A stretch of 61,684 nt of DNA, counting the filler. It is 5 parts of 5 records of this genome, joined end to end, with 100 filler letters (N's around TTAATTAATTAA, not from the genome) between each part and the next. Parts side by side here need not be neighbours in the genome. Positions count along the whole stretch, not along the records: positions 38,067 to 52,330 come from SRR20825010_6325; 4 more parts are not named here. One strand, given 5' to 3'. The number at the start of each line of letters is the position of its first letter. Positions within the stretch are counted from its first letter, which is position 1. Shown in pieces: positions 1-61,684 of the stretch. A program made the position numbers and the translations under genes. A model generated the notes under the pieces. The model did no database searches. It was not told where the DNA came from and saw nothing but the letters and a program-made list of their open reading frames with translations.

Positions 1-53
1 CGGAGCGAATAGCAATTCTTCTTCTGTCGGGGCGAATAGCAATTCGCCCGTAT
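1..53. repeat. REP-like palindromes inside the RAYT reading frame
   Basis: GTCG-GGGCGAAT-AGCA-ATTCGCCC-GTAT at 26-53 has a perfect 8-bp stem. A partial copy, CGGAGCGAATAGCAATTC, lies at 1-18. Confidence 0.75.
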
Positions 54-447
54 CGGTGAATAAAAATGATTTGATATTTTTGGTCGCCGCTCCTTTGAAG
101 CCGCGAATTATGGCCCCGATGGTGTGGGATGGTGATTTGAATTCGCCTGGAGAAGCGGATGAATCCTTTATTATTTGTTCCTTAATTTCAATGACTCCAT
201 GAAAATGGTCAGGCATGATGATATATTCTCCTAGGGTTATGTTTTCTCTAATTTGCGCGGATTTTTCCCATTCATCAGCGACTATTTTTCCGAATGAATT
301 GAGCTTCATTTCTCCGCTTTCAATGTTTCCAAATAGATGTGTTCTCCCTTCGACACAAAGGGTGATGAAGTAAAGTCCAACGCTCGAGTAATCATACTCT
401 TTTAAGCGAATGCTTCGGCGGTTGTGGATTTTTGGGTTAAATGTCAT
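1..447 (-). mobile_element. REP-associated tyrosine transposase (RAYT, Y1/HUH family), 3' end outside window
   Basis: Manual translation from ATG at 447 gives MTFNPKIHNRRSIRLKEYDYSSVGLYFITLC...IMPDHFHG...TIGAIIRGFKGAATK. RRSIRLxxYDYS and MPxHxH (HUH) are RAYT motifs. Absent from the ORF track because it runs off the edge. Confidence 0.9.
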
Positions 448-564
448 GTAGTAGATGTGGTTGGTTATTCTAATTTAAGAATTATTTTCGTCAGGTAAAT
501 TTGAATTCACCATGAGATTAAGAAGTATTCCTTTTTTCAATAGAATTCTTCCTTAATTACAAGA

Positions 565-1062
565 ATGAAAAAAATACTACTGTTTTCCTTTGCAATTTTA
601 TTCTCAAGCTCTTCTTTTGGACAAATTGATACACTTCAAGGTGATTTGTACTTTGGTCTTTGGCGTTATGGGAGTTTGTATAAACAACCGAAAGAGGTTG
701 TAAAATGGGTTGATGGTCTGGCAAAATTGGAAAACAGGGATTCGTTGGACGGTACGACAAAAAGTATTTTGAGAATTTATGACGTTCTTAAAAAAGAAGA
801 TCTTTTATATAATCCTTACGTGCAGCTAAAATTAGATAATGATTCTATTATTAGAATCTACTTTGACAAAAGAGATTATTCGAAGATCAAAAAGTACAAA
901 TTGGACGCGTTGCAAGATGAAAAAGAAAAGGTTAGAATAACCTTGAAAGGAAGAGTAATTGGTGATGGTTTAGTTTATTGTGAAGACCTTGTATTTGTCT
1001 CTAAAGAAAAAGGGCAAACCTACGCGATTCCTCATAAATTCGCAATTGAAGATTATCGGTAG
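565..1062 (+). CDS. hypothetical secreted protein
   Basis: 165-aa ORF with a Sec-type signal peptide (MKKILLFSFAILFSSSSFGQ). Confidence 0.75.
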   Translation: MKKILLFSFAILFSSSSFGQIDTLQGDLYFGLWRYGSLYKQPKEVVKWVDGLAKLENRDSLDGTTKSILRIYDVLKKEDLLYNPYVQLKLDNDSIIRIYFDKRDYSKIKKYKLDALQDEKEKVRITLKGRVIGDGLVYCEDLVFVSKEKGQTYAIPHKFAIEDYR

Positions 1063-1214
1063 AATTTACCTCGAGAGCCTCAGTCGACTATTGCTATCGG
1101 TGTAGGAAGTTGTGAAATACACGGTTTTGCGCATATCAAAAGAAGGATTGCACAATTTTGTAATCATACAATTGAGAAGTTTTTTTGAACAGGTAAGGGC
1201 GAAAAAACCAGTTA

Positions 1215-2006
1215 TCACTCCTGCAAGCAATGGTTGTAGATGTCGATGTGCATGTACAATTCTTTGATGCGTTCAATTTTTCCTTTGGGCTTGGCTGCTT
1301 TCAATGATTCTTGCACTTTTGGGCAATCACCAAGCACCTCCAGGGCATCTTTTGGCTTAGCGTATTTGATGAGTTCTCCTTCAAGTCCTTTTTGAAAATA
1401 GACGGTTTCTTTGTGATAATAGATTTTATCAACGTTTGATCCTATACCTAATTCCACATTCTCCAGAAACACGCGGTGTTTGCCTGTGAAATTGGTTCCG
1501 ACTTTCAAGAGCTGCATTTCTCTAATGTGCTTTTTATGCACGTTGGGTGATCTGTCGTCTAATGATCCAGTGTGCGTGATGTGTAACCCTCCAGTTGAGT
1601 ACACAATGATGTCTCCCATGAGTAGGATTTCCAGCAGTTTCGAGTCATGAAAGCGAAAATCGACATACTTCGTGCCGTCTGAATACACTTTGATGCGCGC
1701 TCCCCAGTATTGAATTTTGGATTCGGCGAAATTTACAAGTTCATAGCTGTCTTTTCCATTGCTTTTTTTTGTGACTATTGACAATCGGTTGTCGGCACCT
1801 GGGACGTAGTTGTCTAATTTGAATTCTACGGTGTCTGTGATTCGTTCGTTCAGAAAGTCGTCGTATGTTTTATAGAACCCCTCCACTCCAGTGTATCTGA
1901 CCCTGAAGAGTTCACCACCTTGCATGAAGAGACTGTCGTTGGAGGTTGTTTGTGCAAAAGAAAGTGTTGAGCTGAAAAGGAAAAAAAGGAGTATTCGAAA
2001 GGGCAT
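1215..2006 (-). CDS. hypothetical secreted protein
   Basis: 263-aa ORF with a signal peptide ending SFA-Q, typical of Bacteroidota. Confidence 0.75.
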   Translation of the reverse strand: MPFRILLFFLFSSTLSFAQTTSNDSLFMQGGELFRVRYTGVEGFYKTYDDFLNERITDTVEFKLDNYVPGADNRLSIVTKKSNGKDSYELVNFAESKIQYWGARIKVYSDGTKYVDFRFHDSKLLEILLMGDIIVYSTGGLHITHTGSLDDRSPNVHKKHIREMQLLKVGTNFTGKHRVFLENVELGIGSNVDKIYYHKETVYFQKGLEGELIKYAKPKDALEVLGDCPKVQESLKAAKPKGKIERIKELYMHIDIYNHCLQE

Positions 2007-2133
2007 TTGCTTCTGTTTCTAGGGTTAAATTTTTTGAATTCTAAATATAGCGTTTTTTAGATGATCATTGTTGGACTTTGAGAGCCTAAGTTCGATGGAA
2101 CAACTTTGATGGACAGGGAGTCGTCTTTATTCT

Positions 2134-3393
2134 ATGAAAAAGGAACTCATTTCACTGACTTTAATGGCTTTTTATGCCTTTGTTTCTCCTGCGCAATCTT
2201 CATTTTGTGGTGTAGAAAAGAACGACCAATGGGAAAATTCGGCGTTCAAAAGTAAGCTTCATTCTCTCTCGGATTCGCCGAAATCAACGTATAATGTACC
2301 TGTCGTTTTTCACTTAGTTCATCAGGGAGGTGCGGAAAATGTACCTGATTCTGTGGTGATTAATTGGATTTCTGAACTCAATGAGCGTTTTGCGAATAGT
2401 GGTTCGTTTCAAACTCCAGATGGTGTGGATGTAGATATTAATTTTTGCCTAGCTGAGAAGGATACGAATGGTTTGCCTACGACTGGAATCACGCGTGATT
2501 ACTCTGAGTTTTCACACATGTACTCTTATATAAATAGTAATGGTTTGTCTACTTCAACTGATCTTATGGATAGTATTTGTAGGTTGTATCATTGGAAAAC
2601 CAAGGATTATTTGAATGTTTATTTGGTGAAAAATCTGTTTGTCGCAGGCAGTGCTCGTACAGGTTGGGGATTTTTCCCAAACAGTAATGGGTATTATATG
2701 GACGGCGTTTTTCTGTATCACGCCTATATGAATAGTGCGGATACTTTTTTTTACTACCCAGGTTTGTTTGAGCACGAAGTAGGTCACTATCTAGGATTGT
2801 ATCATACTTTTCAGGGTGGCTGTTTAAACAACGATTGCACGGTTGATAATGATAATGTCTGTGATACACCCCCCGTCAGCTATCCGAATAATGATTGTCA
2901 AACGAGTAATTCGTGCCTTTCGGATGCCGATGATCAGTCGACAAATAATCCGTTCAGACCTGTTGCCCTCGGTGGTTTGGGAGATCAACCTGACGATCTT
3001 ACAAATTACATGGATTATACGAAGTGTGCGGATCATTTCACCTTGGGGCAGAAAAACAGAATGATCGCTGCTTTGACAACCATTAGGACTAGTTTACTTT
3101 CTTCTGATGGGTGCGGAATCACTTGGAATAGTATTTCAGAAAATGATGACGCATTTTTAAAATTTGCTTTATTTCCAAACCCATTTTTTGATCGAGTAAC
3201 TATTCCATTCGGGGATTTCAAGTCGTGCGAGTTTACATTGTATTCTATTACTGGGACGATCGTAAGTGTTGAAATGATTACTGAAGATCTTCCTGAGGTT
3301 GAGCTCACTGACGTATCTAGCGGTACATATTTTTACAGATTGAATTTTGATAATAACCGGAAAATTGTGATTGGAAAGTTGTCTAAGGAGTGA
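2134..3393 (+). CDS. M43 (pappalysin/ulilysin-like) zinc metalloprotease with T9SS C-terminal domain
   Basis: Contains VPVVFHLVH, the zinc motif HEVGHYLGLYH, the Met-turn NYMDY and a C-terminal FPNPF...GTYFYRL...GKLSKE sorting domain. Confidence 0.9.
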   Translation: MKKELISLTLMAFYAFVSPAQSSFCGVEKNDQWENSAFKSKLHSLSDSPKSTYNVPVVFHLVHQGGAENVPDSVVINWISELNERFANSGSFQTPDGVDVDINFCLAEKDTNGLPTTGITRDYSEFSHMYSYINSNGLSTSTDLMDSICRLYHWKTKDYLNVYLVKNLFVAGSARTGWGFFPNSNGYYMDGVFLYHAYMNSADTFFYYPGLFEHEVGHYLGLYHTFQGGCLNNDCTVDNDNVCDTPPVSYPNNDCQTSNSCLSDADDQSTNNPFRPVALGGLGDQPDDLTNYMDYTKCADHFTLGQKNRMIAALTTIRTSLLSSDGCGITWNSISENDDAFLKFALFPNPFFDRVTIPFGDFKSCEFTLYSITGTIVSVEMITEDLPEVELTDVSSGTYFYRLNFDNNRKIVIGKLSKE

Positions 3394-3648
3394 ATCGGTT
3401 GGGTTTGTTCGGAACATGCTTTTAAAATAGATGCTTTTTAGTAACCTTTAAATTGTTTGAGTTTTTTTGTGAGAAGTCTGTATCGTTTTTGGATTTTTTA
3501 ACCTGTAATTATGTGACCCTCATTTATTAAGTGTATTTTTTTCTAAGTGTTCTCATCAGATCGCAGATAATGAGTGGCATCGAAGCCCTTTGCTAACTCT
3601 CGGACATACCACTTTTCGGAGTAAAACTTAGCGCAGATTACTGTAATG

Positions 3649-4110
3649 TTAGTCTTGTTCGTAGAAACTTAACTCCGTATAAGACTCACTGTCAATCAAT
3701 TCATAAATGTTTTCTGGTTCAGTTGGATTAGCAATCCAGTTGCCATCTTTCTTAAGATAAAACCGAGCTCGATGAGGATACTTTACAATTATTTTTTCAA
3801 TGTCTCTGAATAGATTTTCTAGTTTCTTCCAGATCGCACCAGTCTCTCCGCAGCCATAGAACTTTTCAGAATTATCGTCAATATATGATATAAATCCGTG
3901 TGAACCAGAAATTGGTGTTCTTAAAGGCGCTAGTTCAGGTGATGGTACCGAACCACCGCTAGGATTGAAGCCAAACCCTAGTCCACAATTTTGACATTCA
4001 AACATTACAAAAGTCATTCCCTTTTTTACCGAGGAATTAATAAATTCTTGTTGCTTTTCATCTGGAATGAAATTCTTATCGCAATTTTGGCATTTAATCA
4101 TTTTATTCAT
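3649..4110 (-). CDS. hypothetical protein with Cys-pair (zinc-ribbon-like) motifs
   Basis: 153 aa; CQNC occurs twice in the N-terminal part, with a further CGETG. Confidence 0.7.
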   Translation of the reverse strand: MNKMIKCQNCDKNFIPDEKQQEFINSSVKKGMTFVMFECQNCGLGFGFNPSGGSVPSPELAPLRTPISGSHGFISYIDDNSEKFYGCGETGAIWKKLENLFRDIEKIIVKYPHRARFYLKKDGNWIANPTEPENIYELIDSESYTELSFYEQD

Positions 4111-4176
4111 TCTTCTGCTTCACTTTTCTTTAAAATTTAACTTCCCGACAGTTGTTTCATTGGCTTTATAGGGAGT

Positions 4177-4368
4177 TTATTTTACTATTTTTTCAATCGA
4201 AGATTCGTCAACTCTCAATCCTCTTAATATTTGTTTAGCCCTAATTTTATCATCATTAATGGCTTTGTCAAACTCATCCATGAGACCGCTTGCATATAGC
4301 CTTTCATTAGCGGTCATTCCAGAGAGTTCAGCAATTTTCTGGATTCTGATTAAAGTTTGTTCGTCCAT
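4177..4368 (-). CDS. small hypothetical protein
   Basis: 63 aa, SGMTANERLYASGLMDEFDKA; co-oriented with the array. Confidence 0.7.
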   Translation of the reverse strand: MDEQTLIRIQKIAELSGMTANERLYASGLMDEFDKAINDDKIRAKQILRGLRVDESSIEKIVK

Positions 4369-4469
4369 TAAATTTTAAAATTTGCATTTATGAGTCTTTT
4401 TTTTTTACAAGCGAAATTAATCTAAGACGGAAAAGTTCGTACTAATCTGTTATTCAAAATAATCTTGTT

Positions 4470-4850
4470 TTATCTTCTGGATTTTTGGTTGCGATTAAAA
4501 ATACTAGACCGTCCACTTCTTGAGGTCGCCATCATGGTTAATCCGCCCAAGATTGGTCCATAAGCGAAAATAAAATAATTGCCCATTTGGATCCAGCCAG
4601 TAGATGTTCCTACCGTGATAATTGTTCCGCCTACTACGAGAAAAATTCCAATGATTTTCGTCGTATTGACTTGTGATCTATCATTGTTTTGTCGGATGCT
4701 CATCAAAAGTTTATTATCAATTGAGCCTATAATAATTCTTATCTCAGAGTCATCGAGTCCTTTAGCTTTCAGTTCACTACGAATTTCCGAAAAGTCCATA
4801 CCGTTCACCTTCTTGTCGTAATAATATTCTGATAAAGAGTCCAATTCCAT
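4470..4850 (-). CDS. hypothetical membrane protein
   Basis: 126 aa with two C-terminal hydrophobic segments. Confidence 0.7.
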   Translation of the reverse strand: MELDSLSEYYYDKKVNGMDFSEIRSELKAKGLDDSEIRIIIGSIDNKLLMSIRQNNDRSQVNTTKIIGIFLVVGGTIITVGTSTGWIQMGNYFIFAYGPILGGLTMMATSRSGRSSIFNRNQKSRR

Positions 4851-4860
4851 TCTGAGTCAA

Positions 4861-4996
4861 TTCTAACAAACGTTTAAAATATAAAAGTAATGATTTGGAA
4901 TATTAAACTTTCGGTTTACACACTTAACGGGATAGTGTCGTTAAAAACAAGGTTTAGCTTTCCCCAACGTTTCGAATATCCGCGTTAGCAAACGTT
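4861..4996 (-). repeat. attC-like cassette junction
   Basis: On the minus strand AACGTTTGCTAAC overlaps the upstream stop codon. The spacer ends AAACGTTTGTTAGAATT just before the next ATG. Confidence 0.55.
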
Positions 4997-5468
4997 ATTC
5001 ACATAGTTCAATTCCCCAATCAGTATGCCCTCTCCCATCCCAACACTTCCAATTCTTTTTTATAGAAACTACGGTCCATTTATTTTTCACTCTTTTCAAT
5101 TCCATAATATATTTTTCTCCTCTTTGAGAATCGTCTAGTAGATTATCATGAATTAGCGTTACTAATGTATTTCCGTTTTCACTATTTTTTTCGGTGATTT
5201 CTATTTTCTCATTTCCTTCACCTGAGTTTATCTCATTAGGATAATATAATTTAATCACATCTTGAGCAGATAAATCCTCATTTTTTCCTTTTAATAGCTG
5301 ATTTATTTCGTCAGGATTTATTGCTACAAACTTTTCATGCTCATAGGCCGTATTCGTTTGAATACTTTCATTTTCTTCAGATAATTGAACTTCAGTAGTC
5401 GTTTTATCAGCTCCCTGATTACATGAAAATAAGATGATCGTTAAAAGTAATCCAATGACTGTTTTCAT
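4995..5468 (-). CDS. hypothetical lipoprotein
   Basis: Lipobox ILFS-C; 157 aa. Confidence 0.75.
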   Translation of the reverse strand: MKTVIGLLLTIILFSCNQGADKTTTEVQLSEENESIQTNTAYEHEKFVAINPDEINQLLKGKNEDLSAQDVIKLYYPNEINSGEGNEKIEITEKNSENGNTLVTLIHDNLLDDSQRGEKYIMELKRVKNKWTVVSIKKNWKCWDGRGHTDWGIELCE

Positions 5469-5479
5469 AATTTAGTTTT

Positions 5480-5559
5480 AATGTTTGTTAACGATTTGCG
5501 GTGATACTTTCGTGCCGACTCTCGAATGTACCCTTTTCGGTATTAAGCACAGGCAAAGC
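5480..5559 (-). repeat. attC-like junction interrupted by a MITE
   Basis: Minus-strand core GTTAACAAAC at 5483-5492, with imperfect arms TTTGCGGTG...TGCCGA / TCGGTA...CACAGGCAAA. Confidence 0.55.
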
Positions 5560-5647
5560 GACTGTTACATGACTAAAATGCGAACAAACTCCAAAATCTA
5601 TGAAAGATCCAACAAGTTAAGCGCCAAAAGTATATTCGTAGCAGCAC
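5560..5647 (+). mobile_element. IS1182-like MITE, copy A (degenerate)
   Basis: GACTGTTACATGACTAAAATGCGAACAAACTCCAAAATCTA is similar to the copies at 7564, 9130 and 14323. Confidence 0.6.
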
Positions 5648-5672
5648 TTTTGAACCCGTTTTTGGATGGTTT

Positions 5673-6083
5673 TCAGCTTTTGATTTTGGATAAATTCTTT
5701 AAGCATTTGTTTCTTGCTTTTCCCGTGACAGGTACTTTCGACCAACTGATTATTATTGCGTCATAATCTCCAAATCTTGTTTTTTCTTCTTCGGTTAGAA
5801 TTATTATGTCTTCGTGAATTCTAGAACCTTTTCCCAACCAATCTTTCACATCCTTAAAATATGCCATTTTATTAGAGGAGAAATGTCCGTAATTGGATAA
5901 TCTAAATTCAATTTTCTTGTTTTCGAAGTCAAAATTTTCATCTATAAAAACAGAATTTAAATAGTGAGATTCATATTTATTAAGGAAGAGATTACTGTCT
6001 ACACCGCAACTATCCAACAATTGATTTTGTCCAAAACATGCGGAAATAATAAGTATAAAAAATGTTGCTGTAATTAGTTTCAT
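5673..6083 (-). CDS. hypothetical secreted protein
   Basis: Probable start MKLITATFF at 6083 (the ORF track extends to 6173); signal peptide. Confidence 0.7.
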   Translation of the reverse strand: MKLITATFFILIISACFGQNQLLDSCGVDSNLFLNKYESHYLNSVFIDENFDFENKKIEFRLSNYGHFSSNKMAYFKDVKDWLGKGSRIHEDIIILTEEEKTRFGDYDAIIISWSKVPVTGKARNKCLKNLSKIKS

Positions 6084-6230
6084 CGGTTTTAAAGTGATTA
6101 ATCTTGATGTCAATTTATTTAAAATTAAATTATAAAAATTCTCCGTAGTAGTTGCAATTTTCTCAGTGATCATTTCCCGTTTGAGATCTATCGTCTTCGC
6201 CGCGGAGTTCGCTAGGCTTAGATATAATGT

Positions 6231-7484
6231 TTATTTTTTGTGATACACAGTTGAATTTTGTTCTTCTGAAAATTTTTCATTTAACAAGTCCCATAAATCA
6301 GAATAACCATCATCATAACCTAATGCCCAAATACCAACTCCACTTATTTGATTTTCCTTGATCCAATCATATTTAATCCCTAGTGATTTTTTGTCTTCGA
6401 AAAAAAGTTGACGATAGCTATTACTACTGTCTTTCACAACTATGTACGTTGAAGAACTTAGGGAATCAAATTTTACTGGAGTATTTAATAAGTCAATATA
6501 GAATTTTCTAATCGCATTATAAGGTGGATGATCTCTAAATTTTGAAACCATTGAACCTGGTTGAGATTCTTTGGTGTACCATTCAGCACCATAATAAGGA
6601 AGACCAACAATTAATTTATTCGAATGCACACCTTTATCTTGATAATATTGAATAGATGTTTTTAAACCATTTCCAAATTTTTCGCTCTTGTTAAAAGGAG
6701 TCACTGGTCCAGTTCTTTTACTGAATCCTCCAAAGTAATCATACCCCATCAATGTGTAAAAATCTACGTAGGGATCAATGGTTTCAATGTCGAAAATATT
6801 GTTCCAGTCCTCCGCATAAAGGCACAGGGATATCATGTAGTTTGCATTATCTTGTTTTAGTCTCTTTGAAATTTCAATGATAAATTTTGTAAAACCCTTT
6901 TTGTTCTTTTTTGATACTCCTTCGAAATCGATATTAATACCATCTGCAGATCTCAGAGCCAATAAATAGGACAAACTATCAATCAACGTTTTCTGGGCTT
7001 TTGGATTTTCCAAAAAAGTAGCATTATTGTCACTTCCAAAATTAGAAACTGAAAGGAATACTTTACAATTGTAAGCTTTCGCACTATCAATCAAAGCAGT
7101 AGTTTTCCATTGATGGATACTTTTATAGCTTCCAGTTTCTGGTTGAATACTATATGAAAAGTAAGAAAGACCCCATAGCATGGAAAAGTTGTAATTTTTC
7201 CATGAAGAACCATTGGAATATATGTGCCAACCAAATGTGCGGAAATCAGGGTGCACGTTCCCTTTTTGGTGAAGTATTTTTTCTTGAGAAATATTATTTA
7301 AGTTATCCCAATCCTGTTCAGAATTAAAATTAAAGCCTTCATATTTTTTTTCGTGGAAATGTCGTTGGCTAATAAATTTGCTACTATCTGACACGATACT
7401 TGTATTCGGATCTTTGGCCTTTTCATCATTACTGCACCCTACTAACACTAATGCTGAGACAATGGTAATTATTAATATTTTCAT
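6231..7484 (-). CDS. glycoside hydrolase family 18 lipoprotein (chitinase-like)
   Basis: Catalytic DGINIDFE (DxxDxDxE), plus MGYDY, GLPYYG and GVGIWALGYD. Lipobox LVG-C follows the probable start at 7484. Confidence 0.9.
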   Translation of the reverse strand: MKILIITIVSALVLVGCSNDEKAKDPNTSIVSDSSKFISQRHFHEKKYEGFNFNSEQDWDNLNNISQEKILHQKGNVHPDFRTFGWHIYSNGSSWKNYNFSMLWGLSYFSYSIQPETGSYKSIHQWKTTALIDSAKAYNCKVFLSVSNFGSDNNATFLENPKAQKTLIDSLSYLLALRSADGINIDFEGVSKKNKKGFTKFIIEISKRLKQDNANYMISLCLYAEDWNNIFDIETIDPYVDFYTLMGYDYFGGFSKRTGPVTPFNKSEKFGNGLKTSIQYYQDKGVHSNKLIVGLPYYGAEWYTKESQPGSMVSKFRDHPPYNAIRKFYIDLLNTPVKFDSLSSSTYIVVKDSSNSYRQLFFEDKKSLGIKYDWIKENQISGVGIWALGYDDGYSDLWDLLNEKFSEEQNSTVYHKK

Positions 7485-7563
7485 CCTGCTTTGTATAATG
7501 GTTGGGACTAAGTTTTGTGTCGACTCCAATATAGCATTTTTCGGCGTGAGGTATAGGCGATGT

Positions 7564-7654
7564 GTCTGTTTCTCAACTAAAATGTGAACAAACTCTGGGA
7601 TCTACAAGGAATGACCAAACGATGTAACTCAGAGGAAAACAGGTGCAACGACGA
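7564..7654 (+). mobile_element. IS1182-like MITE, copy B
   Basis: Left end GTCTGTTTCTCAACTAAAATGTGAACAAACTC; imperfect right IR GTGCAACGAC (7643-7652); ATGT on both flanks (7560-7563 and 7655-7658). Confidence 0.65.
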
Positions 7655-7680
7655 ATGTTAGGTGCTTCTTTAAATGAAAT

Positions 7681-7859
7681 GTTGCCTGTAAAAAGACGCT
7701 AATTTCTCGGATTAATACACCGCCGAATTTTTATAGTTTGTTTTCAACTTATCAATTTTAAAAGTCGAATTTAAAAATTTAGCGGTATTCGCACATAAGC
7801 ACAGTCCTTTCCTTTAGCGCTTACTGGCTATAATTTATACACCTTATTGTAGTGTGTTT
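7681..7859 (-). repeat. long attC-like hairpin
   Basis: Inverted arms CCGCCGAATTTTTAT (7720-7734) / TTAAAAATTTAGCGG (7771-7785). The end at 7846-7859 is complementary to 8997-9010. Confidence 0.5.
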
Positions 7860-7969
7860 TTGTTCTTTCTTTTTTTGTCTAGAAATTCTGTAAGATTACT
7901 TTCTTATCTTAAGTCAAGGTTTTTTTTCTTTTCCGCTTCGATATTTGCATAACTATAAATTAAACAAAA

Positions 7970-8377
7970 ATGGAAAAGAACATATTTACAAAGGCGCTTT
8001 TAATAATTTCTGGAATGATTGGGACTGGAATTGGATATTCTCTCTTATTTTCTCCAGTTGCTTTTGAGGCGTCAGCAGGTATCAATCTCGGAGATGATAT
8101 TAATTTACTAAGCGAAATTAGGGCTCCTAGCGGACTATTGTTAGTTAGTGGAATAATAATTTTTTTAGGAGCCTTTTTTTCTAAATTGACAATCTATTCC
8201 ATTCAGCTATCTTGTTTAATCTATTTATCGTATGGATTGTCACGTTTAGTGAGTATTATATTTGATGGATTTCCAAGCGAACCACTTCAGATAGCTTTGT
8301 TTGTCGAACTTTTAGTTGGATTCCTATGTCTGTTTGTCCTTTTGCGATTCTACAAGAAAGGGATTAAACCGGCATAA
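7970..8377 (+). CDS. DUF4345-like membrane protein
   Basis: 135 aa, four hydrophobic segments, LLSEIRAPSG and SRLVSIIFDG motifs. Confidence 0.75.
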   Translation: MEKNIFTKALLIISGMIGTGIGYSLLFSPVAFEASAGINLGDDINLLSEIRAPSGLLLVSGIIIFLGAFFSKLTIYSIQLSCLIYLSYGLSRLVSIIFDGFPSEPLQIALFVELLVGFLCLFVLLRFYKKGIKPA

Positions 8378-8389
8378 TTGCAATTGAAT

Positions 8390-8977
8390 TTATTCGGATT
8401 TTTCCTTTGTCAAAATTCTCTTTCTGATTCTGCTAAGTGATTCAGGAGTAACTCCAATATAACTCGCAATTAAATGCAAAGGGATTCTATTGAGAAGCTT
8501 GGGATAGTTCTTTAAAATTATCTGGTATCTTTCTTCAGGACTATGATGGCTCAGTAATTCGATATGTTCTTGAGACTTGGCATAATCGTTAGGCATTAAA
8601 GTGTTTATCAAATTTTCAAGATTCGGATGTTTCCTATGCAATTCCTTTTCTGCTGTTCTAGTTCCTGTGGTTAAAATGGAGTTTTCAATGGTTGATAAAT
8701 AATATTTTGACGGCTTTTTTTCTAAGTAACTGGAATATAAAACTGCAGCTTCTCCTTCACAAAAAAACGCTGTCGTCTTTTCTTCTCCATTGACTATTTG
8801 ATATTGTCGAAGGCATCCCTCTATAACAAAAAAGCATTTAGTACAGATTTCACCTTCTCTTAAAATTGTAGTTCCTTTTTTGAAATTCTCTAATTGAGTA
8901 TTTTCCACAATAGCATTAATTTCCTCGTTGGTAAATTTGTCGAACTGTGAAATAAAATGAACTAAAGAGTCTTTCAT
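8390..8977 (-). CDS. Crp/Fnr family transcriptional regulator
   Basis: cNMP-binding domain (KGTTILREGEIC..FVIEGCLR) and HTH IASYIGVTPESLSRIR. Probable start MKDSLVHF at 8977. Confidence 0.9.
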   Translation of the reverse strand: MKDSLVHFISQFDKFTNEEINAIVENTQLENFKKGTTILREGEICTKCFFVIEGCLRQYQIVNGEEKTTAFFCEGEAAVLYSSYLEKKPSKYYLSTIENSILTTGTRTAEKELHRKHPNLENLINTLMPNDYAKSQEHIELLSHHSPEERYQIILKNYPKLLNRIPLHLIASYIGVTPESLSRIRKRILTKEKSE

Positions 8978-8996
8978 ATTTTTAGTTTGTTCTTTC

Positions 8997-9129
8997 AAAT
9001 GCACTACAGCGACTAAAGCCAGAAAGTGCTGCGGATCTTTCACCCAGATTTGATTTTAAAGTTAGGAATAGTTTTCTAACCAAAATTGATCTTACGAGGC
9101 ATAAACCAGTATGCTTTCTAAGCCTTTGT
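8997..9129 (-). repeat. attC-like junction interrupted by a MITE
   Basis: Arms AGCCAGAAAGTGCTG / CCAGTATGCTTTCTAAGCC; directly abuts MITE copy C. Confidence 0.5.
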
Positions 9130-9241
9130 GCTTGTTGCACAGCTAAAATGTGAATAAACTCTGGAATCTAACCGAAAGATCAAACAAGGTAAAAACAACA
9201 AAATCAGTTGTTGCTCAGGGAAGAGGTTGTGTAATGGTTAC
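9130..9241 (+). mobile_element. IS1182-like MITE, copy C
   Basis: Left end GCTTGTTGCACAGCTAAAATGTGAATAAACTCTGGAATCTA; imperfect right IR GTTGTGTAATGGTTAC (9226-9241). Confidence 0.65.
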
Positions 9242-9916
9242 GTAAGTTATCGATATTTTTTTTATTACCACACTGTGCTTTCTGGTGCCTGGAGTAGAGA
9301 TGTCGATTGAGTAATTCCAATTTTTATGGTTCACTTGATATTGTTTATTTGTATGATTCACGCGGCCACCAAATCTAGCAATATCCTTTTTTATTTTTTC
9401 ACTTTCTACCACCGTGCTATTCTTACCATTCAAATTGTGTATTGATACTTTCGATCCGTACGGTGTCGATATTTTTATTGTTAAATCACTGCTATCCGCC
9501 CAATGACCACCGTAAGGTAGAGAAGAACGTTCACTCCAAAGTTCGTTACCGTATTTATCGAATACCTGTATTTGTCCTAAATAAGAGCAATAAATCAAGT
9601 TGTCATTAATTATTGTAATAGGTTGGGTTGAAAAGGCTTTGACAGGCATTCGCCATTTAACTGTTCCATTACTTAAGCTAAAACAGTATAAATAATTATC
9701 CTCTCCGAAACCACCAATTGTATTACAATAAAGGTCATCGTTGTAAACACTTGCATTTTGAAGACCTCTCTCATCAAAGCTATCCAGCCAAAAATCACCA
9801 GGATCAAATAATGGATACGGAACGGTAGGATCATATAAAAAATCACCTTCCTCTTGACTTTGATTACAAGAAAAAGCGATAAGGAGTAACAGTAAGTAAT
9901 TGAACGTAGTTTTCAT
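9215..9916 (-). CDS. lipoprotein with PQQ-like beta-propeller repeats
   Basis: Lipobox AFS-C; LYCFSLSNGTVKW and FDKYGNELW repeats. The stop codon lies inside MITE copy C. Confidence 0.7.
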   Translation of the reverse strand: MKTTFNYLLLLLIAFSCNQSQEEGDFLYDPTVPYPLFDPGDFWLDSFDERGLQNASVYNDDLYCNTIGGFGEDNYLYCFSLSNGTVKWRMPVKAFSTQPITIINDNLIYCSYLGQIQVFDKYGNELWSERSSLPYGGHWADSSDLTIKISTPYGSKVSIHNLNGKNSTVVESEKIKKDIARFGGRVNHTNKQYQVNHKNWNYSIDISTPGTRKHSVVIKKISITYVTITQPLP

Positions 9917-9929
9917 ATTGGGTCGTTAC

Positions 9930-10057
9930 CGATAACAACCACAAATATGCCACGGCGCTAGCGAAAATCGTTCCTATAAAATTATGATTTTTTCCATACG
10001 AAAAGACAGATTCTCGATGAGAAAATCGGTGCTGGAGTATAGAACGTCTTAACAAAC
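9930..10057 (-). repeat. attC-like junction
   Basis: Minus-strand core GTTATCG (9930-9936), with arms TATGCCACGGCGCT / GGTGCTGGAGTATA. Confidence 0.55.
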
Positions 10058-10504
10058 TGCTTCATTATAGAGTTTATAAATCAAAGAATATTTAGACGTA
10101 TAATCCATATTACTTTTCATTGCTCCATCGAGGTTTTTAAGTCGAATCAGTAATTCGTCAATTAACTCAACATCTTTTGGTAGGTTATTGTCAATAAAAT
10201 CAAAGTTTTCCAGCAGACACTCAGCAACGAAATCATTAGAAATTGTGAATATGAAGGCATACATTGCACCTGTATCATAATTGGAAATTTTATTGTCTTT
10301 TATTTCCACTAAGGAGTTAGCAATTAATCCCAATTCATCTTGTGTCAAGTCTTGAAGGATTCCATGCATCTCCGCCCATTCTTCATATTCAAGTTTTTGT
10401 AGCGGGTACAACAAATTTATATGATCAATATTTCCTAACTCAAGATATTCCAGACTTTTCACAGCCATTTTGATTTGATTGTATATTTGATCAACTATTT
10501 TCAT
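10049..10504 (-). CDS. hypothetical protein
   Basis: 151-aa acidic ORF in the array. Confidence 0.7.
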   Translation of the reverse strand: MKIVDQIYNQIKMAVKSLEYLELGNIDHINLLYPLQKLEYEEWAEMHGILQDLTQDELGLIANSLVEIKDNKISNYDTGAMYAFIFTISNDFVAECLLENFDFIDNNLPKDVELIDELLIRLKNLDGAMKSNMDYTSKYSLIYKLYNEAVC

Positions 10505-10540
10505 TCTCTCTTCTAGCTATACTTGGTTCTCAGTCAATTC

Positions 10541-11083
10541 TTATTTAGTGTACTTCGAAAATACGTTTGCGTAACGATCGTCAAAACTTAATTTTGTGAT
10601 GTCATTAAAGGCATGAGTGGTGTTCTTTTCATCTAGTTTTCCAGCGGCATTAAAATATCTAATTGATATTGACTTTGGATTAACACGCATTAACTCTCCA
10701 ATACAGAAGTATTCGTGGTCAGGATGTTCACATTCTGATATTACTGTCAACTTGGTTTTTTTAACTCCTTGACAGGCAGATTTCCAACTTGTTAAGTCAA
10801 TGTCATATTTTAAGCCAACAAATTCTAGTAACCCTTCTTTTTTCAATATTCGATGATACGTTCTATCATTGTTATTGTATCGAACGTGAGAAATCGTGTT
10901 TATTGGAATAATTTGATACCCTAAAATTCTAAATTCATCGCTCTCTTGAAGTAAAATCAAAGTGTCGGAAATTTTCAAAATGAATCCGGTCGATATTTCA
11001 CTAGAATCACCAAAGCTTCTAGTTATTCGAGAATAGAGCTTTTCCGCATGGTGCTTATTTAGTTTTTTCTGTATCGGTGTCAT
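10541..11083 (-). CDS. hypothetical protein (possible internal duplication)
   Basis: 180 aa; the two halves look similar (G-x-I/L...ISHVRY / ITKLSF). Confidence 0.7.
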   Translation of the reverse strand: MTPIQKKLNKHHAEKLYSRITRSFGDSSEISTGFILKISDTLILLQESDEFRILGYQIIPINTISHVRYNNNDRTYHRILKKEGLLEFVGLKYDIDLTSWKSACQGVKKTKLTVISECEHPDHEYFCIGELMRVNPKSISIRYFNAAGKLDEKNTTHAFNDITKLSFDDRYANVFSKYTK

Positions 11084-11100
11084 CTGGTGATAGGCTTAAT

Positions 11101-11198
11101 ATTTGCTAACGGTTCGTACTAGGCGAAGTGACGCATTCTATCGAATGCAATTGTTGAGAACTTAGAGTTGCTTTCATCGAAGTGCGTGTAAGTAACAT
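11101..11198 (-). repeat. attC-like junction
   Basis: Minus-strand core CCGTTAGCAAAT upstream of the next ATG; internal hairpin GCATTC-TATC-GAATGC. Confidence 0.5.
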
Positions 11199-11200
11199 TT

Positions 11201-11656
11201 TCATTTTACAACAAACAAAGAGTCAAAGTATTTTTCTTTGATGGGAAATTGACCTATACCAGCATTAATAACTCCCATAACATTCGGGTCTGAAATTACC
11301 ACACCATCTATTACGTAAAAAATTTTTTCGTTTAAATTTCTTTTGGTCAACGCTGTATATTCTTTAGTTCCTTCTTCATTAAATTTAAAGCAAATACAAA
11401 TTTCTCCCGCATAGCATTCATCTGAAATTTCCAGCGATTCAAATTTTTCAATGGTGATGGATGGTTTCGATTTTAGTGTATAAGTAGTAGAATCATTGTC
11501 AAGCACTTTATGAGTTGTTCCCTTTGGGTCAAATTCATATATCCCCGTTTGTGAAGATTCCTTCTTAAAAGAAACGATTTTGTCAGATGTACCACATGCT
11601 ACGAGTAGTACACTCATTACTAGGATTCGTATCACATGTTTTGTTGTATTCATCAT
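11201..11656 (-). CDS. lipoprotein with SecD/SecDF P1-head-like domain
   Basis: Lipobox LVA-C. FNEEGTKEYTALTKRNLNEKIFYVIDGVVISDPNV resembles the SecD periplasmic motif (F..LT..N.G..laIvlDg.viSaP.I). Confidence 0.7.
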   Translation of the reverse strand: MMNTTKHVIRILVMSVLLVACGTSDKIVSFKKESSQTGIYEFDPKGTTHKVLDNDSTTYTLKSKPSITIEKFESLEISDECYAGEICICFKFNEEGTKEYTALTKRNLNEKIFYVIDGVVISDPNVMGVINAGIGQFPIKEKYFDSLFVVK

Positions 11657-11719
11657 TACTATTAACGGTTATGCTGCAGGCAATGTGCCACTTCTCTTGA
11701 GTGTAATTGTGCGCCACTT
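11655..11719 (-). repeat. short attC-like junction
   Basis: Minus strand reads GCGCACAAT...CATAACCGTTAATAGTAATG between a stop and the next start. Confidence 0.45.
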
Positions 11720-11723
11720 TTTT

Positions 11724-12395
11724 TTAGTTCTGTCGATCTTCTCTATAAAGTGGAACGAAATTAGTCCAACTACGATTATGAATATCGTTCAAATCTTTTA
11801 TTGAAATTTCTAAATTTTGTTTATCCACTTCTTGTAAATATTGTGGCACATTTTTTTCAAGGGTTAAATCAGTAATATGATTTATATTTCGTTGGATTAA
11901 TTTTTCTGCCTTATCATAATCTCCCTCCAAATAATATTCATAAGCTAATGATTGGATGTAGAAATGGGGAATGACTTCAGAAGGGTTAAATGGATCTTCT
12001 AATAGATATGTTAATCTAAAATCTGAACCTTTAATTGAAAAGTTAAAAACTGCGAAAAGAAATAACAAACTAGTTATAAAGAATCGAACATTAAACTGGA
12101 TTTTTTTCTGTAAAAATCGAAAAATAAATATTGCTACAGCAGTGATAGCAATCCAAAATAACAAACTATACCCTGGCCAATATAAGAACTTAAACAAAAA
12201 GAAAAGGGATAGCAGAAGAACACTAATTGATGATAAAAGCCTTGTTTCTTTATCACCTTTTTCACGAATTAATTGAATTATTATGTCAATGAACGGAAAT
12301 AAGGGTGAAACAACAAAAATCAAACCTGTTCCCGGAAAATGTAAAAATCTAAAGATAATTGCAGTTAGGAGTAATATTAGATACGTTATTAACAT
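11724..12395 (-). CDS. hypothetical membrane protein
   Basis: Several hydrophobic helices with FRFLHFPG / FKFLYWPG repeats, followed by a TPR-like soluble tail. Confidence 0.7.
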   Translation of the reverse strand: MLITYLILLLTAIIFRFLHFPGTGLIFVVSPLFPFIDIIIQLIREKGDKETRLLSSISVLLLSLFFLFKFLYWPGYSLLFWIAITAVAIFIFRFLQKKIQFNVRFFITSLLFLFAVFNFSIKGSDFRLTYLLEDPFNPSEVIPHFYIQSLAYEYYLEGDYDKAEKLIQRNINHITDLTLEKNVPQYLQEVDKQNLEISIKDLNDIHNRSWTNFVPLYREDRQN

Positions 12396-12427
12396 AGTTC
12401 TATTTTTTGGTTGTTTTCTTCAATTCG

Positions 12428-12490
12428 CCATAACGTTTAGTGTATGCTGCGTGTCCCGAAGAGCATGAAATATACACAATGTTACCAAAC
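12428..12490 (-). repeat. best-preserved attC-like site
   Basis: Minus strand reads GTTTGGTAAC-ATT-GTGTAT...ATACAC-TAAAC-GTTATGG: AAC/GTT outer cores, asymmetric unpaired spacer, inner stem. Confidence 0.75.
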
Positions 12491-12492
12491 GT

Positions 12493-14181
12493 TTATTTTC
12501 GGACTATAATTTTTCCAGTTTCAATAATTCCTGAATCATCACTTAGTGTAAACGTGTACGTACCATTTGACATATTATCTATTTTGATTTCTTGATTATT
12601 TGAATAGTTGTCTATGGACATTATTCTTTGTCCCATGATATCATATATACTCAGTAGCCCCCCTACCTTATTAATAAAACTGACACGGAAAGAAATGTTT
12701 GTTGGGTTTGGATAGACAACTATTGTTTTCAAATATTCATTTTCAGTTATCGCTGATGGTCCCGAGAACTCATGTGCTCCAATGTCATATATTCCATTAA
12801 CTGGTCTTGGGTTATATTCAAAATCATCTATAATATTTGTATTAGTTCCTGCATCAATTGCGATAGACGTGATTAGTAAAGTGAGATTTAACCCTGATAA
12901 ATTTGTAAAATAGGGATCACCAAATACGGAGTTTAAATCTTTATTTAATGTACTTGTGTATGAAGAGGAATCTAAATAAGTATAAATTTGGTTAGAAGGA
13001 AAAAAAGCAAATAATGTATCATTAGCAGTAGGTTGATACATTACATTATAATCCAATTCATATTGGCCATTTGCACTGTCGTGAAATGCATATATAGTTC
13101 GTTGCGCCTCAAAAAAGATATTATTCCTAATATAAACAGTGTCAGTTTGAGCAATATTACCACTAATCAATACGTGTACTCCATAATAATCAGGCCGTTG
13201 TATTCCCCAGCCACTGCCAGCAAATAAACAAGTGTTATTTTCAAAATAGATTTCATTGACTGTTGATATTGATGGTTTGCACCAAAATTCAAATGAAGAC
13301 AAACCACAATTCCAGATTAAGTTATTTTGATACTTGATATTATTTTGTGAAACTGGAGTAGTATGATTTTGATTGGTAACTCCAGTATCATATATTTCCC
13401 ATATTTTACATTTTGAAACCGTATTATTTGAAGCATTCCCCCAAAATTCGACACCATTACCATATCTAATTGCACCATCCATATTGAGGTCGCCGCCGCC
13501 AATATAAGAGATGTTACAGGAATTAATAATAATATTTGATGTATTGCCTCCGCCAAAACCGTGAGCAGCTCCATATTTAATACTCAAATTTTCGAACGTA
13601 ATAAAGCTTCTATTCTGATGGTTAACAATGTCTTTTCGCAATGCAAGTTCTATTTCTGTATAAATGCTTCCAGGATTAGATGTAGAATATATCACTAATT
13701 CGTTAGATGATAAATCAAACCAAAAGTCATTTTGGTTTTGTAATTCGATTAAATTCCACTTTTTGAATCCTACGCTCGTGGCATTGTCAAATAGGATATT
13801 TCCTATGTCAGTCGAAAAAATGGAATCACATTTCCAAATATTCCCTCCAATATTTGTCCAATCTGATATATCGCTAAAATTTAAAGAACCTAAAATATTG
13901 GGTTTTTCACCCGTAGAATACGCTCCATAATAATTGTTTGCGCCTGGAAAACCACTTTGAGGAATCAATTGTCCTCTCCAAATCTCATTTCGCTTAAAAA
14001 GAATAGAGTCGCCAACTGAAAAAGAAAATGAGTTTATTTTATTCAATGTTTTCCATGCTAAACCGGGTGTTGTTCCTGAGTTAAAATCATTACCAGTATT
14101 GGAAGATATATAATAAGTTGCCGCAATACTTTTAAGCGTTAGTATTGAGATGAAGATTATTAATATTTTTCTGATTTGCAT
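12493..14181 (-). CDS. T9SS-secreted right-handed beta-helix protein
   Basis: ATYYISS.TGND.NSG...AWKTL N-terminus, Asn-rich parallel beta-helix repeats, AIDAG...DIGAHEF, and a YPNP C-terminal sorting domain. Confidence 0.85.
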   Translation of the reverse strand: MQIRKILIIFISILTLKSIAATYYISSNTGNDFNSGTTPGLAWKTLNKINSFSFSVGDSILFKRNEIWRGQLIPQSGFPGANNYYGAYSTGEKPNILGSLNFSDISDWTNIGGNIWKCDSIFSTDIGNILFDNATSVGFKKWNLIELQNQNDFWFDLSSNELVIYSTSNPGSIYTEIELALRKDIVNHQNRSFITFENLSIKYGAAHGFGGGNTSNIIINSCNISYIGGGDLNMDGAIRYGNGVEFWGNASNNTVSKCKIWEIYDTGVTNQNHTTPVSQNNIKYQNNLIWNCGLSSFEFWCKPSISTVNEIYFENNTCLFAGSGWGIQRPDYYGVHVLISGNIAQTDTVYIRNNIFFEAQRTIYAFHDSANGQYELDYNVMYQPTANDTLFAFFPSNQIYTYLDSSSYTSTLNKDLNSVFGDPYFTNLSGLNLTLLITSIAIDAGTNTNIIDDFEYNPRPVNGIYDIGAHEFSGPSAITENEYLKTIVVYPNPTNISFRVSFINKVGGLLSIYDIMGQRIMSIDNYSNNQEIKIDNMSNGTYTFTLSDDSGIIETGKIIVRK

Positions 14182-14194
14182 TCTTGTTTTTTAT

Positions 14195-14322
14195 GTTTGG
14201 TAACGTTCAAGGCTAGAATGACGTGCGCCATTTACACGTTATTAAGTTTTATACTAAAGATAGTTGTTTTCATATAGGATAGTTGTGCGAAGCTTGAATG
14301 GAGCATGCATTTTAGGCGATGT
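14195..14322 (-). repeat. attC-like junction interrupted by an IS end
   Basis: Core GTTACCAAAC (minus strand, 14195-14204). Arms GCTAGAATGACGTGCGCCAT (14212-14231) / ATGGAGCATGCATTTTAGG (14298-14316) pair with one bulged base. Confidence 0.7.
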
Positions 14323-14462
14323 GCCTGTTGCACAACTAAATTGTGAATAAACTCCGAAATCCAAAACTAAATCGCTGCACAATCATCCTTATCTTAGATT
14401 ATGCAAGGACCAAAAAATTTCAAGAAAAACTTTTCGCTAATTTTCAATTGAGCGATCGAGTG
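14323..14462 (+). mobile_element. left end of an IS1182-like insertion sequence with a frameshifted transposase start, cut by the contig end
   Basis: End sequence GCCTGTTGCACAACTAAATTGTGAATAAACTC. From ATG 14401 it reads MQG-(1-nt shift)-KKFQEKLFANFQLSDRV, resembling Bacteroidota IS1182-family transposase N-termini as I recall them (not database-checked). Confidence 0.7.
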
Positions 14463-14562
14463 NNNNNNNNNNNNNNNNNNNNNNNNNNNNNNNNNNNNNN
14501 NNNNNNTTAATTAATTAANNNNNNNNNNNNNNNNNNNNNNNNNNNNNNNNNNNNNNNNNNNN
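14463..14562. other. artificial contig spacer
   Basis: N run with TTAATTAATTAA; composition shifts from AT-rich to roughly balanced GC. Confidence 0.98.
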
Positions 14563-15044
14563 AAGCGATTGCGCGTGGCTTCTGCGCCACCATCAACACG
14601 CGGGTTCAGGCGCAGCCTGATGCCATTTAATTCGGTATGTTCATAAATCCAGGGTTCGAAATCGGGCGGGCTTTCCGGCATGGGGGCTCGGTCGGGCATG
14701 GTTGCAAGCAAACGTTCACCCACAGGCGCACCTGGGCATTCCACATTTGAAACAAGGTCGGTGTGCCCTGCATTGGCAGGTGCAGGGTAGGCGTGCCTGG
14801 TGCTTATGTCTGCCTGCCCATGGTCACCTTCGGGATAAACCGCTGCACACAACAGTATTTTTCCGCGTATTACTTCGAGCTGATTTGCCACGTCGTCCAC
14901 AGTTTCCTGTACCAAGCGCCCTTGCTCAGCCGTCATGTTCAAACGACCATATGCAGCGCCCACAATCGCAAGCAAACCGATTCCGTACAAAATGTAGGAA
15001 GCGATAAAACCTGCTTGTTGTTTAGTGTGTGGCCACCTGTTCAT
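14563..15044 (-). CDS. type IV pilin-like protein (3' truncated)
   Basis: Class III-like signal KQQAG|FIASYILYGIGLLAIVGAAYG; no Glu at +5. Confidence 0.7.
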
Positions 15045-15144
15045 TTTCCCGGTCCGGTTGTATTTGCGGAATACGCCATATGTTTAATTAACGGCCCGGC
15101 GAGCAAGAATCAACATCCCCAGATAAGGTTAAAAAAAACACATG

Positions 15145-15182
15145 AAAAATCCCCGGGTTGACCGTTTGGCCAGCCCGGGGAT
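15145..15182 (-). terminator. intrinsic terminator after the putative major pilin
   Basis: ATCCCCGGGTTG (15149-15160) / CAGCCCGGGGAT (15171-15182), followed by a T tract on the minus strand. Confidence 0.7.
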
Positions 15183-15206
15183 GATGATCAGGAGAGAAAC
15201 ACCAGA

Positions 15207-15899
15207 TTAGTTTTCTTGTATGGTTTTGAAGTACACATAACGGCTGTCGCTGGTTTGAATACAACCCTCGGGCCAGCCGGCGGCGGCGGCGACAGCGGAA
15301 ATTCCACCATCGACGTTGGTTGTCCAGGCAGCATATGCACCAAGACCCACTGGTATGGTATTGGCACCATACAACAAGGTGTTAACCCGGCCACATACGT
15401 CGGATCGAATACCTGGCAAAACTACCATGGGGTCTTCTGCTGCACTGGCCAAACCATTGCCTGCTGTAGTGCGGTTGAGGTACCAGTGCCCGGCCACCAA
15501 TGGACCGGGGGTTTTAATGTCGTCGACCGTTGCACCAAGGGCTATGTCGAAAGTAGAAGTGGGCATGATTTGCGGCGATGCATAGCGCGCTGCCGGGTTG
15601 AACAGACCATCTTCGGTTGTGGCATCAAAGGTCATTTCAGTGGTTACCGCCGACGAACCAAAGTCGCTTGAATAGCGCGCCACACCGTCACGAAGGTCGC
15701 TGGCCTGCTTCAAAATAACCGAAGCGTTTACTTTGGCTTGTTCTACGTCGGTTTGCGACGTAGGGCTGCGGTTGGCCAGTGCAAAGCCACCCAACACCGC
15801 TGTCATCAAGGCGATACCAAACAGCAGTGCTGCTTGTATAAAGCCCGACTGGGTCGACTTTTTGGCAAATGTTGGCTGAGGCCTGGGTACTTTACGCAT
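15207..15899 (-). CDS. type IV pilin-like protein (putative major pilin)
   Basis: AGGAG RBS before ATG 15899. A 19-aa basic leader ends KKSTQSG|FIQAALLFGIALMTAVLGGFALA, and there is a C-terminal Cys pair (DVCGRVN...EGCIQ). Confidence 0.75.
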   Translation of the reverse strand: MRKVPRPQPTFAKKSTQSGFIQAALLFGIALMTAVLGGFALANRSPTSQTDVEQAKVNASVILKQASDLRDGVARYSSDFGSSAVTTEMTFDATTEDGLFNPAARYASPQIMPTSTFDIALGATVDDIKTPGPLVAGHWYLNRTTAGNGLASAAEDPMVVLPGIRSDVCGRVNTLLYGANTIPVGLGAYAAWTTNVDGGISAVAAAAGWPEGCIQTSDSRYVYFKTIQEN

Positions 15900-15946
15900 A
15901 ATATTCTCCTGATTCCTAAACACTTTATTTGTTCAAAGCGGTTGTT

Positions 15947-16831
15947 TTAACCAAGTTCAACCTTGGCTTTCTTTCGAGCCTGCTCCAGTTCATCGTTGAA
16001 CTTTTGCAGTGCAAGCGCCTGAACAATGTCTTGCTTTAACTCATCCATGGTGGGCTTTTTGGTTTGCTTGCTTTCATCAACTTTCAAAATCAGCAACCCA
16101 TTTCTAAGTTGCAATACATCGCTGTATTCGCCTTTTTTCATTTTGGAAACGACACGCCCCAGGTTGTAAGGCAAAGCTGCCGCTGCCGCGAACCCATCGC
16201 CTTGTTCAACAAGGGGTTTTAACTGCGCCTCAGCGTCCTTGTCACCTTTTTTGAGGCTCGCCAGTGTTTTTTGAACATCGGCGGCGTCTGTGCTCAAGTA
16301 ATAGCTCACCTTCCAAAGCTGAAAGTTTTGATCCAGCACATTGGCGTCGTAGTAACTTTTTACATCTGTGTCACTAACGCTTTTGCGCAATTCTTCCATG
16401 CGGCGGGTGGTGTACAAAGTGGACAACACCTCGCGTTCCGCAGCCTGCAAAGTTGCTTTGGCTTCGGCTGCATACATTTCCCGACCCAGTTCAGCCGCAA
16501 TCACCTTGTTGATGTAACGGTCGATTACGATTGCTTTGTCAAATCCTTGTTGCAGCAAGCCCTCCACTTCCATTTCGGTAATTTTCATGCCGTTGATGCT
16601 GGCCAGTACCTCATCGCTGCCTTGTGTGGACGCATTCGCGTTGGCTACAGGCGACACACTGGGGCTGCTTGACCCAGAATCACCGAACACGGTAAAACCA
16701 GCCCAACCGACAAGCCCGATAAATGCAAGCCCTGCAGTGCCCATGATGATTTTGGTTCGCACATCCGCCGTGGCCGAAGATGCCTTGGCAGACTGGGAAA
16801 ACTCTTCATTTAAAGTGTTCATGTCATTCAT
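15947..16831 (-). CDS. membrane-anchored PpiC/SurA-like peptidyl-prolyl isomerase/chaperone
   Basis: N-terminal TM, VLASINGMKIT, VSDTDVKSYYD, KMKKGEYSDVLQLRNGLLILKV and KKAKVE. The parvulin core looks degenerate. Confidence 0.75.
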   Translation of the reverse strand: MNDMNTLNEEFSQSAKASSATADVRTKIIMGTAGLAFIGLVGWAGFTVFGDSGSSSPSVSPVANANASTQGSDEVLASINGMKITEMEVEGLLQQGFDKAIVIDRYINKVIAAELGREMYAAEAKATLQAAEREVLSTLYTTRRMEELRKSVSDTDVKSYYDANVLDQNFQLWKVSYYLSTDAADVQKTLASLKKGDKDAEAQLKPLVEQGDGFAAAAALPYNLGRVVSKMKKGEYSDVLQLRNGLLILKVDESKQTKKPTMDELKQDIVQALALQKFNDELEQARKKAKVELG

Positions 16832-17309
16832 TTTCGGGCCCTCTTAATTTAACTTCCACTTTCTCCGTGATTCCACTGACCAAAGCCGATGAAGCATTGC
16901 CAGCGCATTCCGCCAGGCAAATTTCCTTCGCTGTCCAAACCACGTCTTTTGAAACACCTTGCACGCTGTTGAGCACAAACATGAATTCTGCATACCTTGC
17001 CGGGTCGCTGATGCCAATCAGGATTCCGCCCTTTTCTGCGGTCACCTTGACATGGGGGCTTAAACGGGCCAATACAGCTGAATAATCCTCGTAGATCTTT
17101 TTACCCACCGGCGATTTTTTCAATGTGAAATTCGGCAGTTCCAGACTTTTCTTTTCTCTTTGCGCTTCAGTTAAAAAGTCCTGAACTGCAAATACCGCCA
17201 AAACAAGCATCATTACTGCAACCATCATGGTAAAAATCGGTGCCAAGCCTAACATTCGGCTAACTTCCGTCATCAACAGCGATGAATCATTTTTAAAGTC
17301 GAGCTTCAT
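16824..17309 (-). CDS. bitopic pilus assembly protein (PilO/GspM-like position)
   Basis: Single TM; overlaps its neighbours within the T4F operon. Confidence 0.55.
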   Translation of the reverse strand: MKLDFKNDSSLLMTEVSRMLGLAPIFTMMVAVMMLVLAVFAVQDFLTEAQREKKSLELPNFTLKKSPVGKKIYEDYSAVLARLSPHVKVTAEKGGILIGISDPARYAEFMFVLNSVQGVSKDVVWTAKEICLAECAGNASSALVSGITEKVEVKLRGPENE

Positions 17310-18187
17310 GATTTTTTGCCTTTCTTTCCTACTTTACGGACGGTAAGCAAGCCTTCAATATCCCTAAGATCGGTGGTTACCCCGTTACGCCCCAGTGAAT
17401 CAAGGTAGTCCTGACTAACCCAACTGGGTAGTACGATCTCAAAGCTTTCATCGTTCTCCTCGACAAGCTTATAAGACTGTATCCACCCACCGGAACGCAC
17501 CACAGTGGCTGAAACAACCTGAATTCGCGAGATTTGGCGCGCAAGGGGCTGTTGCACGCTTAAGTCTTTCAATGTTGCATTCAGGTCGTTCTCTACCGCC
17601 CTGGCATTCAATGAAGTGTCGTCGCTGCGGCTTAGCACGGTTTTACCAACTTGAATTCCCACGAAGCCAACGAGTGAAATCATCAGCACGCCAAGTGAGC
17701 ATTTCATCAACCAGGAGCTAACGCGGTCTGAAATACCCCGAATGGCCTGCGGCACACTGGTCAGTGGCTGGCCACCCCGGCTGGCAATCTCGACGATCTG
17801 CAAATCAAGGTCGATCAGGTAATCTTTAATGGCATCCACGTCGTTGCACAACAAGCGCAGGCTGCCGCTTTCAACAACCAAGGCCGCTGAAAAGTCGCCG
17901 CCATTGAGCAAGTAAATTGCATCGCCTTGATGCAAAGGACCATTTGGCAGTACATCGATGAATGGCAGATTGAACCCGGGTGACGAGGTCAAGAAACGGC
18001 TTTCAATGGCAAAGTAATACACATACCCTGCACGTTCAATGAAGTGGGTGTGCAGGCGATTGGTGCCCAACAAAGCATATGCGTGGTTTTCGACCACACG
18101 CTGCGGGCTGGCACTTCCCACCGGAAGCCGCCCTGCGATCAGGTTGGAATAAATCGTTTTCAGATTGGCTTGTTTTTCCAAGGTCAT
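17306..18187 (-). CDS. pilus assembly accessory protein (GspL/PilM-N-like architecture)
   Basis: Cytoplasmic domain, one TM and a periplasmic tail; translationally coupled in the operon. Confidence 0.55.
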   Translation of the reverse strand: MTLEKQANLKTIYSNLIAGRLPVGSASPQRVVENHAYALLGTNRLHTHFIERAGYVYYFAIESRFLTSSPGFNLPFIDVLPNGPLHQGDAIYLLNGGDFSAALVVESGSLRLLCNDVDAIKDYLIDLDLQIVEIASRGGQPLTSVPQAIRGISDRVSSWLMKCSLGVLMISLVGFVGIQVGKTVLSRSDDTSLNARAVENDLNATLKDLSVQQPLARQISRIQVVSATVVRSGGWIQSYKLVEENDESFEIVLPSWVSQDYLDSLGRNGVTTDLRDIEGLLTVRKVGKKGKKS

Positions 18188-19434
18188 GCTCCAGAAATAA
18201 CCAATTCGTTTTGCAGGTACACCACTGCCAAACTGAACAACACGGCAATGCCTGAATAAAGCAGAGAACCCACGAAGGCAAGAATGGCGAATCGGCGCGC
18301 AGCTGAATTGGCCATTTCTTCACGGGTTTGGGAAATAGAGGCCAGGCATTCTGCAAGCTGAGCCTGGTCTTTGTGAGCGCGAATCAGCAGGCGCTCACTG
18401 CTGTCGAGCAACATGTGGTTAAACGCACTGGCTGGTTGTTCGCCAATTTCGCTTCTGTTGATAATGTCTTCCCAAAAGCGGTTGATGGTTGGGGTAATGG
18501 TGCCCTTGCGCGCAATTTGTACGGCATTGAGAAAAACCACACCACCAGTCAGCAGTGAACCCAAAACCCGGGTGGTGGCTGCCATGCCCGATGAAATAAG
18601 CAAATGCCCGATTACGGGCGCCTTCTCCAGCATGCCAAATGCCTGGGTTCGGGTTTTCTGGTCTGGAGAAAGCACCAACATGGTGAAGTAAATCAACACC
18701 AGAATGAATACAAATGAAAAGATCAACAGGCCGTTGTTCACGTGTTCGGCCAACAGGAGGGAGCGTTCAAACTGGGCTATTTTTTCAGGGTCCTCGCTCA
18801 TTAAGGGTGTGGTTTTTAATTGCTCGATCAATCCGAAACGCATTCCGATTACGGTCGATACCGCCATGATCAAATCGAGTGCAGTCCATGCCACCGCACC
18901 AAACATCAGCTTGAGTGTGGCTGAGCCTTTTTCGTAAAAACCCACCGCAGTTTCAAGCGCCTGGCTTAGCTGCCCAGCGGCTTCACCCGCACGCAACACC
19001 GCCAGTGTTGAATCATCAAACCAGTTCAGCAACTCAAGCGATTGAACAAACCCAAAACCCTGACGAAGTGCATTCAAGGCCTGGTTCAGCACCAGCCTTT
19101 GCTCGCCAAGTTCACCGAGAATTACCTGCTCCAGGGCTTTCTCGGGCGACAAACCAGAACGCACATTGAAAGCTAGCGCTTGCAAAAACTTTTGCTTGTA
19201 ACCCCTGCTGACTTTGGATCCAAACAAACGTTGAAGTGTGCCTTTGGCACGCACTTCAATGATGTCGAGAACCACACCGCCACGGTCTATCACCTGTTGT
19301 ATGGCTTCGCGTTTTCGGGAGGCGGTAATGACAAGTTCATGCCGGAAGTAGCCGCTTAAGCGATCATCTGGCCTGGCTGTAGCGTCGAGCATTTGGGGGG
19401 CGAGGTAAAAAACCCTGTAGTTGACAATCGCCAT
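18184..19434 (-). CDS. T2SS-F/PilC family inner-membrane platform protein
   Basis: LAFNVRSGLSPEKAL, LRAGEAAGQLSQAL, and a second repeat LGSLLTGGV; three TM regions. Confidence 0.88.
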   Translation of the reverse strand: MAIVNYRVFYLAPQMLDATARPDDRLSGYFRHELVITASRKREAIQQVIDRGGVVLDIIEVRAKGTLQRLFGSKVSRGYKQKFLQALAFNVRSGLSPEKALEQVILGELGEQRLVLNQALNALRQGFGFVQSLELLNWFDDSTLAVLRAGEAAGQLSQALETAVGFYEKGSATLKLMFGAVAWTALDLIMAVSTVIGMRFGLIEQLKTTPLMSEDPEKIAQFERSLLLAEHVNNGLLIFSFVFILVLIYFTMLVLSPDQKTRTQAFGMLEKAPVIGHLLISSGMAATTRVLGSLLTGGVVFLNAVQIARKGTITPTINRFWEDIINRSEIGEQPASAFNHMLLDSSERLLIRAHKDQAQLAECLASISQTREEMANSAARRFAILAFVGSLLYSGIAVLFSLAVVYLQNELVISGA

Positions 19435-19437
19435 TTT

Positions 19438-21135
19438 TTATTCCGCCACGCCGAAAAGCTGGGCTACGCTTTGCCAATCAACCAGCCCCTGATCCATCAA
19501 TGTTTGAAGGGTTTTAAGCCGGCTGGTGTATTCAACGCCGTTTTCTTCCCTCAAATCAATTGGCAGCTCCAGTTCATGATTCTTGAATGCACGCACGAAT
19601 TTGGCGCGCATGCCCTCGTCGACGGGAATGTGCAATGTTTCATGGGCGGCCACCCGGCCGGAATAACCGCTACCAAGACAACGGGTGCAGCCTGTCTTTT
19701 TTTTCAAACCAGAGCGCGCCTGGATCAAACCCCCGGTCAACTGCACAATACCGGGGTTGATTTGCTCAATTTCGTCGTTGTGCATTGGCTTGGCACAGGA
19801 ACACAAACGACGCATGAGGCGCTGGTGAACGATCATGCGCAGAAAGTGCGCAATCAGGAATTCAGAATCGGAACGGTGTGCGGAATCGATCATCGACAAA
19901 AACCGTTCAGTGACCTGAATCACGCTGTTTGCGTGAATGGTGGAGATGACCAAGTGACCACTTTCCGCAAATGCCAGCGCCGCGCGGGCGGAGTCGGCAT
20001 CGCGAATTTCACCGAAAATCAGGATATCCGGATCTTGCCGCAGAATTGAACGTTCAAGATCAATCGCTTTTTGTTTGACCAAGGCCTGAAGTTGAATTTG
20101 TTTTGCAAAAGGCAAAATGTATTCAACCGGGTCTTCAACAGTAATAATGTTCATGGCATCGCGACGAAAACCGCATGCCACGGTGTATTGCGTGGTGCTT
20201 TTGCCGGAACCCGTAGCACCGGAAATAAATACTAGGCCGCCTGTTTTACCGGTTTGCTGTGTAATGCCTCGAATCAAACCCATCATCTTCGGCTGCCCGG
20301 GAAACAGGGCAGACAAGCTGGGCAACAGCGACACATCGAGTGCGCGAAGCACTAGCGATTCACCATCGACCAATGGCTGTGTGGATATACGAAAGTCGAC
20401 CACACGGCCTTCATGCTCGACTGTCAAGCGACCGTCTTGCGCGGTGCGGTTATTAGAGGCGTCCATGCCCGCTTCAATCTTGATTCGCGCCACCAGCGAT
20501 TGCATCAGCAACTCGGGCAACAAATGGGTTTGACGCATCACGGAGTCAACACGGTAGGCGATCCATGCGTCTGGATCGGACTTTCGACTTAGGTGAATAT
20601 CGCTTGCCCTAAGTGCCAAGGCTTCTTTCAAAACCGCATACACCAGGCCACGCAATCGCCCTGCTTCCAAACCATCAGACCGAAGAACGGATATCAGTCC
20701 GTTCACTGAACCGGACTGCTCAATGCGCATCAGCACATCAAAAACTTCCTGGCGGCTGGCTGGCAACACCCGCAAGGCTTGAACCGAGGTTCTCAACACC
20801 TCCTGAATGCGTTTGCGCTGGGCTGCACTTAGGGGTTGTGCACATTTCAGCGTCAACACACCTTTTGAAAATTCCGTGGGCACACAAACAAATCGACGGC
20901 AGTATTCAAGCGGCAAGATTGTTTGAAGTGTGAAATGATCACCAATCACCCCGAGGTCACTTTCCTGGTCGTCTTCCTGCAGGTCATCGCTGTTGATAAA
21001 GCGAGATCGCAGTGCCAAGCTGGACAAATCAGCGGAGCGTCCCTCGGCGCGCAAGTGCGCATGTTGCTGACGCAACATCGACAACTGGTGGGCGTCGAGG
21101 CCGGCTTCTGTCAAATCGCTTTCGCTGCTTTTCAT
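19438..21135 (-). CDS. GspE/PilB family assembly ATPase
   Basis: ASDIH, AQDGR, Walker A GATGSGKST, TVEDPVEY, LRQDPDILIFGEIRD, STIHAN and tetracysteine motifs. Confidence 0.95.
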   Translation of the reverse strand: MKSSESDLTEAGLDAHQLSMLRQQHAHLRAEGRSADLSSLALRSRFINSDDLQEDDQESDLGVIGDHFTLQTILPLEYCRRFVCVPTEFSKGVLTLKCAQPLSAAQRKRIQEVLRTSVQALRVLPASRQEVFDVLMRIEQSGSVNGLISVLRSDGLEAGRLRGLVYAVLKEALALRASDIHLSRKSDPDAWIAYRVDSVMRQTHLLPELLMQSLVARIKIEAGMDASNNRTAQDGRLTVEHEGRVVDFRISTQPLVDGESLVLRALDVSLLPSLSALFPGQPKMMGLIRGITQQTGKTGGLVFISGATGSGKSTTQYTVACGFRRDAMNIITVEDPVEYILPFAKQIQLQALVKQKAIDLERSILRQDPDILIFGEIRDADSARAALAFAESGHLVISTIHANSVIQVTERFLSMIDSAHRSDSEFLIAHFLRMIVHQRLMRRLCSCAKPMHNDEIEQINPGIVQLTGGLIQARSGLKKKTGCTRCLGSGYSGRVAAHETLHIPVDEGMRAKFVRAFKNHELELPIDLREENGVEYTSRLKTLQTLMDQGLVDWQSVAQLFGVAE

Positions 21136-21156
21136 GATGTGTTGCCCTGCGTGCCG

Positions 21157-21972
21157 CTAGAATGGTGCCGAAGAGCCAAAACCAGGTTGACCCGTACTTT
21201 GGTTTCCACCACCAAATGGTGAACCAAAGTTACCTTGCTGGTTGCCACCCGGTGTGTTGGGTGAAAATGCCTGCGTATTCAATTTCGGGACCAGGTAATT
21301 GAAGGCTTCGGTTTCAACTTTCAACAACTGCGAATCGCCAGGCACTTGTACAACCCCGCCATTGCTCGATTCAAGGGCACCGTAAAACACGTTAACCCAG
21401 CCGCCCCTGCCGCTTAACCAATCCACTGTCACTTCCTGACCTGTTACCTTGGCACGCACTGAATAACCAGCCACGTTGACCACTTGCCCAACGCGCAGGC
21501 GAATAACAGCCGTAGAGCGTAAAACATTACGAACAGTGGTTTGGGCTTCCTGCGGTGCCTGGCTGTTTGCCCCCTGCGAAGTGGACGGCGCAGCAACCGG
21601 GGTTTGTACCAATTCATTGCTGACCTTGCGCATCACGATTGCATTTTGAATGTATGCAGTAACCTGCATGTTCGAAAACAGATTCGCAAGTGCAGTGGGC
21701 ACCACGGCGGAATTCAAAGCCTGTTGTTGTATGTTCAAATCTTCCTGGGTAATTCGTCGAGCGGCCTGGTTTCTCACCTCTTCAGAATCGCCTTGGCTGC
21801 CCTCGGCAGATGCAGGGTTACCACCTGCGGGTGCAGCGGGCTTGGCTTCCTTGCTGTCGGTCAGGCCGGCAGGACGTATCAATGGGTTGGCAATGGTTTG
21901 CGCCACAGCAACAGCTGGAAATGCACCTGCAAGCATGAGAACCAGTACACCGGGTTGAATAAAATTTTTCAT
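21157..21972 (-). CDS. secreted pilus-associated protein (PilP-like position)
   Basis: Signal peptide AVA-Q and an NPLIRP motif; lies between the secretin and the ATPase. Confidence 0.6.
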   Translation of the reverse strand: MKNFIQPGVLVLMLAGAFPAVAVAQTIANPLIRPAGLTDSKEAKPAAPAGGNPASAEGSQGDSEEVRNQAARRITQEDLNIQQQALNSAVVPTALANLFSNMQVTAYIQNAIVMRKVSNELVQTPVAAPSTSQGANSQAPQEAQTTVRNVLRSTAVIRLRVGQVVNVAGYSVRAKVTGQEVTVDWLSGRGGWVNVFYGALESSNGGVVQVPGDSQLLKVETEAFNYLVPKLNTQAFSPNTPGGNQQGNFGSPFGGGNQSTGQPGFGSSAPF

Positions 21973-21979
21973 GTTGACC

Positions 21980-23665
21980 TCAAGGATTGACCTTGCCCAA
22001 CCGGGACAACATCTGGGTAGGTTGTGGCATCGCGCTCAATTGGGTGGACATTCTTAACGCACCGCTCTTTGACTGGGCCAGCTCCAGTTGTGCAACTGGC
22101 TCCACCTCTATTTCAGGCTCGGGCTGGGGTTTTAAATTGGGCGCAGGTTGGGAGGGTACTTCCTGGCGAACAGCAGGCTTTACATCTTGCTCAACAGAAA
22201 TGTTGAGGGCAGCCTGACGGGTGTCATCAAACATCAGCAAACGCGGGCGAATAGTGACCACCAATTCTGTTTGCTTGGTGCTTTTCACCTTGCTGAATAT
22301 ACCCAGGCCTTCCTGGGAATCGTCTTGCGCACGCGACACGGTGATACCACCCAGCAAAATAGTGTCGCCGGGGCGGCAGCGGATCTGGGTTTTCAGTTCC
22401 CGATCAGCCACTTCAGGCAGGTTCAGGTCTACACCCAGTGCAGTAAAACGCTTGAGGGCCAGCAGTTCCGTGATCGAAATGTTGATACGTGTGTAAATGG
22501 TAGAGTCGTGCGACTCGCCGGTCAGAGAAACCTCCAGACCTGTGCGCAGGTTTTGCGTATCGGCTGTTGATTGCGCCACACCGTTGACAATTTGCGAACC
22601 CACGCGGGAAACAAATGTGGTTGACTGCCCAACCCGGATATTGCCGTTGGTGCCGTTCATCAGGCCAATCTTGGGTTGGCTTAGTGTTTTTACATCCCCC
22701 TGGGACCGCAGAAAATCCAGCAAAAAGTTGGTCGAAAAATTCTCGCCAAAAATAAGTGTCTCAATGCCGGTTGATGAGCGGCTGATTTGTGTCACCCGGC
22801 TTAAACTGTCGCTGGCACTGCCCCCGATGATTCCGGAATCAGGCGCTGTGTTGATGCCGGTACCGGTTTTGTAAAGCTCCCAGCGAATACCCATGTTCGA
22901 TGAATCGTTCAAATCAACCTGCAACACATTCATGTCGTACACAATCAGCGAACGGGTTGCACGGGCCTTGTCCATATAGCTTTTGATGTCGGTTAGCGCG
23001 CGGCGGTTCGCGCGAAACACCAGGGATCGGTTGATTCGGTCCAGATAAACATCTTTCGCACCCAGGTACTGCATGGTGTTGGTTACACCGGCCATGCTGT
23101 CTTCGTTCAACACGGGCGGCATGGTCACCACAAATTGTTGTTCAGGCATGATGCGAAGTACACCCGATTCACTGACCGCCCAGAAAAAGCCCATGATCTC
23201 GCCAAGCTGATTCATCACGCTCGACAAATTGCCATTCAAATTATTGAGCGTAACCACCCCGTAACGGGACGCAGCATCTGCGCCACCCTCGAAACTCAGC
23301 GGCATGTTGGTGTCGGCGAAAATGATCTGCAACACATCGAACAAACCACGCTCGGTTACCGACAAGTTTCTGACCTGAAGGTCAGGCAGTTGACCACCCG
23401 ACATTTGGGGGCGAACCCAGAAAGTGTCCGAAGGCAAACGCTCGATTGGCAGAGTTCGTTGCGAAATATTGCCCTCCGACGAAGAAATTTCGGGTGCGGT
23501 CAGTTCCGGGGTCTTGATCTTGTTTTTAAACAGCTGCATATCCCCGGCTGAATTCAAGGATGAGCAAGCAGCTGCGCCTAAAGCGACAGCCACGTAAACA
23601 CCAATTCTGCTCACCGTCAAAACGGTGTTTAATGCGGTGTTGTTGGCTTTCATACTGTTGTTCAC
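21980..23665 (-). CDS. lipoprotein secretin (PilN/BfpB/MshL-like)
   Basis: Lipobox GAAA-C; secretin domain LRSQGDVKTLSQPKI...GDTILLGGI...ELVVTIRP. Confidence 0.9.
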   Translation of the reverse strand: MNNSMKANNTALNTVLTVSRIGVYVAVALGAAACSSLNSAGDMQLFKNKIKTPELTAPEISSSEGNISQRTLPIERLPSDTFWVRPQMSGGQLPDLQVRNLSVTERGLFDVLQIIFADTNMPLSFEGGADAASRYGVVTLNNLNGNLSSVMNQLGEIMGFFWAVSESGVLRIMPEQQFVVTMPPVLNEDSMAGVTNTMQYLGAKDVYLDRINRSLVFRANRRALTDIKSYMDKARATRSLIVYDMNVLQVDLNDSSNMGIRWELYKTGTGINTAPDSGIIGGSASDSLSRVTQISRSSTGIETLIFGENFSTNFLLDFLRSQGDVKTLSQPKIGLMNGTNGNIRVGQSTTFVSRVGSQIVNGVAQSTADTQNLRTGLEVSLTGESHDSTIYTRINISITELLALKRFTALGVDLNLPEVADRELKTQIRCRPGDTILLGGITVSRAQDDSQEGLGIFSKVKSTKQTELVVTIRPRLLMFDDTRQAALNISVEQDVKPAVRQEVPSQPAPNLKPQPEPEIEVEPVAQLELAQSKSGALRMSTQLSAMPQPTQMLSRLGKVNP

Positions 23666-23792
23666 CCAGTTAAATCGGTACAGTTGAGTATCCTGATACG
23701 GGGTGGGTTAAACATCCCTCTAAGGAGTCACCTCACCAACCCCACCTTTTCGTGGGATAGAACAAAGCCAAGCACTATTCAAGGAGACAAGC

Positions 23793-24266
23793 ATGAAACT
23801 ACTTTTCATCAAGAACGCCCTGCTGGGTCTAGCCGCAAGCACGTTGCTAATTGGTATTGCCAGCGCCCAAAGTGCCGCGGCCGAGAAGCGCATGAACACG
23901 CAAGACATTACCTCCAAAGTGGTTTACCACATCAATGATGCCGAAACCCAGGCACTGGGGGCATTGAGGAACTTGCGCAACCACCTGGACGTTTCGCCCA
24001 AAACCACCATCATTGTGGTGAGCCACGCCACGGGCGTGGACTTCCTGATGGAAGGTGCCAAACATGAGAAAACTGGCACTGCTTACGCACCGTTGGTGAG
24101 CGCACTGACGGCCCGTGGTGTGCGGTTCGAGGTGTGTGAAATTACCCTGAAAAACCGCAACCTGAAAAAAGAGCAGTTTGTGATGGAGGCTGAATTTACA
24201 CCTTCCGGTGTGGTTCGCATTGCCGATTTACAAACCCAACAGGGCTTTGCTTACCTTAAACCTTAA
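23793..24266 (+). CDS. periplasmic DsrE-family protein
   Basis: Signal peptide; KVVYHIND...RNLRNHL, VCEITL, PSGVVRIADLQ..GFAYLKP. Confidence 0.85.
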   Translation: MKLLFIKNALLGLAASTLLIGIASAQSAAAEKRMNTQDITSKVVYHINDAETQALGALRNLRNHLDVSPKTTIIVVSHATGVDFLMEGAKHEKTGTAYAPLVSALTARGVRFEVCEITLKNRNLKKEQFVMEAEFTPSGVVRIADLQTQQGFAYLKP

Positions 24267-24278
24267 TATCAATTTGCC

Positions 24279-25571
24279 ATGCACTTGAATTCAAACAAGT
24301 CTGTATCGCCCCTCACCGTGTTGTGGTGCGGGGCTTTCATCATGACCATCTCACTGGGCATCCGCCATTCATTTGGCCTGTTTCTGCAACCGGTCAGCTT
24401 GAGCAATGAATGGGGGCGGGAAATATTCGCTTTCTCGATTGCCATGCAGAACCTGGTGTGGGGGGTGGCGCAACCCTTCGTGGGCCGAATGGCCGACCGG
24501 CTGGGCTCGGCCATCACCATGATTCTGGGTGGCGTGCTATATGCCTTGGGCTTGTTCTTGATGAGTACCGTTGACAGCCCCGGCATGTTGACTTTGAGTG
24601 CGGGCATTTTGATCGGTTTGGGCTTGAGTGGCACCACCTTCCCGGTGGTATTTGGTGCTGTCAGCCGTGCCATGCCACCCGAAAAACGCAGCATGGCCAT
24701 GGGTATTTCCATGGCACTCGGTTCGCTTGGGCAATTCGCTTTTCTGCCCGGCGGCCTGTTTCTGATCAATGAATTTGGCTGGTCATCGGCCCTCACCGTG
24801 CTAAGTTGCATTGCAGTGCTGATATTGGCATTGGCCTGGCCGCTGGTGGAGAAAAAAGCAAAAACTGTACTGGTGGACGAAACACCCTGCAGTGCTGAAT
24901 GCCCAAATACAGCTTCACACCACGAAACGTTGCCGATGCCCGCCCAGAAAGAGTTGGGTATGTGGGCATCGCTTGCAGAAGCCATGCGACACAAGGCTTT
25001 CCTCATGCTGAGCGTGGGCTATTTCGTGTGCGGCTTTCAAATTCTGTTTATCAGCGTACACCTGCCCAGCTACCTGCAAGACAGCGGCATACCCGCCAGT
25101 GCTGGCAGCAATGCGTTGGCGCTGATTGGCTTGTTCAACATTCTGGGAAGTTACTTGGCCGGGCTTTGGGGTGGGCAATTTCGCAAACCCATGCTGCTTA
25201 GCGGCATTTATGGCTTGAGGGGTTTGCTGATTGTGGCGTTTGTTTTGTTACCACTGACCACCTGGAGCGTGTATTTGTTTGCCGCATGCATGGGCGTTCT
25301 GTGGCTTTCCACCGTGCCGTTGACCACGGGCACTGTTTCAGCCATGTTCGGCGTGAAAAACCTGTCTATGCTGGGCGGCCTGGTGTTCATGTTCCATCAA
25401 ATTGGTGCTTTTGTGGGCGGCTGGCTGGGCGGCTTGTTATTTGATGCCACAGGTAGTTACCAACTGGTGTGGTGGCTTTGTGTGGCTTTAAGTGTAATTG
25501 CGGCTGCGGTAAACTGGCCTATCGAGGAAAAAAGCGCGCAACCCAATGAACCCGCAACACAAGCCGCCTGA
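24279..25571 (+). CDS. MFS transporter
   Basis: About 12 TMs; GRMADRLG motif A. Confidence 0.92.
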   Translation: MHLNSNKSVSPLTVLWCGAFIMTISLGIRHSFGLFLQPVSLSNEWGREIFAFSIAMQNLVWGVAQPFVGRMADRLGSAITMILGGVLYALGLFLMSTVDSPGMLTLSAGILIGLGLSGTTFPVVFGAVSRAMPPEKRSMAMGISMALGSLGQFAFLPGGLFLINEFGWSSALTVLSCIAVLILALAWPLVEKKAKTVLVDETPCSAECPNTASHHETLPMPAQKELGMWASLAEAMRHKAFLMLSVGYFVCGFQILFISVHLPSYLQDSGIPASAGSNALALIGLFNILGSYLAGLWGGQFRKPMLLSGIYGLRGLLIVAFVLLPLTTWSVYLFAACMGVLWLSTVPLTTGTVSAMFGVKNLSMLGGLVFMFHQIGAFVGGWLGGLLFDATGSYQLVWWLCVALSVIAAAVNWPIEEKSAQPNEPATQAA

Positions 25572-25701
25572 AAGCGCCGATCGTTTGATGCCCCGCTGGG
25601 CCAAAGTGGCCCTGATATTGGTCGCCTTGCTGATCACGCTGGGTTACGCCAGCCCGGACATGCGGGCTGTGTATGTTGCTGCGTGGGCGGCTTGTTTTTG
25701 A
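25546..25701 (+). CDS. small single-TM protein (51 aa), missed by the ORF track
   Basis: MNPQHKPPESADRLMPRWAKVALILVALLITLGYASPDMRAVYVAAWAACF; overlaps the MFS stop. Alternative start at 25588. Confidence 0.55.
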   Translation: MNPQHKPPESADRLMPRWAKVALILVALLITLGYASPDMRAVYVAAWAACF

Positions 25702-25726
25702 TGATTCGATTGCAATTTGGTGCCAA

Positions 25727-25918
25727 CGAGGCTTCTGGTTAAGTTGCAAGGCCTGCGATTCAAGGAAATCTACCAACATCAACCTGGCGACACTGCTCAC
25801 CGCAGGTGAGAACCCGAGCTCGCCCATCTTTTTTGGCGTGGCGGGTTTAAGTGGGGCAGGTTTGTATGGCGGGAATTCAGATTTTCAAGCAGGCCTTGCA
25901 ACTTAACCAGAAGCCTCG
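25727..25918. mobile_element. MITE with perfect 30-bp terminal inverted repeats
   Basis: CGAGGCTTCTGGTTAAGTTGCAAGGCCTGC (25727-25756) and its exact reverse complement at 25889-25918. Confidence 0.75.
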
Positions 25919-25933
25919 CGATCAGCCGCTTGG

Positions 25934-26683
25934 CTACGCCAGCAACGCGAACATCCACGGTATTAGCAACGCGCCAAATATGCCATGCAAACCCATGCCC
26001 AGGCTGGCATACCGCCCGGCTTCGGGATGCACTGAAAACGCCCGTGCCGTGCCAATGCCATGCGCAGCCAAGCCCATGGTGAAGCCGCGCACCCACCAAC
26101 GCTTCATGCCCATTGAATTGAACAGCACAGTGCCCACCGCCGCGCCCAAAATGCCGGTCACAATCGCAAACAGGGCTGTTAGCGTGGGGGATGCGCCAAT
26201 GCGTTCACTGACACCCATGGCAATCGGTGCTGTAACGGATTTTGCCCACAAGCTTTGAACAATGTCCATATTGGCACCCAGCAAGTAAGCCGTGCCCAAA
26301 GCACTTGAAATGGAAAGCGCGCCCCCCACCAGCAAGGCAACACTTAATAACACCAAGGTGCGGATGGTTTGGCCTTTTACCGCTGTTAAACCCTGATAGA
26401 TCGGCACGGCCAGTGCCACAGTTGCAGTACCCAGCAAGAAATGCACAAACTGTGCGCCTTCAAAATACTGCTGATAACTTAAGCCCGTGATTTGCAAAAA
26501 CGCGGCCAGCAACAGCACGGCGATCATTACCGGGTTGGTGAATGGATGTTGCCCGCTTTTTCTGTAACACCACAGGCCAACTTGATAAGCCAGCAAAGTA
26601 AGAAACAAGGCACTCAAGGGGTTGCCACTGAGGTAAACCCAGATTTCGGGCAGTTCAACCAATCGGCGGGTGGTTTCAGTCAT
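25934..26683 (-). CDS. lrgB: LrgB/CidB family membrane protein
   Basis: LLGTATVALAVPIY, KSVTAPIAMG and AHGIGTARA motifs; probable start MTETT at 26683. Confidence 0.92.
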   Translation of the reverse strand: MTETTRRLVELPEIWVYLSGNPLSALFLTLLAYQVGLWCYRKSGQHPFTNPVMIAVLLLAAFLQITGLSYQQYFEGAQFVHFLLGTATVALAVPIYQGLTAVKGQTIRTLVLLSVALLVGGALSISSALGTAYLLGANMDIVQSLWAKSVTAPIAMGVSERIGASPTLTALFAIVTGILGAAVGTVLFNSMGMKRWWVRGFTMGLAAHGIGTARAFSVHPEAGRYASLGMGLHGIFGALLIPWMFALLA

Positions 26684-27050
26684 TTTTCGGGGCCTCACTG
26701 ACATCGCCCGGCATGAAACGGGCCGCCAAACGGTCCAGCACCAGGGCAGTTCCCACAAGGGTTACAACAACACTGGTCAACAAAGTGAGCAAGATGACCA
26801 CACCGAACTCGGCCAACACTGGCCAAAAAACCACCACACCCACCGCAGCAGGAATGAACAGCAAGCCCAGGTTGGCCGTGAACACATTGGCCGTGGCTTG
26901 AATGTCGGCTGGCACGCCACCTTTGGCGAAAAAGAATGCCAACAGCGAGATCAAGCCCAATACAGGGCCAGGAATGGACGGAAACAGCGCAAAGCCGAGC
27001 AACTCGCCGAGCGCCTGAAAAGCAAGAAGTATCGTAAGGGATTTAAGCAT
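26676..27050 (-). CDS. CidA/LrgA family holin-like protein
   Basis: FQALGE...IPGPVLG...LLFIPAAVGV. Confidence 0.9.
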   Translation of the reverse strand: MLKSLTILLAFQALGELLGFALFPSIPGPVLGLISLLAFFFAKGGVPADIQATANVFTANLGLLFIPAAVGVVVFWPVLAEFGVVILLTLLTSVVVTLVGTALVLDRLAARFMPGDVSEAPKND

Positions 27051-27154
27051 GTGGCAGTGTAGCGCCATGAAATTTTCATAGTCAACCTGAAAAAGCCTAA
27101 GGCGTTACAATTAAGCCGACAGCAGATATTCAATATAAAAACTCAAGGAATACA

Positions 27155-27826
27155 ATGATGAACAAATTCAAATTATCCGCAGTTGCATTGACCTTATTCG
27201 CAGCAGGCTGCGCCAGCAACGGCAACGGTATTTTCCAGCAACCACAAGCACCGTCACAACCCGCACCGGGATCCCCGGTTGCAGTGGCAGGTTGCCCAAT
27301 TGCGCCTGAACGCAAGGTCGACAACACCAAAACAGCAATTGGTACAGCAGTAGGCGCCATAGGTGGTGCAATTGTTGGCAACACCATTGACGGCAAAGAC
27401 ACCGTGCGCGGTGCCGCCTTGGGTGGCTTGTTCGGCTACCTGGTGGGCAGCCAGATTGCGGTGCGCGAACAGCGCGATGGCTCCGTGATGCTGGACATTC
27501 CCGGCGCTGCCTTGTTTGACACCAACAAAACTGCAATCAAATCCCAATTTGCCGGCACGCTGGATCAAATTGCCGCCACCCTGCGCGACAACCCCAACAC
27601 CATTGTGTGCGTGATCGGCTACACCGACAGCACAGGCAGTGACGAATACAATCAGGACTTGTCGGTACGCCGTGCGCAATCGGTCACCAGCTTCCTGACC
27701 AGCAAGGGCATCAACGGTGGTCGACTAACCGCTGCGGGCCTGGGTGAGCGCTTCCCGGTGGGCAGCAACGACACCGAGGCAGGTCGCACACAAAACCGCC
27801 GCGTTGAAATGTACGTGCGCAACTAA
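27155..27826 (+). CDS. OmpA-family lipoprotein with glycine zipper
   Basis: Lipobox AAG-C; GTAVGAIGGAIVG; GYTDSTGSDEYNQDLSVRRA...NRRVE. Confidence 0.93.
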   Translation: MMNKFKLSAVALTLFAAGCASNGNGIFQQPQAPSQPAPGSPVAVAGCPIAPERKVDNTKTAIGTAVGAIGGAIVGNTIDGKDTVRGAALGGLFGYLVGSQIAVREQRDGSVMLDIPGAALFDTNKTAIKSQFAGTLDQIAATLRDNPNTIVCVIGYTDSTGSDEYNQDLSVRRAQSVTSFLTSKGINGGRLTAAGLGERFPVGSNDTEAGRTQNRRVEMYVRN

Positions 27827-27839
27827 ACGTTTGCTGCAT

Positions 27840-27874
27840 AAAAAAAAGCCACCTCGCAAAAGGTGGCTTTTTTT
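27840..27874. terminator. bidirectional intrinsic terminator
   Basis: AAAAAAAGCCACCT-CGCAAA-AGGTGGCTTTTTTT between convergent genes. Confidence 0.85.
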
Positions 27875-27887
27875 GTGACTTGAATGT

Positions 27888-29658
27888 TTACGCGGTTTCT
27901 TTTGGCTTGTCGCGCAATTCACGACGCAGAATTTTACCCACGGGTGTTTTGGGCAAATCGTCACGGAATTCCACGAACGACGGAATTTTGTAACCAGTCA
28001 GGTTTTGGCGGCAGTGCGCAATCAAATCTTCCTTGGTTACGCTTTGGTCTTTTTTCACCACCACCAGCTTTACTTTCTCGCCAGTAACCGGATCAGGCAC
28101 ACCCACAACGCCACATTCCAGCACGCCAGGGTGCTGGGCAACCACGTCTTCAATTTCGTTGGGGAACACGTTGAAGCCCGACACAATGATCATGTCTTTC
28201 TTGCGGTCCACAATTTTTACGAAACCATTTTCGTCCATCGTGCCGATGTCGCCTGTGGCCAACCAGCCATCTTTGTCGATGGTCTTCGCTGTTTCTTCAG
28301 GGCGATTCAGGTAACCCAACATCACCTGCGGGCCACGCACACAAATTTCACCAGGTTCACTCAAGCCGGCCCACAAACCATCGTCACGCTTCAAACGCAC
28401 TTCCGTGCCGGGGATGGGCAAGCCCACGTTGCCGCGGAATGCCGGGCGTTCACTGCCATGCAATGGCGGTACAGTAACCACGGGCGAGGTTTCGGTCATG
28501 CCAAAACCTTCGGAAATGGCGCAACCAGTTACTTTGTACCAGCGCTCGGCGATGGGCTGTTGCAAGGCCATGCCACCACTCATTGCGAATTTCATGTCGG
28601 AAAAATCGCGATTGCAAAATTCTTCGTTGTTCAGGAATGCATTGAACAGGGTGTTCACTGCTGTGATCACATGGAATTTTTCTTTGCGCAGCACTTTCAT
28701 CACTGTGCCCACGTCACGCGGGTTGGCGATCAAAATGTTTCGCGCGCCGAAGGTCATGAACAACATGCAGTTCACGGCCAACGCATAGATGTGATAAAGC
28801 GGCAGCATGGTGACCACGCAGATGGGGTCTTTGCCAATGGCTTCGCTCATCCAGGCCAAGCCCTGTTCCATATTACTCATCAGGTTGCGCTGGGTCAGCA
28901 TGGCGCCCTTCGACACACCGGTGGTTCCACCTGTGTACTGCAGCAAGGCAACATCGTCCAGCGTTGGGCTGGGTTTGGGGTAGGCCACGCCATTGCCTGC
29001 AGCCAGCGCTTTTTTCAAAGGCACAGCCTGTGGCAGATTGTACGCGGGCACCATCTTTTTGACCTTGCGCATCACGAAGTTGATGATCAGGCCTTTCAAG
29101 CCGCCCAACAAGTCGCCCAGCTGCGTGATCACGATGTTCTTGACCTTGGTACCGTCGAGTGACTGTTGCAAGGTGTTGGCAAAGTTCTCGAATACAACAA
29201 TCGTTGTGGCACCAGAATCTTTCAACTGGTGATTCAGTTCACGCACGGTGTACAAGGGGTTTACGTTGGTCAGGGTACAACCCAACTTCATGGCACCCAC
29301 AAAACACACGGGGAACTGCATGCAATTGGGCAACATGATCGCCACCACGTCACCGGCTTTCACGCCAATCGACTTCAAATATCCAGCAAACTGATCAGCA
29401 AGATCATCAAGCTGTTTGTAAGTAAATTCCGTACCTGCCGACACAAATGCAGGGCGATCTGCAAACTTGATCAGGCTTTCCTGAACCAGTTCCAGCATGC
29501 TGTTGTAGCGCAGGGGAGGCATGTCGCCAGACACACCGGGAGGATAACTTTTGGTCCAGTAATGGGACTCGAAAAGTTCTTGTGCTTCTTTACTGACAAA
29601 ACCGTTGAATTGATCGGGCGACACCTTTGGGGTGGCCTCGTCGGGACGTGCTGACATG
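27888..29658 (-). CDS. fadD: long-chain fatty acid--CoA ligase
   Basis: YTGGTTGVSKG AMP-binding motif, GFGMTETSP, GWLATGD, DRKKDMI and GKILRRELR. Confidence 0.92.
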
Positions 29659-29864
29659 TGGCTAATCTCCATGCAAATCAAGGCTGACACGCAGAGGTAC
29701 CGGGGTTTGTTGCTGCCTCCCCGACCAAGCGTATCGCCCTGATTTTTTTATAAGTGTTATATAAGTCTTCAGACAGCCATAACGATATCATCCTTCACTA
29801 GATTTGGGTAAGGAACATGTAAGTTTTCACCCCGAATCAACCACTTAGCGTTCCGGCTTTTTCT

Positions 29865-30650
29865 TCAAAAATACTTCGACTTTCGTTGCGGCGAACTGAA
29901 ATAACTTGCAAGCAGCCCTGTAGCAACCAACCAGTGCAGGCGTGCGCGGTCGGGTCTGCGCCGAACAAACGCTAGTGCGGCACGCCCCAACCTTGCAGCA
30001 ATATTGTGTGGCCAGCGTTCGTGCCGATTCACAAAATATGCCACAGCCAAATCTTCGTTGACCTTTTTCTGAATATTCAGGTGTGGGTTTTCATAGGAAC
30101 AAAAAGGCGAGGTAACGCGCAACACGCTGCCCTGCTGTTCGCGGATAAACCAGGCAGCCCATTCCTGGTCTTCGGCTGAAAATACGTCTTCGCGAAAGCC
30201 GCGTTGCAACAGCAATTGTCGCGGAATCATGGCGCATGAATTGGCAAGCCCGTTGCGCCCGTCGAATACGTGTTGATCAATTTTGTCGTATGCCAATTCA
30301 GTGCCTTTGCGGCAGTAGAACACATCGCACTGCATGGCCTTTGCCTGCTCGAACGCTTGCTCAATTAGCTGCGCACCCAACAAGGCAACATGCGAACTGT
30401 GGATGAGCACATGATCACCCTGCGCTGCTGCAACGCCCAAATGGATGGCACGTGAGTAATTGAAATTGCTGTGCCCGTATTCAACATGAATATCGGCGAG
30501 CGAATTCAGCTGGGCCTGAACTTCTGGTTTGCCGGAAGAATCGACAATGATGATTTCCAAAGGGGACAGAGATTGCGCACGCAGGCACTGGATCGCGCGG
30601 AAAACCAAAGGCGTTGCTTCATGGGCACGAATAATTACCGAATAGGTCAT
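29865..30650 (-). CDS. glycosyltransferase family 2
   Basis: YSVIIRA, EIIIVDS, SSH, FRED..AEDQEW. Confidence 0.85.
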   Translation of the reverse strand: MTYSVIIRAHEATPLVFRAIQCLRAQSLSPLEIIIVDSSGKPEVQAQLNSLADIHVEYGHSNFNYSRAIHLGVAAAQGDHVLIHSSHVALLGAQLIEQAFEQAKAMQCDVFYCRKGTELAYDKIDQHVFDGRNGLANSCAMIPRQLLLQRGFREDVFSAEDQEWAAWFIREQQGSVLRVTSPFCSYENPHLNIQKKVNEDLAVAYFVNRHERWPHNIAARLGRAALAFVRRRPDRARLHWLVATGLLASYFSSPQRKSKYF

Positions 30651-30730
30651 TGATAGTGCAGGCCAACAAATTCAGCCTGTGAAAGTGGTTACCACCAATG
30701 CTAACGACAATGATCCACAGGGGATGACAT

Positions 30731-31735
30731 TCACCCTTCCAGTATTTTCCTGGCCTTCACTTCTGCGCGGGTCAGCACCGGAGTAATGCAGGCATCCACT
30801 TGACCAAAAACCTGCTCCCAGTGGCTTAAGGGGTTTGATGCAATTAACTGCACCATGTCATCGCGCATTTGAACCGCGGCCGGTGTACCGGGCATGGCAC
30901 CGCGGCTCCAGTGAATGTTGATCCATTCCGGTTTGCCCATGGCTTCGCAGGCCACTTTCCAGAACTTGTGTTCAAGTGATCCCACCGCCAAGTGGCGATT
31001 GTCAGAAGTTCGGTACACGTTGTAGCAGGCCAAGCCGCCACTGAGTAAATCGTCTTGATGCTTCGCGGGTTTACCACTGAGCATGACCCACATTTGTTCC
31101 ATGCTCTCGGGCATGATGTTTTGCTTCCACAGGTTGTGTGTCATGGACACATCAACACATGTGCCCTGCCCCGTGCGCTGGGCCTTGATCAAGGCAGCGA
31201 GAATGCACTGTACGGCCGCAGAAGTACCCCCAAACAAATCGCCAAACTGAACAGCTGGTACGGGTATGTCACCCTTGGCGGTTTGCAGACCGTCCAGCAC
31301 ACCACTAAGCGCCATGTAATTGATGTCGTGCCCTGCCTTTTCAGCCAGAAGGCCTTTTTGGCCATAACCCGTGATGCAGCACATTACCAGTTTGGGGTTC
31401 AAGGCTTTCAAGGTGTCGTAACCACAACCCATTTCCGCCATAACACCCGGGCGAAAACCGTCAATCAGCACATCCGCTTTGACGGCATGGTCTTTCAACG
31501 CTTGAATGCCTTCGGGAGTGCGAAAGTCGGCGGTTACAATTTTTTTGCTGCTGTTCAAGGCAGCGTAAAGCATGGGCATGCTTTTGGCGTCGTCCCCATG
31601 CGGCGGCTCCATCTTGATGACTGTTGCGCCCATCTGCTGGAGGGTCAGCGAAGTAGCCGGGCCGGGCAAATTGCGCGAAAGATCCAGAACAACAACGCCT
31701 TGCAGCAGGGACGGATCGGAAACCGGACTGATCAT
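30731..31735 (-). CDS. CaiB/BaiF class III CoA-transferase
   Basis: VLDLSRNLPGP, ADVLIDGFRPGV, GHDINY. Confidence 0.92.
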   Translation of the reverse strand: MISPVSDPSLLQGVVVLDLSRNLPGPATSLTLQQMGATVIKMEPPHGDDAKSMPMLYAALNSSKKIVTADFRTPEGIQALKDHAVKADVLIDGFRPGVMAEMGCGYDTLKALNPKLVMCCITGYGQKGLLAEKAGHDINYMALSGVLDGLQTAKGDIPVPAVQFGDLFGGTSAAVQCILAALIKAQRTGQGTCVDVSMTHNLWKQNIMPESMEQMWVMLSGKPAKHQDDLLSGGLACYNVYRTSDNRHLAVGSLEHKFWKVACEAMGKPEWINIHWSRGAMPGTPAAVQMRDDMVQLIASNPLSHWEQVFGQVDACITPVLTRAEVKARKILEG

Positions 31736-31805
31736 TTGGTATTACCTTGAAAGGAACTTACTGTTAAACATAACCACTTAGATTTTTAGTTGGGCGAATG
31801 AAACC

Positions 31806-32165
31806 ATGCAACCAATGAACAACACAAACCAATCACCGAGAATGGTCAGTGAATTCCCTTCTTCCCAGCGGACAAGGGCGCAATCATTGCCCCTAATTCC
31901 AACCCAGCAAGAATTGTCCTCAAGCAATGCTGGCCCCAGTGTACGAGCACCCAGCCTGCAAAACCTGAACATTCAAAATGTACGCATTCCCAACCTGTCA
32001 ATACGGCACCACGCCAGGGCATCAGGAAACAGCAATCAGGAAGTGAACGCTCATCTGTTTTATTACCCTGACGAGGTTCCACAATCTGGCACTCAAGCCA
32101 GCCGCGCCACGCAGAATCAGCGTTCCCCGGAAACCCCAAGATCCCCTGAACCCCGGCCTTCCTGA
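31806..32165 (+). CDS. low-complexity hypothetical protein
   Basis: 119 aa, S/Q/P/N-rich; overlaps the convergent ORF by ~49 nt. Confidence 0.4.
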   Translation: MQPMNNTNQSPRMVSEFPSSQRTRAQSLPLIPTQQELSSSNAGPSVRAPSLQNLNIQNVRIPNLSIRHHARASGNSNQEVNAHLFYYPDEVPQSGTQASRATQNQRSPETPRSPEPRPS

Positions 32166-33409
32166 AGTTGCTTTAAATACAATTGACGCGCCTTTGGATC
32201 AGTAAAATCCGCCAAGAGCGCGAGCACTTTTTGCGCGTTGTAATACGCCTTGATGGTTAAAAAGTTATTGCACTGCTTAATACCCAGCATGCCAAGGTAT
32301 TTGTAACGGTGCTGCCCAATGAGCACGCTTTTGTCGCTGAACAAAAGGTCAAAACGCGGAGGTTGTAGCTGGCTTGTTCCGTCAAAATGATCATGTACAA
32401 GCGCACGGTTGCGTTGGTTTGTTTTCTGCAAAAACGAGGGTAATAAAAACCGGGGCATTTCACTGCCTGTTGTGCTGGCCAGTGCGTTTTGCATAAACAG
32501 GTTATAAGCACTTCGATTGTCCGCATGTTTTAAAGCGCACAAAGTGTCTTTCAGCATCTGAAGTGCATCGGTGTGGCACGACTGCGAATCGGATTGCCGT
32601 CGGTTTTTCACCAAGCAACTTCTCAACTGGTTTTTTTCCGTCAAATCGATTCTCGCCTGAAATTGCTGCAGAAAATTCTGGAATATGTCCGAGTTATTGG
32701 CCAGCGAATCGAGATTGATCACATCAAAACCAACATTGGTTTGTTGAATGATCATGGGTACAACATGGCCGCGGTAATTGGCGGTATTCACCCATTCTTC
32801 AGGCTGCCTGGCGGGAACAATCAGACCCACTGGCTTTTCATCAGAATTGCTGATTTTTTTGATGATTCCGTCAAGAACACTGTCAGCATCGTGACCATCA
32901 AATGTGCAAAGAATCAAAGCACCATATTTTTTTTCATATAAATCAGCCATCACCAGTTTGGCATGGCCAAGCGGTTTGGGAATGCGCAATTCAATCATTC
33001 GGGAATCTGTCAAAGCCTTGGTGGGCTGATTCACGAAAGGCCAATCAAAAAGCTGCAGCTCGGGACCCAATTCGAGTTTCTTCTCCCGAAGCTGCAAATC
33101 CTCTGCCATTTTATGCAACTGGTCGAGCTGAACAATGCCACCTGACAACACAGTTTTTCTAAGCGCAGTGACTCCACCCGCTACCGATGGCGTGGAATAG
33201 AATGCGCGCCGTGGCAATTGAGTGCCCAATTCAGCAGCCGCTGCTGTTAGGCCATCTCTTCGACGCACTTGGGTATCGAGCGCAGTGAAAGCCTTTCGCA
33301 ACAAATCCAATTGACCACAGCTTGATGTTCTTTGCACTGCAAAATGCCTCAACAAAAAAATCAAATCAAGAATTGACAACCCGCAGGCGCTCGCCCTGCA
33401 CCACTGCAC
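32117..33409 (-). CDS. putative CE-clan cysteine protease/acetyltransferase (YopJ/Ulp1-like); start uncertain
   Basis: Ordered H (GHVVP), D (NLDSL), Q and C (RRQSDSQSCHTDAL), followed by LPSFLQKTNQ. Confidence 0.55.
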   Translation of the reverse strand: MQWCRASACGLSILDLIFLLRHFAVQRTSSCGQLDLLRKAFTALDTQVRRRDGLTAAAAELGTQLPRRAFYSTPSVAGGVTALRKTVLSGGIVQLDQLHKMAEDLQLREKKLELGPELQLFDWPFVNQPTKALTDSRMIELRIPKPLGHAKLVMADLYEKKYGALILCTFDGHDADSVLDGIIKKISNSDEKPVGLIVPARQPEEWVNTANYRGHVVPMIIQQTNVGFDVINLDSLANNSDIFQNFLQQFQARIDLTEKNQLRSCLVKNRRQSDSQSCHTDALQMLKDTLCALKHADNRSAYNLFMQNALASTTGSEMPRFLLPSFLQKTNQRNRALVHDHFDGTSQLQPPRFDLLFSDKSVLIGQHRYKYLGMLGIKQCNNFLTIKAYYNAQKVLALLADFTDPKARQLYLKQLQEGRGSGDLGVSGER

Positions 33410-33907
33410 TATGCGCTACCTCATGGCTAACATTCGGCACGTTAGCACATTCAAAACCCGGTGCGTAGCTCACGGATTCATCGCCAAAGAATTCCTGCGG
33501 CGTGAATTCATCGACCATGATCGCTTCAAGGCTGATGCGATTGGCACGGTCCAGCAGCTTCTTGTCGGCTGCGGTAATGATGCCTTTGGCCAAAGCGGCT
33601 TCTGCCATTTCTTGCACAGAACCCTTGTCCACCAACTTGGATCGGCGCGCCTGAATTAACTTCAATTGCACCACTTCCGCTTCTTGTACGGCCTGAAATG
33701 CGGCCATCAAGCGCTTCACGCCGGTGGTTTGGGCCAGCACTTCATCGCTGTCCAAGTCAGCCAAATTGAACTGGGGCATATACAAGTCGCCCGTAATGCG
33801 AGATTGTTGCGCGCTGCTTTTGGTGATTGTTTTGGCCACGGTGGGCACCAAACGATCAAGACCTGAACCCACCAATGGGTTTACACGCAAACTGAAGTAA
33901 CCCACCG
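33366..33907 (-). CDS. acyl-CoA dehydrogenase (FadE-type) C-terminal part, 5' truncated
   Basis: ALAKGIITAADKKLL...EAIMVDEF resembles the FadE C-terminal (DUF1974) domain. Confidence 0.7.
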
Positions 33908-34007
33908 NNNNNNNNNNNNNNNNNNNNNNNNNNNNNNNNNNNNNNNNNNNNTTAATTAATTAANNNNNNNNNNNNNNNNNNNNNNNNNNNNNNNNNNNNN
34001 NNNNNNN
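33908..34007. other. artificial contig spacer
   Basis: N run with TTAATTAATTAA. Confidence 0.98.
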
Positions 34008-35522
34008 GTATGCAGAGAAGCTGTAGAAATCATCCTGGCCCCAGACTTCTGAGGGGTGATGGTGACACTGGGCGCAACTCAAGCGAATTCCCAGAAAGAG
34101 CTGACTGACAATTGTGGTAAGCTCTTCGGGTTTGCGACGATCGCGGAACATGGTGACCGCACCGTTGTGCCACGTTCCCCCTTGGGCGGTCAGCAATTCA
34201 TACGTGAACTGATCGAGGGGTTTGTTCTGGTGAAACGATTGCCGAATCCAGGCATCATAACTCAAGACGGTCTTGATCCCCACATGATACGGATTGGGTC
34301 GCAGGAGATCGGCCCATTTATTGGCCCAGTGATCGCCGAACTCCGGCTGTTCCAGAAAGTAATCGACCATCCGCTCGCGTTTGTTCGGTGATGGATCCTG
34401 CAGGAACGCCCGGGCTTCTTCCGCTGTCGGCGTGCGACCAATCAGATCGATGGCCACGCGACGAATATAGGTGGCATCATCGACTGGTTCAGAAGGTTTG
34501 AGGCCGTACTTCTTGAGCTTGTCCCACACCAGTCCGTCAATGAAATTATTGCGGGGTAATTTCGCATAGTACTCGTCAGTCACTGTATTGTCTGAAGGAA
34601 CCGTCACATTCAGGGAGGCAAAATTTCCCATGTAGCGGGCCATGATCGAGGCTTCGCCCATCAGCGAACCAGCGGTCACCAGGCCATGCTCATCGACGGA
34701 GACATACACACTTTCGCTCGACATGTATTCGGCGAGGTCCGTCACATCGCGGGTGGAACCATCACTGTAATGCGCGGTTACCACCATCTGCTGTTTTGTT
34801 TTAGGCTGCATGATCCGCTCGGTCGGTTCCGCCGAGATCTTCACGAGCTTCGGTGCCTCCGCGACGGCACGCGTGGCGCCTTCCGCGATCCACTGTTCCA
34901 TGATCTTGTAGTATTTGCTGTCTTCCAGCAATTTTTTACCACCGCCGTGCGGAATCTTGCCGGCCCCTTTGAGCAGAACCAGGCTCTGATCGGGAGCCAG
35001 GGGAGAAGCACGGCGTCCCCGTGATTCCTTCGTTAATGCACCGTAATCAAACTCGGGATCGAAGGCAAACATCGACAATTGAAATCCGCCCTGACCACGT
35101 TGTTTTCCATGACAGGAACCGCTGTTACAGCTGAACCGCGAAAACAGTGGATGCACATCGCGTTCAAAATCGATCAGCGTCTGCTTGTCGAAATCTTTGA
35201 CTTCGACGGGCACTTTGATTTTTACAGCGCCATCGGTAACCGTCACCGTCGCTGTTCCGTTCGCGACGGGTTCAATCACGCCGGCTGCATTCACCTGAAC
35301 CACAGCGGGTTGATCCGAATGATACTGCACTTCGCGTGTCCGGTCGCTACTCTGTTTATTATTGAGGCCGGTCACCAGTAACTGCTGTCGTGCGCGCTTG
35401 CCCGTCAGTTGTATTTTTTCGGGATAGACCGTCACAGTTTGCTGCGAAGTCTCAGCGGCCCGCACAGAAACGGCGGAACACAGCAGCAGGCAGACTAGAC
35501 AATGATAGAGTAGAGATTTCAT
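34008..35522 (-). CDS. planctomycete DUF1549/DUF1553 (PSD1/PSCyt2) protein with Ig-like domains, 3' truncated
   Basis: CNSGSCHG, NNFIDGLV, RRVAIDLIGRTPT, WANKWADLLR, FLGIRLSCAQCHHHP. Confidence 0.9.
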
Positions 35523-35834
35523 CTCGTTGTTCTATCCCAATTCAAAAGGAAGGAGACGCAATGCGGTTTTGGCGGTAAACAGTGCTACGAGGAAAGTATA
35601 GGCAGGGCTGCAGGCACATTATAAAAGCAACTCGTGAGCACTCGTCGTTGCGCTTCCTCGTGCCTGCAAATATATATTGTCTCTTATATTTCCTAATCGT
35701 CAACTATCATTTAACAACTTTATTTATGAAACACGTCTTAGGATACCTTCTCTGAGTGGCAAAAACTACCCCATATCACAGAAAACGGGTCGTTTGTACA
35801 TATCGCAGGTATTGAAGATCGACGGTTATCCGGC

Positions 35835-36377
35835 TTACGCCATTTTTTCCAGCTCTGATTTGACGTAACCGATGCGGTCGGTGATGGCATAATTTTCATT
35901 CCAGGGCTGAGGGAACAGAATTGCCTGTCCGCCATGCTCCCGGAACAGGTCGACGTTCTTATGCTGATCGTCAATCAGTACCACATCCGGTTTTGCCAGC
36001 AGATATTTTTGTGTGCCGATCATAAAGTCCATGAACAGGGGTTCTTGAAAATGCTGCCTGAGCCATTCGACTTTCGCCGAAGCACAGGCGGCACTGCGAC
36101 TGGGGGACGTGCTGATCGTCATCGGCGCTGTCTGTTTCAACAGCGCCAGCAATTCGTCCAGCCACGGGTAGGGAGGAAACTCCGACCAGAAGCGACCGCC
36201 GACAGAATCGACGGGTTTCCAGAATTCATCTTTCGTCATTCCCAGTACGCCTGCGTAGTTACGTTCACCGGGAGGCCACTGTTCCAGCAGGTGCCCCTGA
36301 TTGTGTAACTCCAGTATGGCACCCATAAAATCGGAAATGACGCCATCCATGTCCAGTAAAATATGTCGCACAGCCAT
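35835..36377 (-). CDS. HAD-family 5'(3')-deoxyribonucleotidase (NT5C-like)
   Basis: LLDMDGVISDF, KVEWL, VLIDD, QPWN. Confidence 0.85.
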   Translation of the reverse strand: MAVRHILLDMDGVISDFMGAILELHNQGHLLEQWPPGERNYAGVLGMTKDEFWKPVDSVGGRFWSEFPPYPWLDELLALLKQTAPMTISTSPSRSAACASAKVEWLRQHFQEPLFMDFMIGTQKYLLAKPDVVLIDDQHKNVDLFREHGGQAILFPQPWNENYAITDRIGYVKSELEKMA

Positions 36378-36487
36378 GCTGATTTTTCACTCCGGGAAGA
36401 AACTTTGATGATAAAACGGTATGATTACCCTTTGAGCATATAATAAACTGAAACTGACAACCATCGTCACACTGTCTGAATTTAATT

Positions 36488-37336
36488 GTGGTAAAACCTA
36501 TGACCAACTGGATTCCGCTGGGAAACGCATATGAAATTTCTCCCGGCACGCGTAAAGCCTATACCGTCCAAGGAACCGAGATCGCCGTCTTCCATGTCGC
36601 TGAGGGAGATCAGCCGGGCACCTTTTACGCTATCGACAATTCCTGCCCGCATCAGGGTGCATCCCTGATTGAAGGCGAAGGTTGTGGCACGGAAGTCACC
36701 TGTCCCCTGCATGACTGGAACTTTGATGTCGCAACCGGGGAATGTCATGACTTTCCTGATTTTTCATTGACCCGCTTTGAACTCAAAATCGAGTCGGGCG
36801 TGTTGATGGTCGATGGTGCCGCGTTCGGCGAGCCGGGACCACCCCAGAACCTGTTTCTGGTTCGCTACGGTGCCATGGGCTGGGTCGATCACTTTTCCGC
36901 AGAGCCCGAAGACGATTATCCGCACCGTACTGCCGTTCTGATTGAAACCAGCCGCGGCGAAGAAGTCGGCGAGATTCTTTCCGCCGCGGGTCAGCTGGAA
37001 AAGCAGCCGACTGCCGCCGGTTCCATCGTCCGTGAATTCACCTCCGCCGACCAGTCGACACTCTCCGGCCAGGAAGATGTGACAGCGCGTGTTTTTCAGG
37101 ACTGCCAGACCCTGATTCAGGAACGGGGCATGCCGACCGAAATCATCGATTGCGAACAACTGTTTGATCAGCAGACCGTCGTGCTGTATTATCTGGGAAG
37201 CCGCATGCCGGCGCTGGAAATACTGGCACAGGAACTCAATGCCAACTACGCCTGGCGGATTGTGTTTCATCCGGTTGATGAAGCGCCTGCCGCCTCAGGC
37301 TGTTCCAGTGGCGGTTGTGGCTGTGATGAAAAGTAA
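36488..37336 (+). CDS. Rieske [2Fe-2S] ferredoxin fused to a PSP1/RicT-like domain
   Basis: Rieske boxes CPHQG...CPLHDW, then IETSRGEEVGEIL, EQLFD.Q.VVLYY and a GCSSGGCGC tail. Confidence 0.8.
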   Translation: MVKPMTNWIPLGNAYEISPGTRKAYTVQGTEIAVFHVAEGDQPGTFYAIDNSCPHQGASLIEGEGCGTEVTCPLHDWNFDVATGECHDFPDFSLTRFELKIESGVLMVDGAAFGEPGPPQNLFLVRYGAMGWVDHFSAEPEDDYPHRTAVLIETSRGEEVGEILSAAGQLEKQPTAAGSIVREFTSADQSTLSGQEDVTARVFQDCQTLIQERGMPTEIIDCEQLFDQQTVVLYYLGSRMPALEILAQELNANYAWRIVFHPVDEAPAASGCSSGGCGCDEK

Positions 37337-37395
37337 ACAACCTGCCTGAAGAACTCCCCCCACAATTTGTTCCAACACAGAAAACGGAAGACATC

Positions 37396-37966
37396 ATGAG
37401 CAACCCCATCAATCGCCGTTCTTTTCTGGGTACCTCACTGGCGGCGACCAGCCTGGGCCTGGCTGCTGCCGACTCTGTCACCGCCGCCGATCAGAAATCA
37501 GCCAAACCGGCGGCAACACAAAAGCCGATTCAAAACGAAGTCATTCTGCACGCCCGCCAGGTCGCACTTGATATTCTCAAGCCCAGCGCGAAACAGCTGG
37601 AACATGGCCTGGAACTGCATGCGGAATCACTGGTCTTCGATTCGTACGGCTTTGCACCCCGCGCTGCCGTCGATGGAGACCGCCTGGCGGAAGCGATCAA
37701 CAATCATGCGTCAACCGCAGAAATTCAGGACCTGCGGGAAGACATGTCAATGACCCGCTGTGTGACCGATCCTGCCGAGCAGCGTGAATTCAAAGAAGCC
37801 TTCGATGCTTCCGGCGTGACCTGTATCTTTCAAAACGCGGGCGAAGAAGGGCAGGACCCCATGCGACTGATGAAGCGACTGGCCCGCTTCACCTTTACCA
37901 CCGATATGCTTGCCGACTTTGTTTCCAAAGCAGTCACACCGGAAGACATCGTTCAAGCCAAACAGG
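37396..37966 (+). CDS. Tat-exported protein, probable membrane dipeptidase (M19), 3' truncated
   Basis: Tat motif NRRSFL; LHAESLVFDSY, ASGVTCIFQNAG, KAVTPEDIVQAK. Confidence 0.7.
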
Positions 37967-38066
37967 NNNNNNNNNNNNNNNNNNNNNNNNNNNNNNNNNN
38001 NNNNNNNNNNTTAATTAATTAANNNNNNNNNNNNNNNNNNNNNNNNNNNNNNNNNNNNNNNNNNNN
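37967..38066. other. artificial contig spacer
   Basis: N run with TTAATTAATTAA. Confidence 0.98.
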
Positions 38067-38067
38067 A

Positions 38068-39369
38068 TGGGGCGAATGGAAAGGCTGGGAACGTGGAATT
38101 ACTCACGTTGACATGATTTCTCCTCGTGTAAAAACTTTAGAAGCTATGCAATTGGCATGGAGTCCTTCTACCAATGGAAAAGATGTAACTGGCGATGTAG
38201 TAACAATCCCTAATGTGGCTAACGAAGCTGAGTTCAAAACTTGGTTAAAAGGCATCAAAGGTAAGTTCGTAATGATTGATTTGGCACAGTTTACTGGTCG
38301 TCCTGATTATAACTGGGAGAAAAACGGCACTGAGCTTTCTATTGAAAACATGAAGAAAGACAGAGCTGAAGAATCAAGAGCTTGGTCACAAAGAATAAGA
38401 AACACAGGCTTAACGTCTCGTACCTTGCCTGCCGCTTTAGAAGAAGCTGGTGCAGCTGGTATTTTGATTTCTAACTGGTCAAGAGGTTTTGGTGCTAACA
38501 AAATTTTTGGTGCTGCTACGAAGACAATCCCTACTGTGGATATAGGGTTAGAAGATTACGGAACACTTTTCAGAATGGTTGAGCACGGTGATACTCCAAA
38601 AATCACTGTAAAAACTACAGGAAAAGATTTAGGCATGGTGCCAACTTTCAATACAGTAGCAGAAATTAAAGGTTCTGAATTACCTAACGAATATGTATTG
38701 CTTTCGGCACACTTCGATTCATGGGATGGTGGAACTGGAGCAACTGACAACGGAAGTGGTACATTAGTAATGATGGAAGCCATGAGAATTTTGAAGAAAA
38801 TTTACCCTAACCCAAAAAGAACAATCCTAGTAGGCCATTGGGGTAGCGAAGAGCAAGGTTTGAATGGTTCTAGTTCATTTGTTCAAGATCACCCAGAAAT
38901 CATCAAAGGGCTTCAAGCCTCTTTCAACCAAGATAACGGTACAGGTAGAGTTGTAAACATTAGCGGACAAGGTTTCCTACACGCATATGAATTCATCAAC
39001 AGATGGTTAGCTCCAGTACCTAGCGCCATTAGAAGAGAAATTAACACTACTTTCCCTGGTACTCCTAGTGGTGGTGGTTCTGATTACGCTTCTTTCTTAG
39101 CCGCTGGTGCCCCTGGATTTAGCTTAAGTTCTACTAGCTGGGATTATGGCTCTTACACTTGGCACACGAACAAGGATACTTATGACAAATTAGTATTCGA
39201 GGATATCAGAAACAATGCTATTCTTACTGCTATCATGACTTACATGGCTTCTGAAGATGCTGAGTTCTTCCCAAGAGATCAAAGTGTATTGCCTATGAAC
39301 CCAAGAAGCGGCCAGCCAATGACTTGGCCAACCCCAAGAAACCCAAATAGAAAAGGTGGAGGAGAGTAA
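38068..39369 (+). CDS. M28 family metallopeptidase, 5' truncated
   Basis: SAHFDSWD, GATDNGSG, SEEQGLNGS, SDYASF, WHT..DTYD; frame open from the contig start. Confidence 0.92.
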   Translation, partial: WGEWKGWERGITHVDMISPRVKTLEAMQLAWSPSTNGKDVTGDVVTIPNVANEAEFKTWLKGIKGKFVMIDLAQFTGRPDYNWEKNGTELSIENMKKDRAEESRAWSQRIRNTGLTSRTLPAALEEAGAAGILISNWSRGFGANKIFGAATKTIPTVDIGLEDYGTLFRMVEHGDTPKITVKTTGKDLGMVPTFNTVAEIKGSELPNEYVLLSAHFDSWDGGTGATDNGSGTLVMMEAMRILKKIYPNPKRTILVGHWGSEEQGLNGSSSFVQDHPEIIKGLQASFNQDNGTGRVVNISGQGFLHAYEFINRWLAPVPSAIRREINTTFPGTPSGGGSDYASFLAAGAPGFSLSSTSWDYGSYTWHTNKDTYDKLVFEDIRNNAILTAIMTYMASEDAEFFPRDQSVLPMNPRSGQPMTWPTPRNPNRKGGGE

Positions 39370-39392
39370 TTCTCAAATGGTTTACAAAATTG

Positions 39393-39421
39393 AAAGGCCT
39401 CGATATTTCGAGGCCTTTTTT
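39393..39421. terminator. bidirectional intrinsic terminator
   Basis: AAAGGCCTCGA-TATT-TCGAGGCCTTTTTT. Confidence 0.85.
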
Positions 39422-39839
39422 AGTATTTAGGCGGCTTGCGCATGTCCTTTTTTTCGGAATGGTTCTTTTTACTTGTGAGCCGCTTTTGAATAGCTCCCTT
39501 AGAAGGCTTGGTTTTTCTACGGGGTTTCGGTTTGGTAAAGGCCTGCTCTATCGCCTTTCTAAACTTAGCAATTACTTCGTCTTTGTTCCGCAGTTGGGTT
39601 CTATGCGCTTCGGAGCTGATCAGAATATCACCCTCATTCGTCAATTGCTTTTCCCATTTCTTAAGCAAAAGTTCTTTTTCTTCTTCGGAAAAAATATAGG
39701 AGCTTTCAACATTGAAACGCAAGGTCACTCGGGTTTCAAGCTTGTTGACATTCTGACCTCCTGGCCCAGAGCTGCGCGAAGTCTGAAATTGAATTTCAGG
39801 CAAAAAGTCTCGGGAAGCTATGGTTTTTGGGTCTTTCAC
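39420..39839 (-). CDS. arfB: alternative ribosome rescue peptidyl-tRNA hydrolase ArfB
   Basis: RSSGPGGQNVNK (GGQ), RTQLRNK, basic tail PKPRRKTKPS. Confidence 0.93.
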   Translation of the reverse strand: MKDPKTIASRDFLPEIQFQTSRSSGPGGQNVNKLETRVTLRFNVESSYIFSEEEKELLLKKWEKQLTNEGDILISSEAHRTQLRNKDEVIAKFRKAIEQAFTKPKPRRKTKPSKGAIQKRLTSKKNHSEKKDMRKPPKY

Positions 39840-39851
39840 TTTTGGTTAAAA

Positions 39852-40616
39852 CTAATCCCTTTTAAACAGCAAGTTACTTTCGTCAGAACCAGCTTCATCA
39901 AAGTAATAACCTTCGTAATCAAAGCCTTTTAATAGCTCTACTTCGTTGACTCGGTTTTTGATAATGTATTGCGCCATCAAGCCCCTCGCCTTTTTCGCAA
40001 AGAAGGAAATGATTTTGTACTGTCCATTTTTAAAGTCTTTGAATTCGACATTGATGACTTTCGCTTTTAAAGCAGGCCTATCTATCGCTTTGAAATACTC
40101 TTGCGAAGCCAAATTGATGAGTACTTTATCGCCTTGCTTTTTCAAATCACGATTCACCTGACTGGCAATGGTGTCCGCCCAATAATTGTACAAAGTAGTA
40201 TAATCGTCAAAGGCCAGACGAGTACCCATTTCTAAGCGATAAGCTTGAATCAGGTCCAAAGGCCTAAGCAATCCATAAAGGCCAGAAAGGATACGCAAAT
40301 GCTCTTGTGCGTAAAGGATGTCTTCGTTTGAAAGTTCTTCTGCTTCAAGGCCAATGTAAACATCACCTTTAAAGGCATAAACCGCCTGTTTGGCCGCTTT
40401 AGAGTCTTTAGACTTCCTAAACTTGTTGTAACGATCAACATTCAATTCGGCCAAGTTCTCACTGATGTCCATCAATTCTTGAATCTCTTCAGGAGTTTTC
40501 TCTTTCAATACACCAATCAACTCTAGCGTTTCCTTCTGAAAACGAGGATATGACTTTTCGGCATTGCAAGGGGTTTCGAAATCGAGGGTTTTGGCAGGAG
40601 AAAGTACGAATAACAT
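39852..40616 (-). CDS. yaaA: peroxide stress protein YaaA
   Basis: LSPAKTLD, ILSGLYGLLRPLD, NLASQEY, AKKARGLMA. Confidence 0.95.
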   Translation of the reverse strand: MLFVLSPAKTLDFETPCNAEKSYPRFQKETLELIGVLKEKTPEEIQELMDISENLAELNVDRYNKFRKSKDSKAAKQAVYAFKGDVYIGLEAEELSNEDILYAQEHLRILSGLYGLLRPLDLIQAYRLEMGTRLAFDDYTTLYNYWADTIASQVNRDLKKQGDKVLINLASQEYFKAIDRPALKAKVINVEFKDFKNGQYKIISFFAKKARGLMAQYIIKNRVNEVELLKGFDYEGYYFDEAGSDESNLLFKRD

Positions 40617-40723
40617 AATTGATCTTAAGCTTTACACAAACATACTAGTTGAGGGCTAGACTTGTTTGGGAAAAGTATTGAAAGTTTAAATAGTAAATAG
40701 ACAGCACAAACCAACTGGAAAAG

Positions 40724-40746
40724 AAAAAAGCCCTTTCGGGCTTTTT
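40724..40746 (-). terminator. intrinsic terminator
   Basis: AAAAAGCCC-TTTC-GGGCTTTTT downstream of the rhodanese gene. Confidence 0.8.
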
Positions 40747-40754
40747 ATTATTCA

Positions 40755-41141
40755 TTATTCCTGCATTTTCTTACCAGCGTTTTGCCAAGCGACAATGCCG
40801 CCTTGGAGTTCATAGATTTCTTTAAACCCCATCTCCTTCATCATTTCAAAAGCTTGTAGACTGCGTGCTCCTGAATGGCAGTACACTGCCACAGGTTTAT
40901 TTTTGTTCAATCCTTCTAACTGAGTTTTAAAATTTTGAGCGTTAAAATTCATTAATGTAGAGTTAGCAATAGCCCCTAGCACATACTCATCCGGGGTTCG
41001 AACGTCAATCACCTGTAAAGAAACATCATCAGCCATCAATGCTTCAAACTCATTAACATCTACTTGCTTCGCTACATTTTCAGCACAACCTAAAGTGAGA
41101 AATGCAATTCCTAAAATCAATAATAAGGTTCTTTTCATCAT
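40755..41141 (-). CDS. rhodanese-like lipoprotein
   Basis: IDVRTPDEY, YCHSGARS, LQGGIVAW; lipobox TLG-C. Confidence 0.9.
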   Translation of the reverse strand: MMKRTLLLILGIAFLTLGCAENVAKQVDVNEFEALMADDVSLQVIDVRTPDEYVLGAIANSTLMNFNAQNFKTQLEGLNKNKPVAVYCHSGARSLQAFEMMKEMGFKEIYELQGGIVAWQNAGKKMQE

Positions 41142-41839
41142 GTCAGTAAATTCCCATCATCGTCCCAAGTAGCAATATCCGTTCTTTTGGTTTGATCAAC
41201 ACATTTGGCCAGCCATTCTTCTTCGTAAGCCATGCCTTGTTGTTTCAATACATCTTCAGGAATACCATCCCAAACACCAGGCATATTCCCTTTATAGCCC
41301 AAGTCCTTCACTCCCATTTCAGAAGTAAAGTAGCCAGTCATGGTCAAGTTTCTCATGGTAGTGAAGAACCGTTCTCCGTGCTTGAGGCCAGGAGCCGTTT
41401 TGCCCGGATAAGCAATGCTATCACAAATGGCTTTATGTTGCTCGTCATTCAGCTTTTTGAACTCCATACCATACAATTTGTTGGAATGGGAATCTAACCA
41501 AGCCAAACCACCACGGAGAGGCAATTGGTTATTTGGCATATCCTTCGCTATAAACTCAATAAACTCAGGCACACCTGCATCAGTTGCCGACCCAAACTCA
41601 GCATTCGCTGGAAGAATGATATCGCACAACACTGCAATCGTCTCTAATTCATGTTCGTTGAAAAAGGTTTCTGAAAGCACCTTGGCATCATGCTCCTTTT
41701 CAGCTTCATTTCTACCATAGCCTGGAAGTTGCGGCTTTTCTGGAGCTACTACTGTATTTTCAGGCGCACAGCCCGTCACGAGCAATCCACCAGCTACAGA
41801 ACCGACCAATAAAGATTTTAATGATTCGCGTCTATCCAT
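41138..41839 (-). CDS. gluconate 2-dehydrogenase subunit 3 family protein (Tat)
   Basis: Tat motif MDRRESLK; LCDIILP...SATDAGVPEFI; GYFTSEMG. Confidence 0.88.
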   Translation of the reverse strand: MDRRESLKSLLVGSVAGGLLVTGCAPENTVVAPEKPQLPGYGRNEAEKEHDAKVLSETFFNEHELETIAVLCDIILPANAEFGSATDAGVPEFIEFIAKDMPNNQLPLRGGLAWLDSHSNKLYGMEFKKLNDEQHKAICDSIAYPGKTAPGLKHGERFFTTMRNLTMTGYFTSEMGVKDLGYKGNMPGVWDGIPEDVLKQQGMAYEEEWLAKCVDQTKRTDIATWDDDGNLLT

Positions 41840-41842
41840 GAC

Positions 41843-43564
41843 TTAAATATTTCTTTGTTTTACTTGTTCAATTAAATAATCTGAGGCTCTCCAAGCCAGG
41901 GCCAAAATGGTCCAGGTTGGATTTTTATCCGCTTGCGATACAAATGGACCTGCATCCATAATAAACACATTCGCACAATCGTGAAGTTGGTTGTATTTGT
42001 TGGTCACCGACTCTTTCTTGTCGTTACCCATTCTGGTAGTTCCCACTTCGTGAATAATTTCACCCGGAGCAGTCAATCCAAAGTTTCTGTCTTTACCCGG
42101 CTTATCGCCTAGCAGAATACCGCCTGTTGCGTCTAAAATTTGCTCAAAAGTATCCTGCATGTGCTCTGCTTGATTGATTTCATGCTCTGTCCATTGGTAA
42201 TTGAACTTCAACACTGGAATTCCCCATTCATCGACTACATTATCATCGATTTCGCAATAATTACCGCGCTGCGGAATACTCTCGCCACGACCTGAGACAC
42301 CTAATACAGCGCCATAGTATTTCTTCACATCCGCACGAAGTGAATCGCCATAACCACCTACATCGGTTCCCATTACTTTATTCAAATTATTTGGATTGAA
42401 ACCGAAGCCATAACTCGGCATTCCCATTCCACCCCAAACTTCAATATGGTAACCCCTTGGGAATTTGAGCTTCTTGTCGTTTAGCCACCAAGGTGTATAA
42501 ACATGCATTCCTCCTACTCCATCTTCATTATAAACCTTACGGTCCATCAGTTTTGGCAGGAATACAGAACGACTAGCACCAGTAGAATCGTGTAGGTATT
42601 TACCCACCAAGCCACTGCTGTTTCCTAATCCATCTTGGTGAACACTACTTTTTGAATTCAATAGAATTCGGGCCGAAGAACAGGCTGAAGCCGCCATTAC
42701 CACAACCTTAGCCCTAAGGTGATATTCCTTTCTATCTAGCTTGTTAATATAGTTTACACCTGTTGCTTTTCCTTCTTTGTCGGTCGTCACTTCGCGCACC
42801 ATACAATTGGTCATCAGCTCAATTTTACCACCATTCTTTTGGGCTGGGAAAATCAAGCAAGTTCCAGAAGAGAAGTCAGCATAGGCTGAGCAGGCACGGT
42901 TACACTGCCCACAATAGAAACAACTTCCTCTTTGGTTATTGATTCTTTTCGTCAAAATAGAAAGCCTTGAAGGAATTACAGGAATCCCTGCTTTTCTAGC
43001 TCCATTAATATAGTATAGTTCGTGAAGTCTTGGTTTTGGTGGGGGTAAGAAGAAACCATCTGGTTCGTTGTGGATATTTTCTTTACTGCCGAACACCCCA
43101 ATAAGTTTATCCACCTTATCATAATAAGGCTTCACATCTTCATAACCAATCGGCCAGTTGTCCCCTAGGCCATCAACGCTTTTACGTTTAAAGTCTAAAG
43201 GCCCAAAACGAAGCGAAATTCTTCCCCAGTGGTTGGTTCTACCTCCCAACATTCTTGAGCGGAACCAAGCAAAACGAGTCCCAGGTGCTTCAGTATACGG
43301 TTCGCCTTCCAGGTTCCAACCACCATAAGCGGCATCATAATCTCCAAAAGACCTTCTATCAGAGCTAGCGCCACGCCTAGGGGATTCCCAAGGCCAGCGC
43401 AATTGTGTTCTGTATTCGTCTTGTGCGGGGTCAAAAAATGGACCTGCTTCGAGTACTGCTACATCGAAACCTGCCTCTGATAGTATTTTAGTTGCCATTC
43501 CCCCACCGGCTCCTGAGCCGACAATGACAACATCATAAACTTTTGAGGATTCTATAACTTGCAT
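41843..43564 (-). CDS. GMC family oxidoreductase (probable glycoside 3-dehydrogenase catalytic subunit)
   Basis: GSGAGG FAD motif, LGGRTNHW, CFYCGQC..AC, HEVGTTRMG, NPTWTILALA. Confidence 0.9.
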   Translation of the reverse strand: MQVIESSKVYDVVIVGSGAGGGMATKILSEAGFDVAVLEAGPFFDPAQDEYRTQLRWPWESPRRGASSDRRSFGDYDAAYGGWNLEGEPYTEAPGTRFAWFRSRMLGGRTNHWGRISLRFGPLDFKRKSVDGLGDNWPIGYEDVKPYYDKVDKLIGVFGSKENIHNEPDGFFLPPPKPRLHELYYINGARKAGIPVIPSRLSILTKRINNQRGSCFYCGQCNRACSAYADFSSGTCLIFPAQKNGGKIELMTNCMVREVTTDKEGKATGVNYINKLDRKEYHLRAKVVVMAASACSSARILLNSKSSVHQDGLGNSSGLVGKYLHDSTGASRSVFLPKLMDRKVYNEDGVGGMHVYTPWWLNDKKLKFPRGYHIEVWGGMGMPSYGFGFNPNNLNKVMGTDVGGYGDSLRADVKKYYGAVLGVSGRGESIPQRGNYCEIDDNVVDEWGIPVLKFNYQWTEHEINQAEHMQDTFEQILDATGGILLGDKPGKDRNFGLTAPGEIIHEVGTTRMGNDKKESVTNKYNQLHDCANVFIMDAGPFVSQADKNPTWTILALAWRASDYLIEQVKQRNI

Positions 43565-43868
43565 ATGGTACAGTTGATTTGAGCTTAAAATTTAAGGAAT
43601 TCAACTGTAACGAAGGCCTTTCACCAAATAAGTTTTTATAAAAAGTTAATTTTTCAATCAACAAACCGATTACATTCAATTTTTTTAGATAAATCGACTT
43701 ATTCCAAAGTAACTTCAAAACCCAAACATTATAAAGGTGTTTATCATAATCGCCAAGTTTAACACTTGTCATCCTCTTAAAAAATGGCAAACTACTTTCA
43801 AAGCTTCAATTAAATTTTTCGTTGTCGGTAAACTTTAATATTTTCGATAAACATTTTGTACTCACTTC

Positions 43869-44744
43869 ATGAAAAAACGACTCCTCGTTTGTCTAGCCTT
43901 TGGCTTATCTACCCTGGTAGCCTATGCTCAAGCACCACCTCCCGACACAGAAATCTATGTCTTTAATCTTAACGAAGTAAGGGGTAACGTAACCATAGAG
44001 AAAGGTAAGAATGTAACAGCGCGAAAAGGCTACGATAATCAACCTTACTTCTATGGGAAAGATCAAATGTTATATACGTCCTATGACAATGGCCAAACAG
44101 ACATCATAATGTTAGACCTTTCAAATAATAAAAAGACGAACCTTACCAACTCAAAGGAAAGTGAATACTCAGCAGCGATGATACCTGGCTCTCAGTTATT
44201 TGCAGCAGTAAGGGTTGAAGATGATGGTGCCCAAAGACTTTGGAAATTTCAGTTAAATCCAAAAGAATCTCCACAACTCGTTTTTGAAAACATCGCTCCT
44301 GTGGGCTATCATGTATGGAGCGGTTCAAAGGTAGCCATGTTTATTCTGGGTACACCTGTTACCTTATTGACAGCCAACACAAAAAAGCCTGATGAGAAAA
44401 AAATCACCGATAATATTGGAAGAACGCTTAAATTGATACCCGAAACCTCAGATTTTGCCTTTGAAAGGACAGAAGAGAACGGTGACAAAAACATTTACCG
44501 GCTTAACTCAAATACTTCAAAGTATGAGTTAACAGTTAAAAAGCCTGAAAACTCAAGTGATTGGACGATAACCAAAGAGGGTACCTATGTAACCAGTTCA
44601 GGATCAAAAATACTGACATTCAGCTCTAAGTATAATAATGAGTGGAAAGAGATTATGGACTTGAGTTCTATGGGACTCTCAGGAATCACTCGGATGGCTA
44701 TAAATGAAAACAACACAAAAATTGCGATAGTCATTAACCAATAG
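43869..44744 (+). CDS. secreted TolB-like beta-propeller protein
   Basis: Signal peptide; GYDNQPYF, NLTNSKESEYS, PVGYHVW. Confidence 0.7.
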   Translation: MKKRLLVCLAFGLSTLVAYAQAPPPDTEIYVFNLNEVRGNVTIEKGKNVTARKGYDNQPYFYGKDQMLYTSYDNGQTDIIMLDLSNNKKTNLTNSKESEYSAAMIPGSQLFAAVRVEDDGAQRLWKFQLNPKESPQLVFENIAPVGYHVWSGSKVAMFILGTPVTLLTANTKKPDEKKITDNIGRTLKLIPETSDFAFERTEENGDKNIYRLNSNTSKYELTVKKPENSSDWTITKEGTYVTSSGSKILTFSSKYNNEWKEIMDLSSMGLSGITRMAINENNTKIAIVINQ

Positions 44745-44854
44745 AAGATTATCTGTTTTTAAATCAATTTTTTTTTCAGAGATTCAAGCGATAAATTGTA
44801 TTATTGTCTTTTGTTGAAACCGCTCTAAAATATTTGCATACCAAATCATTAACT

Positions 44855-45910
44855 ATGTTCAAAACTTATACTTTCCCAAGTGTCTTTGAAGGGAATAATA
44901 CTGACCTCAAAAACGTGTCTCCCGACCTGATCAATGGATTGAAAATTTTTCATAATGGTGAAGGTTATGTAATCGGAAATCTTGCCCTAACCGAAGGGGT
45001 TTCTCCGCATAAAAATATTAACAGTGCACCGGACGAATTGGATTACCAACTTCTTCTAAAAGCCGCATTACTCATTGCCAATCAAAAATTAGGAAACCCT
45101 ATTACAATTACCACAGGATTCCCTTTCTCAACTTTTCAATTGAATAAAGAAAAAGCCACTCAGTTAATTGACGGCCAACATACCGTTGAGTATGACGCAG
45201 CAACTTTCGGTGGTGGAATCAAGAAAAACATTCAAGTTGAAGTAGCTGGTGCTCAAGTGATTCCAGAGGTGATAGGTTGTACCATTGCTTTACGAAAAGG
45301 CGAAACCAAAGCCCAAGGAAACTTCTTTATGATGAGTTTGGGATATGGAACTCTTGAAGGATTATTGAGCACCGAAGGTGGGATTGTACAAAGAACATCA
45401 CTTTCAACTTACGGTCTTCGTTACGCAGTAAACTTGTTGGAAAAAGAACTATCAAAGGAACATTACTTAGAGTTGAAAACAGAACATCAGATTGATGCTG
45501 CGTTCCAAAAAGGAGTGATTTTCTTGAATAGAAAAAGAATTGATATCAGAAGTATGCGTGATAGAGTGCTAAAGCAATATTATGAAGATGTAATATCGCC
45601 AGCCATGCGAAAAGCCTTCAATGACAATGACTTTACAGCAAGTCAGATCATGTATTTAGCTGGGGGTGGCGCAATATATACCGCCCTTGTTGATTGCTTT
45701 AAGGAAGAATTCCGTGATGTATTAGATCTAGAAATTGCACACGAGCCACAATCATTGGCAAGCCGTGGATATTGTATTAACTCTGCCCAACTCAACGGAG
45801 GTGTAAAAAGTACAGCCGTAGGTTTGGATATTGGAAATGCAACCACCGTAGTCTCAATTTTTGAGGACAACAATACTGTGACTGAAACTTCAATTCCTTC
45901 TGAATATTAA
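44855..45910 (+). CDS. ParM/StbA-family actin-like ATPase, apparently circularly permuted
   Basis: FPSV, YVIG, TGFP, IPEVIG (connect 1), SLGYGTLE (phosphate 2), YLAGGGA (adenosine), EPQSLASRGY (connect 2). A phosphate-1-like AVGLDIGNATT lies at the C-terminus. Confidence 0.85.
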   Translation: MFKTYTFPSVFEGNNTDLKNVSPDLINGLKIFHNGEGYVIGNLALTEGVSPHKNINSAPDELDYQLLLKAALLIANQKLGNPITITTGFPFSTFQLNKEKATQLIDGQHTVEYDAATFGGGIKKNIQVEVAGAQVIPEVIGCTIALRKGETKAQGNFFMMSLGYGTLEGLLSTEGGIVQRTSLSTYGLRYAVNLLEKELSKEHYLELKTEHQIDAAFQKGVIFLNRKRIDIRSMRDRVLKQYYEDVISPAMRKAFNDNDFTASQIMYLAGGGAIYTALVDCFKEEFRDVLDLEIAHEPQSLASRGYCINSAQLNGGVKSTAVGLDIGNATTVVSIFEDNNTVTETSIPSEY

Positions 45911-45922
45911 TTAAGAACTCTA

Positions 45923-46375
45923 ATGGCTGTTATTACTCCATCCACACATATTACTCAAATTAAACAAGGCTCAATTATTACGGGCAATCTAAAATCGAGT
46001 CAGAGCATACGTGTGGATGGGAATATCACAGGGGATTTACTTTCTGATGAAAAAATCATCATCGGAATAAATGGAGAGATTGGAGGAAACCTAAGAGGTA
46101 TCGATATTACTGTTGAAGGTTTTGTCAATGGTGATGTAATGTGCAAAGGCTTGCTTCACATTACAAAAGGAGCTAAGATCTATGGTAAAATATATGCCTT
46201 AGAAATATCCATTGAAAAGGGAGCTGAACTGAACGGCAAGGTGAATGTCGGTAAGGATATAGAGATTCCAGAGCTCAACACTTCATCCCCTTCTCGATCT
46301 AGTCAGGAAAAGCCCAGAAATTCAGCTAGCCCGCAAGAAGAGAAAAACGGTAAATACGGCTCAGTAGCTTGGTAA
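45923..46375 (+). CDS. bactofilin (polymer-forming cytoskeletal protein)
   Basis: I.QGSIITGNL...IRVDG.ITG.L...IIIG..G.I.G...ITVEG.VNGDV...IEKGAELNG beta-helix pattern. Confidence 0.92.
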   Translation: MAVITPSTHITQIKQGSIITGNLKSSQSIRVDGNITGDLLSDEKIIIGINGEIGGNLRGIDITVEGFVNGDVMCKGLLHITKGAKIYGKIYALEISIEKGAELNGKVNVGKDIEIPELNTSSPSRSSQEKPRNSASPQEEKNGKYGSVAW

Positions 46376-46396
46376 GTGACCAACTGGTAATCTTAA

Positions 46397-47545
46397 TTAA
46401 TCACATTCTTCCGTTCCATCTACCAACTCGAATTGGTAGAACTCTACTTCGCTGTCAAATGCTTTTATAAAGGGTACTGTAATCAGTTCTTTGAAGCCTG
46501 CAATTGCATCGGATTGAATGAGCACAATACAACAACCGCCAAAGCCTCCCCCCATCATTCTTGCGCCTTTAATATAAGCCAAGCCCTGAGTTTGCTCTAT
46601 AATGAAGTCCAGCTCAGGACAACTCACTTCGAACTTTTGGCTCAACCCCACATGTGATGCCCAAATCAGTTGGCCTAATCCCTCTAAATCATTATTATCT
46701 AAACAAACTTCTGCTAGATTCACACGCTCATTTTCTTCAATCACGAATTCAGCACGCGCTTTCAATTTCTCAGAAAGTCCAGCCACTTTGATCATTTCAT
46801 GTTTTGCGTCCCGTAAGCTTTTAACTATTGGGTATTTACCTTGAACCAACCTTACTACACTTTCGCAGGCTTCCCTCCTTTGGTTATAAGCTGTTTCAGC
46901 CAAAGCATGTTTTACTTTCGTGTCGACCAAAAGCAACGTAAAATCATTGAGGTATAGGGAATGAAAAGTCTTTTCTCTACTTCGGCAATCAAACTTAAAT
47001 ACTTGCCCTGCCTGACCAAATAGGCTGGCCGTTTGGTCCATATTTCCGCACATAACTTGCGCAAAACGATGTTCAGTTTCTTGGGCAATATCTACCAATT
47101 CGTTTCTAGTAAAACCCGCTTCAAACATTTCATTCAAAGCATAAGCAAAGCAACATGTAATGGCGGCAGAAGACGAAAGCCCGGCCCCAACGGGAATGTC
47201 ACTAGTAAAAACGCAGTCAATTCCTTTTAACGGAACTCCCCTTTCACCAAACATCACTAATGCACCAATAAAGTAATTCTCCCAACTGGACTGCCCTTTG
47301 GGTTGAAGTTGGTTTAAATTCGTATTAAGCATTTCACACAAGTCAATGGCACTTACATTCAGGCTATCAGTCTCATTAAAAGCAACTGCCATTCGCGCAT
47401 AGCGATTAATCGCTGCTGGCATTACAAAACCATTATTATAATCGGTATGATCTCCAATCAGGTTAATTCTACCTGGTGATTTAAAGCACCTAGGCACTCC
47501 AGAAAATCGAGCTAAAAACTCCTTTTTTAAAGTATTCAAACTCAT
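46397..47545 (-). CDS. galK: galactokinase
   Basis: PGRINLIGDHTDYN, PVGAGLSSSAA, CGNMDQ, GARMMGGGFGGC; ATGA overlap with the upstream gene. Confidence 0.93.
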   Translation of the reverse strand: MSLNTLKKEFLARFSGVPRCFKSPGRINLIGDHTDYNNGFVMPAAINRYARMAVAFNETDSLNVSAIDLCEMLNTNLNQLQPKGQSSWENYFIGALVMFGERGVPLKGIDCVFTSDIPVGAGLSSSAAITCCFAYALNEMFEAGFTRNELVDIAQETEHRFAQVMCGNMDQTASLFGQAGQVFKFDCRSREKTFHSLYLNDFTLLLVDTKVKHALAETAYNQRREACESVVRLVQGKYPIVKSLRDAKHEMIKVAGLSEKLKARAEFVIEENERVNLAEVCLDNNDLEGLGQLIWASHVGLSQKFEVSCPELDFIIEQTQGLAYIKGARMMGGGFGGCCIVLIQSDAIAGFKELITVPFIKAFDSEVEFYQFELVDGTEECD

Positions 47546-49203
47546 TGAAACAGAATATAAAGCACAGTAAGGATGATACACAAGGCGATAGCACCTGCAT
47601 TAAAGCCAAGTGAGGTATTGAAATCGAAGTCCTTCATGTTCATGGCTTTCTTAGAGTCCACTCCTTTGCCCTCAGCCAATGAAACCACAACCATTAAGCC
47701 CAGGCAAATCAGAAAAACATAGCCCATTCTGTCCATAAATGGTACTTCTGATAAAAACTGTTTGAACAAGATGGAGAATAGGAATGTACTCACACCACCC
47801 ACCAATGCCGCTTTTGGCGTAGTTTTCTTCCAAAAAATCCCTAGAATAAAAATGGCCACAATACCAGGCGTTACAAAACCAGTGTATTCCTGAATGTATT
47901 GAAAAGCTTGGTCTAACTTCCCTAACATAGGTGCTACGATGATCGCCAAAACGAAGGCCACTAATGCGGTTAATCTACCCACATTGACGAGTCTCGTTTC
48001 CGAAGCTTTAGTGTTCATCAATGGCTTGTATATATCCATGGTGAAAATAGTGGCCGTACTATTGGCCATAGAAGCCAAAGAAGAAACAATGGCTGCTGTC
48101 AAGGCTGCAAAGGCAATTCCTCTAAATCCAGAAGGCAAAAACTGTAAAAGTACAGGATAGGCCTTGTCACTCTTAACTGTCATGGTAGCAGCATCCGTCA
48201 TTGACTTGGTTACGCTGTTATCGGGTAAGCCAGCAAGTACATCATTGGTCACACTCATAGAGGCCAAATCGGCAGCTCCTTCCTTCATCAATAAGTAATA
48301 GGCCGCAATTCCCGGAAGCACCACAATAAGCGGCATTAATAACTTTAAATATCCCGCAAACATAACGCCTTTCTGGGCTTCCTTCAACGATTTTGCTGCC
48401 AATGCTCTTTGTGTAATGTACTGGTTCAAACCCCAGTAGCTGATATTTGCAATCCACATTCCACCAATAATTACACCCCAGCCGGGCAGGTCTTCATAAA
48501 AGGAATGATCTTTACTCAATATCGAATCAAAGTGATTGGGTACCGCATCCATTAGCGTTTGGAAGCCTGCAATAGGCCCACTCCCCTCACTTACCGCATC
48601 TAAGGCCAAATAAGTGGTAGCCAAACCACCTGCAATCAGAAAGATCACTTGAATCACATCCGTCCAAGCTACAGCAGTTAGACCTCCGTAAATAGAGTAG
48701 ATCATGGCGAAGAGTGCCAAGCCAATAATAGCATAAATCCGTTCAACGCCCATCACGGTTTCTATGGCCAAAGAGCCTAAATATAGCACTGAAGTAAGAT
48801 TGACAAAAACATATACGCCAATCCAAAAAATGGCCATGGTGGTTTTTACATTGCTATTGTACCGTTGTTCCAGAAACTGGGGCATGGTATAAATCTGCTT
48901 CTTGATAAAAATTGGAAGCAAGAATTTACCTACCAGAATCAGCGTAATGGCCGCCATCCATTCGTAGGATGAAATGGCAATCCCCAAAGCAAAACCAGAA
49001 CCCGACATGCCGATAAACTGCTCTGCGGAAATATTGGAAGCAATCAGTGAAGCTCCTATCGCCCACCATGTTAATGACTTACCCGCTAAAAAATAATCTT
49101 CAGAGGTTTTTTCCTTTTTCTTGTTTCTGAAAGACAAAAAGAGCCCAACACCTATAATAGTAAGGCAGTAGATAATAAAAACAGCATAGTCTAAGATTGA
49201 CAT
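47542..49203 (-). CDS. sodium/sugar (galactose/glucose) symporter, SSS family
   Basis: YFLAGKSLTWWAIGASLIASNISAEQFIGMSG; vSGLT-like. Confidence 0.93.
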   Translation of the reverse strand: MSILDYAVFIIYCLTIIGVGLFLSFRNKKKEKTSEDYFLAGKSLTWWAIGASLIASNISAEQFIGMSGSGFALGIAISSYEWMAAITLILVGKFLLPIFIKKQIYTMPQFLEQRYNSNVKTTMAIFWIGVYVFVNLTSVLYLGSLAIETVMGVERIYAIIGLALFAMIYSIYGGLTAVAWTDVIQVIFLIAGGLATTYLALDAVSEGSGPIAGFQTLMDAVPNHFDSILSKDHSFYEDLPGWGVIIGGMWIANISYWGLNQYITQRALAAKSLKEAQKGVMFAGYLKLLMPLIVVLPGIAAYYLLMKEGAADLASMSVTNDVLAGLPDNSVTKSMTDAATMTVKSDKAYPVLLQFLPSGFRGIAFAALTAAIVSSLASMANSTATIFTMDIYKPLMNTKASETRLVNVGRLTALVAFVLAIIVAPMLGKLDQAFQYIQEYTGFVTPGIVAIFILGIFWKKTTPKAALVGGVSTFLFSILFKQFLSEVPFMDRMGYVFLICLGLMVVVSLAEGKGVDSKKAMNMKDFDFNTSLGFNAGAIALCIILTVLYILFQ

Positions 49204-49632
49204 AGTATCTTATATGGTTTTAGTTTTTAAGCCGCTAAAAGCTTGAAAGCACTGTGGTATTGGCAGTACTATAAAATTACAATATATACTTATTTTCTTG
49301 TTTGAGAGGAGACATTTCTAGGATTGGAAATCCGAATGCAATTTGATCATGTCCAGTCCATTAGGCTTTAAGCAAATTGACCTAGTAAGTCCACAAGTGT
49401 TTAGGGCAATTGTTTTTCTAGTTTTGGTGTACCAAACAGTTATCAACATAAGGCTTTCGGGTAAGAACGTAATTCTCATAAAAGGCATCTGGGAAATGAT
49501 TATTCTAGGCTACCGACTTGGAGGACTGAAAAATTATTTCCGCCAGAAAAAAACAAGCCAGACAAACCCATCACATTTGCTTTTAAAAAGCAAAAGAACT
49601 ACATTTTAATTGCAAATAAACATATAGAGCAG

Positions 49633-50550
49633 ATGGCTTACATTAGATTAACTATATTCTGTCTTGGAGTAGCAGCCTTCTTTATCTTCAAGTCATTCTT
49701 CGTTTCGGAAAAAGAGGAAGTAAAAGAAGATTTCTTAACGGAATTTAGTCAATCCAATTTTTGGGAGATAAAGACTGCGGGATTAGCCTCAGAAACACCT
49801 AAATGGATATTCGAAACGAGGTTTAACAATTATAAAGAGAACCTCCAGAGTCTTAAAGGAGCCACTTCAAATATATTAGTCATCTTAGCGCTAGGCATAT
49901 TGTTAATATTCTACAGACCTGATGGCATCCAAATATCATTCTTGAGTGTAAAGATACCTGAAGGGCTATTGTACCTAATAATAGTTTTTGGGTCATTTTA
50001 TACTTGGTCTAATTTTGGTTTAGAATTGAATTCTGCAATTCGGTCTAGACTGGCACTGCACGATAATCTTGAAACACTTATTAACAACCCAATACATAAC
50101 ATTGTTAATAGTGATAAAGATAGTATCTCGGCTGGCCAAAAACCCAGCGAGGCCTTGTTCGATCATGGAGTAGTTGACAATTGGGTAGTGCACTTCTTTC
50201 CAAATCATTTTAATGTGTCGGGAGATGAAAAAATAATGAAAGTATGGTCTTCAATTGGTCTTTACGGCCTTTATGGTCTAATGGCTGGATCGCTCTTCGC
50301 GTTGAGTTTTATTACATCCATTGAATTAGGGGATAGAAAAAAAAGATCAAAGTTTTACTCAAACGTTCTGTTGGTAATTTCCATCGGTGTCGTACTGACA
50401 CCTTGTTACTTCTGGGCTACATCTTTGCATACCTACAGTGCTGGCTATATTGGTTACATGTGGGTAATTGCTGCCATTTGGGTATACTTCTGGAATAAAA
50501 GTGGAAAGCACATTTCGGAAAAACTAAGAGAAATTCTTCAAACTGATTAA
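49633..50550 (+). CDS. hypothetical multi-pass membrane protein
   Basis: 305 aa with about six hydrophobic segments. Confidence 0.7.
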   Translation: MAYIRLTIFCLGVAAFFIFKSFFVSEKEEVKEDFLTEFSQSNFWEIKTAGLASETPKWIFETRFNNYKENLQSLKGATSNILVILALGILLIFYRPDGIQISFLSVKIPEGLLYLIIVFGSFYTWSNFGLELNSAIRSRLALHDNLETLINNPIHNIVNSDKDSISAGQKPSEALFDHGVVDNWVVHFFPNHFNVSGDEKIMKVWSSIGLYGLYGLMAGSLFALSFITSIELGDRKKRSKFYSNVLLVISIGVVLTPCYFWATSLHTYSAGYIGYMWVIAAIWVYFWNKSGKHISEKLREILQTD

Positions 50551-50843
50551 GCTGCAAAAACTAAAAATGTACTATTCTTATAAATGTAGACAACTCATTA
50601 AAACCCTGACGCAGCCTCTCTCACCTGTGTTCTGCCAGGTCTATGTATTTAAAAAAACGCTGTCCGTATTAGGATCACTCCACTAACCCACTGTCCCCCT
50701 CCTTCAAAATCTCCATTAACGAACTGAATCAACATTAACACAATCAGAGATGCACAATTTATTACTTGATCTCTTGTCTATTCAAGTTAATTTCATAAAT
50801 TAATGCAACTAAACGCACGTGCAGTCAGTATAAATATTAACCT

Positions 50844-51386
50844 ATGGATAAAAGAGAAGAACTAATTGGCATCGCTACGGCCCTATTTTCAGAAAGGGGA
50901 TTTGAAAACACCCCTCTATCGGTAGTCTGCGAAAAAGCCAATGTGTCCAAAGGTTTGATTTCACATCATTTCAAATCAAAGAATGGATTGCTCAGAGAAA
51001 TCTTTATAAAAACGACTGAACTCATCATTGAAATGAACCGGTTAGATCAATCCAATCAGACACCTAATGAGCAACTACGCACATTATTGGAATCATTCTT
51101 TTCACAACTAGAAAGCGATAAAATGCTTTTTCAGTTCAACCTCAATATGATGGTGCAACCAAATACCAGGACCATATTAAGCGATTTAATTAAAGATAGA
51201 TCTGATTTTATATTGAGGTCTGTACAAAGTATTTACAATCAAATCGATCCCCATACATCTTTGGTCATGAGTCATGCTTTTATAGCAGAAATGGATGGAA
51301 TAGCATTAAACTACTTAGGGGTTTATGATGATTTTCCTTTAAGAGAAATCAAAGACCACATTATTACAAAGTACACATCACAATGA
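50844..51386 (+). CDS. TetR/AcrR family regulator
   Basis: HTH ALFSERGFENT...ANVSKGLISHHFKSK. Confidence 0.92.
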   Translation: MDKREELIGIATALFSERGFENTPLSVVCEKANVSKGLISHHFKSKNGLLREIFIKTTELIIEMNRLDQSNQTPNEQLRTLLESFFSQLESDKMLFQFNLNMMVQPNTRTILSDLIKDRSDFILRSVQSIYNQIDPHTSLVMSHAFIAEMDGIALNYLGVYDDFPLREIKDHIITKYTSQ

Positions 51387-52165
51387 AGGTAATAAAAACG
51401 AATAGTACAGAAACAATCGACAGTTTAAGGTCGAAATTATATCAAAAGCTGACCGCGCCAATAGATGCCATGTGGGAGTTACTCTACATTGCTTCGTCCC
51501 AGCATTTCTTGATTGAAGATGAAGCAAAGAACATAGGCTACTGCTGTATTGACAATGGAGACAGCTTGTTACAGATATACCTGATAGATGAATATTCTCA
51601 TCAAATAGATAGGGTTATTACATCATTAATCGAATCAAGGCTCATCAGTTCCGCCAAGTTAAGCTCTAGTGCGCCTGTAGCTTTTAATACTTGCCTGTTT
51701 CATTCCAACTCAATCAAAACAAACACTATCTGCTATCAACACACCAATAGTATCATAAAGAATGTGGCTCCCTTGAATTTAGAATTGGCTACGGAAGAAG
51801 ATATTTCTGCTATCAAAGTATTCTTAAAAGAGCAGGTGGGAATGGACGACACATTTGGTTATACAGAAAACCTGGTTACCAGAAAGGAAATCTATTTCAT
51901 CAAAGAATCAGACATGATCATTGCCACAAGTGAATGTCGAATGAGTGATTCTCAACCTGAATTTGCCGATTTAGGAATTATCGTGAGTAAAAATCATCAA
52001 GGAAAAGGTATGGCAACAAAAGTGATGCGAATGCAAGTAAACAGAGTTTTAGAGATAGGAAGAAAACCTATTTGCTCTACTACACTAGACAATCTATCAT
52101 CGAGAAAAGCCATAGAGAAGGCCGGCTTCTATTGCACCAATGTCATTTTCGATATTAGTTTTTAG
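51383..52165 (+). CDS. GNAT family N-acetyltransferase
   Basis: DLGIIVSKNHQGKGMAT, N.SSRKAIEKAGF; ATGA overlap with tetR. Confidence 0.88.
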   Translation: MKVIKTNSTETIDSLRSKLYQKLTAPIDAMWELLYIASSQHFLIEDEAKNIGYCCIDNGDSLLQIYLIDEYSHQIDRVITSLIESRLISSAKLSSSAPVAFNTCLFHSNSIKTNTICYQHTNSIIKNVAPLNLELATEEDISAIKVFLKEQVGMDDTFGYTENLVTRKEIYFIKESDMIIATSECRMSDSQPEFADLGIIVSKNHQGKGMATKVMRMQVNRVLEIGRKPICSTTLDNLSSRKAIEKAGFYCTNVIFDISF

Positions 52166-52330
52166 AAATCAAAGATTTAACTACAGCACCATAGGTTTGA
52201 GGGAGAATGAAATTCTCTTGGTGCCAAAATCAAGATGATAGACAGTAGATTATACTATAGAAGTTAAATAGAAGTCATTTATCTACTATCTCGTGAATAT
52301 TTTTAGAAGCTAAAGCGAAATGCACTAAAG

Positions 52331-52430
52331 NNNNNNNNNNNNNNNNNNNNNNNNNNNNNNNNNNNNNNNNNNNNTTAATTAATTAANNNNNNNNNNNNNN
52401 NNNNNNNNNNNNNNNNNNNNNNNNNNNNNN
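52331..52430. other. artificial contig spacer
   Basis: N run with TTAATTAATTAA. Confidence 0.98.
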
Positions 52431-52431
52431 G

Positions 52432-54702
52432 GATGGTCAGGGTAACTTTGGTTCCATCGACGGCGACAATGCGGCTGCCATGCGTTACACCGAGATCCGC
52501 ATGGAGAAGATTGCCCACTCCCTGCTGGCGGATCTGGACAAGGAAACTGTGGATTTCGTGGCCAACTATGATGGCACCGAACAGATTCCGGACGTACTGC
52601 CCACTCGGATTCCCAACCTGCTGGTAAACGGTTCCTCAGGCATTGCCGTGGGTATGGCCACCAATATTCCGCCCCATAACCTGACGGAAATTGTGAACGG
52701 CTGCCTGGCATTGATTGATAATCCGGATATGACCATCGACGACCTGATGGAGCATATTCCGGGGCCGGACTTCCCCACCCAGGGCATCATTAATGGTCGC
52801 GCCGGCATTGTTGAGGCCTACCGCACCGGCCGTGGGCGCATCTACATCCGTGCCCGCCATGAAATCGAGCACGACAAGAAAACCAACCGCGACGCCATCA
52901 TTATTACCGAGCTGCCGTACCAGCTGAACAAAGCGCGGCTGATCGAGAAAATTGCGGAGCTGGTAAAAGAGAAGCGACTGGAAGGCATCTCCGAGCTGCG
53001 GGATGAGTCCAACAAGGAAGGTATCCGGGTAGTGATTGAGCTGCGTCGCGGTGAAAACCCGGACGTGGTCATTAATAACCTCTTTGCCCACACTCAGTTG
53101 CAGACGGTTTTCGGCATCAACATGGTCGCCCTGATCAACGGCGAGCCGAAAATCCTCAACCTCAAGGAAATGCTGGACGCATTTGTCCGGCATCGCCGCG
53201 AAGTGGTTACCCGCCGTACCATTTACGAACTGCGTAAAGCCCGCGAACGTGGCCATATCCTGGAAGGCCTCACGGTTGCTCTGGCGAACATCGATGAAAT
53301 CATCGCGCTGATCAAGGCGTCTCCGGCTGCGGCCGAGGCGAAAGAGAAGCTGATGGCTCAGGGCTGGGCACCGGGTGACGTTCTGGCGATGCTTGAGCGG
53401 GCAGGCGAAGACGCATGCCGCCCCGATGATCTGCCGGAGATCTTTGGCCTGCGTAATGGTCTTTATCACCTGTCGCCAGAACAGGCTCAGGCGATCCTGG
53501 ACCTGCGCCTGCATCGCCTGACCGGTCTTGAGACCGAAAAGCTCCAGAATGAGTACAAGGACATTCTCGAGAAGATTGCCGACCTGCTGGAAATTCTGGG
53601 TGATCCGGACCGTCTGATGCAGGTTATCCGTGAAGAACTGGAAGCGGTGGTGACCGAGTTCGGCGATACCCGTCTGACCGAAATCACCAGCTCCAAGCGT
53701 GACCTGACCATCGCCGATCTGATCGACGAGGAAGATCTGGTGGTCACCATCTCCCACGGTGGTTATGCCAAGACTCAGGCCGTCGAAGATTATCAGGCCC
53801 AGCGCCGTGGTGGTCGCGGCAAGGCCGCTACGTCCATGAAAGACGAAGATTTCGTCGAGAAACTGCTGGTAGCGAACTCCCACGACACCATTCTGTGCTT
53901 CTCCAACCGGGGCAAGGTGTACTGGTTGCGGGTGTTCGAGATTCCCCGGGCCAGCCGCGCGTCCCGCGGCCGTCCGATGGTCAACATCCTGCCGTTGGAA
54001 GAAGGGGAGCGTATTACCACCTTCCTGCCGGTTCGTGACTATCCGGAAGACCAGTACGTGCTGATGGCCACCTCGGCGGGTGTGGTCAAGAAAACGCCGT
54101 TGCCGAATTTCTCCCGTCCGCGCAGCAATGGTCTGATTGCTCTGTCGCTTGACGAGGGTGACACCCTGATTGGTACGGCCATCACCAAGGGTGATGCGGA
54201 AGTCATGCTGTTCTCCTCGGCGGGCAAGGCCGTTCGCTTCAACGAGGAAGCGGTACGTCCGATGAGCCGTACGGCTCGTGGTGTGCGTGGCATTAGAATG
54301 CCGGAAGGACATCATGTTGTGTCGCTGATCATTCCGCAGGAAAACGCGGTTCTGCTGACGGCGAGTGAGAACGGCTACGGTAAGCGCACCACCTTCGACG
54401 AGTTCCCGACCTACAGCCGGGGCAGCCAGGGCGTTATCGCCATGCAGTGTTCCGAGCGTAACGGCAACCTGGTCACGGCGTTGCAGCTGTTTGAAGGCGA
54501 CGAAATGATGCTGATCTCGGACAAAGGCACACTTGTGCGTACCCGTACCGACGAAGTATCGGTTCTGAGCCGGAACACCCAGGGTGTTCGCCTGATCAAA
54601 CTGAGCCAGGAAGACGAACGCCTCGTGGGTGTTGAGCGTATTGCCGAAACCGATGCCGAAGAGGTCGACGGTGAGGAAGGAAGTGATGAGCAGGGCGTAT
54701 AA
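52432..54702 (+). CDS. gyrA: DNA gyrase subunit A, 5' truncated
   Basis: [15 protein letters not shown] active site; GyrA box QRRGGRG; acidic tail. Confidence 0.97.
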
Positions 54703-55768
54703 TTTTTGTGCAGGCCCGGCAACCTTGCCGGAGCCTGTTTTGCGACAGGCACGGGAAGAGATGCTGGATTGGCGCGGCACCGGCATGTCCGTGATGGAGA
54801 TGAGCCATCGCAGTGACGAGTTCGTGGAAATCGCCGAAACTGCCGAGAAAGACCTTCGGGAATTGGCCGGCGTTTCAGATGATTACGCCGTACTCTTCAT
54901 GCAGGGTGGTGCGTCCAGCCAGTTCTCGACCATTCCACTGAACCTGTTGGGCGACAAGACGTCTGCGGACTACGTGAACACGGGTATCTGGTCGAAGAAA
55001 GCCATCGCCGAGGCCAGCCGTTATGGTCAGGTTAATGTCGTGGCAAGCAGCGAATCGAGTGGCTTTGCCAGCATTCCCGATCAGGATAGCTGGGCGACGA
55101 GCGCCGATGCGGCTTACCTGCATTACACGCCCAATGAAACCATCGGCGGATTGGAGTTCGACTTCGTGCCGGAGAGCGGTTCCGTGCCGTTGGTGGCGGA
55201 TATGTCGTCCACCATGTTGTCACGCCCGCTGGACATCTCGAAATTTGGCCTGATCTACGCCGGGGCCCAGAAGAACATCGGTCCATCCGGCCTGGTGGTC
55301 GTGATCATTCGCAAGGATCTGTTGGGCAAGGCGCTCAAGATCACGCCGACGATGATGAACTATCAGGTCATTGCGGATAATGACTCCATGTACAACACGC
55401 CGGCGACATACTCCTGGTACCTCGCAGGCCTGGTATTCAAATGGCTGAAAGAGCAGGGCGGTGTTACGGCTATGGGTGAGGTCAATCGTCGTAAAGCCAG
55501 CAAACTGTATGGTTTTATTGATGAGAACGACTTCTACGCCAACCCGATATCCCCGCGCTTCCGATCCTGGATGAATATACCGTTCACCCTTGCAGATGAC
55601 GCGCTCAACAGTGCTTTCCTGAAAGGTGCGAATGAGAGAGGGTTGCTGAACCTCAAGGGCCATCGCTCCGTGGGTGGCATGCGGGCTAGCGTCTACAACG
55701 CCATGCCAGAAGCCGGTGTCGATGCGTTGATTGATTACATGACCGTGTTTGCGAAGGAGCGGGGCTGA
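54686..55768 (+). CDS. serC: phosphoserine aminotransferase
   Basis: [32 protein letters not shown]. Confidence 0.97.
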
Positions 55769-55770
55769 TC

Positions 55771-56868
55771 ATGAGTGATGAGCAGGCCCGTCTCGGGCAG
55801 TTGAGGGTCGATATTGATCGCCTGGATCAGGAAATCATGGACCTGATCAGCAAGCGCGCGGAATGCGCCCAGGAAGTGGCTCGCGTGAAGATGGAAGCCA
55901 ACCCGGGTGAGGATGTATTCTTCTACCGTCCGGAACGTGAAGCCCAGGTTTTGAGGCGTATAAAGGAGAGCAATCCCGGCCCGCTGTCCGGCGAGGAGAT
56001 GGCCCGACTGTTCCGGGAGATCATGTCCGCGTGCCTGGCACTGGAAAAGCCGATGCACATCGCTTTCCTCGGGCCGATTGGCACCTTTACCCAGGCGGCG
56101 GCGCTCAAGCATTTTGGGCACTCCGTGGTCAGCGTGCCTTTGCCCGCCATCGATGCAGTGTTCCGTGAAGTGGAATCCGGCGCGGCCCACTATGGTGTGG
56201 TCCCGGTGGAAAATTCCACGGAAGGCATGATCAACCATACCCTTGATATGTTCATGTCCTCGCCGCTGAAGATCTGCGGCGAAGTGCAGTTGCGGATACA
56301 CCACCACCTGATGGTGTCGCCAAAGCACCAGGGGCAGGACATTGTCCGCATTTATTCCCATCAGCAGTCGTTTGCCCAGTGCCGGCAGTGGCTGGATACC
56401 CATCGTTACGGTATTGAGCGGGTCACGGTCAGTAGTAATGCCGAAGCCGCGAGGCGGGCAGCGGAAGAGCCGGGCACGGCCGCGATCGCAGGCGACATGG
56501 CGGCGGAACTTTACGGCCTGGAAATGCTGGCGACCAGTATCGAAGACCGTCCGGACAACACCACCCGTTTCCTGATCATCGGTCGTGAGGAAGTGCCGGC
56601 CAGCGGTAACGATAAGTCGTCCATTCTGGTGTCCATGCGCAACAAGCCTGGTGCGTTATATCAATTGCTTGAGCCGTTCCACAAACATGGTCTGAGCCTG
56701 ACCCGTATCGAAACCCGTCCATCGCCCAGCGGTACCTGGGCCTACGTGTTCTACATCGATTTTGAGGGCCATGTGGAAGATGCGCAGGTCAGCAAGGTGC
56801 TGTCAGAGATCGATGAAGAGGCGGTCGAGCTGAAGCGCCTGGGGTCCTATCCCATTGGGGTCCTGTGA
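55771..56868 (+). CDS. pheA: chorismate mutase/prephenate dehydratase (P-protein)
   Basis: N-terminal CM domain, PVENSTEG, NTTRF, IETRPS ACT domain. Confidence 0.96.
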   Translation: MSDEQARLGQLRVDIDRLDQEIMDLISKRAECAQEVARVKMEANPGEDVFFYRPEREAQVLRRIKESNPGPLSGEEMARLFREIMSACLALEKPMHIAFLGPIGTFTQAAALKHFGHSVVSVPLPAIDAVFREVESGAAHYGVVPVENSTEGMINHTLDMFMSSPLKICGEVQLRIHHHLMVSPKHQGQDIVRIYSHQQSFAQCRQWLDTHRYGIERVTVSSNAEAARRAAEEPGTAAIAGDMAAELYGLEMLATSIEDRPDNTTRFLIIGREEVPASGNDKSSILVSMRNKPGALYQLLEPFHKHGLSLTRIETRPSPSGTWAYVFYIDFEGHVEDAQVSKVLSEIDEEAVELKRLGSYPIGVL

Positions 56869-56898
56869 CAGAAACGCAAATGACTGAGGAAGGTCGAA

Positions 56899-58026
56899 AT
56901 GTCGATTGATTACCAAAGTCTGGCGGTCAAAGGCGTGCAGGCGCTATCCCCCTACCAGCCGGGCAAGCCCATTGATGAGCTGGCCAGGGAGTTGGGCCTG
57001 AAGCCCGACAACATCATCAAGCTGGCCAGCAACGAAAACCCTCTTGGGCCCAGCCCAAAGGCGCTGGCGGCGGTGAAGGGAGCCCTGGACGAGCTCTGTC
57101 GCTATCCCGATGGCAATGGGTTTGATCTCAAGCAGGCATTGTCGGCCCGATACGGCGTGGCGCCCGCTCAGATTACCCTTGGCAACGGTTCCAACGATGT
57201 CCTGGAGGTGATCACACGGTGCTTTGCAGATGCCTCTTCGGAAGTCGTGTTTTCCCAGTATGCTTTTGCGGTATACCCGCTTGTTACCCAGGCGATCGGC
57301 GCCAAAGGTGTGTCGGTGCCCGCCAGGGACTATGGCCATGACCTCGACGCCATGGTGGAGGCGATAACAGATCGCACCGCGCTGGTGTTTGTGGCCAACC
57401 CCAACAACCCCACGGGCACGGTTCATGGCGCTGAGGCGATCGAGTCGTTTCTGGCCCGTATTCCCCCCAGGGTTCTGGTGGTTCTGGATGAAGCCTACTG
57501 TGAATACCTTCAGGGTGAGGGCTATGTGGATGGCCTGTCGTTGCTCAAGCGCTATCCGAACCTGATCGTTACCAGGACATTCTCCAAGGCTTGGGGGTTG
57601 GCATCGCTGCGAGCTGGCTACAGTGTTAGCTCGCCGGACATTGCCAATGTTCTCAATCGTGTACGTCAGCCTTTTAATGTAGATTCTCTGGCTCTGGTAG
57701 CGGCGACGGCTGTGTTGAGCGATGAAGACTATCTGCGGCGCTCCTGTGAAGTGAATGCAGCCGGGATGAAACAGCTCGAGTCCGCTTTTAACGAAATGGG
57801 GCTGGAATACATTCCGTCTGCCGGCAACTTTATTGCTGTGGATGTGGGCGATCAGGCGGCTGACATCAATCAGTCGCTACTGGAGCAGGGTGTGATTGTC
57901 AGGCCGATTGGCGGCTACGGCCTACCCAGGCATCTGCGGGTGTCGATTGGCTTGCCCGAAGAAAATGCACGGTTTATCGAAGCTTTGGCCCGTGCACTGG
58001 ATACGTCCAGCGGACGGGGAGAGTAA
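56899..58026 (+). CDS. hisC: histidinol-phosphate/aromatic aminotransferase
   Basis: KLASNENPLG, NPNNPTG, DEAY, RTFSKAWGLASLR. Confidence 0.95.
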   Translation: MSIDYQSLAVKGVQALSPYQPGKPIDELARELGLKPDNIIKLASNENPLGPSPKALAAVKGALDELCRYPDGNGFDLKQALSARYGVAPAQITLGNGSNDVLEVITRCFADASSEVVFSQYAFAVYPLVTQAIGAKGVSVPARDYGHDLDAMVEAITDRTALVFVANPNNPTGTVHGAEAIESFLARIPPRVLVVLDEAYCEYLQGEGYVDGLSLLKRYPNLIVTRTFSKAWGLASLRAGYSVSSPDIANVLNRVRQPFNVDSLALVAATAVLSDEDYLRRSCEVNAAGMKQLESAFNEMGLEYIPSAGNFIAVDVGDQAADINQSLLEQGVIVRPIGGYGLPRHLRVSIGLPEENARFIEALARALDTSSGRGE

Positions 58027-58027
58027 C

Positions 58028-60256
58028 GTGTCCGAGATTCAGCCACTGTTCCAGCGTGTTGCTGTTATTGGTCTTGGGCTGATTGGTGGTTCTCTGGCCA
58101 AAGCGATCCGCGACAATGGCCTCGCGGTTACCGTTGTGGGCGCTGACAAGCGCGCGGACGAATTGGCGCTTGGCACGGAATTAGGCGTTATTGATGAAGC
58201 TGCCGGGTCGGTTGCTGAGGCTGTGGCCGGCAGCGACCTTGTGGTGCTGGCGGTACCGGTTAAGGCAACGCGGGCAGTGCTGGCGGAAATCAGGCCCCAT
58301 CTTGGCGAAAACGCCGTGTTGACGGACGTCGGCAGCACCAAGTCGAGTTTCGTCAACGATGTGCGAGAGGTGTTTGGCGACCTGCCCGCGAAAGTGATAC
58401 CCGGCCACCCCATCGCCGGTTCTGAAAAAAGCGGCATCCGCGCGGCCAACCCTGAGTTGTTTGCCAATCACAAGGTTATACTCACGCCGGCGGAGAACGT
58501 TGGTCAGCCCGACCTGGAGAAGCTCAGGGCATTGTGGGAAGGCTGTGGTGCGACGGTTCTGACCATGTCTGTGGCCTATCACGACGAGGTGCTGGCAGCC
58601 ACCAGTCATCTTCCTCATCTTATTGCTTTCTCACTGGTGGATACCCTGGCGGGCGAGGACGAAAATCTGGATATTTTCCGCTACGCAGCGGGCGGTTTCC
58701 GGGACTTCACCCGAATTGCAGCCAGCGACCCGGTGATGTGGCACGATATCTTTCTTTCCAACCGGGATGCGGTGTTGCGGGTCATTGATCATTTTACCCA
58801 CGATCTGGATCAGCTCCGTACCGCCATCGCCGATCAGGACAGTGCAACTCTGTTGCGGGTTTTCAGTCGCGCCAAGGCGGCGCGGGAACATTTTTCCAAG
58901 ATGCTTTCAGGACAGGCTTACGTGACAAACAACAGTCAGAAACAGGTAACGTTCCGTCTTCAACCCGGCGGCCGGATTTCCGGCGAGATACGCGTGCCGG
59001 GCGACAAATCCATTTCCCACCGATCCATCATGCTGGGTGCTCTTGCCGACGGTATCACGGAAGTGAAAGGCTTCCTTGAAGGCGAGGACAGCCTGGCAAC
59101 CTTGCAGGCGTTCCGCGACATGGGGGTGACCATTGAAGGGCCGGACGCGGGGTTTGTCCGCATTCACGGCGTCGGTATCAATGGTCTCCAGGCGCCGCGC
59201 GGCCCTTTGTACCTGGGCAATTCCGGTACTGCCATGCGGCTGTTCTCGGGCTTGCTGGCCGCGCAGCCGTTTGACTCCGAGCTCACCGGCGACGAAAGCC
59301 TCTCCAAGCGTCCCATGGGGCGTGTGGCAGATCCGCTGCGAGCAATGGGTGCGGTGATTGACACTGCCGAGGGCGGGCGGCCGCCTTTGAAAATCCGGGG
59401 TGGGCATGCGCTAACCGGTATCCATTATGAAATGCCGGTGGCCAGCGCCCAGGTTAAATCCTGCCTGCTACTCGCCGGTCTCTATGCCGAGGGCGTAACC
59501 TCCGTTACCGAGCCAGCTCCTACCCGGGATCATACTGAGCGCATGTTGGAAGGCTTTGGCTATCACGTGCATCGCGATACCGCGACGGCCAGCGTGACCG
59601 GTGGCGGTCGCTTGGCCGCCACCGCCATAGACGTGCCGGCGGATATCTCTTCGTCAGCGTTTTTCCTCGTTGCGGCGAGTATTGCCCCGGATTCCGACTT
59701 GACCATCCGCCACGTTGGCATGAACCCGACGAGAGTCGGCGTGATCAACATCCTGCGCATGATGGGGGCTAATATAGAAGTCCTCGAAGAGCGTGTGATT
59801 GGCGGGGAGCCGGTCGCTGATCTTCGCGTTCGTTCCGCCGAACTCAAGGGTATCGACATCCCTGAGGATCAGGTTCCGTTGGCAATCGACGAATTCCCCG
59901 TGCTGTTTATTGCCGCAGTCTGCGCTGAGGGCAGAACGGTTCTGCGCGGCGCCGAAGAGCTTCGCGTCAAGGAAAGTGATCGCATCCAGGTGATGGCAGA
60001 CGGCCTGACCGCGCTTGGAGTGGAAACCACCGTGACTCCAGACGGTATTGTCATTGATGGTGGCCAGACGATGGCCGCTGGAACCGTGAATAGCCATGGG
60101 GATCACCGCATTGCTATGGCGTTCTCCGTCGCCTCTCTGCGGGCTGAAGGGGATATCGAGGTGACCGATTGCGCCAACGTGTCCACCTCATTCCCGGGCT
60201 TTGTGGAGTTGGCAAAGCAGACTGGCATCAATATCGCCGCCGAAGGGGCTGAGTAA
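58028..60256 (+). CDS. aroA: bifunctional prephenate/cyclohexadienyl dehydrogenase - EPSP synthase fusion
   Basis: TyrA part [19 protein letters not shown]; AroA part [25 protein letters not shown]. Probable GTG start at 58028. Confidence 0.95.
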
Positions 60257-60936
60257 TGGCTGAAAGCAAGGCACCGGTTATTACCGTGGACGGCCCTGGC
60301 GGTTCCGGTAAAGGCACCATTACCCAGATGCTCGCCCGCCGGTTGGGGTGGCACCTGTTGGACAGTGGCGCGCTGTATCGCCTCACGGCATTGGCTGCGG
60401 AGCGGCAGGGCGTGTCCCTGGATGATGAGCCGTCTCTGGTAAAAGTCGCCGCCAGCCTCGATGTGGCGTTTGAGCCAACCCCACCAGGTGAGCCGGCAAA
60501 GGTACTGATGGCCGGTGTTGACGTCACCGCAGATATACGTACAGAGACCTGTGGCGACAATGCCTCGAAGGTGGCTGTCATGCAGCCTGTGCGCGACGCG
60601 CTACTGCAGCGCCAGCGTGATTTCCAGAAGCCTCCCGGGCTGGTCGCGGACGGTCGTGACATGGGAACGGTGGTGTTCCCGGACGCGCCAGTGAAGATCT
60701 TCCTGACAGCCAGTGCCGAAGAGCGTGCGCAAAGACGCTACAGCCAGTTGAAGGACGCAGGGGTCGATGTTAATATTGACGCCCTTTTAAAGGAGATACG
60801 GGTGCGCGATGAGCGGGATATGAACCGCGCCGCCGCCCCGCTCAAGCCTGCAGACGATGCGCAAGTCATTGATTCGACGGGGTTGAGTATAGAAGAGGTG
60901 CTAGTCAGGGTTATGGCCGCAGCAGGTCAGGCCTGA
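60256..60936 (+). CDS. cmk: cytidylate kinase
   Basis: [31 protein letters not shown]. Confidence 0.97.
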
Positions 60937-60954
60937 CTACACCTTTTTGTTGTT

Positions 60955-61067
60955 GAAATTCCGGATTCGGCGTTATCGGCCAGCCACTGGCTGGATCCGG
61001 ATTGAAACTAACAGACCGTGTTGCTGGTAGCACGGAGTAAACTTGCGTTGATCACATAGGACACATA
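60955..61067 (+). promoter_or_regulatory. structured rpsA leader
   Basis: Hairpins CCGGAT...CCAGCC-ACT-GGCTGG-ATCCGG and CCGTG-TTGCTGGTAG-CACGG upstream of rpsA; consistent with gammaproteobacterial S1 autoregulatory leaders. Confidence 0.45.
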
Positions 61068-61684
61068 ATGAGCGAGAGCTTTGCGGATCTTTTTGAAGAA
61101 AGCCTAAAAGAAATTGACATGCAACCAGGTTCCATCGTCCAGGGAACCGTTGTAGACGTCGATAACGACTGGGTCACCGTTAACGCCGGACTGAAGTCCG
61201 AAGGTGTTATCCCCGCCTCCCAGTTCCTCAATGAAAAAGGCGAGTTGGAAGTTGCTATCGGCGACGTTGTTGACGTAGCTCTCGACGCTGTGGAAGACGG
61301 CTTCGGTGAAACCCGTCTGTCCCGTGAGAAAGCCAAGCGCGCAGAAGCCTGGAAGGTACTTGAGAAGTCCTTCGAAGCTGAGGAAGTGGTTAAGGGTGTT
61401 ATCAATGGTAAGGTCAAGGGTGGTTTCACCGTCGATCTGGCCGGCATCCGTGCCTTCCTGCCTGGTTCGCTGGTAGATGTTCGCCCGGTTCGCGATACCG
61501 CGCACCTGGAGAACAAAGAACTCGAATTCAAGGTTATCAAGCTCGACCAGAAGCGTAATAACGTGGTTGTTTCCCGCCGCGCCGTTCTGGAAGCTGAAAA
61601 CAGTGCTGAGCGTGAAGCTCTGCTCGAAACCCTGACCGAAGGTCTGGAAATCAAGGGTATCGTCAAGAACCTGACCGACTACGG
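61068..61684 (+). CDS. rpsA: 30S ribosomal protein S1, 3' end outside window
   Basis: [13 protein letters not shown]...AGLKSEG...[12 protein letters not shown]...NNVVVSRR. Confidence 0.97.

Follow-up and report, generated by a model that had tools for sequence, protein, structure and literature searches.

We identified a gene for a bacterial actin-fold protein in which the phosphate-1 hairpin is found at the C-terminus, and which is very probably a natural circular permutant of a ParM-type actin. To our knowledge, this hairpin is the first chain element in all known actin-fold proteins, and it comes first in every actin-fold protein compared here outside the permuted family. The initial annotation of this DNA had inferred a naturally permuted bacterial actin, and the inference is now supported by a survey of homologs, by the offsets in fold alignments and by a sequence profile with its parts reordered. 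In the reading we prefer, to which as a whole we assign a probability of roughly 0.8, the protein is a chromosomally encoded permuted actin whose nucleotide site is completed in cis and whose filaments are coupled to the bactofilin encoded next to it. Taken on its own, the reading as filaments coupled to the bactofilin is an inference that could go either way; there are no polymerisation or binding data.

The proposed arrangement is as follows. The phosphate-1 hairpin, equivalent to the first two strands of canonical actins, is missing from the N-terminus and re-attached after the last helix through a seven-residue linker, such that the chain starts at the FPS strand and ends with the hhGhDhGN motif and the second strand. 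We infer that the hairpin folds back in cis, giving a complete and working nucleotide site. Actin folds have both termini in one subdomain, and cis closure is therefore the simplest solution. The permuted actin would then form nucleotide-dependent filaments, and these would be coupled to a bactofilin scaffold, with the disordered linker and Trp-ended tail of the bactofilin as the putative tether.

Position and conservation of the phosphate-1 hairpin

The gene lies in a stretch of 61,684 nucleotides that joins five parts of one genome with filler between them; we refer to this whole stretch as the window. Its ORF runs on the + strand from an ATG at 44855 to a stop codon at 45908–45910. Translation verified that the protein starts MFKTYTFPSVF and carries the motifs listed in the initial annotation in the order given there, namely YVIG (residues 38–41), TGFP (86–89), IPEVIG (136–141), SLGYGTLE (161–168), YLAGGGA (267–273), EPQSLASRGY (297–306) and LNGGVKST (313–320). 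These are followed by the phosphate-1 motif AVGLDIGNATTVVSI at residues 321–335 (nt 45815–45859). The absence of such a motif upstream of the start codon, also remarked on earlier, holds as well: an in-frame TTG at 44804 adds 17 residues, none of which contribute one. The features of the locus are:

44855..45910, + strand: permuted ParM-like actin-fold gene, 351 amino acids plus stop codon
44858..44878, + strand: N-terminal strand, residues 2–8, which includes FPS (DSSP strand E2–8 in the model)
45266..45268, + strand: codon of Glu138, the catalytic Glu/Gln position (PE motif); Glu in 76/76 permuted sequences
45323..45352, + strand: phosphate-2 strand and loop, residues 157–166, FFMMSLGYGT, with Ser161 for the usual Asp
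45662..45670, + strand: adenosine-motif GGG, residues 270–272, conserved Gly columns
45794..45814, + strand: linker NGGVKST, residues 314–320, seven residues between the last helix and the relocated hairpin
45815..45862, + strand: relocated phosphate-1 beta-hairpin, residues 321–336, AVGLDIGNATTVVSIF, as defined by model strands, conservation and hhalign
45863..45907, + strand: C-terminal tail, residues 337–351 (15 residues), ending IPSEY, modelled as disordered
45911..45922, no strand: spacer of 12 nt between the actin and bactofilin genes, without a terminator-like site
45923..46375, + strand: bactofilin gene, 150 amino acids plus stop codon, the conserved partner (Pfam PF04519)
46355..46372, + strand: C-terminal YGSVAW motif of the bactofilin, after a variable linker; W150 conserved

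In canonical actins the counterpart of the N-terminal strand is the third strand; here it opens the chain. The tail at residues 337–351 is confined to the Roseivirga clade.

A search of 5.8 billion clustered proteins returned 643 matches, of which the best 120 were used, making 121 sequences with the query. Most of these 120 belong to Bacteroidota (Roseivirga, Cyclobacteriaceae, Sphingobacteriaceae, Flavobacteriales and Balneolales), and their source names, where given, often read ParM/StbA family protein. The GxDxGN pattern is present near residue 322 in 120/121 and at the N-terminus in 0/121; the sole sequence without it at the C-terminus is a 272-residue partial. The C-terminal GLDIG-type motif noticed in the single sequence is thus shared by all but one of these sequences, drawn from the best 120 of 643 homologs, and a local truncation does not account for it. 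In an alignment of 76 family members with identity down to 50%, G323, D325, G327 and N328 are invariant (76/76), and the phosphate-1 pattern is therefore not a chance occurrence. T331 is conserved in at least 90% of these sequences, S9, next to the N-terminal strand, is invariant (76/76), and in the adenosine motif G270 and G271 are invariant and G272 reaches at least 90%; canonical relatives also have Gly in these columns. When 1.84 billion representatives were searched exhaustively with phmmer, 128 matches were obtained. The 39 inspected include distant permuted proteins with 20–40% identity and a C-terminal DxGN, as well as canonical relatives with 23–27% identity that start with GxDxGyGxxK and have FPS about 20 residues later.

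The order of the parts can be compared directly using an HMM built from 24 canonical relatives. When the 76 members were self-concatenated, the best HMMER domain crossed the C-to-N junction in 62 of them, and the median HMM start moved from 24 in native order to 4. For the query alone the junction-crossing domain scores 145.7 bits against 146.1 for the native one; its score is not raised by concatenation, and so only coverage improves. The C-terminal segment in isolation is best aligned to the first 10 HMM positions in 72/76 members compared with 17/760 shuffles. Individually these scores are weak, with a median of 2.45 bits, a value reached by 5/760 shuffles. With hhalign, the native profile aligns to a canonical relative over 293 columns (template 23–328, score 254.9), with a separate match of residues 320–335 to template 3–18. 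Once reordered, the profile gives a single alignment of 313 columns (template 3–328, score 273.0), which bears out the earlier expectation that the re-ordered form would be covered more fully, and the best match of a doubled profile spans 320–648, across the C-to-N junction.

Two further analyses of the family were made. In a covariation analysis of hairpin and body, run on 184 sequences with an Neff of about 52, hub columns 340, 151 and 312 dominate the ranking; the pairs 3–337, 5–319 and 5–335 rank 23, 26 and 71 of 55945, and we do not count them as evidence. A search for an actin-bactofilin fusion or a tandem-duplicated intermediate found none among 7131 longer-protein candidates, which is weak evidence, and the one match among these candidates is an actin with an E/K-rich tail.

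An AlphaFold2 model built with the 76-sequence alignment has a mean pLDDT of 88 and a pTM of 0.89. Its strand 2–8 comes first, and the last helix (298–313) is followed by the hairpin (E321–326 and E330–336, with pLDDT of 93 and 83) and then by a disordered end, residues 340–351 having pLDDT below 50. We infer that the hairpin (321–336) occupies the nucleotide pocket formed by the same chain. Foldseek returned at least 500 matches at E up to 0.001 with ParM-type actins on top, the best being pCBH ParM, Ta0583, Dh-cParM1, CorM, pSK41 ParM, Alp12 and Alp7A (E 1e-14 to 1e-11), and VIA Z-scores to ParM, MreB, MamK, actin and DnaK are 20–26.6. By all three methods the protein has the two-domain actin (ASKHA) fold. 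The canonical ASKHA motif order is not met, since phosphate 1 is the last folded element (residues 321–336), while the phosphate-2, adenosine and connect regions are in their usual order.

The alignments of the model to solved chains are offset in a consistent manner. In all 50 VIA entries listed, model residue 1–2 falls on chain residue 16–61 and the alignment ends at model residue 311–320, leaving the C-terminal hairpin unaligned; in ParM, Ta0583, MreB and actin, model residue 1 falls on chain residue 19–24 or thereabouts. It follows that solved actins have an N-terminal piece of about 20 residues that is absent from the start of the permuted protein, and that at its C-terminus the permuted protein has a similarly sized piece, which sequential alignment is unable to place. 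The ParM-type actin fold that had been read from the motifs is in agreement with these comparisons. In a profile search of PDB sequences, weak matches link positions 318–338 to Hsc70 3–23, 128–183 to Hsc70 165–222 and 251–316 to Hsc70 317–383. The first 26 positions of the Pfam FtsA model likewise match residues 322–347 weakly (E 0.047). Ribosomal protein eL6, the top match in the PDB-sequence search with E 0.0013, was rejected because its alignment to residues 10–64 looks fortuitous.

Relatives, active site and origin

Homology and structure both place the permuted protein in the ParM/Alp branch of actin folds. The core is homologous to canonical ParM/Alp proteins with an hhalign probability of 99.9 (E 1.5e-36, 293 columns), and the canonical HMM gives 146 bits on the query. 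Curated family cut-offs are nevertheless unmet by the window protein: ALP_N (PF17989) has no match at E up to 1, and MreB-like_C (PF21522), which matches residues 183–274, falls just below its threshold (27.3 bits against 27.8). Many close homologs have precomputed Pfam labels for PF17989 and/or PF21522, NCBI names several of them ParM/StbA family protein, and the ESM Atlas contains ParM/StbA-type clusters in Bacteroidota. The protein has no match to MreB_Mbl (PF06723) at E up to 1 and does not qualify as FcmB (NF052678), the equivalog model giving 20.4 bits against a required 300 or more and covering only residues 28–153.

The nearest sequence relatives outside the permuted clade are canonical proteins with ALP_N and MreB-like_C domains (for example P0224 and P0244), which align by hhalign with a probability of 99.9–100 over about 300 columns. 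However, their match to ALP_N covers the full profile, beginning at position 1, and their phosphate-2 and catalytic positions hold Asp and Gln, respectively. Among solved structures, pCBH ParM from Clostridium botulinum (6ixw, 6izr) and archaeal Ta0583 (2fsj, 2fsk, 2fsn) are the top Foldseek matches, with E-values of 1.3e-14 and 2.3e-14, VIA Z-scores of 24–25.6 and 15–18% identity. Both are of the same ParM/Alp branch but have an N-terminal phosphate-1 hairpin, and model residue 1 falls on residue 19–21 of their chains.

The structure that matches best is Dh-cParM1 from Desulfitobacterium hafniense (8x1i; VIA Z 26.6, rmsd 2.9, 296 aligned), which among solved chains also gives the best genuine sequence match (E 0.0026). 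Like the permuted actin it is a ParM-type protein encoded on the chromosome and not on a plasmid. Unlike the permuted actin it has the canonical order, with chain residues 1–22 preceding the equivalent of permuted residue 1. According to the Dh-cParM1 paper, its partner is a ParR-type adaptor and not a bactofilin, and the text contains no occurrence of permut, Bacteroid or bactofilin (PMC12270681).

CorM from Anabaena (9rmi) is a further fold match (Z 24.3) with canonical order. According to the CorMR preprint, CorMR is a chromosomal ParM relative repurposed as a cytoskeleton, and CorR docks on the CorM filament through a C-terminal peptide that is needed for binding, while a second element tethers it; the text does not contain permut, Bacteroid or bactofilin (bioRxiv 10.1101/2025.06.27.661541). 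CorR is a ParR homolog with an amphipathic helix, whereas the partner of the permuted actin is a bactofilin. As an analogy in function, CorMR comes closest to an actin with a tailed partner. The initial annotation knew of no description of a permuted family. This agrees with a full-text literature search, in which neither a permuted bacterial actin nor a ParM-bactofilin module was described, subscription journals and supplements not being covered.

The active site differs from that of canonical relatives at several positions:

Position 161 (phosphate 2): Ser in 76/76 permuted and 10/11 distant permuted sequences; Asp in 22 and Asn in 2 of 24 canonical sequences
Position 138 (catalytic): Glu in 76/76 permuted and 9/11 distant permuted sequences; Gln in 23/24 canonical sequences
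Position 12 (after FPS): Glu in 76/76 permuted sequences; Ala in 7 and Glu in 2 of 11 distant permuted sequences; Gly in 17/24 canonical sequences
Position 168: Glu in 76/76 permuted and 11/11 distant permuted sequences; Asp in 19/24 canonical sequences

The replacement of the phosphate-2 Asp by Ser, first noticed in the one protein, is therefore correct and holds family-wide. Both this replacement and the catalytic Gln-to-Glu change go with the permutation. The phosphate-1 Asp and the GGG adenosine motif are retained, and the nucleotide site looks like one that has been rebuilt but is still under selection. Without the phosphate-2 Asp, hydrolysis could be weak or absent; there are no ATPase data.

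In a quick maximum-likelihood tree of 73 sequences, with a midpoint root, several long branches and an outgroup limited to the 24 canonical relatives returned by our own search, one branch (SH-aLRT 98) separates 49 permuted from 24 canonical sequences. As far as such a sequence tree can be trusted, the permutation maps as one change of state with a single origin. The Bacteroidota-type clade has as its sister a clade of 7 distant permuted proteins. Scanning metagenomes with the alignment of distant permuted proteins yielded 6 loci of this sister branch, none of which has a bactofilin (0/6). In 4 of the 5 with downstream DNA, an ORF of 106–116 amino acids directly follows the actin. These small ORFs are 22–35% identical to each other and match no Pfam family, and one locus contains a resolvase. 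On position and size only, the small ORF is ParR-like and the layout resembles a ParM-ParR cassette. This layout suggests that the permutation predates the bactofilin, which took the place of the adaptor, although this is an inference from position alone. The bactofilin would accordingly stand where the sister branch has its small ORF, that is, in the ParR position of ParMR cassettes.

The bactofilin partner and the C-terminal tails

The gene downstream of the actin satisfies the Pfam model PF04519 (75.9 bits, above the cut-off of 27.9; E 3.1e-21; profile positions 2–97 of 98). The locus lacks the downstream ParR gene and the upstream repeats of a ParMRC cassette: no ParR-like ORF is found in the window, and there is no iteron-like array in 44700–44900, where an 8-nt match in two copies is the sole direct repeat. 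The two genes, which we infer to be co-transcribed, have no terminator-like site between them. A promoter and terminator scan that does not cover Bacteroidota promoters gave counts at chance level (7 against 6.5 expected and 1 against 1.4).

The pairing is conserved. In species-representative genomes we found 265 relatives among 293 pattern matches and kept 80 loci, with a bactofilin directly downstream in 67/80 by tblastn, 71/80 by HMM and 72/80 by either (L056 being added via tblastn). Seven divergent downstream neighbours were all confirmed as bactofilins by Pfam (7/7, E 3e-17 to 1e-23), and the gaps between the genes are mostly -1 to +28 nt. Of the 8 loci without a visible bactofilin, two end too near the gene (L028 and L063), five encode long-form actins, and L077 encodes a short actin ending FGWE with no downstream bactofilin. 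The surroundings are far less constant. The upstream neighbour is conserved in 32/80 loci, only within the Roseivirga clade, and the flanking galK-like and GMC-oxidoreductase-like genes, labelled by eye only, are conserved in 4/80 and 7/80. The conserved unit is thus the actin-bactofilin pair. The actin protein of the window is 100% identical to those of L030 (Roseivirga echinicomitans) and L064, but the genes around it are only 82–97% identical to theirs, so that the window derives from a close relative and need not belong to that strain.

We examined gene content genome-wide in the genome behind L030, a close relative of that of the window. It encodes an MreB (418.7 bits), one permuted actin and two bactofilins, the second of which is elsewhere in the genome. 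The permuted actin is therefore an extra protein and not a replacement for MreB. The permuted family is present in 21/401 sampled Bacteroidota genomes, mostly in one copy. A predicted actin-bactofilin complex scored 0.00, which says nothing on binding, as alignments were not used and there were no controls.

The common layout of the linked bactofilins is a beta-helix core followed by a variable linker and a Trp at the end. W150 is conserved in at least 90% of 35 linked bactofilins, and Trp is within the last three residues in 69/71 linked bactofilins compared with 7/280 other ORFs of the same loci. The long-form actins, of 428–432 amino acids, lack a bactofilin in 5/5 cases, and all five end in KFL(K/I)TG(M/T)W after about 80 residues. 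In 19 long forms R418, F422, L423, G426 and W428 are invariant. A Trp-ended tail is thus carried by either the bactofilin or the actin. A third actin form has an E/K-rich tail of 200–300 residues ending DDYEPDFS. The new C-terminus immediately after the hairpin is also the attachment point for tails.

The long-form tails are basic, and their amphipathicity is not significant (86–290 of 1000 shuffles reach the hydrophobic moment); the bactofilin tails are mostly acidic and not amphipathic. The model of the long form is poor (mean pLDDT only 61.6), with a disordered tail at 340–416 and a terminal helix at 418–425 of low confidence, and is uninformative as to docking. The Trp tail would dock on the actin, in the manner of the C-terminal peptides of ParR and CorR, or else on the membrane or on a third partner.

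Alternative explanations and implications

An artefact, whether a truncated N-terminus, a frameshift or the fused remnant of a tandem actin in one assembly, is virtually ruled out: nothing beyond the unusual motif order speaks for it, and it is contradicted by 120 of 121 homologs from many independent assemblies, by 80 genome loci, by the bactofilin gene that begins 12 nt downstream and by 17 upstream codons that hold no phosphate-1 motif. More plausible, although still improbable, is a strand-swapped assembly in which the hairpin inserts in trans into a neighbour, so that completing the site and polymerising are the same step. A hairpin at the chain end on a flexible Gly-rich linker is suited to such an exchange, and the permuted topology would ease it. 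However, the linker has only seven residues, and the monomer model is confidently closed at the pTM and hairpin pLDDT given above.

The role of the protein is less certain than its architecture. It could be a non-polymerising ATPase or pseudo-ATPase that regulates or caps bactofilin, as an FtsA-like or Hsp70-like adaptor. Polymerisation of the permuted actin has not been shown, the partner bactofilin is itself polymer-forming and Ser replaces the phosphate-2 Asp throughout (76/76). We consider this unlikely but worth keeping in view, because every one of the closest folds is a ParM-type actin that forms filaments, the two-gene layout of the sister branch remains ParMR-like, and the conservation of Glu138, Asp325 and the GGG motif (G272 in at least 90%) argues for a working nucleotide site. 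A role in DNA segregation, in which the protein would still be a ParM-type motor that moves part of the chromosome or an integrated element and the bactofilin would serve as an unconventional adaptor, would fit the descent of the family from ParM/Alp relatives, the small ORF in the ParR position of the sister branch and the one locus with a resolvase. It is made quite improbable by the chromosomal location of the gene, whose flanks vary among clades (the upstream neighbour being kept in only 32/80), by the lack of iteron-like repeats upstream and of a ParR-like ORF in the window, and by the presence of the family in just 21/401 sampled Bacteroidota genomes, mostly as one copy. We also know of no bactofilin that binds DNA.

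The preferred reading therefore remains a chromosomal permuted actin that completes its nucleotide site in cis and forms filaments coupled to bactofilin. The permutation may in addition be functional in itself, with the tethered hairpin acting as a latch on the nucleotide site that is completed in trans or gated by the bactofilin or the tails, but we regard this as a rather unlikely extension. If true, it would mean a composite actin-bactofilin cytoskeleton with an assembly principle new among described actins.

A conserved and apparently functional permutant indicates that the actin fold tolerates rewiring at its catalytic centre. The family is a natural experiment on how the halves of the nucleotide site are coupled to polymerisation, and the Asp-to-Ser and Gln-to-Glu changes predict altered hydrolysis chemistry. 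The exchange of the Trp tail between the bactofilin and the actin's own C-terminus offers a direct handle for genetics and biochemistry. The cytoskeleton of Bacteroidota has been little studied, and the strict pairing with a bactofilin, in the slot that relatives fill with a small gene of adaptor size, points to an undescribed two-polymer system in this phylum.

Genes beside the permuted actin

The gene immediately upstream of the permuted actin in the window encodes a protein with a signal-like segment at its N-terminus, for which a Pfam search gave no match. Because its adjacency to the actin gene is confined to the Roseivirga clade (32 of 80 loci), it probably does not belong to the actin-bactofilin module. 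Four metagenome loci of the distant permuted branch carry a small ORF directly after the actin gene, in the position of ParR. The encoded proteins of 106–116 amino acids share 22–35% identity with one another, and none matched a Pfam family. One of these loci (L084) also contains a resolvase gene.

Neighbouring genes
Window 43869-44744, +, 291-aa protein upstream of the actin
L081 1096-1425, small ORF
L083 1308-1655, small ORF
L084 1077-1394, small ORF
L085 4161-4499, small ORF
L084 3356-3997, minus strand, resolvase

Additional matches, a second bactofilin and a ribosomal protein hit

The permuted actin family is matched twice in each of three sampled Bacteroidota genomes (G257, G361, and G396), the second match in G396 being partial. 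In the genome of a close relative (G001), a second bactofilin gene (G001:C1:721853-722143), apart from the actin-linked one, lies approximately 19 kb upstream of mreB (G001:C1:740939-741922).

Residues 10–64 of the family profile, including the conserved LALxEGVSPHK stretch, weakly match eukaryotic ribosomal protein eL6 (11he_L6; E 0.0013), which is probably a chance match.

C-terminal tails

Five loci encode long-form permuted actins of 428–432 amino acids and lack the downstream bactofilin. These proteins end in a disordered tail of about 80 residues with the terminus KFL(K/I)TG(M/T)W, and this tail appears to stand in for the Trp-ended bactofilin.

Long-form actin ORF starts
L068, L070, L074, and L076: 5001
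L073: 1192

A third tail variant, found in family proteins P0126 (535 aa) and P0261 (665 aa), consists of 200–300 Glu/Lys-rich, low-complexity residues that follow the permuted actin and end in DDYEPDFS.

Actins of the Roseivirga clade carry a short tail that is disordered in the model and not present in other clades.

Window 45863-45907, Roseivirga-clade actin tail, residues 337–351

Its terminus, T-x-[ST]-I-P-[SA]-[ED]-Y, is similar to the N-terminal TYTFPSVF strand of the permuted actin and lies 23 residues past the hairpin Gly, near the canonical spacing of about 20. The tail could be a remnant of an origin by duplication and truncation, or a clade-specific motif.

Follow-up and report, generated by a model that had tools for sequence, protein, structure and literature searches.

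An apparently undescribed module of Bacteroidota that pairs a circularly permuted ParM-type actin with a bactofilin

What does a ParM-type actin do on a bacterial chromosome when the gene that follows it encodes a bactofilin? The question is raised by two genes in the window, which is the whole stretch of DNA analysed (61,684 nucleotides) and consists of pieces joined through runs of N at 14463-14562, 33908-34007, 37967-38066 and 52331-52430. Because the GC content shifts across these joints, from about 0.33 to 0.52, 0.40 and 0.57, the pieces represent different organisms; the gene pair lies within the piece at 38067-52330. The actin-like ORF runs on the plus strand from an ATG at 44855 to a TAA at 45910 and encodes 351 aa. 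We placed its start at the conserved MFKTY at 44855; the TTG at 44804 given by the ORF finder is farther upstream. The bactofilin gene starts with an ATG 12 nt past the actin stop (45923-46375, plus strand) and encodes 150 aa, with a bactofilin domain (PF04519) at residues 12-107 (E 3e-21, 75.9 bits against a cut-off of 27.9) and a Ser/Pro-rich low-complexity tail (46244..46372, plus strand) that ends KYGSVAW and is predicted to bind actin in a ParR-like way. These coordinates and the Pfam match agree with an earlier, sequence-only reading, which had described an actin-like gene followed 12 nt later by a bactofilin with this tail. Records of Roseivirga echinicomitans (including L030) and one Roseivirga MAG contain this actin at 100% identity.

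The pair had also been placed among housekeeping genes (arfB, yaaA, galK and an SSS transporter), and Pfam matches of the neighbours were in accord: an RF-1 domain protein (arfB-like), YaaA, a rhodanese, a GMC oxidoreductase pair, galactokinase and an SSF symporter. The claim that no ParR-like adaptor, iterons, or plasmid or phage genes lie nearby was borne out by searches of ORFs, of repeats, and of plasmid, phage and viral sequences. No ORF of at least 80 aa, the size of ParR, was found between or beside the two genes in the ORF search of the locus. Repeats in 43500-46800 were only two-copy and at chance level, with no iteron array, and the top 5-mer count in the gap upstream of the actin was matched by 1000 of 1000 shuffles. 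Directly upstream of the actin, on the same strand, lies a gene encoding 291 aa with a signal-peptide-like start (43869-44744), for which Pfam and NCBIfam gave no match; it precedes the actin in 32 of 80 loci (best 80 of 280), those of the Roseivirga group and Penaeicola, and is absent elsewhere. A pattern match located a conserved upstream element, TAAATTGTATTATTG, at 44792..44806 on the plus strand. Of 30 Roseivirga-group loci, 23 had such a 15-nt element, one copy each, at 53-63 nt ahead of the ATG; it is probably a promoter belonging to the pair itself. The TAnnTTTG promoter pattern of Bacteroidota occurred upstream in 14 of 77 loci versus 5 of 77 controls and was absent from the window, and scans for sigma-70 promoters and terminators gave results at chance level.

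We then analyzed the motifs of the actin. All five nucleotide-site motifs of ParM/Alp actins were present (named partly according to the alignment in PMC12713370), all on the plus strand and in the order connect-1 (E138; 45266..45268), phosphate-2 (S161-T166, SLGYGT, with Ser for the usual Asp; 45335..45352), adenosine (G270-G272, GGG; 45662..45670), connect-2 (G305) and phosphate-1 (D325, G327, N328). The last lies in a relocated beta1-phosphate-1-beta2 hairpin (residues 321-336, with GLDIGN at 323-328; 45815..45862). Among 79 aligned homologs, E138, S161-x-G163-x-G165-T166, E168, G270-G271, G305 and G323-x-D325-x-G327-N328 showed no variation. We take Glu138 to be at the position of the catalytic Glu/Gln of actins. 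The GxDxGN motif lay beyond residue 300 in 119 of the 120 homologs listed, the one exception being a partial protein, and none of the 120 had a DxG within its first 25 residues, the canonical place of phosphate-1. Wherever the phosphate-2 pattern matched, its first residue was Ser in the permuted proteins (Gln in one subgroup), whereas it was Asp in matches of canonical order.

The AlphaFold model of the actin (pLDDT 88, pTM 0.88) contained a beta-hairpin at 321-336, with strands E321-326 and E330-336 (block pLDDT 92 and 84). Its closest folds were ParM/Alp structures, with Foldseek E values of 1e-14 to 1e-9 and Z scores of 18-27. Against Dh-cParM1 (8x1i; Z 26.6, rmsd 2.9, 297 aligned), model residues 1-318 matched chain residues 23-364; CorM gave a Z of 24.5, and the ranges in other structures were 21-349 (6ixw), 19-325 (2fsj) and 22-320 (R1 ParM). 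In the top structures, model residue 1 met chain residue about 18-32 and the alignment stopped near model residue 318. The C-terminal hairpin gave weak matches to DnaK residues 2-20 and to FtsA profile positions 1-26. In sequence searches, Pfam gave only sub-cut-off matches to the actin itself, homologs of which carry ALP_N; a PDB search with the single protein found nothing, and a profile of the actin reached only E 0.002, to 8x1i. When a 21-column hairpin profile was compared with 23 canonical ParMs, the N-terminal motif was not significantly found: for 5 of the 23 the best match fell within the first 30 residues, and all were weak. The case for the permutation is made instead by motif conservation and the structure offsets.

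Motif order, the 119 of 120 homologs listed and the structure offsets together upheld the view, already taken from the letters alone, that the actin is permuted: as judged from sequence and model, it is a circularly permuted ParM whose phosphate-1 hairpin has moved to the C-terminus. The model suggests that hairpin 321-336 sits in the nucleotide site. From actin geometry, the new termini would presumably lie at the edge of the barbed-end pocket, the place where adaptors bind. An assembly artefact was ruled out because the permutation is family-wide and also occurs in isolate genomes. As for MreB, the NCBIfam model gave no match to the actin (P0001) at E 1, and the neighbours are not mreC or mreD. 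Databases label members of the family simply as ParM/StbA family.

Is the pairing with the bactofilin conserved? A scan of GTDB genomes gave 280 relatives, of which the best 80 were kept, a set biased to close relatives. A bactofilin lay within 350 nt downstream of the actin in 73 of these 80 loci, mostly at gaps of -1 to 30 nt; of the remaining seven, two were cut by contig ends, four had long-form actins (see below), and one (L075) had no bactofilin. These counts are of related genomes and not of independent events. The flanks of the loci varied and were unrelated between genera. We also used an unbiased set, an even sample of 401 phylum genomes, of which 21 had the actin (n = 20 with the centre genome omitted): 11 had an adjacent bactofilin, two had one within 1.2 kb, and 7 had none within 1.5 kb downstream and no Trp tail either. 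Five of these seven genomes were searched whole and had only bactofilins without a terminal Trp, though the genomes may be incomplete. The pairing is thus not obligate. For the idea of two co-operating polymers, which the sequence-only reading had put forward, the evidence is divided: adjacency is kept in the best 80 while the flanks change, and it is absent in 7 of the 20 unbiased genomes. The actin itself was found in 33 of 33 genomes of the genus, 25 of 201 of the family (one weak), 7 of 301 of the order and 21 of 401 of the phylum sample; it is a core gene of some genera and patchy above genus level. Plasmid, phage and viral-contig searches with the actin family gave no match, in keeping with the expectation that its homologs are not mostly mobile.

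Several loci depart from the common arrangement. In one Roseivirga genome (L144:2124-2420, G435), about 250 residues are lost in frame between two INSA microhomologies, by deletion or assembly error, and the bactofilin is intact. In G400 (L102/L132), a degenerate permuted paralog, to which P0159 and P0169 are akin, lies upstream of an intact actin, and two short Trp-less bactofilins lie downstream. Two high-GC genomes carry two separate pairs each (L095 and L108 in G261; L098 and L109 in G365), with long acidic tails ending in W. In a Balneolales locus (L062:7281-9868), bactofilins stand on both sides of the actin, and of these the upstream one lacks the final W that the downstream one has. 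In G018 (L126:2308-6027), a bactofilin-less actin is directly preceded by a 1239-aa pentapeptide-repeat (beta-helix) gene, with like genes in L091 and L092. The partner bactofilin at L080:1123-1730 has an internal stop codon, and the frame runs on to a tail ending NQRWW. No longer actin fusions (784-2235 aa) to a bactofilin were found, which is weak evidence; P0123 and P0124 have low-complexity extensions and, by eye, no bactofilin domains.

The tail of the partner bactofilins was the second conserved feature. Trp was found in the last three residues of 79 of 84 complete partner bactofilins, as the final residue in 74, versus 4 of 246 background families and none of 15 actin-unlinked bactofilins, most of them M23-linked. 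Otherwise the tails differ by clade and end in unrelated motifs (YGSVAW, FPRTW, GGGWI, NRWW, KIEW). The partner is a separate gene from the M23/atp-linked bactofilin of the same species, which sits elsewhere (L085), and a quick tree set the partner bactofilins apart from the atp/M23-linked ones, on a short alignment with long branches.

We next looked for the origin of the permutation. An exhaustive profile search gave 237 matches at E 0.001; the best 150 of the 237 included ParMs of canonical order and a distant group that shares both the permutation and the Ser. A profile of this distant clade aligned with that of the actin family over 316 columns, collinear through the C-terminal hairpin (E 7e-38). 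A quick tree built from 88 proteins gave the Bacteroidota group as one clade (SH-aLRT 99) and put all permuted proteins on one side of a branch whose SH-aLRT was only 54. In a long-branch permuted subgroup (P0247, P0280, P0281), phosphate-2 has Gln and the linker helix ahead of the C-terminal hairpin is almost missing. DNA was recovered for two members of the distant clade. On L145, a 3 kb metagenome contig (cassette at 131-1658), a 116-aa ORF begins in a 1-nt overlap with the end of the actin gene, and the 137 nt ahead of the actin hold 7 ACATC repeats (reached in 0 of 1000 shuffles), with three more across the other 2940 nt. On L146, a 38-kb IMG/VR contig (2921-7681), the actin is divergent to an 841-aa primase-helicase gene, and a 128-aa ORF comes after it with the same overlap of 1 nt; the repeats upstream of this actin were not significant. 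A 73-aa basic ORF and a DnaK-like gene are also present there.

Homology between the two small proteins covers their first 60 residues (BLASTP E 3e-12), after which come a low-complexity linker and LGLK-containing tails. They gave no Pfam, PHROG or PDB match, so the term ParR-like refers to their slot, size and anatomy. By analogy, the layout of the two loci resembles parC-parM-parR, suggesting that the small proteins may be ParRs. Plasmid and phage searches with P0181 and P0207 of the distant clade gave no match; viral scans found nothing for P0201 and P0219, and for P0247 gave only two 20-residue matches, which were disregarded. Because the distant permuted clade stands before ParR-like genes (2 of 2 loci), with iteron-like repeats at one locus and a viral primase-helicase at the other, the permutation likely arose in a partition cassette in which a bactofilin later replaced ParR. 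Partition adaptors were not found beside the actins of the Bacteroidota family. They occur as ParR-like genes among its distant permuted relatives, one of them on a viral contig, which the sequence-only reading had missed; these relatives explain the origin of the module and do not refute it.

How does the module compare with known systems? In type II ParMRC (R1, pSK41, pCBH ParM, Alp7A, AlfA) and in chromosomal Dh-cParM1 (8x1i), the fold and the order of actin and then tailed partner are the same. Unlike in ParMRC, the chain here is permuted, phosphate-2 has Ser, and ParR, parC and plasmid or phage copies of the family are absent. According to the available part of one source, ParR binds DNA through an N-terminal domain, and its C-tail, conserved though unstructured, enters a hydrophobic pocket of ParM, the tails being clustered (PMC5016525). 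The partial text of a second describes Anabaena CorMR as a chromosomal ParMR without DNA binding that gained a membrane helix and controls cell shape, with CorR recruiting CorM to membranes through a C-terminal peptide (10.1101/2025.06.27.661541). As in CorMR (PDB 9rmi), a chromosomal ParM-fold actin is here followed by an adaptor gene, with no parC function; the adaptor peptide that binds actin and the cortical role in shape belong to CorMR and are proposed here by analogy. CorM has the normal order and aligns from residue 61, whereas our chain is permuted, and CorR is a ribbon-helix-helix protein with an added N-terminal amphipathic membrane helix, whereas the second gene here encodes a self-polymerising beta-helix (PF04519). 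The available part of the CorMR paper (10.1101/2025.06.27.661541) contains no occurrence of bactofilin, permut- or Bacteroid-.

Mad28 of deep-branching magnetotactic bacteria is likewise actin-like and chromosomal, with an SxGxG phosphate-2 and a VGLDxG phosphate-1, and is described, in the parts of the sources available, as positioning cargo at the membrane (PMC10653835, PMC12713370, PMC12748827) and as polymerising with ATP-gamma-S (PMC10653835). The Ser is therefore precedented and compatible with polymerisation. Comparison through the published alignment gave Mad28 the canonical order (phosphate-1 at 68, connect-1 at 212, phosphate-2 at 236, adenosine at 337, connect-2 at 375; PMC12713370, available part), which rules it out as a member of the same family. 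An N-terminal amphipathic extension of about 65 residues and a magnetosome-island context are its own, and the available parts of the Mad28 papers do not mention bactofilin. By their defining features, the module is not a member of ParMRC, CorMR or Mad28, and by analogy it most likely works like CorMR. Neither a permuted ParM nor an actin-bactofilin gene pair was found in the literature searched, which held few subscription journals; the supplements of the CorMR paper, a survey of chromosomal ParMs across phyla, may list members. Taken together, the permuted actin and bactofilin module is real, conserved and apparently undescribed.

We favour, at slightly less than an even chance, a mechanism in which ATP-driven actin filaments are bound, anchored and stabilised by the tails of bactofilin polymers, forming a chromosomal cytoskeleton comparable to CorR/CorM. 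The bactofilin occupies the gene slot that the ParR-like gene has in mobile relatives. The actin would polymerise with ATP, which we infer from its fold and from the polymerisation of Mad28 with the same Asp-to-Ser change. Many tails on one bactofilin polymer would then act on the barbed-end pocket like clustered ParR tails. Contact with the membrane might be made by the bactofilin N-terminus in many members, or by a client protein, and in long actins by the amphipathic fused tail. The output, the weakest step of the scheme, may be to control the shape of the cell locally or to position a cargo at its cortex.

The tail is where this mechanism can be weighed against others. The sequence-only reading had suggested that it may bind the actin or the membrane; it is a specific and conserved element, and its target is where readings diverge. 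The two genes could be co-expressed parts of one cortical structure in which the target of the Trp tail is not actin but the membrane or some third protein, for example a wall enzyme. Among the 120 matches listed, all 19 long-form actins have a 75-110-residue extension ending in W, and five short-form actins have W in the last three residues; the four long-form genomes searched had an M23-linked bactofilin only. The fused tails are basic and amphipathic (moment 0.54-0.66), as membrane anchors are, which speaks for this alternative. By contrast, the partner tails are mostly acidic and non-amphipathic (39 of 66 net negative, median hydrophobic moment 0.25), so a protein site fits them better than an anionic membrane. 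In the model of one long form, the linker was disordered and the fused tail, with a low-confidence terminal helix (421-428, block pLDDT 59), showed no docking onto the actin. Prediction of a complex of actin 1-342 and the 30-residue tail, run with no alignments and no folded controls, gave an uninformative score of 0.01. Comparison of 31 tail-bearing with 9 tail-less actins showed five positions that differ, none strongly, and no surface patch that tracks the tail. The bactofilin N-terminus, MAVITPST, is unlike the MFSKQAKS-type membrane-targeting sequence (motif from the available part of PMC12448750), and a rough membrane-targeting pattern was passed by 33 of 84 partner bactofilins.

A third-protein target also draws on known bactofilins, whose clients bind core or tail (PMC12448750, available part), on actins without any Trp tail, and on M23 genes that recur near the pair: an M23 peptidase gene adjoins it in L070 and L078 and also in L131, and not at our locus. 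In L131 (G146) the order is M23 peptidase, permuted actin, TPR protein, bactofilin without Trp, atpI-like and ATP synthase A, so that the actin lies within the housekeeping M23-bactofilin-atp locus. These neighbours hint at recruitment of the bactofilin from a wall-remodelling bactofilin-M23 locus (PMC10945521, available part). In BacA-LmdC (PMC10945521) and BacP-PadC, as far as the available text goes, the bactofilin polymer is likewise a recruitment platform for the product of a linked gene. In contrast, the linked gene here encodes a ParM-type actin, from its sequence a predicted cytoplasmic ATPase filament protein, and its bactofilin is a paralog of its own, whose longer tail ends in Trp, the M23-linked one being kept elsewhere in the genome. 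Against a membrane or third-protein target, none of the 15 unlinked bactofilins has the Trp, the actin itself often carries it where the partner is absent, and the bactofilin has the slot of the ParR-like gene. We consider this alternative unlikely.

The family-wide Ser in phosphate-2 might also mean that the permuted actin makes no long filaments and is a nucleotide-gated regulator (a cap, nucleator or disassembly factor) of the bactofilin polymer. Bactofilins have no nucleotide switch of their own (PMC12448750, available part), and the degenerate paralogs P0159 and P0169 would be in line with such a role. D325, E138, T166, E168 and the GG motif are nevertheless invariant, Mad28 makes filaments with the same Ser, relatives in partition-like cassettes have this Ser too, and the actin also occurs without a bactofilin, making a purely regulatory role improbable.

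Derivation from a partition cassette raises the further question of whether the module still moves DNA or other cargo, with the bactofilin linked to chromosome-partition proteins and the actin pushing. BacP does bind PadC through a long tail (PMC12448750, available part). Iterons were nevertheless found in none of 77 related loci (137 nt upstream regions), and a scan of 81 neighbour families, about half of which had no match at all, found no partition, replication, integrase or transposase gene; no small neighbour family was conserved at the loci, and the slot after the actin holds a bactofilin and not a ribbon-helix-helix parR. The chromosomal analogue CorMR governs shape and not DNA, according to the available part of its description. 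Retained transport is about as improbable as the regulatory role, or slightly more so. That the pair is a relict or selfish cassette whose adjacency was inherited without joint function, as the patchiness above genus level and the internal deletion in one Roseivirga copy might suggest, is very improbable given its presence in every genome of the genus, its invariant active site, and the tight spacing and terminal Trp kept across distant lineages.

Taking the actin-anchoring mechanism together with the origin described above, we tentatively propose, as a history more doubtful than not when taken whole, that the permutation arose once in a mobile ParMRC-type cassette, that domestication in Bacteroidota swapped the DNA-binding adaptor for a bactofilin, and that the Trp tail couples actin to bactofilin. 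It would be a parallel domestication by replacement, in which the bactofilin polymer supplies clustering and contact with the cortex and the Trp tail the actin-binding end. The solved actin-fold structures listed start with the phosphate-1 hairpin, and its relocation to the C-terminus with the active site kept would surprise structural biologists; a permuted actin puts to the test the limits that the order of the chain sets on polymerisation. Through its gene context the family offers, after CorMR, a second independent case of a plasmid motor becoming a host cytoskeleton, here with the adaptor replaced and not modified, and a direct connection of two kinds of filament usually studied apart. 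If the proposal is true, it would be the first case in which a dynamic actin filament is coupled directly to a static polymer of bactofilin, and the fused-tail and tail-less forms would be natural experiments. The system is tractable, as it consists of two small soluble proteins with members in cultured type strains (Roseivirga, Cyclobacterium, Belliella, Mucilaginibacter), and the ancestral-type (ParR-like) and derived forms are both in hand. It is likely that in these bacteria a motor for segregating DNA was turned into a cytoskeleton of two filaments.
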